Below are positions 1 through 64,000 of a stretch of DNA of 64,000 nucleotides, piece by piece. Below the pieces are notes generated by a model, which did no database searches, was not told the DNA's origin, and saw nothing but the letters and a program-made list of their open reading frames with translations. The first letter of the stretch is position 1. Every line of letters begins with the position of its first letter. Source of the DNA: Bugula neritina (Eukaryota; Animalia; Bryozoa); NCBI GenBank assembly GCA_964035545.1, contig OZ037769.1, positions 806,001 to 870,000 on the forward strand. The letters run 5' to 3'. A program made the position numbers and the translations under genes.

Positions 1-3000
1 CTTGCACTTTCTGATATGACATGAGATGGATCCAGGCTCTTTAGTGCTCTCATAACGACGATATACGGACTGGTTGGCAACCTGTACCAAGAATAGACAT
101 AGGTCTGGGAGAACGGGGCGCCTGCATCACCCCCTATACCTTCGTCTGAAGTCACATTGACTAACGGGAGCTCAGCTATTCCCTGCCTGCTAGACAATAT
201 ACTCTGCAGAACAGAGGAGAAACCCGGCAGATTCTCCAAACTAGAAATACTTCTGTCCACAAAGACGTCTCTCTCTTTGATGATCTGTGTGATACCAGGA
301 TGAGTGATCACATGACCTAGAAAGCAGACGGCAGCAGTGATGTCACTCTGTCAAAAGGTCAACAAAGAGAAAGTCGGCCTACCTATCAAGAAGGTCTTCA
401 ATATTAGACACTGTGATGAAAAGCGCACCACGACGTTACTAACTGATAACTGGTGTAAAGATGTAATGAAATAGTAAAATGGCGGCAGATGTTAGCTGTG
501 AAATCTGATGCGTTGTTGTTGGTGAAACCATGGCAACAAAATATACAATTCAGCATCAATATCAGCAGTTTAACTCACCTTTGACATCTATGAGAAAGGC
601 ATAGAGTCCTTGCTTGTTGGTGTTAGTGACTTTGTCAGTGAGGTCTTCCAGAGATATATCAATGCCGACCACCCCTATGACTCTAGACATCAAAGTGTTT
701 TCTGCTAGACAAGGCAGTGACAGACTTACAACTAGACCTACAAAGGGAGAAGAAGTTGTACAAGACGGGCAAACTAGAATTATGACATTACTAAAAAGGA
801 AATGACATAACCAAATAGGAGATGATGTTACAGCAGAGATCAAATATAAGTTTTAATAAGTAAATATGGAAATTACAAGACCAAGTGTTGTATTGATGTT
901 TACTTCTTTGCTGTTCAAGTCAGTACACAGAACGTTCACAAATATCTAATAAAGCCTTAAGGAAATAGAAGAGTATGAACTGTACAGTGAGCTATGAATA
1001 CCTTGTATACACATAGCAAGCTGCATGCATGCTTCCCGGTGCAAAGCTGTGTGTATTACATACTGTGATAGAGATATCTATTGTCAACAGATAAAACTTA
1101 TTCTACATGTAGAATATGTCAACAGATAAAACTTATTCTACATGTAGAATATTTTAACATGTAGAATATGTTCTATCAGATCCAAAATTGTAGAAAATCT
1201 GCACATCTCAAATTGCTAAAAAGCCAACACCAACAAAGTAAAAGGTGCTGCATATTACTTATACATATCTTCCACCTGCGTGGTGACATTGTAGACTACA
1301 GCTTAGCATCATATAAAATAATATGAACATTAGAAGCACACGCATAATTGCGAGATACAAACTTAGCCAGTGAGAGTGAATGAAAGCAGTGATGAGGCAG
1401 TAACGATATAAAACAACACGTAGTATATACAAACTAGAGCAGCGGATGGAAAGTCTCGCCATCTATACAGTGTCTACAGAAAGAGGTATTCTCTACAGTA
1501 TATCTCTATAGTATATCTACAGTATCTCTACAGTAACTCTACAGTATATCTCTACAGAAAGAGGGACTTTTACAGCATCTCTACAGTATCTCTACAGTAT
1601 ACACTACAGTGTCTCTACAGTATACACTACAGTATCTCTACAGTATACACTACAGTGTCTCTACAGTACTTCTACAGTATTTCTACAGGACTATAAGTAC
1701 CTCTACAGTACTACAAGTATATCTACGCACCCCTATCCATGATGTCGTTGTACGGAGTAGAATACACAGCCTCTCTAGACAGATTCAACAGGCCATGACT
1801 GGACTTATCAACGAAGAGGTTATTGAGAGTGACAGCTACGTCCTCTTCACTGTACACACTGTGGTATATGCCCGGCTACAGGATATGACATCAACTTAGC
1901 AACTTATATTATTAAAAAATGTTTTATAAAGGTATATTATATTATTGTATTGGAGCACATGATTATATTATTGTACCATATATCACATTATTATTCTAAA
2001 CATATCACAGTATATTATTACATAATATTATTGCATACTTACTTATTAATTAATTCTAAAGCCTTTATAGTAAATAAAACAGAGCTTTTCAATCCTAATG
2101 CATATATAAAGAGTAAAAATCTAATCCTTAAAGTTAGTGTTCACTTTGAAACTGACATGGAAATTCAGAACATAATACAATAATATAATACAGTAATATA
2201 ACAATATAATACAATAATACAACAAACTAATACAATACAATACTTCAGTGACAAGATGAAACAACTCCAATACTTGCATTACTCACCGTGACAGCTGCAC
2301 CATTGTACTCAACTTCAAACTTGGAGAAGTTCTGTGAGGAGATATCACGGAGGAAAGTTTCTTCATACATGCCCCCTCCCCCCTCTACAACAATAGAGTA
2401 GAGTATATTATACATATAAGAATAGAGTAGAGTATATTATACATATAAGAATAGAGTAGAGTATATTATACATATAAGAATAGAGTAGAGTATATTATAC
2501 ATATAAGAATAGAGTAGAGAGTATATATTATACATACAACAATAGAGTAGAGTATATTATACATATAAGAATAGAGTAGAGTATATTATACATACAAGAA
2601 TAGAGTAGAGTATATTATACATATAAGAATAGAGTAGAGTATATTATACATATAAGAATAGAGTAGAGTATATTATACATATAAGAATAGAGTAGAGTAT
2701 ATTATACATATAAGAATAGAGTAGAGAGTATATATTATACATACAACAATAGAGTAGAGTATATTATACATATAAGAATAGAGTAGAGTATATTATACAT
2801 ATAAGAATAGAGTAGAGTATATTATACATACAAGAGTAGAGTAGAGTATATTATACATATAAGAGTAGAGTAGAGTATATTATACATATAAGAATAGAGT
2901 AGAGTATATTATACATATAACAATAGAGTAGAGTATATTATACATATAACAATAGAGTATATTATACATATAAGAATAGAGTAGAGTATATTATACATAT

Positions 3001-6000
3001 AAGAATAGAGTAGAGTATAATATACATATAAGAATAGAGTAGAGTATATTATATATATAAGAATAGAGTAGAGTATATTATACATATAAGAATAGAGTAG
3101 AGTATATTATACATAGAATAGAATAGAGTAGAGTATATTATACATATAAGAATAGAGTAGAGTATATTATACATAGAATAGAATAGAGTAGAGTATATTA
3201 TACATATAAGAGTAGAGTAGAGTATATTATACATATAAGAATAGAGTAGACTGAATGAAAGTACATACCATTGAACATGCCGTATGTGTGTATAATGACA
3301 CGGCCAGCATGTGCTCTGTTGCCTTCTGCAATAGCAGTGAACACTTCGTATGGTTCTTCCACACTGTGCAGCAGACCTTTACTGATGTATACCAGCGTAC
3401 CTTCTTCCCCTGTATGTCAGTACATGTTATATCATATCATATCATATCATATTATCTCATAGCATACCATATCGTATTATATTATGTACCATATCATATC
3501 ATGTTATATCATATATTATACCATAATGTATCGTGTCATATATTATGTAGTGTTATATTAGTTATATTAAATGCACATGCAGTATAACTTTACTATCTCC
3601 AGCACACGAGAGCAATAGCTAACCTGAAGGTATAAGAGAGAAGGCAGCCTGTAGCCCTAGAGAATGGTTAGCCTGAACTCTAGAAGTGCTCAGCTCATCT
3701 GTGTAACTACTGAGGGCCGACTTGGTGCGGTGCGTGGCGTATCTCAGACTACACTTGGTAAACGGAGACTCGACGAACCGAGACAGAGTCAAGACTGTTA
3801 CCTGCGCAGATACAACGTGAGCTCTAGAACATTCCACTCATAGTTACAAGTTATACTTATACCTTGGAGGTCCTTCAGCTCAGCTTTATATAGAGCCAGC
3901 ATTCTTGTTGTCAGTCACATGAAATGGCGGGACGTCCACCAAACCAGCCGCATACTTGTCACCAGATAACACAGACATACCAGCTTACTCTGTATAGAAA
4001 CCTGTCCACTACACACCTTTACAGAGCTACACACAGACAGACACACAGGCGGACAGATGAACAGACAGACAGATATATAGAAACAGACAGAACTAACCTT
4101 ATCTGTGGAGGAGAGAGAATAGATGAGTTGTTTGGTAATCTGCTGGGCCGTCTTGAGCTGGGAGGAAGTGAGAGAGTACGAGACGTCTATGAGAATGACG
4201 AGGTTCTTTGGTTCAGGAGACAGCGTACGCACCACGACGTCTCTGTGGAACAGACAGACATAGCAGTTACTGCTCAGTGAGATGTTCATACTCAAAGACA
4301 AGAGCAGCTAATGAGAGTAACTGTCCACCTACCTGTGCCGGTATCCACTGACGACTGAACAAGGCAAGCCACTTCTGGGTCTCATCAAATGAGAGGGAAA
4401 CTCGTTCTGTACTCCTTCACTAGAGACAAAATATTGCCACTTGAGTGCCGGGTATTTCTGTATGTTCTTCGAGACTGTGAAAATAGTTCATGGTACAAAC
4501 TATACGAGCAGAACAATGATGTCTACTAACTATACGAGGAGAACACTGATGTCTACCAACTATACGAGAAGAACACAGATGTCTATAGATTATACGAGGA
4601 GAATACTGGTGGTTATGATCAAGCAATATAGAAATACAGTTATAATATTTGGAGTACTAATAGAATTTATTTGTATCTTAAGCAATGATGCAATCTAAAA
4701 ATAAAGTCAACTAGTTGGAATGTGAAAAAATAATTAAAAATTAGTTTTACAAAATACCAAGATTCGGATTTATTTCAAAGCTCGAGAAATGAAATAAACT
4801 TACAGACTGAGGTGAGATTTCTGCCAGGATTAAACATATGTTTGTTGAAATTAGAAGGGATGAGATCACAGACAGAGTGGAGAGATGTTTGTAGTCTGTT
4901 TTCACTCCCTTCGCCAGTGTCACCTTGCTCACTGCAAACAGTATCAGACTATCTCTGTTAACAAGCAGAGGGATTCAAGAAGGAAAATCACGCTAATCCT
5001 GAGTTGATATGGAACAATATCTCTTCAACAAACACCAACAGAACTCTAGTTCCTTATGGAAGAGCGAAACACAAAATAAAATATAGTATATTACAAAATA
5101 AAATATAGTATATTACAAAATAAAACATGACAAAGACAAGCGGAATAAATAATAAAACATGACACATAGAAATAGTAAAATTTTATACATAATTAATAAG
5201 TGATTACGAGAAAGAAATATATATATATATTAGATATCAGTATAGACAGACCTGAAAGCAGATGTGTTGAGGCTGCAGCAAGACGCTGTGCTGGAGATGG
5301 AACTGCGAAGGTGAAATCTGTAGAGATTCTGTATGACGTCTCTGTTAGTCTTCAACACTTGTATGTAGGAAGTTAGTTTGTCATGTAGTTGCTGGCCCAT
5401 CTGATGGAAACATGAAAGGAGTGTATAGTAGCCGCATAAAACTAGTTTACAGCGTAATGTTAGTTTAAATTTATTGCTACTACTGATAGGCTATTATTAT
5501 AAATTGTGGGAAACTTGTGGGATGGGAATACAGCATAGCGCACCGACCTTGGTGACCTTAGCCTGTAGATCCAAGTCTTCATCTACATAAGTTGATGCAT
5601 CAAACACGCCCTGCAACACAATGCAAGAGTTGTAAGAACACAGCTAGATAAGCTGGAATATAAACAGGGTATTGTCAGCCCATGTAAATCTAACTAACTG
5701 AAATATCTCTAAGGCTAAGTAACTCCAAGATCTCTAAGGCTAAGTAACTCCAAGATCACTATGGCTAAGTAGCTCCAAGATCACTAAGGCTAAGTAACTC
5801 CAAGATCACTAAGTCTAAGTAACTCTAAGATCACTAAGGCTAAGAGGATAGACAGTGAGTCTATATAAGAGAGGTTTATCCCTTTGATACAGTGTAAAGT
5901 ATGAGGATACCTAATACAAGGTAAACATGATAATGTATACAATAAATATTATATCTGAGAGATGAAAGAGATGAAAGAGAACAATGTTTACATTATATTA

Positions 6001-6667
6001 CAGAGTGAAGGTCATCAGCAATACACTATAACACTATTAAGATATGATATAATACATAGCACTATCACTTCAACTGTGTAGATAATACTATACACATGCT
6101 TGATGTGGACTAGAATTTAGCATAAATAATAAATTTAAATATACCATTTATTTTTATATGATATAAATCAAAGGTCAACACCATTGAGTTTGCCTACTGT
6201 CCTTGTATAGCATATATAATTTGGTAATTTGCAATTAAAACAAATATTAAAATATTATTATAACAAGCCTTTGACTTACTCTAAAGACATAAACAGTCAA
6301 ATAGAAAATTTGCTCTAAAAGCAAAAACTGGTTAAAGTATCATTTCTATTCTAATATTATTATATGTGGGAAGAGCAAAGGTTAACTTTACCTGTAGAGT
6401 TGTCACTCCCAGCTCATCATTGGCTAACTCCCGCAGACGGTCTCCAATATGGCTGGCCGCTTTCTTCAAGTTCACACCTCCCCAAATCCGAGAGTCGACG
6501 TCGTCTTGTTCGTCAGTGCGTACGTTGTAGAGGATGGTGGAGTCAGGTTTCATGTTGAACTGAATCTTGCTCAGCTCCGCCATGATGTTCTGTTTATGTG
6601 TGTTATTTTCAGCCAACACAGAGACAGGAAATACTAGAACTAACACTATTACAGTCCCACAATACAT
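1..6667 (-). CDS. CACHD1: VWFA and cache domain-containing protein 1-like (alpha2delta-like); multi-exon, 3' part lies outside the window
   Basis: ATG at 6667 opens a signal-peptide-like MYCGTVIVLVLVFPVSVLA, followed by LRELANDELGVTTLQ. VWA exon 4242-4098 reads PEPKNLVILIDVSYSL. Cache-region exon ~740-578 reads GLVVSLSLPC...VIGVVGIDISL...YAFLIDVKG. Exons are bounded by GT-AG. Family recognised from memory, not by search. Confidence 0.85.
1490..1725. repeat. Degenerate CTACAGTAT-type intronic tandem repeat
   Basis: Repeated ctacagtat(a/c) units. Confidence 0.85.
2392..3251. repeat. 29-nt intronic minisatellite, ~29 copies
   Basis: Unit aatagagtagagtatattatacatataag fills almost the whole CACHD1 intron. 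Confidence 0.95.
5708..5844. repeat. 25-nt tandem repeat, ~5 copies
   Basis: Unit ctaaggctaagtaactccaagatca. Confidence 0.9.
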
Positions 6668-7224
6668 TGCTATATCCTCAGCATTCTTCACATAATCTGC
6701 AGGAAATAAAGCACAGCCCAGGTAAACATGTGTATGCAATAAAATCAAATTAAAATTAATGGCAAAAAATCAAAATAAAAATGATATCCAATATGAATAC
6801 CATAGGCTACTTTTGTTTATCAAATAAAAATATACAATTATATTTAAATAGCCATACACATAAATATCTATATTGAATACAGGCCATAGGGCTAAGCATT
6901 GTAATCAACTTCAAGGCTTGCCATTAAACTTGGCTAGCAATTAAATATATTTTTTATTAATATCATTATTATACATGGCCGTTAAATAGTTATAAGTAAA
7001 AGACTTGAGTTCAAAACTAAATCAAACAGTAAAACTAAAAGCAACTGTGAGTTACTCCAAGTAGATTCATGCGCAAGACTTTCAATTTAAGTGATTACCA
7101 AAGCTCAAAGGTATAGAAAATAATTAGAGATAAAACCTAAACTTAAAGGCTAAAACTTAAAGTAAAGGTCAAGTTGACACAGCCTGGCAGCGGTGGTGTG
7201 GCTGTGGGTAGAACTGGATATATT

Positions 7225-7274
7225 ACTAGTACTTCAACTCTACCTCTGGGCCTTCTAGTGAGTGGTAGTACTGG

Positions 7275-7311
<37 letters not shown>

Positions 7312-7742
7312 GCTACTACTACTACTGCTGCTACTACTACTACTGCTACTACTACTACTAGTACTACTACTACTACTGCTACTACTACTACTGCTGCTAC
7401 TACTACTACTACTGCTACTACTACTACTGCTGCTACTACTACTAGTACTACTACTACTACTACTGCTGCTACTACTAGTAGTACTAGCTACTAGCCCTAG
7501 GCCTAGAAGCTAGGAGTAAGACACTGGTGATTGGATAAGATTGAGAGTCAGAGTGGCAGTATGAGTAGGCAGTAGCTGTAGGTCTATTTCTAATACTACT
7601 AGTACTAGTACTCACTTTCAGTACTAGTAGTATTAGTAGTAACAGTAGCACTAGCAGTAGACGTAGTAGTACTAGTAGCATTACTAGTACTAGTAAGTAC
7701 TACTAGTAGTAGTACAGGTACTAGTTACTACTAGTACTAGTA
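7225..7742. repeat. (ACT)n/(AGT)n microsatellite and degenerate flanks
   Basis: Long actactact/gct run. Confidence 0.95.
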
Positions 7743-8550
7743 AAAATTATAAAATAAAAATCTTGATCTTGACCTTACTCTGCTACAACTCCAAGTGCAG
7801 TAGCAATAGATAACTTACTGTAAAGTGGAAAACCTTCAAAAATATGATTTAAGCTCAAATTAATATTTCAATAGCATTAGGCTAAAGGGATAAAGCTTAG
7901 CCAACACTTGAGTTACTGTTAGTATAAATAAAAATAGAACTTGATCGTCTGGTGCTTCAAGGTAATCTTATTTATGAACTGTTGACTCGATATCCTCTTT
8001 TGGGCTCATAGCGATTCCAGCTGAAAATAGTTTCCCAGCGAAAGTCATGCATGGCCGCATTCATACAGAGAGGGTAACTCTATAGTATAATCGATCGTTT
8101 TTGAACAATTATTTTTATCTGTCTTCAAAGGAGAATTATAGCTAAAGACGATATAGCTCTCCAATATTATAGCAAGTTTCTTTACAATACCTGCTGATTA
8201 TACAATATAATAACATATTATAATGCCTTATGCCCTTACCATTTACGTAAAAGGTATGAAAAAGTCAAGTGCTTTTTAACTAGACACAGTTTTAATGTTA
8301 ACAGCTCAAAGTTTTTTGTTCATAAAATATTTATTGCATTATATTATATGTATATAATATTGTGTGATATAACATTATATGATACAATATTGATTTTAGC
8401 TTGTCCAAGAAGCATAAATAAATACATTAAAAACTATTTTCTAGTATCAGTGACAAAGATGTCTTGATATAAACAACATATTAGAACATGTGAGAATCTA
8501 AAACTAGACATCAATGTTCAGTTGAATTTCCTCACACAACCTATTGACCT

Positions 8551-8706
8551 TTAGACTGGAATCAGAGCTCCCCTTTTCTACTAGGTATAGTCTAAGTTCC
8601 TTGATTACGGCTTCAGGTATGCATGAGCTCCCTGTAAACAAGTTCTAGGTGTATGAAACATGTCTTAGGATAACAACTGATGCAGTGGTAAAAGGAAGTA
8701 AAAATG

Positions 8707-8772
<66 letters not shown>

Positions 8773-11700
8773 AATATACAATATAGATATATAATATAAA
8801 TATATAATATTATTATATAATATAGATATATAATATAAATATATAATATAAATATATAAAATAAATATATAATATAAATACATAATAATACAACTTATTC
8901 TAATATTGAGACATTTTCAAAATACTTGAGAAGCCATGAAAAAAAGAAAGTTGAAAAATAGGCTTAAGTTTTGCTTGTAACAAAATACTATATTACCTGA
9001 AACACAGTATTACAGGTAATACTATAGTATATTCAATACTGGGTTACAGAAATAACAGTTAACACTTGTCATAGCAACAATGTATATTATTCATGTATTC
9101 ATAGAAGGTACCTTTCAGTGAGCCGGTCAGCTGTTTAATACACTTACAGGAAGCTTCACGTACAGCAGAGTACTTACTCTCACCTGTAAATATAGAGAGT
9201 AAGTACAATACACATACTACATACATACTATATAACTGAGAGAGCTACATACAGGTAAGTAATACTTACAGGTAAGTAATACTTACTAGCTGATTTGATT
9301 GCTGCTGAAATCATTTGTTCAGAGAATGACTGAGTTGACCAATCAGACGAGGACATAGCATTCAACTCTGTCCTATAATAAAGTGAGAATGAATACATCA
9401 AGTCACATCTACTAAGATGGCTTCTGGAGGAGATGCACTAAACTCAGCAGTTTGTCTGTCTGTTAATTATATAAACTTATAACTGATATTCGTTTCCTAA
9501 AACTTCAAACCCCAGACAGATTACATAATCTCTAACTTTTGTTTTTTTATTGAGAAAAAGTGGAGCAATTTCCATTATTTTAACAGAGCAAATGTGTTGA
9601 AGTATTCATTTAGCTGGGGGTCAAAGGTTATCCACTTCATAGTATGACACCCTGTATCACGCAGTATGACACCCTGTATCACATAGTATGACACCCTGTA
9701 GCACATAGTATGACACCCTGTATCACATAGTATGACACCCTGTATCACATAGTATGACACCCTGTAGCACGTTGTATGACACCCTGTGACACATAGTATG
9801 ACACCCTGTAAAGATGTACCTGGAAAGTATAGACAGGAGGGAAGTCCAGATGGCCAGCTGCTCCCTCCACGTCACTTTCTCCAGTCTGCTGAGTAGGAGA
9901 CTGGTGGTAGTGGATATCCATCCTCCTAGAACAGAGTTTATCCAGACATAGTCTAACAACATGTCTACACTTTAGTAGGGACTTTTAGAGTTGAACTCCA
10001 TGTACTCACAGTCACATTAACAGGCAGTAGCAAATGATTTCATGTACACAACAGACACGAAATGCTAATATTTCTTGCCGGACTCTATAATGTAAGTTCT
10101 CTAATCAAATAGGCACTGGCACATCTACTGTGTATATCTCAGTTTATCCTTCCCACCTTCCAACACACTCACATCATGTGACACACAGTGACGCCATGTG
10201 ACATACACATAGTAATGTCATGTGACACTAACCCTGGGTTCCCTGGTGAGTGTCTGTAGGCCACGCCTTCCCCAGTGCCCTAAAGCCGGCCTCTCTCAGT
10301 TGAATCAGCAGCTGCTGACTGACCTCTTCGTCTTCATGTTTATCCATGTTGAGGTACGGAGACACAATCTTGTAGAGGTCACTGTACTTATCCGCCTTCA
10401 GCGAGTCCAACACTTCACTCATACACTTGACAGCTGGTATCTGGGGACAGTATAGACAGTATATAGGATATACAGCTAGTATCTGGGGACAGTATAGACA
10501 GTATATAGGATATACAGCTGGTATCTGGAGACAGTATAGACAGTATATAGGATATACAGCTAGTATCTGGAGACAGTATAGACAGTATATAGGATATACA
10601 GCTGGTATCTGGGGACAGTATAGACAGTATAGGATGTGAGTTTGTAAGTAATTATATAACATTTCTCGTGAGATCTAACTGGGCTGATTAGTGCTCTAAC
10701 AGAGTAGCTCATTAGTCTATAGAACCAGCCAATAGTAAATCAGAACTCAACCAATAACATGTGAGCCAATCATATCTTTGATTTCATGATTCAACACACA
10801 AGTCCAATGAAAAACGTTTACTGCATAGAAAAGTTATGTTGAATAGTACAGTGTGGCCCATAGAGTGCATATACAGTTATGTTCAGATTAGTAGGTATAG
10901 TTAGGATAGAGATAGTATAACTACTTTGTATGCAACAGACTCTTTACTGGCTTCCTTTAGGCAAGCGTTGAGAATGTCTTCAGTGTTTATAGAAGTATCG
11001 GAAGAGATCAATGCGGATGAGCAAGTCCTGCAGACATCAGAGATTGCGGTTAGTAGAGCTTCCTGTATACCAAAGTCGTAGAATAGTTACTACATATATA
11101 TACAATATGGTAGCCATAGATATATAATACACACTGGAAAGGCTAGATAAAGTATACTATATATACAATATGGTAGCCATAGATATATAATACACGCTGG
11201 AATGGCTAGATAAAGTATACTAAATATACAATATGGTAGCCATAGATATATAATACACACTGGAATGGCTAGATAAAGTATATTATATATACAATATGGT
11301 AGCCATAGATATATAATACACGCTGGAATGGCTAGATAAAGTATACTATATATATACAATATGGTAGCCATAGATATATAATACACACTGGAATGGCTAG
11401 ACACTCATACAACAAAGTCCAATACATTCTCTAATCACAGAGCACACCACAATAGAGCAGGTTATACCTTCCCATTCCACGTCCTGCCAGATAGCCCTGA
11501 GACTAAAGAAGATACGAGTTGCGAAAGGTGGGCTGCCTCCATATTACCACCCGCAGATTTTGCTATAGTCGCTATAGCCGCCGCAGCTTGAGCCTGCAAT
11601 ATGTAACTCTTGTAACACTTTACGCGTAGAAAACTTTATAACATCTTATGTTGACCTTCCTCAAACTAAATACTCAGTACACAAAGTTCAAGGAAACCAA

Positions 11701-13230
11701 AAACTATAAAAATTAATATTTGGAACCTTTTCTGTTTCTATTAGGACAAAGTAAAGAGTGATGATGCTAAATTATCAGATATATTAGCACATGTGTGACA
11801 ACAAAGTGATGTGACGTGACATACCTTGGTGTCCCAAGACGATGACTGGAGCGCAGTGTCAGTTATAGAGATAAACTCACTGATGTAGAGTCTCACTGCG
11901 TTGTCTGTGCCAATAGTGACTTCATTCCACACCTCCCTCCAGACGTTGTCCCCAGTAGTAGTACTAGCAGTGGTACTGTGACTAACAGTAGTACTAGTAC
12001 TGACAGTAGTACTAGTAGGTGGAGAGTGCATGGCTAGGAATACGAGGGGAAGAACTCGAGTTTTGTGATTATTCAGAGTGTCCGGACAAATGTCGGCCAT
12101 TGCCTTCAGCACGAGTCCACACGTTTCCTTCAAGTTAGAGTCTAAAGTAGATAATATAATACAATTATATAATACAATAATATAAGATAATATAATCAAT
12201 GATAAATTATCATATTATAATACAATAAAATAACACAACCATAATAAAATATAACATAAACATGTAAAATGTAATAATATCTGGCACAGTATATTGCTAT
12301 AGCATAGTATACTACTGCTACAATATATTGCTATAGCACAGTATATTGCTTTAGCATAGTATACTACTGCTACAATATATTGCTATAGCACAGTATGCTG
12401 TAATAGTAGAATAATGCTCACCCTGTTTCTCCATGTACCAGTCATACAGCTTCCCCAGTAACTTCTCCACACTAGAATCTTTAGCCAGTTTACACACATT
12501 AGCTAGAGAGGTGGCATAACTCCTTCTGATGGTAGAATTCCTATCAGTAAGTCCATTGAACAAGGCCGTCATCAACTTACCTATCATATTATAGTAAGTA
12601 TAGTAAGTAACTTACCTACCATATTATAGTAAGTATAGTAAGTAACTTACATAGCATATTATAGTAAGTATAGTAAGTAACTTACCTACCATATTATAGT
12701 AAGTATAGTAAGTAACTTACCTACCATATTATAGTAAGTATAGTAAGTAACTTACATAGCATATTATAGTAAGTATAGTAAGTAACTTACCTACCATATT
12801 ATAGTAAGTATAGTAAGTAACTTACCTACCATATTATAGTAAGTATAGTAAGTAACTTACCTACCATATTATAGTAAGTATAGTAGGTAACTTACCTATC
12901 ATATTATAGTAAGTACAGTATATAACGTATATGATGATGATATATCACATTCTATACAAGGCAGAACATCTGGGAAGAGGGTTAGCCTCAGAGACAGCCT
13001 ACCAGTGAAGGGTTGCATGGTCTCCAGCCCGCACTGAGAGCAGAGAGCACTGATCACTGTGGCTATCCCCACCTTAGTACCGAGTCCAATACTATTCTTT
13101 ATGAGATCCGTAAGACGAGGGACAATATCTGGCAACACGCTGCCGTCTACTTGCTGTATGCACTACAAGACAGACAAGAGTGTGTAAGAGACAGACAGAC
13201 AGACATATATAAGAGAGAGACACACAGATG

Positions 13231-13264
<34 letters not shown>

Positions 13265-16200
13265 GGCAGTGTTACCAAGTGTATGCTGTCCATCATAGGT
13301 GACATCTTGGATGCAGCTACTCTAGCCTTATCCAGTTTCTGCTGAATGTCTTCCCGTCCAGCTACTCTGAGAGAGAGATAGTTGAGAGACTGAGACTCTA
13401 AACCACTCAGTGACTCCAGCATTACGGGAACGAGGACGTGGATGTGGGGCTTGAGGAACTTGCCCGCGTTCTTGCTCATCTGTACCACAGTATCCAGGCT
13501 ATGTAAGGAGACAACACACTTCTAGAACTTTCTCAGATGTGCTGATTGACAAGAACTCTCAGTATTTATAGGCAACTACCAGAATTCAACTACACCGACA
13601 GTCAGTACTCAGTTCTACTAACAGTTCTACTCACAGTAGAGTACTACTAATAGTACTACTAACAGTAGAGTACTACTCACAGTGGAGTACTACTAATAGT
13701 ACTACTCACAATAGAGTACTACTCACAGTGGAGTACTACTCACAGTAGAGTACTACTCACAGTGGAGTACTACTAACAGTGGAGTACTACTGACAGAAGA
13801 GTACTACTCACAGTAGAGTACTACTCACAGTGGAGTACTACTAATAGTACTACTCACAATAGAGTACTACTGACAGTAGAGTACTACTCACAGTGGAGTA
13901 CTACTAACAGTGGAGTACTACTGACAGAAGAGTACTACTCACAGTGGAGTACTACCCACAGTAGAGTACTACTCACAGTGGAGTACTACTGACAGAAGAG
14001 TACTACTCACAGTGGAGTACTACTCACAGTAGAGTACTACTCACAGTGGAGTACTACTGACAGAAGAGTACTACTCACAGTAGAGTACCACTAACAGTGA
14101 ATAGTGAGTATCACCAGTAGTTACCACTCAGTTATAGCACTCAGTACCTGAGAGTTCGAACTTCAGTGACATTAGAAGTTATCCCCTCCGACAGAAGAAC
14201 AGGAAGAACCAAAGATAACGCCTTCTCTCCGTTCTTCCCGTGATCTACACTACACACCTTGATAGATACTTTGCTTAGCGTCTTGGAGGCTGTCGTGGCA
14301 GCGTTCCTAGTTGATTCCTACAGTGGTACAGGATGTTGTAACATGAAGTAGAAATATTAGAAAAGTACAAAATGCTGTTAACTAAAAAAACTCCCATTCT
14401 AATTAAATTAAATCTTATAGAATAATATGTTAAATATGCTTTGCTTAGATTGGAAGAAATACCAAAAATTAACTTATTAATTCAATTCAAAGTTGAAAAT
14501 TTTGTTCTAAGAGTATAACCATGACGGATTCAGCAACATACTACCACACTTAGAGAAGTTGCTCTGTTTGAAGAACAGCCAGTACAATGTATGAGTACAC
14601 TGAGTATACTGCAGGTAGAAATGGCTGCTAAGTTATCTGAAGATAAGCCCACCTTGATGTCATCCAGCAGCTTGAGCATGATGTGCCAGAGCTCGGGCAG
14701 CTGGTCCAGTATGCTGTCTAGTTGTCTTCCCTTTACCAGGTCGTTCACCGCCAGACAACTAACAACACACATGGAGACTACAGTATACACTCTGTGTAGT
14801 GACTACAGTATACACTCTGTGTAGTGACTACAGTATACACTCTGTGTAGTGACTACAGTATACACTCTGTGTAGTGACTACAGTATACAACCTGTGTAGT
14901 GACTACAGTATACACTCTGTGTAGTGACTACAGTATACACTCTGTGTAGTGACTACAGTATACACTCTGTGTAGTGACTACAGTATACACTCTGTGTAGT
15001 GACTACAGTATACACTCTGTGTAGTGACTACAGTATACACTCTGTGTAGTGACTACAGTATACACTCTGTGTAGTGACTACAGTATACAACCTGTGTAGT
15101 GACTACAGTATACACTCTGTGTAGTGACTACAGTATACACTCTGTGTAGTGACTACAGTATACACTCTGTGTAGTGACTACAGTATACACTCTGTGTAGT
15201 GACTACAGTATACACTCTGTGCAGTGACTACAGTATACACTCTGTGCAGTGACTACAGTATACACTCTGTGCAGTGACTACAGTATACACTCTGTGTAGT
15301 GACTACAGTATACAGTCTGTGTAGTGACTACAGTATACACTCTGTGTAGTGACTACAGTATACAGTCTGTGTAGTGACTACAGTATACACTCTGTGTAGT
15401 GACTACAGTATACACTCTGTGTAGTGACTACAGTATACACTCTGTGTAGTGACTACAGTATACACTCTGTGTAGTGACTACAGTATACACTCTAAAACTA
15501 AGAATTGGGTAACAGGTAGTGACAAGTGACTGACAGGTAGTGACATGTGACTGGCAGGTGGGTAACAGGTAGTGACATGTGACTGACAGGTAGTAACATG
15601 TGACTGACAGGTGGGTGACTCACCAGGACTCTCTGACCCTCCACTGACTATTGGTGAGATTGTCTAACAAGTCACTCAGTATTTCACTCATATACTTATC
15701 CACCTGTAAACAGAGATACTCTACATACTAGTTCTAAGTCTATCATTACAAGACCTAACATTATGAGCTTTATCTTACGGCATTACTTATACATAAGGGA
15801 AAGTGTAATACAGACTGTTTGCAATACAACTATACAACTAATTATACACTCTTATATATACATAAAAGAAGAAGCCCAACATAGAAAACATATACTGCTA
15901 ATAGTTCATTTAATCTAATATATTACTATAACAAATGCATAGATGAATTTCTGGTCGGCTATGAAAAGGTTTTACTGATGAGTAACTAAACTGCCTTTCT
16001 TGATACCACAGATGTTCACCATGGAACTCAAGCTTTACAAGACGGGACACTCTTGCAACGCCCCGTAAACGTGTAACAGAATGAGTCTGAAGTTGTGATG
16101 ACTCACGGTGGGTTTCGTCTCCTTAACGACAGCATTCCAGATGGCCCTCATGGCCGTCTGTATCTTCACATTGGGGTCAAATGTGTACCGGTACAGCCTG

Positions 16201-19200
16201 GGCACTATCTGTGACATGTAGGGGGCGAGCTGAGCCCCAGCCTGGGCGGCTATTGTAGAGAAGCCAAAGGCCGCACCCTGGAGGAAAGTGAATTTACAGT
16301 AAAACAAAACAAAATTATCAGGTGCTTTAATTGGAAATATATTTCACAAGAAAACACAGCTAAACAAGTGCACGTGTTGGTTAAATTGAAAGAAACATGA
16401 GAAGTGAAGCAAGCAAAAGGTATATGAGTTTGTGTTGCTAATACATCTACTCATATACAGCACTGGTCAACTAGGCCACTGGTCAACCAGCCCACTGGTA
16501 AACTGGTCAACTAGCCCACTGGTAAACTAGCCCACTGATAAACTAGCCCACTGATAAACTAGCCCACTGATAAACTAGCCTACTGGTAAACTAGCCCACT
16601 GGTCAACTAGCACACTGGTCAACTAGGGCACCGGTAAACTGGCCCACTGGTCTAGCAACAATAGGACCAGTGAGTTATTCTGTTAAAACACCTTTCTGCT
16701 GTTCCACATGCTCTGGTGGTTGGCCAGGTGGAGGAACTTGTAGATGAGATCTGGTTGGTTGAGGTCTGTGGCTATAGCACACAGTTCCTTGTACGTGTTG
16801 AGTCTCTGGCCGTCGGGGGTGGAGCCCAAACTCCCCTCGCTAAATAACTTAGACTCTCCGCTAACTTCTCCACTTTTTTTCTGTGAACTATGATGAGAAG
16901 TAGAAGGCATGTGTGAGTGCACAAAAACACAAATAGATGACTAAAAGAGCGAGAAAGCAGAGATGAGAAGAGAGATCTGAGAACATCTAAGAGAACTAGG
17001 CACCTTTTACCAGTCATGAGAGTACCAACAAGGTTAGAGATCAGCTCTTTCTGTTGAACATCTCCACAGCTCTCGTAGATCAACCCCAGACCTTTAGACG
17101 CCACGTCTTGTGTAATTTCTGTACACAAAAGGATATGACATCATACGGCGCAAAACACAGCTTCCCAGATCACAAAATACAAGAATTGGGGTGATAATAG
17201 CAAGAAATAGTATGACATACGCAACAGCTGGTGATAAAGAGAAATATGAGAAGTTGAGTCACCAGATGAGACACAAACAGGAAATGACATCACACAGAGA
17301 CTTACCATCATTCTCAGAGAGAAGTCTCATGAAAGCAGACTGAATATCTGATGACCTTTTAGTGACTGCAGAGAACTTTGCTGACTTCTTGACAATGGTG
17401 AGTAACCAGACGCACGCTGCCTGCAAAGATATACCAGAATGCACTGTCAGCATCACTTCCTGTCCACCACACAGACAAGTGAGTACAGTACTGACCTGTT
17501 TAATATGTGGGTTAACGTGACATATATACTTGTCGAGCACGCAGTCGACCAAGTAGCTCATCTCATGACTCATCTCAAGCACTGAGTCATCACTCCAGTG
17601 GTCTGACTCGGACTGCCTCCATTTGTCTCTTCTGATTGGACAAGACATTCCCTGAGCAGACATGACCAGAGCCTGGCCGACAGTGAAGTGCAACTCCAAC
17701 TCCTGCAATATTACTGTATACCTCTAGTAACTGACAGTACACTACTAGTAACTGACAGTATACTAATAGTAACTGACAGTATACTACTAGTAACTGACAG
17801 TACACTACTAGTAACTGACAGTATACTAATAGTAACTGACAGTACACTACTAGTAACTGACAGCATACCTCTAGTAACTGACAGTATACCACTAGTAACT
17901 GATAGCATACTCATAGAGAGAGAGCATACCTTAGTGCTGCTACTCTCACATAGACCGTCTATGCACAGCTTCCTGAAAGGGAAAGACGGGTCACCAACAC
18001 CAATAGAGCCGAGACACGTTGCCACTTTCTCACGTTGCTAAAAGTTATGAAAAGGGAAATATTATCTACACGACACAACAACTCCTACGTTTATGAACTG
18101 ATACATTTATACCAGCTAAAGAAACACAATAGGTAGATAACAATTCAAATTCCTACGAATACAAACAAAAAATAAATAAATGCAGAGAAAGAATAATATA
18201 AAAATAATATTGAATAAAGACATCATTGCATGTTTAAAAAAGATGAAAAATCCTGAATGAAAAACCTTGGAATCCAGTTTAGCACTTTTGACGTGTTTGG
18301 AGAGAAGATTGACGATGCTGAGCACATTGACCTCTCCGTCCACATCCTCCTCACTGCCGTACTCTAAACACAGACTACCAGACACACTGATCTCTAGAAG
18401 TACTTGTAGCGCCACCGTAGCCTTAGGAATGTCATGTAGTTCTCGCTCTACAGACAGGGATAACAAAGGCTAGATTAGCTGAAAGATATAGTAACAGTAA
18501 TTGCAGGTTCAGCAAACCCTTCAGTGGGGAGGAAATAGTTTACCTATGAGCTTCACAACTTGAGCAGTGAGAGTGTACCAAGTGGCATCCTCGCCGTCCC
18601 CGTCACCTTTCAGTCTATTGTGATAAGAAATAAGGCTAGACATGGTGTAGAGTGAACCATTCTTCTGCTCGAGAGATAACTAAAACAGTTGACAGCGGAG
18701 ATTAACAGAGAATTCTAAACAAGTTGTCCAGTATTTTGAAATTATGTACTAGTAGGCACATTACTATGGATATTCCCTTCTCACTAATCACCTATAACTC
18801 TGCATCTATGACTAATCACTCATGACTAATCACTCATGACTAATCACTCATGACTCATCACCGATGACTAATCACCCATGACTAATCACCCATGACTAAT
18901 CACCTATGACTAACCACCCATGACTAATCAGCCATATCCAGCTCACAATGACTCATACTCACTGAGGGTTTGAATGCGTCGATGTACTCCTCCAACACCT
19001 TTGCTGGCGTTAGATCACAGTCTACCAGTATGAGAGCGAAGATCTGGGAGGCGTAGAACTGAACTTTATTGTCATAGTTGTTGGCAAGATTCTGGAACAG
19101 TGACTATTAGTTAGTGCTTATAGTGCTGACTTAGCATACATAGAGAAGGCAACTCTTACAATCAAACATATCTACCTTATTAATTGTACAGATGTATAAT

Positions 19201-22200
19201 GTATGTGAAAACTGTTTACCTTGAACCACTCAATTTTAGATTTAAATTCCACTGAAAGAGTTCTGTTAGTAGCAATAACTTCTAGTAGGAGATATACAGT
19301 ATCAACATCTGGAATATAAGATATACACAGTATCAACATGTGTAATATAGAATATATACAGTATTAACATCTGTAATATAGGGGATATACAGTATTAACA
19401 TGTGTAATATAGGAGATATACAGTATCAACATGTGTAATATAGTACATACACAGTATCAACATGTGTAATATAGGTGTTATACAGTATCAACTTCTGTAA
19501 TATAGGAGATATACAGTATTGCAATGTGTAATGTAGGGGATATACAGTATCAACATGTGCAATATAAGAGTTATACAGTACCAATAGCATTGACCAATCA
19601 AACTCACTTGTGCTGACGGAGATGCACTGGGTCAGGAGGTCAGCGTACTGCCTCAGTGATTGTGCAACACCCTCCCTCTCAGACTTCAACTGTTTAGTGG
19701 GCGGGTCTCCATCACTACCACCTCTCTGCCCTGATTGTCTACGCGCCGAACTGTAGTGGGAAATGATTGGAGCCTGCTCCATCCAATCAGAGATGTCGGT
19801 GGTGTGTGGGGAGCTGACCCCACATGACCTTGCCAGACACGTTCGTAAGTATCGCACCATCTGCAGGGGATAATGGTCTACTTAGCTATCCCACAAGTCA
19901 ATATTAAATGTTTACTGCGGGGAGAGTCCGGGAACATAGTAGCATTAATTAGCTTTTAGTTAACACAGTGATATCAAGGCCACATTAAGGTGACATCACA
20001 GTGATATCAAGGTCATATCAAGGTCACAGCAAGTTGACAGTGTACCTCTTGGAGTGTGTCTGGCTTGAATGCCATCACCATATTTCCTCTGGTAATCGTC
20101 TTCTTCTCAGTTATCCTCTCTTCTCTCCTCGTCTCAATGAACGCTGACATTGCCTCAAAGGTCGGGTAGAGGTCAGTGTCCGAGCTGTGCTTACCAACAG
20201 TTGACAACTCCGCATGTCTTTTAGAATGGAGGGACTTCTTGGCCTCAGCTTGAATATCTGGCAGCCTATTATATACAAACAGTGAGTTAGTAAGAGCTTG
20301 GTGGGGCCCAATCAGGAGAACACAACTACAGCAGCAGACATATTGCACTGGGGGATCGTTTGATTAGAATCACACAATATCGACAGGGAAAATACAGTAA
20401 AAAGATACTAGAAATTGTCAGGTATTGATTATTCTATTGAATACTTATGCATGGTGACAACAGATTGAAGAAATAAGTTAGGTAGGTGAGTAGACAGGTA
20501 GGTGAGTAGACAGGTAGGTGAGTAGACAGGTAGGTGAGTAGACAGGTAGGTGAGTAGACAGGTAGGTGAGTAGACAGGTAGGTGAGTAGACAGGTAGGTG
20601 AGTAGACAGGTAGGCGAGTAGACAGGTCGGCGAGTAGACAGGTAGGTGAGTAGACGGGTAGGTGAGTAGACGGGTAGGTGAGTAGACAGGTAGGTGAGTA
20701 GACAGGTAGGTGAGTAGACAGGTAGGTGAGTAGACAGGTAGGTGAGTAGACAGGTAGGCGAGTAGACAGGTCGGCGAGTAGACAGGTAGGTGAGTAGACA
20801 GGTAGGTGAGTAGACAGGTAGGTGAGTAGACAGGTAGGTGAGCAGACAGGTAGGTGAGCAAGAGTTAGACATATATGGCATACAATACCCACTGGTCAGA
20901 GCAGGCTAGCAGAAGTAGGTATCTGGTAGGCAGCCAGGTGGTGGGGAAGGCGTGGTGTGCCATGTATATGGTAACTCTTCTCAGAGCATCACATTCCTGT
21001 GTGACATGTGTAAAATACATATAGTAGCAACAACAAAAGTAGCAGCGGCAGTACTGCTAATAGTAGTACTGCTAATAGTAGTACTGCTAGTAGTAGTAGT
21101 AGTAGTAGTAGTAGCAGTACTAGTAGTAGCAGTAATAGTAGTAGCAGTACTAGTAGTAGCAGTAATAGTAGTAGTAGTACTAGCAGTAGCAGCAGTAGCA
21201 GTAGTAGTAGTAGTAGCAGTAGATATACGAACACTCTCCATATTCTTGGCTAATAATCTCCCAATGATCTCTTTGACTTCCGGTTTAGTCTTGGACACAG
21301 CAGAGGTCATTGCTACAAGAGCATCTCGTATGCACGGAATCACCGTTTTGTCGTTCTCTTTCTGTAAACAGATAAGTGCATATTACTCTCACTGTGTTAT
21401 ATATTACTCTCACTGTGTTATATATTACTCTCACTGTGCTATATATTACTCTCACTGTACTATATATTACTCTCACTGTGCTATATATTACTCTCACAGT
21501 GCTATATATTACTCTCACTGTGCTATATATTACTCTCACTGTGCTATATATTACTCTCACTGTACTATATATTACTCTCACTGTGCTATATATTACTCCC
21601 ACTGTGCTATATATTACTCTCACTGTGCTATATATTACTCTCACTGTGAACTATAACCAGCAGACACTCACCTCCAGGTTAGAGAAGAGAGTGGATATGA
21701 CATCAGCATTGTCAGAAATGAGGGTGGGCACCTGGTCCACAAGTTTGCCCATAGCGGAGTAAGATAGAGTCCTAAGGCTATTAGCAGCCGGCCCCTCTTC
21801 GTTCACCATCTTCCAGAGATAGGAGAGGAGAGTTGGGGCTATGGCCTTGAGGTGATGGGACTGAGCACTGAATGTCAAAGTATTTTGTCTCAATGAGGTT
21901 ATATATAAACTTATTCTCTAAGGTGTAGGAAGTTGTTACTTGTCATAGACAGTTTAAAGTGGGAATTACACTGACATAACTAGAAATAGAGTTAGTGGAT
22001 AAAAGTATTGTACCACATGTCCATTACTTGTAGCTGAAGAGTACAGCTTGTGCTGTTTGTTTCTCTACATATTTTATAAACAATTCTAAGTAGACACAAT
22101 TTACAAGCAAACTCACTGGTCGGCCATCTTGCCAATGAACGCTATACCAAACTTCTTTAGTTTCAACTTAGTTTCTGGGCCGGCAACCGCATCACTTGCA

Positions 22201-25200
22201 ATCTACGAGAGAGGATGAAACTTTAGTATGTTACCAGACAGTATTACACTTCAGTATGTTACCAGACAGTATTACAATTTAGCATGATACCAGACAGTAT
22301 TGCACATTAGAAATATTTATAGATTAGCTCACCTGAAGATTTTGAGGGAACAATTGAGCTGCGTATTTTGACTTTAGGAGGTATGCAAATATCTTAGCTT
22401 TGATTCGAATTGGTGCTTCAGTGATTAGGCTTTCTTTCGCGGGAGGCTAAAATAGGTTTACCAGTAGTATTTAATATATCTATTCCCAGTAGATAAAAGC
22501 TAAATATTACAATTTATAGGGGTGGGCGTGTCTTACGGGAGCATTGCGTCCACGACTAATCTGATTGGCTGTTCCAAGATAGATGGTGGTCAGCCTCTTT
22601 ATGAGATCAGCATCTTCCCAGTTGATGTCACTGAAACAGAGTATAATGAGTAATACTAGCTAGTACTAGTATATAGTGAATAGTACTAGCTAGTAGTAGT
22701 ATATAGTGAGTAGTACTAGCTAGTAGTAGTATATAGTGAGTGGTACTAATCAGTAGTAGTATATAGTGAATAGTACTAGCTAGTAGTAGTATATAGTGAG
22801 TAGTACTAGCTAGCAGTATCATATAGTGAGTAGTACTAGCTAGTAGTAGTATATAGTAAATAGTACTAGTGAATAGTAAGTAGTACTAGTGAATAGTAAA
22901 TAGTACAAGTGAATAGTAAATAGTGCTAGTAAATAGTGAGTATTACTAGTAGATAGTAAATAGTACTAGTGAATAGTAAATAGTACTAGTGAATAGTAAG
23001 TAGTACTAGTGAATAGTAAGTAGTACTAGCACACACCTGCTGAGTCTCTTCAACTCATTCTCAGAATCTGTTGCTATGCAGTATCTGCTATCAGCTGAAG
23101 CTATGATCAGATGTAAAGTGATTTCCTTCAAGTCAAACACATCTGATATTATATACTTTGTGACGCTTGCCTTCAACGCCTCCACCCGATCAGGGTTATT
23201 GTATTCAGGATTCAGAGCTATAACACAGAAAACTTGTGCTGTAACACTCAATACTCCAGGTAGATAGAACAGGTGAGAATGGAACAGGTAGATAAAACAG
23301 GTGAGAGTGGAACAGGTAGATAGAACAGGTGAGAATGGAACAGGTAGATAGAACAGGTGAGGATGGAACAGGTAGATAGAACAGGTGAGAATGGCATGGA
23401 GTGACGTGTTATTATTACTTACCCAGAATCCTCTTGAATGAGTTGACACTGTAGCAAGGTGGGCTGGCAGTGGCAAGTGTCACATTTGCAGGAAGAGGGA
23501 ATACACTAAAACATATGTTATACAGTATAGTCTGAGTAATATATACTCTGTAGTCTGAGTAGTATGTACTCTGTAGTCTGAGTAGTATATACTCTGTAGT
23601 CTGAGTAATATATACTGCACCTATAAGGCATGAGTAAGATATCAAGCATGTAGCCCAGGAGATATGACCTCACATCAGGGTGATCAACTAGCCCATAGAG
23701 TTGCCTCCTCTCAGATTTATCAGTAGGGAATTTGACATGCTTCATGACAGGTAGAAATAGAGCCATGAACCTGAAGGGAGAGGTGAATATAAGACGAGAC
23801 TATAACTATATACCATATTATATTTATTATATTACTTTACCAGCTGTTACATACACAGCAGAAGCAGTTGATGATGCCACCATATTGCAAATCAGCCATC
23901 TAGTAGACATAAAAGCTGCGCAACATTTGAAACTATTTCTGATATCAACAGATGAGCAACTTGCATTTCCTGCTGCGAGGCAATCTTGTCGGGCAGCAAA
24001 CTGATGACATCGGGTACAGCATCGGACAAGTCCTCACCAAACATTCGTGGGAATCCCATTTTGATGTAAACTAAGCTGAAGTTCTGTAATAATAACACTA
24101 AATGTCAAGAACTTCTGTAGCTATGGCAACTAGCGTGCCACCAGCCTCTCACAGCAGTGAGCAGTTGAGAGAAACTATTACTGAACCCACAATGTGAAGG
24201 TAACTCCCAGAAGTTAAAATAAAGAAAAAATTATGTTTTATTTTGAATATGCTAGAGTTTTTGTTTAAAACTTGCTAACTGAGCAATAGCCTCAATTTTT
24301 ATCCCACAATTTTCTACAGTGCTACGAACAAAACACCTCCATAATCTTCTTGAGTTTATGCAGTGACACTCACAGTTATCATTGGAGAGTTTTCTGTAGT
24401 TCGATATTGATTGAGTAGCTGTTTGACAGGAAGTGTCACGCTTGATCGACTCTTGAGTCGCTTATTCACGTGAATCAACAGTTCCATGACTTTCTTACGG
24501 ACATGTTCCTGCGGGCTAGCGAGTTTGAGTAGGAGGGGAGGAAGAAACTTGTGAAGACAGGCTTGAAACGCTTCGTCAGTGTCGGCAGACAGAACTCTCA
24601 TGAACACTCGGTCTACTAACGCTGAAATGTCAAATAATTCAAATACAAATATCTAGTACTCCAAACAAAAAAATTGATAAATATACAATAACTAAATTTT
24701 TCATCTGGATAGGTTATACTTCTTATTGTTAAGAAATAAAACAGAAACGGTTTAGCATTCACAAAAAAAATATTTGAAAAAATGATTACAAGTGTCACCA
24801 TGATTATGATTGTCAGTATGAGCATGATATTCAATTTGATTATGATAATCAGTGCAGTACCTGATTCTAATAGTTTAATACTAATACTAAAGCCACTGCA
24901 CTAGTCAAAAGCCTATGACGGCTAATACTAATACTAATAGTAGCACTAGTAGTAGTAATACCTGTACTACTAATACTAATAAGTAATAGTAAATCACTAA
25001 ATGTAATACTTTCACGGTTACACTAATAGTAAAACTAATAGTAATACTATAGTTCATGTCATAGTGATACTGATCTTCATTCTAATAGTAATACATATTG
25101 ATATAGCAATAGTTATGCTTATTGTAATACTTAGAGTTGAAGTTATACCAATACTTATACTACGGTACCAACAGTACCTACCGTTACTACGTGAACATCT

Positions 25201-25452
25201 ATTTCCAGTAGCACTAGTAGTTATACTAAACAAACTCAAACTCAAAGTCTAAGATTAAGGGTAAGACACTATCACTATGACTATGAGTATGAGTAAGACT
25301 AAATCTAATGAAATTGAAAATGAATGCTCTAGACTATCACTATCACTATCACTATGTACAGTTTCAACTCGAGCTTGTTTTAAATTTTGAAAACAATATT
25401 AATGCAAGTTTGTGCAGACTAATAATTATCAGCACTTACCATTTTCATCCAT
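8551..25452 (-). CDS. ECPAS: Proteasome adapter and scaffold protein ECM29; multi-exon
   Basis: 13-nt first coding exon (ATGGATGAAAATG|gtaagt, 25452-25440) splices to [16 protein letters not shown]...[30 protein letters not shown]. Later exons give [67 protein letters not shown] and [13 protein letters not shown]. The last exon ends LIPV-TAA at 8553-8551 (C-terminal exons less certain). Confidence 0.93.
8706..8885. repeat. (TA)n microsatellite / AT low complexity
   Basis: Direct inspection. Confidence 0.95.
9638..9809. repeat. 22-nt intronic tandem repeat, ~8 copies
   Basis: Unit catagtatgacaccctgtatca. Confidence 0.93.
10430..10631. repeat. 42-nt tandem repeat x5 spanning an ECM29 acceptor site
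   Basis: Unit cagctggtatctggggacagtatagacagtatataggatata. Acceptor copies at 10441, 10483, 10525, 10567 and 10609. Confidence 0.93.
11095..11401. repeat. 63-nt tandem repeat x5
   Basis: tacaatatggtagccatag recurs at 11101, 11164, 11227, 11290 and 11353. Confidence 0.93.
12574..12915. repeat. 35-nt tandem repeat x10 spanning an ECM29 acceptor site
   Basis: Unit aacttacctaccatattatagtaagtatagtaagt. Confidence 0.95.
13605..14100. repeat. ~17-nt intronic tandem repeat
   Basis: Unit agtactactcacagt(a/g)g. Confidence 0.92.
14775..15493. repeat. 25-nt intronic minisatellite, ~29 copies
   Basis: Unit gactacagtatacactctgtgtagt. Confidence 0.96.
16462..16652. repeat. 16-nt degenerate tandem repeat
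   Basis: cccactg(g/a)taaactag units. Confidence 0.85.
17718..17912. repeat. 21-nt tandem repeat, ~9 copies
   Basis: Unit tagtaactgacagtatactac. Confidence 0.9.
19290..19582. repeat. Degenerate ~33-nt repeat derived from an ECM29 acceptor/exon start
   Basis: atatacagtatcaacat(c/g)tgtaatatag recurs ~9 times; the first copy lies in the exon (DVDTVY). Confidence 0.85.
20479..20860. repeat. 16-nt intronic minisatellite, ~24 copies
   Basis: Unit gtaggtgagtagacag. Confidence 0.95.
21380..21648. repeat. 21-nt tandem repeat, ~13 copies
   Basis: Unit atattactctcactgtgctat. Confidence 0.95.
22645..23030. repeat. Compound AGTAGTACTAG tandem repeats (30-nt then 20-nt units)
   Basis: tagtactagctagtagtagtatatagtgag followed by tagtactagtgaatagtaa(a/g). 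Confidence 0.9.
23771..23964 (-). other. GC-AG intron in ECM29
   Basis: CAGCAGGAAAT|gcaagt...ccttcag|GTTCATGGCT restores the frame ([19 protein letters not shown]). Confidence 0.75.
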
Positions 25453-26676
25453 TCTAAAACAAAAAATGCACGGTCAGTATTGAAATAACCGTTGACCGTG
25501 GATGATAACTCAACAATATTGAATGGAAAGTTTCGAGGCATATAAATTATTTTGATCAGTTTCTTTCAAAATAGCCTGTGCTTTACAGAAGCAATTAGTA
25601 GGGTCGCTCAAAGAGATGCACCGTTACATTGAAAAGGCCAGAAACTTCGAAAGCAATGACTACCTTGACCTTTCGGTGATGTTTAATAACAGGAGTGCAT
25701 AACTCGACTAAAAACCCTGGACGCGAGACCAGATATTAAAATATGTAGGGCGTTTCACATGGCAAGTTAGATACTTCAGTGCATAGTGTAGCATAAGCAA
25801 TCACTCATCAGAAATTACAACCAACACACATTCTCAACTTAATCCCTGTATAGATAATATATTATGCATTGCAAAGCAATCAAATAAAGTATTGTAATGG
25901 AATGTTTATTTTTCAATAAAATTAAATGAGCTCGCCCGCACTAGGCTCAAATAGATACGAAACATTTGATTAAAATTAAACCTTGCGGCATCCCTTAACT
26001 GTAAATTGCAAACTTGCACAGAAAAATGATAACTGAGGAAATGCAAAACAGGCTGATCAAATGAGACTTTTATTGATTAAAAAAAATATCAACATTATAG
26101 CCAAGTTGCATAGCTGATGAAATAGCACGTTTAGTTATCTAGAAATAAATTATCTAACATAATTGTCATTATTCAGGTGGAGGTGAAATATAAATAAATA
26201 AATCATAACTTAAATTACTTGCATATCAGATAATAAAATGCGACTCACCATATAAAAGAAATAATATTTTTTGCCTAAAAAAGTTTGGATCCGTGAAACA
26301 TAAAAAAATTGGTTGAGAAAATCAAACTGATGGGCAAAGTAAGAGTTTTAATCAAAGTGACTAATCAGCATTCAGTAACTATGAATAAACAGAATCTAAT
26401 TTTCTAGAAACATAAAAAATTCATACCAGGTTTTGCTACAAAGTTTCATAGATGAGGGTTTCAATATACCAGAGGAGAAGAATGGCGAATACACCATCAA
26501 TCATACAGTACGGACTGAGACTTCTATATACATACAGAATAATTTACATTGCACAAAATTGCTGATGTTTGTATGATTCAATTCTCTAAGACCTAAGCTA
26601 TAAATACAAGAAGACTGTACAGGTTGGTTAACGCAAGTAACGTGTATATACAAGACAACATCTTAGATACGGCACC

Positions 26677-29600
26677 TCACAAGTGAAGGTTCTCCATACT
26701 GGATCTCGTGCTGAGGGAGGGGCCGGCACTAGCGCTGTAAGCTCCGCCCAGAGAAGCGCAAGCTCCGCCCTGAGACATGAAATCTGAACTTTTGGGCGTG
26801 GACATGCCATCATATGGTACACAAGGCCCGCCCATCTCCCCTAATCTGATTGGCTTAGCCTGATTGAGTGAAGCTACAGAAGGACTAGAGGCCTGCAGTA
26901 TGCTCAGACCGAGCTGATTGTTGATTGGCTGAGGTAGGGAGGAGTGTTTATGTTTACTGGAAGGCGGAGTCAAGACGTCTGGGAGGAGAGTGAGATTCTC
27001 TGGACTCGCTCTGGATCTGGCCAACTCCATGGCTTTCTGCCTGGCTTTAGCCTCGTCCTGTAAGAGAAACACACAGGGGAGATAACTACTGGCAGCAAAT
27101 GTACACAGCTGCTGCAATTACTAGGTCATGTCACACGACTGGCAATGAGTTCCCCAGACAGGCAGCACACTTACTGCACACAACCAACCAGAGAGGTTGA
27201 TGACTCACCAGCAGTGGTACCGTCACGTCGTGAGTCTGGATATTATGGTAGTCTTCCGGCATCACGTCATCAAACGCTCTGATGACCACCGGCTGAGCCA
27301 TCTCCCGCACGGTGACAGCAAAGGGGGCCAGCCAGTTGACGCACTTTTCTATGTCGGAGAACGAGTAGCCCGACGCTGCCTCAGTGATGGGCTCGCTGCC
27401 GAAATGGTAGAGGATTGACGCGGCTATGATGCTGTAGGGGAAGTGGAGAGAGCCCTCGTCTAACACACACAGATCCATCAGCTAGAGAAACAAAGTGACA
27501 GCAGCGTGTGACGAGACTGATGACATAACGTGATGACACAAAGTAAATACCAACACAACGTGAAGGCAGCAGACGTAGATTACTCACCCTAGAGAGGGTC
27601 ACAAAGGAATGTCGGGAATAGTTGATACGGGTGAGGCACGTCTCGCCCCCAACCTCTGATTTGTTGAGAATATTCAGGTATAGTGTTGTCCAGCCGTTGA
27701 CCGTCATGGGACATAAATCCCAGTTGAGTGTCTGCGTGAAAAGAAGAGTAAGTAGGTCACAAGTGAGGAGTAAGTAGGTCACAAGTAAGGAGTAAGTAGG
27801 TCATAAGTGAGGAGTAAGTAGGTCACAAGTGAGCAGTAAATAGGTCAAGCTGCCAACTTACTTTGAGCATTATAAGTTCCTGTGCCACGATATCTGCTTC
27901 CACACAGGCGCCATCTGTGACGTATGCAAACTCGGATATTTTAGGAGGATAGATTTCCTGTCAACATAACGAAATGAAGAAGTATAAAATGATACGATAC
28001 AGTATAGTGATATGATACAGTGTAGTGATACGATACAGTATAGTGATATGATACAGTGTAATGATACGATACAGTGTAGTGATACGATACATATAGTGAT
28101 ACGATACAGTGTAGTGATACGATACAGTGTAGTGATATGATACAGTATAGTGATACGATACAGTATAGTGATATGATACAGTGTAGTGATACGATACAGT
28201 GTAGTGATACGATACAGTGTAGTGATACGATACAGTATAGTGATACGATACAGTGTAGTGATACGATACAGTGTAGTGATACGATACAGTGTAGTGATAT
28301 GATACAGTATAGTGATACGATACAGTATAGTGATACGATACAGTGTAGTGATACGATACAGTATAGTGATATGATACAGTGTAGTGATACGATACAGTGT
28401 AGTGATACGATACATATAGTGATACGATACAGTGTAGTGATACGATACAGTATAGTGATACGATACAGTGTAGTGATACGATACAGTGTAGTGATACGAT
28501 ACATATAGTGATACGATACAGTATAGTGATACGATACAGTATAGTGATACGATACAGTGTAGTGATACGATACAGTGTAGTGATGACATCATCTCACCTC
28601 AATTTTGGCAGCGATGAAAAGTGCTGTGACCCCCAGAAGCTGGAGTTGGTACTTCTGGACGTTGGACTGGGTGGACAGGTAGCGGTCTACAAAGTCTGCA
28701 GCCAGGTAGAACGTCTCTCTGTGCAGTCTGTACACCTCACACACCTGCAGGGTAATTCATGAGATGGTGGAACCGAGGCTACACTAATCAGCTCTAAGAC
28801 TTTAATATAACGCGAACTGGTAGAAAGAATTCAAACACCAAAGAATAAAAACTGGCGAGTACTGTAGACTGAGGAGTTCACCAACACATATTAAAGGGAG
28901 GGCGTGGCCCCCCACCCACCTCTATGATCCAGTCGAGGAGAATGGTTCTCATTCTAAACTGAAGACAAGGATGCCTGGACATGTAGTTGGGTTCCCTCAA
29001 GTACTTCTTCTCCTTCCCCTTCATCACATCCCACACATCCTGCAACGTTACGAGTTACTGCTATGACAGCGAGTTACTGCTATGACAGCGAGTTACTCAA
29101 ACCTTCAACATTCACCATAAAGTTGAAAGTTCTGTGCAGAATTAGAGTTAGATGATAACCAACTATTTAGAACAAATGCGAGTGGGTGTGGCTAGTTTGA
29201 CAGGAAGTACCTTGGGATCCGCCCACTTGAGGTCAGGCAGGGGGCAGACGCTGGATTTGTGAATGAAGATGTTCCTGAAGGTGTAGGAGGAGGCGCCGGC
29301 AGCAGCCATAGCCTGAGAGCATGGCACTTGCTGCGTTGGCGGGACGGGACTCGGCACTAGCGTCCTCGTAGTGATCTGGTCACAGGAAGTTATTGGCTGC
29401 CACTGGTTCTATGATAAATAGACGACGGGTCAGCATATCAAGGAGAAATTACTGACTGAGTGACTCGATATTTTTACAGGAAAAACATTTAAAACTGCTT
29501 TTCTTAAAGTATTTCACACAAATATAGAATGCAATATTTCCTGAGAATATTCACCTGAATTTGAAACTGTCTTCTTTTAGGTGGCTGATTATTTCTTTCT

Positions 29601-30115
29601 GACTAAAATAAGTGAAACATGAGTCATTACCATGACTCAGCTGTTACGTAATATTCATCAGCATGACTTGCCTTTTAGTAATAATGATGTAATGTCATCA
29701 CTGAATGAAGTGTTCCAGCTTTAACCAATGCACTAATTAAACTACTCAACATGAAATCCTATTGCAAAACATCTTAAACTACTCTTATACTGTTTTAATG
29801 TTTGATTGAATAAAAACAAAATCAAGTAGCTCTATCATGGCTTGTCTGGGACACATTTTGTACAAGACTCTTACTTCTTCTGGTGGCTGAACCCACGACT
29901 GTTTACGTTTACTGGAACCAGTGGAGACTAGGTATTTGTCTAAGGTCTGAGTTCCACTTGGGGCCGTAGTTTTTGGTGATTGAGTTTGCGCTTTCTTACC
30001 TCTGCTTGATATTCTTGCACTACAAAGCTAAAGAGTTTAAAATCTAAATACAAAGGGCATATGCTAAAATAAGTAATATAAGGCATCACCAAACATACCT
30101 TCTTCTTGAAGACAT
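26677..30115 (-). CDS. CCNE: G1/S-specific cyclin E; multi-exon
   Basis: ATG at 30115 (MSSRRS|ARISSR). Contains [10 protein letters not shown], cyclin box [12 protein letters not shown]|[41 protein letters not shown], and HNIQTH. C-terminal VLTPPSS is an Fbw7-type phosphodegron. Stop at 26679-26677. Probable 5'UTR exon with donor near 31505. Confidence 0.93.
27990..28585. repeat. 18-nt intronic minisatellite, ~33 copies
   Basis: Unit tgatacgatacagt(g/a)tag fills a cyclin E intron. Confidence 0.95.
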
Positions 30116-31369
30116 AGTATGAAGAAGACAACTTTTTTCTACAAAAGACAAAGAGTCAGAAAAATTGAATTTTTTAATCTGAATCTTATTGTAGAACAGC
30201 TAGCTTATTTATATTAAAAATGCAGAAGCAATGAAACTAACTAACTCCATGTGAAATAATTACACATAAACTTGAGGCCCATGTCTAATGATACTTGTGC
30301 AGAATTATTGATAATTGAAAAAGTACAACTACAAGCATTATTCACTCAATTAAAGCTGCACTAGGAACAAAATTTTGGACATTTTTTCTTAGGCAATTAT
30401 TCTAAAAAAAATGAATTTATTATGACAAAAGCAACAGAAAATAAAAAAACTTACTGCGCTAAATCAATAAGCTAATTAAACTTTAAAATGTTAAACTACA
30501 AAAATAATTAAAAACATCATAATTATATTTATTGGTTATAATAGAATTATTACAATTGGTATCACATTTGTTAATATTATTAAAACGAGCAGCAGAATGA
30601 GAGCAAATTAGCTCCAAAGATTAAAAGTATAGTAAATAGTTGTGGAGTTACAGCAGGAATGATGATCATAATAATCATAGTCATGGGCCAAAATATAACT
30701 TTAGTTGCTATGTTTATGTTTGACTGTTTTTTTCCAATCTAAATTTGGGCTTCAGTTTCATTTACTCCAGTTATAATTGACAATTATAATAATTAATTTA
30801 ATCATGAACTAATTCAGATTGCCATTGGGTTTCATATTTATTTCATTTTTAAAAGTAGAGAGTGAGTGTCAGAGTGGTACTCACTGCACCCTGTGGCCGG
30901 TAAGCCATATCAGCCCTAAACTTAAACTGACTCCTACTCTTACAGTTACATTTACTGTCTTAGTATTACATTTACTCCGGCTGATAGTGATACTTGGCTC
31001 ATAGCCATGCCCATAGTGGTCTCCATGAGCATAGTGAGTGCGTGTGATGGTTACTAATACTTGTGAGTCATACTGATATGACTTGTCTGCCTAGCCTAGT
31101 GATACTGATACTCAAAGTCATACTGATACTCTTAGTCTCAAGTCATACCAATACTCATAGTCATACTGATAGTGATAATCATACTCATAGTGATACTATC
31201 TGTTACTTAGAGTTGTTCAGTCAAATACTCAGTAGAACTATTAACTTCTTTACAAATTGTAAAACAGGGTGTGTCAAAGATATAGGAAACAAGATAAGAA
31301 GAACATGTGTCAATATTAACAATGGCTTCCACCGCCCAAAAGTGACCAAAACTGAGCAGCCAAAATCGG

Positions 31370-31815
31370 GAACGATGGCGCCAACTACGAGGGCGGGAAA
31401 TTTGGCATTTTCTTGAACCACTTCTTAGAGTACTATTTACTACCCAAATATACTAAAATGCATGAGACAGTTTCTAGAGAAGTTTTATTGTCTTCTAAAA
31501 CTCACCACTGAGCTTTTCAACGGAGTTAAACGTCAAATAGGGAGCAAACCGTAGACACTATCAACTCAGAGGCGATGTGGCAAGAAGACAGTAGTGCTAA
31601 GCTTTTTTTCGAACTGGTTATTGCGCGAAAGAAACGAAGACAATGAAAACCGCTTGTTTATTCAACAGTATTCTTATTTGTTAGAATAAAACACTTTTTC
31701 AATCAATTATGGAATATTTTCTGATAACACAAGCATTCTGAGATATTTTAATAAATTAATATTCAAAATGTTCCCGTAAGAAAGGATTATATTAAATATT
31801 TATGGCGGGACAAAT
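31370..31815. promoter_or_regulatory. E2F-site cluster around the 5' end of cyclin E
   Basis: GCGGGAAA at 31393-31400 and GCGCGAAA at 31623-31630 are reverse complements of the TTTSSCGC consensus. Weaker GGCGCCAA (~31377) and GGCGGGAC (31804) also occur in this AT-rich context. Cyclin E is an established E2F target. Confidence 0.65.
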
Positions 31816-33003
31816 TAAATGTATATGCATCTAGCTGCAGCGTAGCGTGTGTAGGATTATCATGATTTAAACAGACAATTTCTTTTCAAGTAACATGCAC
31901 AATTTTTAAAAATGCAGCTTTTATTTGATAATTTAGGTAATAGCAGTTTTTGTTACAAAAATAATGAAAATATTTACAAATTGGGGTAAAAATCAAAATA
32001 CGAAGTTTACCATGTGCGTTTGTTTACTTTTTAAAATGCGCGGTCACGCGCTGCGCGATAGCAAAATCGCTTTGTGATTGGCCATTGCCAAAAGCCTTTA
32101 TTGGTTATGATAAGACGACTCCTAAGAGAGACACATTTTCAATATTTTCATTGAGAAAAATTGGTCATAGTTAACAGCTGTGGAAAAAATTCTTTATAGA
32201 AGCATAACAGCATTTAACTTGATGTGCTATAATGTAGTACCACTGGTGAGTGATGTGCTATAATGTAGTACCACTGGTGAAAGATGTACTATAATGTAGT
32301 ACCACTGGTGAGTGATGTGTATAATAGAACACCGGTTAATGCATCATTTTTAGTACTTGACTAATGATGTATGTTTATATAGTTTGAAAGATGGCTTTGG
32401 GTTACCTTGTATAAAATGTCTTATGTTGAAGATTGTTTATTTTATTATGCATACAGATTATAAGGCCCTCAGCCTTGGCAAAAGAAAATATATAGCAACA
32501 CGTCACACACTGTTTGGAATCAATTTTCTAGAGTAAATAATAACACTTGAGTATAAATGTATCATAAATTGCAGTAATGTAATAATATAATATAAATAAT
32601 AAAAGCAGTATCATGATTATAAGAAATACTAATAATAAATGAAAAACCTATTGTATGGATAAAACATAAGACCAGAAGGTGGGCAGTACAGAGTAAACAT
32701 TTCCAGTTGTTGACCAGCTGCGGCATAACTTTATGGCCAATATAATGGATGAATCTAGCACGAGTTCTCTTTTGCGCAACAAGACGGGCTGTACACAGCC
32801 TCCCCCCCTTTATTCAGCGGCTGATAGCAACCCACAGTCTCAGCAATAAATAAAAATGAAACAAAATGCAAACAAAAACTTATGATAAATTAAATCTAAA
32901 GAGAAATGGTGTAGGAAGATTTAATCCGTAGATCGAGAGAAAAATTTGCTGCAAGTTATAGAAAATAATGCCAGAGGAGACGGTTAGCTAGCGCCCCGCC
33001 TTT

Positions 33004-44786
<11,783 letters not shown>

Positions 44787-46199
44787 TTTGATAATAGCAG
44801 TTTAGATGGAATAGTCAGTAAGTAGTAACAGTTGGAGAGATCAACCACTAATCTAAAACATAAATTATACAAAATCTATTGTTCCACGGTGGCATGTTTT
44901 GCTATCCGTATTAATGAAAAGAAAAGCAATGTTGCAGCATTATATAAGGTAATACACGGGATATCACAACATAAATACCAGCCAACAACAAAGAACATCA
45001 TTGCAGTAAAATATTCTTAAAAACAATTTACTTGGACACCAACAAGCAAGTTAGTTTAAAACCTAATAGTGATGAAAAATGTTACCATCTAGAAATCAAC
45101 TATCAATAAGGTAAAACTACAAAGAGCGCATTGCAGACAGCTCAGAAAATCTTATCTTGTCAACTATTCATATTGGTGTCTGTCAACAATTGATTATATC
45201 AGTCTGCGAGATAAGACGGGTTAGTAGTATATGGATAACCTTGGTAAGGTCACCCAAGATAGTACCTGTACTATAGCCCTTTGAACAATGTTCAACCTTT
45301 AGACTCATACTTCATATAATAAACGTCATTGGTAATGAAGGACATAACAAAAACAGGAAAAATTAAAAATAAATAACAAAGCAGCTGTTGAGAGATGCTG
45401 TTCTAATACAATTAATGGTATGCCTATAGAAGTTCTGGTACTTGTGGTAATCAGTTTAGTTTCAAAGTTCAGTGTTATAAATTATCATTAAAATTTATTC
45501 ATAATGTGCATACTTATTTACTATTACTATAATATCAGTAAACATATATTTTAAATTTATATAAATAATAATATCAATATGAGACACTCTACTTATGTGA
45601 GACATGTCTACTTATACCAATTGATTAAAATAAATTATTACTGTTGCTGTTATTATTAATACTACTACTATTACTACTATTGAGTATTTCAGCATTTTAA
45701 TTCGCAATATTAAATTCATCAACTTTTAGTTTAACTAGTAGCACTAGTAGTAGTACTAGTACTAGTAGTAGTACAGTGACAGTCTGAGTCTACAACTAGT
45801 ACTACATGCAGTTGAGTTGTAGTCTTGTGCAAGTTAAACTCTTAAAGTAGAATTATAAAACAGCATGAGCATCATCATTATGATTATGAGGAAATTTAGT
45901 AATAGTATTAGTAACACACTATTACTATTACTAATAGTAATACTAATGTTAGTCTTATACTTATAGTTAACTTATACTTACACTTATAGTTATAGTAATA
46001 AAATTAAAAATAATAAATGAAATGCATCGGTAACTAATGAGTAATAAGTAAGACTAATAGTAATACTAATAGTAATAGACTCAGATTATTACCAGGTTTG
46101 TAGTATATTCAAAACTTATAGTTAATTCAGTACGAGTATAATATATCTGAACACGGTGAAAATGCGTCTGTAATTAAAAGTGAATGCCAATAACAATGC

Positions 46200-46560
46200 C
46201 AACCATTGAAATAAGCGGTGAAATAGAAAGCGAAAATACTATTTATTTGTTTACGTAGACCAGTAACTGGCATTGTGAGTTCATGTGGGCGTGGCCTGAT
46301 TGGCGTCGCTCTGATTTACGATAAACAGCATGTTATAGATTATAGAATATAGCGTACAACAGTTCTAGTGACGTTACTATAACTTTATAGCAGGTGTATT
46401 ATAAACCCACTTAAATGATAACACATATTATTGTAATAATAAAATTAAAAAAACTGTTGTTATTTTTTTACAACTTGAAAATTAGGATAAAATAAGCAGA
46501 CGAAAGATCGCGATTCTATTGTTACTGTGTTTTGCCGGACACCAGTCACTGCCCGAGCTC
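46200..46560. promoter_or_regulatory. Putative bidirectional promoter shared by GFPT (minus) and GST-omega (plus)
   Basis: The genes are head-to-head. This CpG-richer patch has a GC/KLF box GGGCGTGGC (~46287), an adjacent ATTGG CCAAT box (~46299) and TGACGT (~46369). TSS positions are inferred. Confidence 0.5.
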
Positions 46561-47246
46561 CTCCTTCTTTCGCTCTGCAAGTTAGTTATACTAGTTATAT
46601 AAAATCTAATGCATATTTAATTTTCTAGCATTTTTCATCGTGGTTACTGTTTTTTCTGATTAATATACTTTTAGTCGTTTTAGCAATTAAGATGGCTGTA
46701 TTTTCAGCGATAAAATCTATCTCACAGGTTACGGTAGGCTACCGCTAAGGCTACAGAGTTGAGAGTACACTCACTGCACAATAGTCAATAAGTTTGACTG
46801 TACAGTGTGAGTGTGAGTGTTCACAATCACTGTACAGTGATTTTCACAGTCAGTGAGTCACTGTTTATCTCATAATAATAATGATGCTTATACTTATATT
46901 TATAGTTGTACTGATATTGGGAAAAATCATTAGTCTATTATTATTATCATTATGGTTATGTACCACAATCATAATGATGAACTAGGAGTCAAAGTGAAAA
47001 TCAGCATGCGCATGACTATGGGCTATGAGTATAATTATTAATATCAAAATAGCTTAATCAAACTATTGTTATTATTAACTTTTTATTTTTTATAATTACA
47101 ATTGTCATGAACCGTAGCCGTAACAGCTCTCCAATACATAGGAAACCAGTGACTTTAAAGTATAGAAAAAATGTTACCAACTTATTTTTCATTTTCAAAA
47201 ATGTCTAAGCTAATTTTTTGTGCTTTTTTTCAGACGAAGTTATTTA

Positions 47247-49209
47247 ATGATGGTTGCTGTTTCACTGCATAAGCTCCCAATACAGCTGTTAAGTTCAAGA
47301 CAGCATATTCTACGTATCAGTTTGCCTGCCTGTTTCTCTTCTTCCTGTGTATCAGCTGGTGCCCTCCCAGCCTATTTAATTAATCAAAGTAAACATCTGC
47401 GCTCTGGTAAGTAAGCAACTGTGGGTGTGCAAGCAATCCTTTAAAGAATCACTTGGCTGCTAATCAGTTTTGTCAAACTGATTTTTTTTTTTGTAACAGA
47501 AGACACTTGGAAAAAATAAATTTAATAAACTTTCACTTCCTTTTCCGTTTAGTAAAATGTTCCGCCTGTTTGATCAGTTGTAATTTACTAAGTATTTTTA
47601 GCTTTAGTATAAGGATGATTTTGATGAAAATTGTCTGAGCTTTAATAATTGAACTCTATACAATATGTTGTATTCTGAGCCTATAAAATTGGTATGAGAA
47701 TATCAAAATTAAGTATCAAGTTATAGCTATCAGTAGTTGTGTTCCCTTGACATAAGAAAAACTTTTCATACATTGAGCCCATCACATATTACAATAACTA
47801 CTAATTACTGATCTGATAACTTGGGTTATAGAGTTGGAAAGTCGGACTAATCTCTAGTTACTGAAAACTAGCTGCTTGCTATTAGCTTCTATTTCCATCT
47901 TATTTTGTTTTGCCATCATATGATTAAACCTGTGTTGTTAGTTGCTGTTGAATGATGTAGGAGATGCTGACCCTCCTCTGTCACTCAACTTACCTCGTCT
48001 CTACTCCATGAAGTGGTGTCCATATGCACAGCGTAGCAGACTGGCATTGGCATACAAACAAGTTAGGTAGTTGTCTTCTCCCAGCACAGCATCCGCACAT
48101 GTCATAGTCACATTCTATAGTGTATTATATTATACTGTGTTGTGTTATATTATATTGTATTATGCTGCAGTGTATTATGCTGCATTGTGTTGTAATATAC
48201 TGTGTTATATTATATTATACAGTATTATATTACATTACAGGCATGAAGAAGTTAATATAAATCTTTCTGATAAACCCAGCTGGTTGTTAGACAAGAACCC
48301 TGAAGGTACAGTTCCAATTCTAGAGATTTACTCTGGTCACTCTAATTCTTCTCTCACTCGTATTATTGGGTAAGTCTTACCTTTACTGAATGTATTATTG
48401 GGTGAGTTTTGCCTTTACTGAATGTATTATGGGGTAGACTGTGAACCTGTTTGTATTGCTGTAGCTCCATGGAAATATGCGAGTGGCTGGAAGAAGAGTA
48501 CCCGAATACACCCTCTCTCTTTTCTAGTATAATTGAATCGCCTCTCCACGCTGACATTCTATCTCAGTTCAGACTGGTAAAAGTTCTTGAAGTTGTCTTT
48601 CCTTCAATATATAATCCCAAGACTTGTTTGCTCTTAGTATAGTCCTAACTGCATGCCTTAGAGTTATTTTCTCTATGTGGTTTGAAAATCATTTGCCTGA
48701 AGACGTAGTAAATGAGCTCTAACTGACATGCCACTTGCATTATGTTTTCATCTCTACGTGTTTTCCGCAGGTTAGTCCAATAATGAATGATTATATATAC
48801 GACAGACTAGGGGATGACCTGCAGTCACCTACTCAGACTAGGGAAGTGGTGTTGAACAGTTTGCACACTCTAGAACAACTGTTACATCAGAACAACGAAT
48901 ATTTACTAGGTTAGTATGACCTACAAACAGCGCCCTCTCGTATCTTACGTTTCAGTGTTTTAAATCATGTATGGAGTGGCTACTTTTACAGGAGATTCGG
49001 TTGTCATCACAGATTTCTTACTCTGGCCTCTCTTTGAGAGGTGCTTGGCTAAGGGGTTAGCCCTAGATTCTCTGCCGAAACTATCAGGCTGGGTAGAGAG
49101 GCTGTCCACCCTTTCTGCAGTGAAAGATGTTAGGAACTCGCGAAAGGATTATGAGTCGTATTGGAAGAGTCAAAGGTCTGGCAGCACTAACTGTGACATT
49201 GATGTCTAG
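47247..49209 (+). CDS. GSTO1: Glutathione S-transferase omega-like; 6 coding exons, start codon uncertain
   Basis: SKHLRS|GDADPP...RLYSMKWCPYAQRSRLAL (omega CPY active site), EEVNINLSDKPSWLLDKNPEGTVPILE, ICEWLEEEYP, DFLLWPLFER, PKLSGWVERL, and terminal CDIDV-TAG. Confidence 0.88.
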
Positions 49210-50499
49210 TAACTGTCACTACCAACTTGACATCTTATCAATGATGTCTAAACCTAATCATAGATCAATTCAGTGTGTAACTGTTGCCTGTTTGTTGCTT
49301 ATTTGTTGACCTTGACATATAAAGGTTTACTCAGGTTTAACCGCGCCATTTGAATTTATCCGCTCTTTACTTTCAGTTACGATTTAGCAGCTGGTCACAC
49401 ATTATGTTAATAAATTATCACCAACTCTCAATATTTCAAGTTTTGACACAACTTCAATAGTTCAGCTTAGTTGATATGAATTGAAAACTGGCTGTAAATT
49501 GAGTTCTTTTATTTTGATAATATATTTTATATATAATATGCGTAAAATAGTAAAATAAATATAATTACACCATTGCCCTTAACTAGGGCATTAATAGAAA
49601 ATTGAATTTACAATGTTTTTGTTGAAGAGGCTATTCTGAATATTCCTGTAATAAAAATATATCAGTGGTAATAGGGGGTTAGTATCTATACAGGCTATTT
49701 CTGGCAAGACGATGCTTTCGTTTGTCTGTTTGTGTGTAGCAATTTATAGTCAAGACAATGGAAGATATGAAGGAAAGGTAATATAGTTAGCATGACTAAA
49801 AACTGTATAAGAAAAGCAAATTAGAAAAAGAGATCACGGAAAGACATAAAACATGATCTCTAAACTGGTGAACAGTTTTTCTGTTGAAAATTGTTACATA
49901 GAAAGTAAAAATATCAGTATAAAGGTAATAGATCTGTGATATATTATTTGCATAGAATAGGGTCTCTTACAAACTCAGGACAATATCAATATATAAAATG
50001 CTACGATTAAGGATATATACTAAAATATCTGATGATATTTTGAAACTGAATCGGTTTTTAGAAAATAGAATACTATTAAGAGTGTATAGCTATATAAAAT
50101 ATTGACCTAAGAATGTATTATAATATACAAGTGACTAGTATCTTATATATATTATAGTATGTATAATATATCAGCTGTAATAACTAGAGAAATAAAATGT
50201 CGCAATAGTACAGCTGAAAATATGCTATGTACGGAGTTATCTACTCGGTACTGATGAGTTACTAATAGAATATCACTATATTGACAGTGGAATGTAAGTT
50301 GATCTCAACTCAATAAGGAATGCATTAGTATCAACTATTGCACAGAGGTCACGTGATAATGTTGCATGAGATTGCAGAAATAAGCAGCAGCAGTAAGGGG
50401 AGTGCATGCGTTAACATTAGGTCTTGTGGACTGACCTAAGGCTATGCTTACAGCTCCAAACTGTGACAGCGAGATCTCTGGGAGAGAAGGTAGTAACAG

Positions 50500-53400
50500 C
50501 TAACACTGTTCAGATTTGAAGTTGGTCGAACTGGCTGTGCTCACCGGCTGGTAGTAGTAGGTGGAGCCTGTGAAATCAAAACTGTGACATCAGATTTGCT
50601 TATTTATTATTTCCAATTGTGTTTGCAACGAGGCATTTGATTGGGTGATGAAAGAGGTGTTGTACTCACCGTTGCTACTGGTGAAGTACTGATACTGATA
50701 GTTAGGGTAGAACTCCGCCCCCTCTGAGAAAGGTTGCTGCTGAGTGGTGGGGGTGATGAGAGGGGCCACCATAGTGGCTAGGGAAGGGGTGCCGGCGGTA
50801 AACTCGGTTGACGAGGCTACAACAAACATACTTCGTTAGCAGAAGAACACTACATTGATATCTTCTACTGAGATAGCACTGTGTATAGTATAGTAGAGTG
50901 ACAGAAGAGCCTGAGTTCCTACCTGACACAGCTGCATAGTTCTGCTGGGGGTGGGGTGAGTAGGCCTGAGGCAGGTTTGATATGACGGGCTTCAGCTCCG
51001 TCAGTTCGTTGACGGCCGAGTTGTCGTGGGGACTGCTCTGACGCACTTGGTTAGGGGTGGTCGCCCTACCCTCCCCGTTGTTGTTGTCGTTAGCTGGAGA
51101 ACGTTCTGAGGCTGTAAAATTATAACACCAATTTCCAAAACTATTTCAAGTGTGCAGGTGAAGTATCAACTCTACCAGCTGTTTACTCACCTATAGGACT
51201 GTAGCCACTGTGTGCGAAGTGTGCAGGGGAAGTATCAACTCTACCAGCTGTTTACTCACCTATAGGACTGTAGCCACTGTGTGCGGAGTGTGCAGGGGAA
51301 GTATCAACTCTACCAACTGTTTACTCACCTATAGGACTGTAGCCACTGTGTGCGGAGTGTGCAGGGGAAGTATCAACTCTACCGACAGACTTGCTAAGAT
51401 CTTCCACGCTAGGTAGAGGCGTAACTCTACCGGGACTGGGCTGAAGCTGAGCCTGAGGGTAATACTGTATCACGTGATAGTCGGGCTGGGTGCTCACTAC
51501 CCCTTCCCCTCCCTCCATCACTCTCTTCTTGTTGCTTGCTGGCCATGGATTCTACAACAATTAACTCATCATGAGTGAAAAACTTCATTGCATTACAGTT
51601 GAAATTTGTATCTATTTATTATAACCCTTCTATATTATTATTATATTTATATTTTTGTGTGATGTCAAATAAATTGTTCTGTGTATCCCTTATGTAACAA
51701 AATATATTATAAACATTATATTTATTGTGGAATGTCAAAAATAAATTCAACTATTCATTCAAACAGTAATTTCGGGTTAACAAGTTACTAAACCCTTTTT
51801 CATTATTCCTCAGTAAAAGTTCATAGATCTCTAAATGACGAGTTGAGATACTCACCACGATCTCTTCGCCTTTTTCATCTCTACTTTCCTCATCTGTAAA
51901 CACAAACAAACAGAAGCTGTTATCAAACATGTTTACACATTAATCTGCATATCAATAATAAAAAACATTATAAGAATCATATAACTAGCATCAAGTACAT
52001 CAACGTGGAATTTCAAGTGCTTTACGAAAGGGTGTGGGTTTGCATACTCGCATTGATCACTTGCGATATGTTATATTATTAATAAATACAGTTATTATAA
52101 TTCCTCTGACAATGTTTGATTCATTTGAGTGGGCGAGCTCAGTTATGTAGCTGGGGGAATGTATTCAGCAATGGCAAGATGGCACAGGACAAAACCGTCC
52201 CAACAGCCACTACAGTTTTATGGATTTTAGGCTATGTGCACCGAACTGGCCACTTGTAGTTAGCTTTGGTCCAACAACTGGGAATTAGATAACTGAAACT
52301 ATAGGTACATAGGCTAAAGATTTAGTACAGCAGAATCGAACCGAGTTAAGAGTCTGTGTTTACAATGCTTCTAAATATCGATAAAGAGGATATTTGTATG
52401 CATATTAGTCAAACAAGTGGAGATGTTCAACAAAATTCAGGAGTTTCTTGCAGGTTTATTGAATTTATCTGAAGACTGATGGATAATCAAGAGATAAATA
52501 CCAAGAATAGACTGTGGTGCAGATATTGGGGGGAGGCCTGAGTAAAGCCATTAGATCAACTCAGGTTCAACTGCTGACAAATTTTTTCACAATTTAATGC
52601 AACAAGCCAAACTTTTATATATTGCATTCTAAATTTTAAATCAACCATTTATAGAATTGAGATTTCTGACCAAAATGACGGTCTTTTCAGTCAAAAATAT
52701 GTTCAACATATTTATTCTTATATATTTATTATCATATATTTCTTATTACAGATGTTTATTATCTATTATCATATGTATATATCATTATGTTTATTATTTA
52801 TTACCCATTTTATTTATTGATTCAATGCCAAAAGACCTGGCAAATTTCCAGTTTTAAGTAAAACTGTTAAATAATCTACACCCCCCTCCCCCCATACGCA
52901 AAACTTGGAGCCACTTTCATATTCAACCAATCATAAGTGCGCAAACTATCCACAATATTTAGGCCAATACCAAAACAGGTAGCAAAGAAGCAGCCCATTA
53001 AAATTACAAGAAGATTAATAGAATTCAGTAGCAATTTAATAAACTTTTCATTTCTACAAATGTACCGAGAAGATTAGATAATCTCCTTGATGAGGAGAGA
53101 GTAAATGAGGTTCCAACCACTTGAGTGTGGAGCAACAAGTTCTTTTACAAGAATAACTCAATCACTACGAGTGATTAGAATGTCAGCAAGTAAGCTGTGT
53201 GCGCTTCTCCTACGGGATATGCTATATGCTATATATGCTAGTATGATATGCTATATATGCTAGTACGATATGCTAGATATGCTAGTACGATATGCTATAT
53301 ATGCTAGTATGACATGCTATATATGCTAGTATTCAATGTATTTTCATATATATGCATGTTCCTAACAAAGCAGATATTTCACCAAAAGTCCAGAGAATCG

Positions 53401-56400
53401 CCTGCATATTTCTGAGAACTATGCAGCATTATATAGCATAGTGCTATAAGACATAGCGCAGTGCTATAGCAGAATAGCGATATGGATATAACAATATAGC
53501 TATGTGCCATATTTACATTACTATTTTCGTTACTAGTTATTTCTTTCATCAATTCACTGAATTTGCTATTAAATCATTTCATCGCCAGACCCTCATCTAT
53601 CTTGAAATCAAACCAAACTCTATGATGAACAATATTCAGGTCACACAAACCATGACTCTACTTGTAGTGAACTCGGAGTGTATAGACATAGACTCGGAGT
53701 GTATAGACATAGACTCGGAGTGTATAGACATAGACTCGGAGTGTATAGATATAACTTACATTGAGTTTGCCGTTTCCTGTTGCCCATGCTCAGATCTGCA
53801 ACCTCCGAGACTATAGGCCCGGTATTATTAAGGTCCAGCACTGTGGCATTAATCGGGTCATCCTGTGCAGGAGCTCCGGGAATACTTATTATTGTACCTG
53901 CAATGCATCATGGGTATTACATAGTATTGTAGCTGCAATGCATCGTGGGTAATACATAGTATTGTAGCTGCAATGCATCCTAGGTATGGCCTACTACACT
54001 TTCAGGTACCTATAGCACTACTGGATGATGTCATTATATTATATAATACTAGCCCATCTATTCATCATTTGAAACTATCTTTTATACTCTGTCATTGTAA
54101 TATATATATTAAAATAGCATTTTTACTGCTATTACAATATTATAAATAAAATAATATTTCATATAGAAATTTAGTAACTTTAATTAGCAATTAGTAATTA
54201 ATTAACAATATTTAATATGAATTATTACAAACAGTACCTATGGTATACTGGTGACCAGGCAACTGGCTAACTGATATAATATTCGGATGTTGGAGATTAT
54301 CTCCTCCTGTAAGATTCTGTTGGGGTTGAGGAGTTGTCCTATTCATGTCCTCGCCAGGATGCTGCTGCCGGTGTGGTGATGCTCGATTTATCTTGTCTGC
54401 TGCTTTGTTGCGCACAATTCTACAATATTACATCATTGGAATACAGGGAATGCCTGGAGGTTGTGAAGAGAAGACAACTACGAGGTTTTTACACTACAAC
54501 CGGTGGGATAGCACTCAAGAAAAGATATCTTTAAGGAAAATCTAATTAAAGTTGAAGCAACAATTAAGAGAATAGATAAACATCAAACGACTTAGAGAAG
54601 GAACGGAGAGAATGTAATGATGACTTTGATAGGTGATCCAAGTGGCCAGATGTCTGTCTGTGTGTCTAGCTATAGGAGAGAATGAAGGAGAATTCACTTT
54701 ATTATAGAGCTGTTAGGGTTTCAATGAGCTGCTCTGTTTGATATGGAAGACCCTTAATTAGAGACAACTCAGGGTAATTAACAGCAGTTCAGATTACATT
54801 ACTAGCTAGATAACACCAAACCTCTCATCTCTACTTATACAACGCTGCCGACGACGTATCATGACACATCGGCGCTGACCTGTTAATAGAAGACACACTG
54901 GGAACATTCTCCTGGTCGCACACCCCGTCAGAGAGCAGCTTGTCTCGTATTTCCCAGGCAAACAGAGTCATGTTCTCTTTCTTATATTGACATATTGCAT
55001 TGACGACCTTGGGCGTGGCAACCTTAGGCTTAGAGCCACCTATTATCTTGGGACGTATGGAGCCCGTCTCGTTGAACCTGAAGTGTAGAGAAAAAGATGC
55101 TCACCTGTTGATAGAGCTCACGCTGGGTATGTTCTCCTGTGTACAAATGCTTTCGGATAACAGTCGGTCTCTGATTTCCCAGGCAAACATGGTCGGGTTT
55201 TCCTGTTTATATTTGATGATTGCATCAACTACGGAAGGTGTGGCCACCTTAGGCTTAGATCCACCAATAACACCGGGTTTGGTAGAGCCCGTCTCGAAGT
55301 ATCTGTAAGAAGGAGAGCAATGACTCAGCCCTCCTCTTCTTCCGTTATTAGTGGATACTCTGTAGCCCGGTAACCCAGGGGGAGGGGGTCCATTGCACCA
55401 CCCGCACTGTGAGTAAGTAGACAGACAGGAAGTGGGGGTCGACAGGAGAGCAACTGTTCACCGAAAGCATTTGTACAAAGGAATCAGGTACTACCTCAGT
55501 AGTATCAGGTGTAGAGGGTATACAGCGTGGTGGGGGTAACTCCAAAATGTAGTCAATACTACACAGCTTGTTACATGTTAATTAGATGTAATACATTGTT
55601 ATAGTTGGGAGTTGTACCCAGCCAGCCCGTGTGTGTTAGCTGTGTATTTATAGAATGTGTTAGTAAATAGTTAGACACAGGAAAAGGTGTTTATATACAC
55701 AGGACAATAATTCATATGAATACATAAAAGAGCAAAACAGGTAAAAACACAAACAATTTAATAAATAGAGAAAATTCTTTGAATATACATCCCAGAGGTT
55801 ATTAGAAAGGAAGACACCAATACCAATCTTGATAGGTTAAATAATTCAACTTCTGCTATCTAATGAAAAATGTCATTATAATCCAAAATGTATTCGAGAT
55901 TCCAATTACATATTATTTTGTCACTTGAGACTTCTCTCAAACAATGTCTCATTGGCTAGCGAGAAAGGTAATCAGCCAATGAGATCGCTTACCTTCTCAG
56001 CATCTCCCACGAGGAGAGAATTTTTCTTAGCCACGGAGTAGCTTAGAAATTAGAGAAAGAAGGAGGAGTGTGCGCTTACCTGCCCAGTATTTTACTGACA
56101 CAGCCGTGAGAGACCCTCAACTGTCTGCTAATATCACAGGGTCTGACCCCCTGATGAGCCAGCTCCACTATCCGCTGCCTTACTGAGTCCGGCAGCGGGC
56201 GGCCATTCACAAACATTCCACCAAGTTGATTGACTCCCCCATGACCTACAAACAAAAACCCATCAATCAGATGTAGGGTAACAGAAAATTCCCTTAGAAA
56301 CTGCCAATCACAGCGCATGTAGCAAATGTATGTTTTTCCAGCTATTGCCTCATTTTATATGACAAAATATATGCAAATATTGCGTTGAATCTACTTTCGT

Positions 56401-59137
56401 AATTTTTTGATCAAGAATTTCAAGTACTGTGGGTTAAACAACTGCATGAATAATTATGACTGATTTTGATGGAAGTAATAATTGAGTTGGTATAAACCAG
56501 CCAAGAACAGAGCACCTTTTGCCATATTACCAACATTGTATAATCACACACTAACATCAAAAGAGCCATCTATAGCATTGACAGAAAATCCGACTTTCTA
56601 TATTTTTTTAGTAAACTCAAAAGCAATGATTGAAAGAATTTTTACAAAGTGAGCACAACTAACATGGGATTTTTTGGATGACTTACTGTTAGAAGTAAGT
56701 AGATAGGTGTGTAAGTTAAATATACTGCCCTATTTGCCCGGGTATTATGTTATATATCAGTATTTTCAAATTAATTTACATCAGACAGTTAACAACTACA
56801 TTAGCATCCTGTATCTTTCACACAGCCCCATTGTAAGAGAAATTTACCTCTACAATTGTTTTCTAGTCAATTACAATGAAATAATAACAAGCAATAACAC
56901 AATATAATAACTAACTTCATTATATTAGTATTCAGAGTTGAAGATGCTTAACGCTTCGGTTGAAAATGAAAATTAATTAAAAATATCAATTTTAGTTTTT
57001 AAAAAAAGGTAATTCTGGAAAGAGATGTTGATAATTCACTACATAAGATTGAGAAATTTTCACTAATATTGTGTAACTATATTTGTAACTAGTAACTGGA
57101 TATCTATAGTGTTTGCACTGGAACACACTCTAAGATTACAGTTATATAATACTATAATATGCTTAAGCAATGTGTCAGAAACAAAATGTACTCTATCACC
57201 GAAATAGGAGGAATGTGTTGAGAATTATCTTTTTGAAAATCTCGAAATATCAACCTATCATATATTATAACTATCTATAAAAATACTTCAGTTTGAATCT
57301 TACATAAATCAGGTATTATGTAAAGAGATACGAGGGAACATTATCAACTTCATTTACAAACCGCTATTCTAGGTTCTTCATATTTGTATTTAAAAAAAGT
57401 TTAGGATGACTTTTCGGTAAGTTAAAACTCAGTCATAGAAAGAAAATTGATGATGTCATGTATATGGTGCAAAATTCATCCAATTGAAGAGGAAACTTGG
57501 CATGCGAAAGGTTAGTGTCAGTTGGTGTCGGTTAGAAGTGAGGGGGGCAAAAAGTGTATCGGTTAAAGAGTTGAGTCAGACTCAACCCTGAGTCACTTGA
57601 AATGAGCAACTTTTCTAGTTTTATGCATATAGTGACTCTTTTCAAACCAAAAATAATTCAAATCTAACAGATGGAATAAAAATAGGGTAATTTTTCAACT
57701 CCTAAAAATATTCAATTTAATTCAATTTTAGATAAAGCAGTTACTGCGTTCCTCGATCAGGGATGAAAAAAACTTTGTTTCTATAATACATATTGCGCCA
57801 ACCAATATATCCAGGATATTAATAATCGTAGGACTTCAGGAGATTCAGAACACAAATTAATAGGACGATCCATAGTCTAGGAAATTAGATTATGGATCAT
57901 GCATATCAAACCACTCAGTGTCTACCATCGCCGTCCAAACCACTTCAAATTTCAAAAATAATCCGTTAAAAATTCTTAGCAAATTTTAGGCCATATAAAA
58001 AATTGAGCTTATGTATGACCTATTAAACCAATAGGACTATCTCTACAGATTCATAAGCCTAATGGTATTTTCAAAGAGCGTAAAAACAATTTATCATGTT
58101 CAGTGCTACATCAAAAAGCCTGGCTCTACCCCCCAGATAACTAAAGGGTCCTCTAACTGACAATCATTGGAAAGCATCCATAATAATTATATGATATATA
58201 ATTTCTCATTTCATACTGAATTAATCATATTTGGAGTGATTACTCATAGACTGGCAGGGATTGGGAAGGGTTTGAAAGTGAGAAGTCAGTGGATAGATGA
58301 AAAGGAGTACTATATCACAGGATACCAGAACCCTCTGCCACCAGTCAATAGTTCGCATACGTAGAATACATCTCACAACAACAACCAACAATGTAGTACA
58401 AATACTACCTTGTCAAGTGCAATATGTATACAATTCAACGAAAGTAAATAGCAGCAAAAACGAAGAAGGAACACCCATAAAAATTAACATGCTCTGGAAA
58501 ATCTCTCACCGCAAGGGGCAATGCACTAGCAATAACAGATCAAATCACTTTTAGCAGCAAAGTAATTTATAAAGTCCAGATAATTAATACTTGAAGACAC
58601 AACAATCTAAATATACTCCAAGAGTAAAAATAGATAGCTGAAGCAGAAAAACAAGATTAACTTCTAAATCTCTAAATGCCCAAACTATTTTAATTACTAC
58701 AATCATGAAAAACAACTTAAATGTTGCAATCCACTGAACTGTTAGGAAAACATGTTAATTCCGCTTAATAACTTGGAAAATCATATATTTCTTAATTTCA
58801 ATCACCAAGAAAGGAGGAAAATAAACAACCCTGACTGCCAGTGTGTAGTTTACTCACATGATCCTGTCCTTGACATGGCATGTAAGGTGCCCGATCTTGG
58901 TAGATGTGTCATGGAGCCCATGTTGGCAGGTGACATGTGGTGGTGACTAGATGTAGCAGGTGACATGCCACCATGGTGCTGGTGATGGTGTGTGTGAGAT
59001 TGTATAGAAGAGACAGGTGGGGAGTTGTGGTAGTGATTGAGGTGGTGGTGAGGTGACGGCTGAAAGTGTGGAATACCAGGATGATGCCCGGCTGCCAGAG
59101 TGTGGTGATGTCCTGCGTACGGATGTATATCCATCAT
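50500..59137 (-). CDS. Pax2/5/8: Paired box protein Pax2/5/8; multi-exon, with a duplicated paired-domain exon
   Basis: His-rich exon 1 (59137-58859) is followed by [55 protein letters not shown] (Pax2/5/8-diagnostic Q-R-H). Then come the 198-nt RED exons, IVRNK, and a C-terminal STYYY motif with TAG at 50502-50500. Confidence 0.93.
51149..51384. repeat. 69-nt repeat (~3.4 copies) spanning a Pax2/5/8 donor site
   Basis: gtttactcacctatagg at 51181, 51250 and 51319. Confidence 0.93.
54880..55077 (-). other. Pax2/5/8: Pax2/5/8 paired-domain exon variant B (198 nt, phase 2-2)
   Basis: cag|G...AACAG|gtcagc. Translates [66 protein letters not shown], with no stops or frameshifts. Confidence 0.9.
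55105..55302 (-). other. Pax2/5/8: Pax2/5/8 paired-domain exon variant A (198 nt, phase 2-2)
   Basis: cag|A...AACAG|gtgagc. Translates [66 protein letters not shown]. Confidence 0.93.
55135..55482. repeat. Imperfect inverted repeat (arms 55135-55171 and 55446-55482)
   Basis: 32 of 37 positions are complementary, including a perfect 17-nt core: TGTACAAATGCTTTCGG (55140-55156) versus CCGAAAGCATTTGTACA (55461-55477). Confidence 0.9.
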
Positions 59138-62100
59138 GTTGAGACGAGCTGCTAATCGGTAATGACAGGGTTGACTAGGTGTCCACCAGTTATTAGATGA
59201 CTGTTGTTGGCTGCTCCACTCTACTTACACTGATCCTGCATGCTCCACTCACATACTATTATAGCATTCGTACTCTGCCTTGACTCGTCTTCACAGGCCA
59301 TTAGTCATGTGACATTAACACCAGTATCACCATAGCTACTCGTACACACAGCCTAAGCCAATATCTACACATCCCCTGCATATATCCCCTGCATACGAAG
59401 GCCTTGTTGTAAGCTGATCTTATCACATCATATTTCTAACAGCGGATTCTTCTATCTTTTCGTGTTCTTCACAGAAAATTATGATCCACAATTATTAGCG
59501 CTGAATTCTAGTGTTGGATATAACAGGGGTTCCCAGTGGTGGAAGTATAAATACTTTATTTTGTTCAAACTGCACAACAGTTAAAGTAAATGCAAAAATT
59601 TTAGAAAAAGAAAAAATATCACAACATAGAAAATACATTAATATAAGAATGATTTCATTTTTTTAAAAAGCTTGCCACTGTGAAGTGTGGAGTTGACCAA
59701 CGACTTTCAAGATTGTGGCAATGTAAGAGTAACTAATGTCTTCTAAAACATGCATTAATATTACAGCTAAAAAATTGTTTTAATAGTAAAATGTAAATGA
59801 ATTTCTGGAACTTATAATAGTATATTAGCCATCAGATTCCATTCATATCGAGACAGCATAAATATGTTTGATGAGTAATTCAATCAGAACATTTTCTTAT
59901 GTATTATTTAAAGCTAAATCTTATTATATTTACATTATATTTTATTATATCACATTATATTCATATTATATTATATTAGATTATATTCCTATTATATCAC
60001 ATCATAATAATATTATATTACATTACATCTATAATATATTATAATATTATATTATATTCCTTGACATTAGATAAAAGCAGGAAAGTTGAATTCAAACCTT
60101 CGCCCACCCTTCCCACATTCCACAAGGTGGGTCACTCAGTATCTCCTGCCAAGTCAATAGACAGATAAATATATAACTCAGTCACCCCAGCCAACTATTT
60201 TCAGGAAAAATTTAGGGTAAACATAAATAGAGAGGAGCAGGCGCCAGGTTGATAAATCACCTTCACCTAGATTTCTCATGTTATGGCCATTTGACGTGGC
60301 TTATTTGGAGTCGTCTTCTATTCTACCAGATGATTGTAGACACCATTCATTAAAATTATGTATATAAACTGCAGGGTAAGATGTTTGGTTAGTCATTTTA
60401 AACTAAACCTTCTTTGAAAAATTATGAAAATTTCCATTCTTACCAGAATACTTATTCAATATAACTAAGACTGGTTTGATTGATATAGATTGCATTTTTA
60501 AAAACTTTCGACAGAAAAATACACAATTTTCCTATATAATCAACTTGCTCCTACCCCTGCACTATACCCCCTGTCCTACACCCCCTCCTGTACTACACCC
60601 CCCTGTACTACACCCCCTGTACTACACCCCCCTGTACTACACCCCCTGTACTACACCCCTTGTACCACACTTTGACACAATAGTATTTAGCATAGAATGA
60701 TTTCATAAGCTGAGAGGTTCCTCCAAAAACATTCAGATATTTTACACTTTCTCCAGCTACTATTACATAATTAGTGTAAAAAACTAGCTTGAAGATTTTA
60801 CAATTTAATGAAATGTTACTTACATCTACATAAAAACAACACATGCTGGTGATTACAGTAACTCTAGTATGAGGCAATATGTGATATTCAAGATTATGCA
60901 ACAGGTTTATGACATCAACCAACACCACATATCACACATGTATACAACATGTTGCATGTGTTTATACACATACATGTTGGTGTTTACACACATACATGTT
61001 GGTGTTTACACACAGAGTGTGTAAACACCCAGTGAAGCATTCTCTCAACATGTTCATGTAACATTGTAAAATATACATCAAATAATTAAATAATGTATGA
61101 AAAGTTTTTGAACAAAAATAATTAAGGTTAATAGTTGAAACTTTTCAAGTTACCAAAAGTTGTCTGCCCTGACAAGGCTCCCAAACTCGCGTATATTAAT
61201 GACTAGAAACTGAGGCTAAAAGTAACAATTCTATAAATAAATGAAATAAGTGCAGGGTATCTCCGTGACATAATGAGGAATATTTTTAAGCCAAAAGTTG
61301 GCCACATTTCAAGTAATTACCACATCACAGGGACAGAAAAAGGAAATCAACATATTATTACCAGTTATGTTGAGTGGAGATTCAAAGCAACTTGAGTTCG
61401 ATTAATTATTGGCTTAAAACAGTTGGGATACTTTCACCAGGTTTAAATATCTACAGTCAGGATGAATGACTAATTAGAAAAACTTTCAACAAATAGCTTC
61501 TATTAAAATGTTGCAAGAAATGCCTTGCATGTTCCAAAAAGTAATGTTTTGTTATATAAGTGAGTGGGCGTTAGATTGCCTTTATGATGTAGAGATAAGT
61601 ATATAGTAAGTGTATAGTAAGTGTAGAGTAGGTGTATAGTAAGTGTATAGTAAGTGTATAGTAAGTGTAGAGTATGTAATGAGTAAGTATATAGTAGGTG
61701 TATAGTAAGTGTAGAGTAAGTTTATAGTAAGTGTATAGTAAGTGTAAGGGTAAGTGTAGTGAAATAAACTACTGGTAGCAGATCAGCAGAAAACTGTCAT
61801 CACTGAATTTCGTAAAAAAACTGATTTTCATTTCAACTAGCGAAAAGTTAGTCTGAAAAAATGCAAACTGTTCCCTTTGAACTCTACACTATATTATGTT
61901 ATTTGTGGAGAGTACACACTGAGAGATGTGACATCATGTGCAGGTCTAGCTGTCTACCAACGGCAACCATTGCCAGGTGCTCCAAGTAGTCTAGCAATAG
62001 ATGAAGCTTAAAATAAATATAAAGGGTGGTCACCCTACGTCCCAACTTACTCTGACACTAGTGTAACTAGGGTAGCACTAGCTAATTGCAAACTAGTTTG

Positions 62101-63099
62101 TCCTCAGCTTAGCAATTGTAAATTGTTACTTCATGAATATTCCAGCAAAAAGATGATGTAGCAATGGAAACCAACGCAGAATGTTAATAGAGGTCATGAT
62201 TCACTCCAGCCGCAAGTATTCTCCACTCTTAACACTTCACTGTGGAATAACGCAACTAGCCGCAGAAAGTAAAGGTTTAAGCTGGGGAGTAGAGTGATTA
62301 TTTGAGGGTATTTCCTCACACAGATAATTCATTTCCTTATTTTGTAAACAAGTAACTGGAAACAAAACAACGCTTGACCTTCTTTTTACAACCACTGTCA
62401 ACTATAGCCTACTCATTGTTGAAAATTACATCTTTCTAGACCCTTCCACTGTCACCATAAGAACATACAAATGTAGTTACTGAAAGCTTGTGAATTGTAT
62501 TTTCCAACCAAATCATTCTGAAATGAAACCCTCAAACCTGGTAACCCTCAGAGCTGGTGTCTGTAGAATAGCAAGTGCTCTGTGTAAGATGTAAGTACTT
62601 TATGAAAGGTGTAAGTTTCCTATGGTGTAAGTATACACATACTTATAGGTTGTTAGTGCAAGTGTAAGTGTAAGTTACAGAAACTGGGAGCACAAGACTA
62701 CTAGCTATACTAGCAGTAGTTACTCCTAACTTACATGTAAGTACACAACCACATAATAGTCATATAAACTCTTTACTTACATGTAAGTACACAACCATAT
62801 AATAGTCATATAAACTCTTTACTTACATGTAAATACACAGCCACATAATAGTCATATAAACTCTTCACTTACATGTAAGTACACAACCACATAATAGTCA
62901 TATGAATATTCCACACTTACACACACTACTGAAACAGAGTGTCAAACGAAAAATCCCCACAAAGTATCTGATATTCAACATGTTTTCTATCGGGCTGACT
63001 GTGACAGCAACTTGTGTTAATATAAGTGAACTCTGACCCCAGATGAATGTTGAAGCATGCATTGCCTTTTACTCTCACGTCTTAACTAACAGCTGCTGA

Positions 63100-63306
63100 T
63101 GGTAGTAGTATGAGAATATTAGTAGTAATAATAGTTAAAATAGTAGTAATAGTAGCAGTAGCAGTGCTACTACTACTACTACTACTACTACTAGTACTAC
63201 TAGGACTAGTACTAGCAGTACTACTACACCAGTACTACTACACCAGTACTACTACTACTAGTACTGCTATCAGCGCTACTACTAGTCCTAGTAGTACTAG
63301 TAGTAC

Positions 63307-63338
<32 letters not shown>

Positions 63339-63672
63339 CTGGTGTAGTAGTACTGCTAGTACTAGTCCTAGTAGTACTAGTAGTAGTAGTAGTAGTAGTA
63401 GTAGTGCTACTACTACTGCTACTGCTACTACTACTACTACTAGTACTGCTACTACTACGACTAGTACTAGCAGTACTACTACTACTACTAGTACTAGCAG
63501 TACTACTACACTAGTACCGCTATCAGTACTACTACTACTAGTACTACTACTACTAGTACTACTACTACTAGTACTACTACTAGTACTAGCAGTACTACTA
63601 CACTAGTACTACTACTACTACTACTACTAGTACTACTAGTAGTAGTAGTAGTAGTAGTAGTACTAGTAGTAT
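63100..63672. repeat. (ACT)n/(AGT)n microsatellite with alternating orientation
   Basis: Blocks of tactac and tagtag joined at actagt/agtact palindromes. Confidence 0.93.
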
Positions 63673-64000
63673 ATCATAGTGACTAGTCACACTGCCAGTG
63701 TGTAGAGTTAAATCAGACAATACATCATTTAAATGTGATTAGTAGTACATCCTGTTAGACTAGAGAACTGCACACATCTGTATGTCCAGAGCTAGTGATA
63801 GCCGTGGTGTAGTTAAGGCACACATCCCACTCACATTATATAACCTAGTAATGTAGTAACTAACCCTTAGCTAAGAGCTGCCATAGCAGCACACAGCCAC
63901 ACATTCTACAGAGATGACTGCCCGCCACCTCTCCTGGTACCAGCACAATACACTAGAATACTGAGAGAAATAATCCCCTTAATTACTGAATTTGGGATTA

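What the first reader, a model, noticed from the sequence alone, without database searches (positions are those of the whole stretch)
54880..55302. Pax2/5/8 carries two mutually exclusive exons for the paired-domain linker + RED subdomain
Seen: two 198-nt, phase 2-2 exons (A 55302-55105, B 55077-54880) each encode the second half of the paired domain. They are separated by a 27-nt spacer (gtgagcatctttttctctacacttcag). Both keep the frame and invariant residues despite heavy synonymous divergence, so the duplication is old and both copies look constrained. Knowledge: 27 nt is below the usual minimum spliceable metazoan intron, and steric clash is a known route to mutual exclusivity. Retaining the spacer gives AGG-TGA (stop). 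The variants differ in the DNA minor-groove linker ([10 protein letters not shown] vs [10 protein letters not shown], the latter closer to Pax6 IRPRAIGGS) and in NPTMF vs NMTLF. Inference: one gene makes two transcription factors with different DNA-binding behaviour. I do not recall this arrangement for Pax2/5/8 but cannot search the literature.
Basis: partly seen in the sequence, partly recalled or inferred. Interest (0 to 1): 0.9.

Follow-up and report, generated by a model that had tools for sequence, protein, structure and literature searches.

The report
Ancient swappable exons in Pax2/5/8
A moss animal's Pax2/5/8 developmental gene builds the second half of its DNA-binding domain from one of two alternative exons; the same pair occurs in ribbon worms, other marine invertebrates and a crab, and in moss animals a conserved RNA pairing probably steers the choice.

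Summary
Confirmed and extended. The genome is the bryozoan Bugula neritina. Two 198-nt exons (A, B), 27 nt apart, each encode paired-domain residues 57-121 of Pax2/5/8. RNA contigs show all four single-exon joints (U>A, U>B, A>D, B>D) and none that removes the spacer. One run shows A+spacer+B, which ends in a stop, so exclusivity is leaky. The pair is intact in six further bryozoan-like lineages at saturated synonymous distance, in the nemertean Tubulanus, in many unidentified invertebrate contigs (same order; spacers mostly 25-81 nt) and in a decapod (opposite order). Trees group exons by position; separate duplication in every spiralian lineage is rejected (AU p 0.003, only 65 columns). An upstream intron element (55482-55446) pairs with exon A (55171-55135) in 7 of 7 bryozoan-like lineages, with compensatory changes, and encloses A's acceptor. 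An earlier scan note flagged this pairing in this window; no note reports the exon pair on other DNA. Different DNA binding is untested: the recognition helix is identical. The three Pax papers I searched do not describe the pair; RefSeq lists both nemertean isoforms without comment.

The parts
54880..55077 (-). Exon B: alternative linker + RED exon (paired-domain residues 57-121; K66, K79, C85, M92, D110)
   Evidence: RNA joints U>B (X4) and B>D (X3, X4)
55078..55104 (-). 27-nt spacer: donor of A and acceptor of B; no joint removes it; retained in one RNA contig; retention gives an immediate stop
   Evidence: (X3 record 8)
55105..55302 (-). Exon A: alternative linker + RED exon (G66, S79, I85, Q89, T110, I114)
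   Evidence: RNA joints U>A (X3, X4) and A>D (X1, X4, X5)
55135..55171 (-). Exonic arm of the conserved RNA duplex (codons around L-L-S-E-S-I-C-T-Q); codons 106-108 identical in six lineages
55446..55482 (-). Intronic arm of the duplex (core 10-mer at 55473-55464); 37 nt, 86% complementary to exon A, 274-nt loop containing A's acceptor
56080..56245 (-). Shared upstream exon U: PAI subdomain (Q42, R44, H47, Pax2/5/8 type)
54238..54419 (-). Shared downstream exon D: end of the recognition helix (IVRNK) and first half of an octapeptide-like motif
53760..53897 (-). Exon E: rest of the octapeptide-like motif and the basic NRKR signal
   Evidence: RNA joint 53893-54234 (cut +4)
58858..59137 (-). One first coding exon (His-rich N-terminus); a second first exon lies just beyond the window end (G000:C5:870294-870051)
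50499..51893 (-). Five predicted C-terminal exons; with either A or B the model is an open frame of 542 aa
   Evidence: predicted from sequence; only the joint into 51893 is seen in RNA

Best explanation
The Bugula Pax2/5/8 gene carries an old tandem duplicate of the linker + RED exon and makes two 542-aa proteins that differ at 19 paired-domain residues (shown: joints, frames, conservation). A cannot be spliced to B because the 27-nt spacer is too short and holds both A's donor and, probably, B's branch point, so the two sites compete (absence of the joint shown; mechanism inferred from known steric interference). If A's acceptor is used with B's donor, the spacer is kept and a stop follows A (form seen in one run; decay by NMD inferred). 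In bryozoans an upstream intron element pairs with the 3' third of exon A and loops out A's acceptor; folded, it should favour B, unfolded A (pairing and covariation shown; effect inferred). The pair most likely arose once, early in Spiralia, B keeping the outgroup-like residues (C85, D110) and A diverging; brachiopod, oyster and flatworm single exons are A-like, which suggests loss of B. The isoforms probably differ modestly in site affinity or partner contacts (linker K66 vs G66; surface of RED), not in core sequence recognition (inferred).
For: RNA: joints U>A, U>B, A>D, B>D; clean two-path bubble in run X4; no A>B or U>D joint. Conservation: A then B, both intact, in six further bryozoan-like lineages; synonymous sites mostly saturated, dN 0.01-0.12; 16 fixed A/B differences. 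Tubulanus RefSeq isoforms X1/X2 differ only in this exon; genomic spacer 58 nt. About 30 further paired loci in metagenome contigs. 32 of 36 distinct spacers are 81 nt or shorter; all 35 spiralian-type ones give a stop on retention. Duplex: z -4.4 for the region; upstream-intron:A pairing z -4.4 to -14 in 7 of 7 lineages, upstream:B not; A-U/G-C exchange at the Cys109 third base, 3 lineages each; the L021 element is rewritten yet pairs with the same part of A. Tree and AU tests. Steric limits: PMC5740500 (<50 nt donor to branch point), PMC4165533 (introns <40 nt). In-loop exon suppression: PMC4691838.
Against: RNA evidence is from assembled contigs, not reads: no isoform ratios, tissues or phasing; three of the four runs are 90-99% identical, so from a sister lineage. 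Run X3 shows no A>D joint and X1 no B contig. Some spacers (213-359 nt) are long enough to splice. No upstream duplex outside bryozoans. The alignment has 65 columns; tests on single lineages do not reject local duplication (p 0.06). Taxa of the metagenome contigs are not given. No binding data.
Confidence: 0.8

Rival explanations
1. The switch mainly controls protein dose: use of A's acceptor often yields A+spacer+B with a premature stop (decay, or a truncated paired-domain-only protein), and the two full isoforms are near-equivalent.
For: X3 has the retention contig and no A>D joint. The donor after the first exon gives an immediate stop in 14 of 14 lineages, the donor after the second fits the same GTRA pattern in 8 of 14 (Fisher p 0.016, lineages not fully independent).
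Against: A>D is seen in three runs; A and B each keep their own residues over saturated distances, which is expected if both proteins matter. GTRA is also simply the strong donor consensus; the decapod spacer has no immediate stop.
Confidence: 0.25
2. The duplex is a guide for A-to-I editing that recodes exon A (codons 107-108, S and I, would read as G and V, the residues of B and of most Pax2/5/8), rather than a splicing switch.
For: A long near-perfect duplex covers exactly these codons, which are invariant in six lineages; L021 has N107, also one or two A-to-G steps from G.
Against: The X5 contig over 55105-55215 shows no difference from the genome; no excess of T>C over other changes in any run. 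S or N at 107 also occur in animals without the duplex.
Confidence: 0.15
3. The exon was duplicated several times independently (bryozoans, nemerteans, annelid-like animals, crustaceans) because it is a symmetric phase 2-2 module; similarities by position are convergent.
For: Exon order is opposite in the decapod; single-lineage clades are not rejected; an all-arthropod clade is not rejected (p 0.27). Lingula, oysters, chelicerates and insects have one type in all annotated isoforms examined.
Against: Joint independence of the spiralian pairs is rejected (p 0.0003 and 0.003); first exons share Q89, S/T110, I114 and second exons C85, K/R89, D110, E112, V114 across most lineages. Independent origin remains quite likely for the decapod pair alone.
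Confidence: 0.2
4. One exon is a decaying pseudo-exon or an assembly artefact.
For: None; B contigs are missing in X1, but the tool warns that holes prove nothing.
Against: Both exons intact with splice sites in all lineages, spliced in RNA, present in independent assemblies.
Confidence: 0.02

Closest known systems
Mutually exclusive homologous exons with too-short intervening introns (C. elegans egl-15 5B/5A, let-2 9/10, bet-2 3a/3b; 9% of human clusters) - PMC4165533, PMC5740500
   Same: Tandem homologous exons of equal 3n length; intervening intron below spliceable size; double inclusion only with the spacer retained.
   Different: Here in a Pax paired domain, kept across several phyla, and combined with an intron-exon duplex.
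Drosophila serpent exon 4.1/4.2 and Dscam clusters, RNA-pairing control - PMC4691838
   Same: Transcription-factor exon pair; long-range pairing with compensatory evolution that encloses an alternative exon or its acceptor.
   Different: Only one pairing found here (no competing partner for B in bryozoans), and its second arm lies inside the coding exon; no mutational test.
Known paired-domain splice variants: Pax6(5a), Pax8(S), medaka Pax2.1(2a+), amphioxus variants - PMC4488758
   Same: Alternative splicing alters the paired domain.
   Different: Those are insertions, shifted donors or skips that disable PAI; here a whole intact linker + RED is exchanged for a paralogous one.
FOXP1 exon 18/18b and MEF2 alpha1/alpha2 (from memory, not checked here)
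   Same: Mutually exclusive exons in a developmental transcription factor; FOXP1's change DNA-binding preference.
   Different: Different domains; function shown there, untested here.
RefSeq isoforms X1/X2 of Tubulanus polymorphus LOC141903911 (XP_074648388.1, XP_074648389.1)
   Same: Same two-exon arrangement, same order, automatically annotated as two isoforms.
   Different: Database record only; exons less diverged (12 differences); no upstream duplex, a possible B-downstream duplex instead.

Membership tests
Pax2/5/8 | Complete paired domain with Q42, R44, H47 in PAI | tested here: met
   Exon U reads [10 protein letters not shown]; Pfam PAX on U, A, B; the genome's Pax6 is a separate locus. 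Residue rule recalled from Czerny and Busslinger 1995, paper not held.
Pax2/5/8 | Octapeptide followed by a basic KR signal; no homeodomain in lophotrochozoans (PMC5333810) | tested here: met
   Degenerate YTIGTIIS across exons D/E, then NRKR; a homeodomain was not searched for in the last five exons.
Mutually exclusive exon cluster | Homologous exons, same length and phase, same part of the protein | tested here: met
Mutually exclusive exon cluster | Each exon joined singly to the same flanking exons in RNA | tested here: met
   four joints
Mutually exclusive exon cluster | No spliced double inclusion and no double skipping | tested here: inconclusive
   No A>B or U>D joint, but contigs drop rare forms; unspliced double inclusion (spacer retained) is present in X3.
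Mutually exclusive exon cluster | Regulated (tissue or stage) choice | not testable with these tools
   Runs differ in which joints appear, but contig depth cannot rank forms.
RNA-pairing-controlled exon choice (serpent/Dscam type) | Conserved complementarity with compensatory changes | tested here: met
RNA-pairing-controlled exon choice (serpent/Dscam type) | Competing pairings (one docker, several selectors) | tested here: not met
   No significant upstream:B, downstream:A or downstream:B pairing in bryozoan-like loci; no other long inverted repeat in 54400-56100.
RNA-pairing-controlled exon choice (serpent/Dscam type) | Disruptive and compensatory mutations change and restore exon choice | not testable with these tools
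   needs a minigene
ADAR editing-complementary sequence | A-to-G differences in RNA inside the duplex | tested here: inconclusive
   None in the X5 contig (depth 2.8); the difference list for other runs was cut.

The most novel reading that the evidence does not exclude
The protostome ancestor already had two alternative linker + RED exons in Pax2/5/8; bryozoans, nemerteans, annelid-like worms and decapods keep both, while insects, chelicerates, brachiopods and bivalves each kept one, which would explain their different paired-domain types. The choice switches target genes and, in bryozoans, is set by an intron-exon RNA duplex.
Probability: 0.25. Interest if true: 0.88.

Novelty: new variant of a known kind. 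Interest (0 to 1): 0.72.

Why it matters
Pax2/5/8 is a core regulator of brain, sensory and excretory development, and is treated as one protein in invertebrate studies. If many protostomes make two paired domains from one gene, expression studies, probes and phylogenies based on one isoform have mixed or missed a variable. Exon-level duplication would stand in for the gene duplications that gave vertebrates Pax2, 5 and 8. The compact cassette (423 nt plus a 37-bp duplex with natural compensatory variants) is an easy model for how RNA structure and steric clash select an exon, and two natural paired domains allow a direct test of what the linker and RED surface contribute.

Tried and rejected
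Bryozoan-only novelty: dropped. Pseudo-exon or artefact: rejected. Known RNA family in the region: none in Rfam. Competing docker/selector pairs in bryozoans: not found. The 10-mer as a protein-binding motif shared by all paired loci: exact matches only in bryozoan-like loci, explained by pairing. A promoter scan was irrelevant. One AU run timed out. Lingula genomic locus not on record. Xu 1999 and Czerny 1995 not held. Ten paper searches, seven aimed at Pax splicing or Pax in these animals, found no description of a duplicated RED exon; subscription journals are not covered. As the operators asked, the spliced model was searched exon by exon; the joined protein was not sent to any search or folding tool, so no structure of the two paired domains was predicted. 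Nine vertebrate-like contigs (L077, L082, L083, L086, L090-L093, L095), which may include human DNA, were filtered out and not compared further.

Full report
Observation. On the minus strand, exon A (55302-55105) and exon B (55077-54880) are each 198 nt, bounded by AG and GT, and separated by 27 nt. They share 134 of 198 nt and 46 of 65 residues, and each matches positions 57-121 of Pfam PAX, the linker and RED subdomain. The upstream exon U (56245-56080) encodes PAI; the downstream exon D starts at 54419. A ten-exon model gives an open frame of 542 aa with either A or B (the last exons are predicted from sequence). The genome has 216,009,554 bases, exactly the length of the Bugula neritina assembly tzBugNeri2.1 (PMC11480708). 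The gene is Pax2/5/8 by its PAI residues, octapeptide-like motif and basic signal; Pax6 is a separate locus.

RNA evidence. Contigs of four public runs from four studies were laid on 53600-59450. Joints: U>A (X3, X4), U>B (X4), A>D (X1, X4, X5), B>D (X3, X4). In X4, A and B form two parallel contigs between the same neighbours. No joint removes the spacer and none skips both exons. In X3, one contig runs from U (spliced) through A and the intact spacer into B, and no A>D joint is listed; this form stops directly after A. These are contigs: they show presence, not amounts, and drop rare forms. X1, X3 and X4 are mostly 90-99% identical to the window, so from a sister lineage; the X5 pieces are identical. 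X3 and X4 use another first exon, found just beyond the window.

Conservation in bryozoan-like animals. Orthologues of B led to contigs of five further lineages, and a sixth came later (L104). All have A then B, 198 nt each, with spacers of 56, 48, 27, 45, 25 and 25 nt. Synonymous sites are mostly saturated while dN is 0.01-0.12; identity is 52-64/65 among A, 61-63/65 among B and 42-46/65 between A and B, with 16 fixed differences (six lineages).

Wider distribution. A 250-kb contig of an unidentified animal (L029) has the same pair with a 61-nt spacer. In the nemertean Tubulanus polymorphus two RefSeq isoforms differ only in this exon, and the genome has the A-like exon first, with a 58-nt spacer. 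A scan of metagenome contigs gave about 30 further paired loci from at least five kinds of invertebrate, probably annelids (contig names recalled from memory as marine-worm samples; not verified), again A-like first. The decapod Petrolisthes has two 198-nt exons 47 nt apart, but with the D110 type first; a crayfish model also holds both. Annotated isoforms of Lingula, two oysters, five chelicerates plus a sea spider and a mayfly show one type only, and some genomic loci have a single exon within 5-8 kb (L030, L100, L111). Of 36 distinct spacers, 32 are 81 nt or shorter and four are 213-359 nt.

History. In a tree of 44 exons (65 columns, weak support) spiralian exons group by position, apart from one long branch; Lingula, oyster and flatworm single exons fall with A; decapod exon 1 falls with chelicerate and branchiopod-like exons and exon 2 with the insect type. 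Forcing every spiralian-type lineage to have its own duplication is rejected (AU p 0.0003; 0.003 without the long-branch group), position clades are not (p about 0.4). Tests on single lineages are not significant, nor is an all-arthropod clade (p 0.27). One early spiralian duplication with later losses is the best reading (about 0.7); common origin with the decapod pair is open (about 0.3).

A conserved RNA duplex. Aligning the intron upstream of A showed a 10-mer shared by six of seven bryozoan-like lineages, 159-269 nt before A. Its reverse complement lies in exon A. The arms are 55482-55446 and 55171-55135, 37 nt, 86% complementary, with a 274-nt loop that contains A's acceptor; the region folds at z -4.4. 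All seven lineages have an upstream-intron:A duplex on the same part of A (z -4.4 to -14, 15 shuffles each), none has one with B. Codons 106-108 are identical in six lineages, against one identical codon in the whole of B; the third base of Cys109 pairs A-U in three lineages and G-C in three; the seventh lineage has a different element that pairs perfectly over 15 nt. An earlier first-stage note (s1-456937) flagged the same pairing in this window; the covariation is tested here. No such upstream duplex was found outside bryozoans; Tubulanus has a mirror-image candidate between B and its downstream intron.

Mechanism. Shown: single use of each exon, no splicing of the spacer, a retention form with a stop, and a duplex kept by compensatory change. 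Inferred: 27 nt is below the limits reported for steric interference (under 50 nt from donor to branch point, PMC5740500; introns under 40 nt, PMC4165533). Adenosines at the usual branch distance (21 and 24 nt before B) lie in or next to A's donor, so U1 at A and U2 at B should exclude each other. Pairing that encloses an exon suppresses it in serpent and Dscam (PMC4691838), so the folded state should favour B. The retention form is a likely NMD target. Editing of the duplex is a weaker rival: the one contig that can be read shows no change.

Protein consequence. The linker binds the minor groove and the two subdomains the major groove (PMC2995082, PMC4330359). A and B share PAI and the recognition helix. 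Bryozoan B has K66, where Pax6 has R and Pax2/5/8 G, plus H/N58, M92 and L94; a separate worm group has R66 and V92 in its first exon, an apparent convergence that hints at selection on this position. A modest change in affinity, site preference or partners is more likely than a new consensus. This is untested.

Comparison and novelty. Mutually exclusive duplicated exons, steric exclusion and RNA-pairing control are known. Reviews of Pax2/5/8 splicing and of lophotrochozoan Pax genes describe insertions, shifted donors, skips and N-terminal variants, but term searches and the sections read show no duplicated RED exon (PMC4488758, PMC5333810, PMC4625944). Only open literature could be searched. 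I rate it a new variant of a known kind, interest 0.72: surprising for Pax and evo-devo specialists because of its age and spread, and directly testable.

Limits.

Noticed in passing
G000:C5:870294-870051 (L005 1742-1499, minus strand; just beyond window end): A second first coding exon (81 codons, phase 1) spliced to exon U in runs X3 and X4; the His-rich first exon at 59137-58858 is the alternative. Two promoters are likely.
   Followed up: partly
window 51148-51383: 69-nt tandem repeat (3.4 copies, 98%) that copies the 3' end of a coding exon together with its donor site, giving several possible donors or mini-exons.
   Followed up: no
window 53883-53987: 35-nt tandem repeat (3 copies) that overlaps the acceptor of exon E; each copy holds a similar AG context.
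   Followed up: no
L031 18711-18741 with 18910-18940 (Tubulanus): Exon B pairs with its downstream intron (31 nt, 81%; above all 150 shuffles), a mirror image of the bryozoan duplex; one species only.
   Followed up: partly
L038-L070 (metagenome contigs): A large group of related worm-like loci whose first exon is strongly diverged (D59, R66, R78, V92, V120) while the second is conservative; the reverse of the bryozoan pattern for the linker.
   Followed up: partly
P0002 (Idotea baltica, flagged as possible contamination): Gene model with a short first linker segment followed by a full second exon; may be a broken or intron-split first exon.
   Followed up: no
G000: The PAX family search found only two loci in the genome (this gene and Pax6); a lower bound, since few candidates were scored.
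   Followed up: no
L003 1500-1680: In Bugula Pax6 the RED exon ends six codons earlier (before VSSIN) and is single.
   Followed up: no
window 55105-56107, run X1: A contig with A spliced to D while the U-A intron is kept; fits late removal of the intron that carries the duplex, but this run may contain DNA.
   Followed up: no
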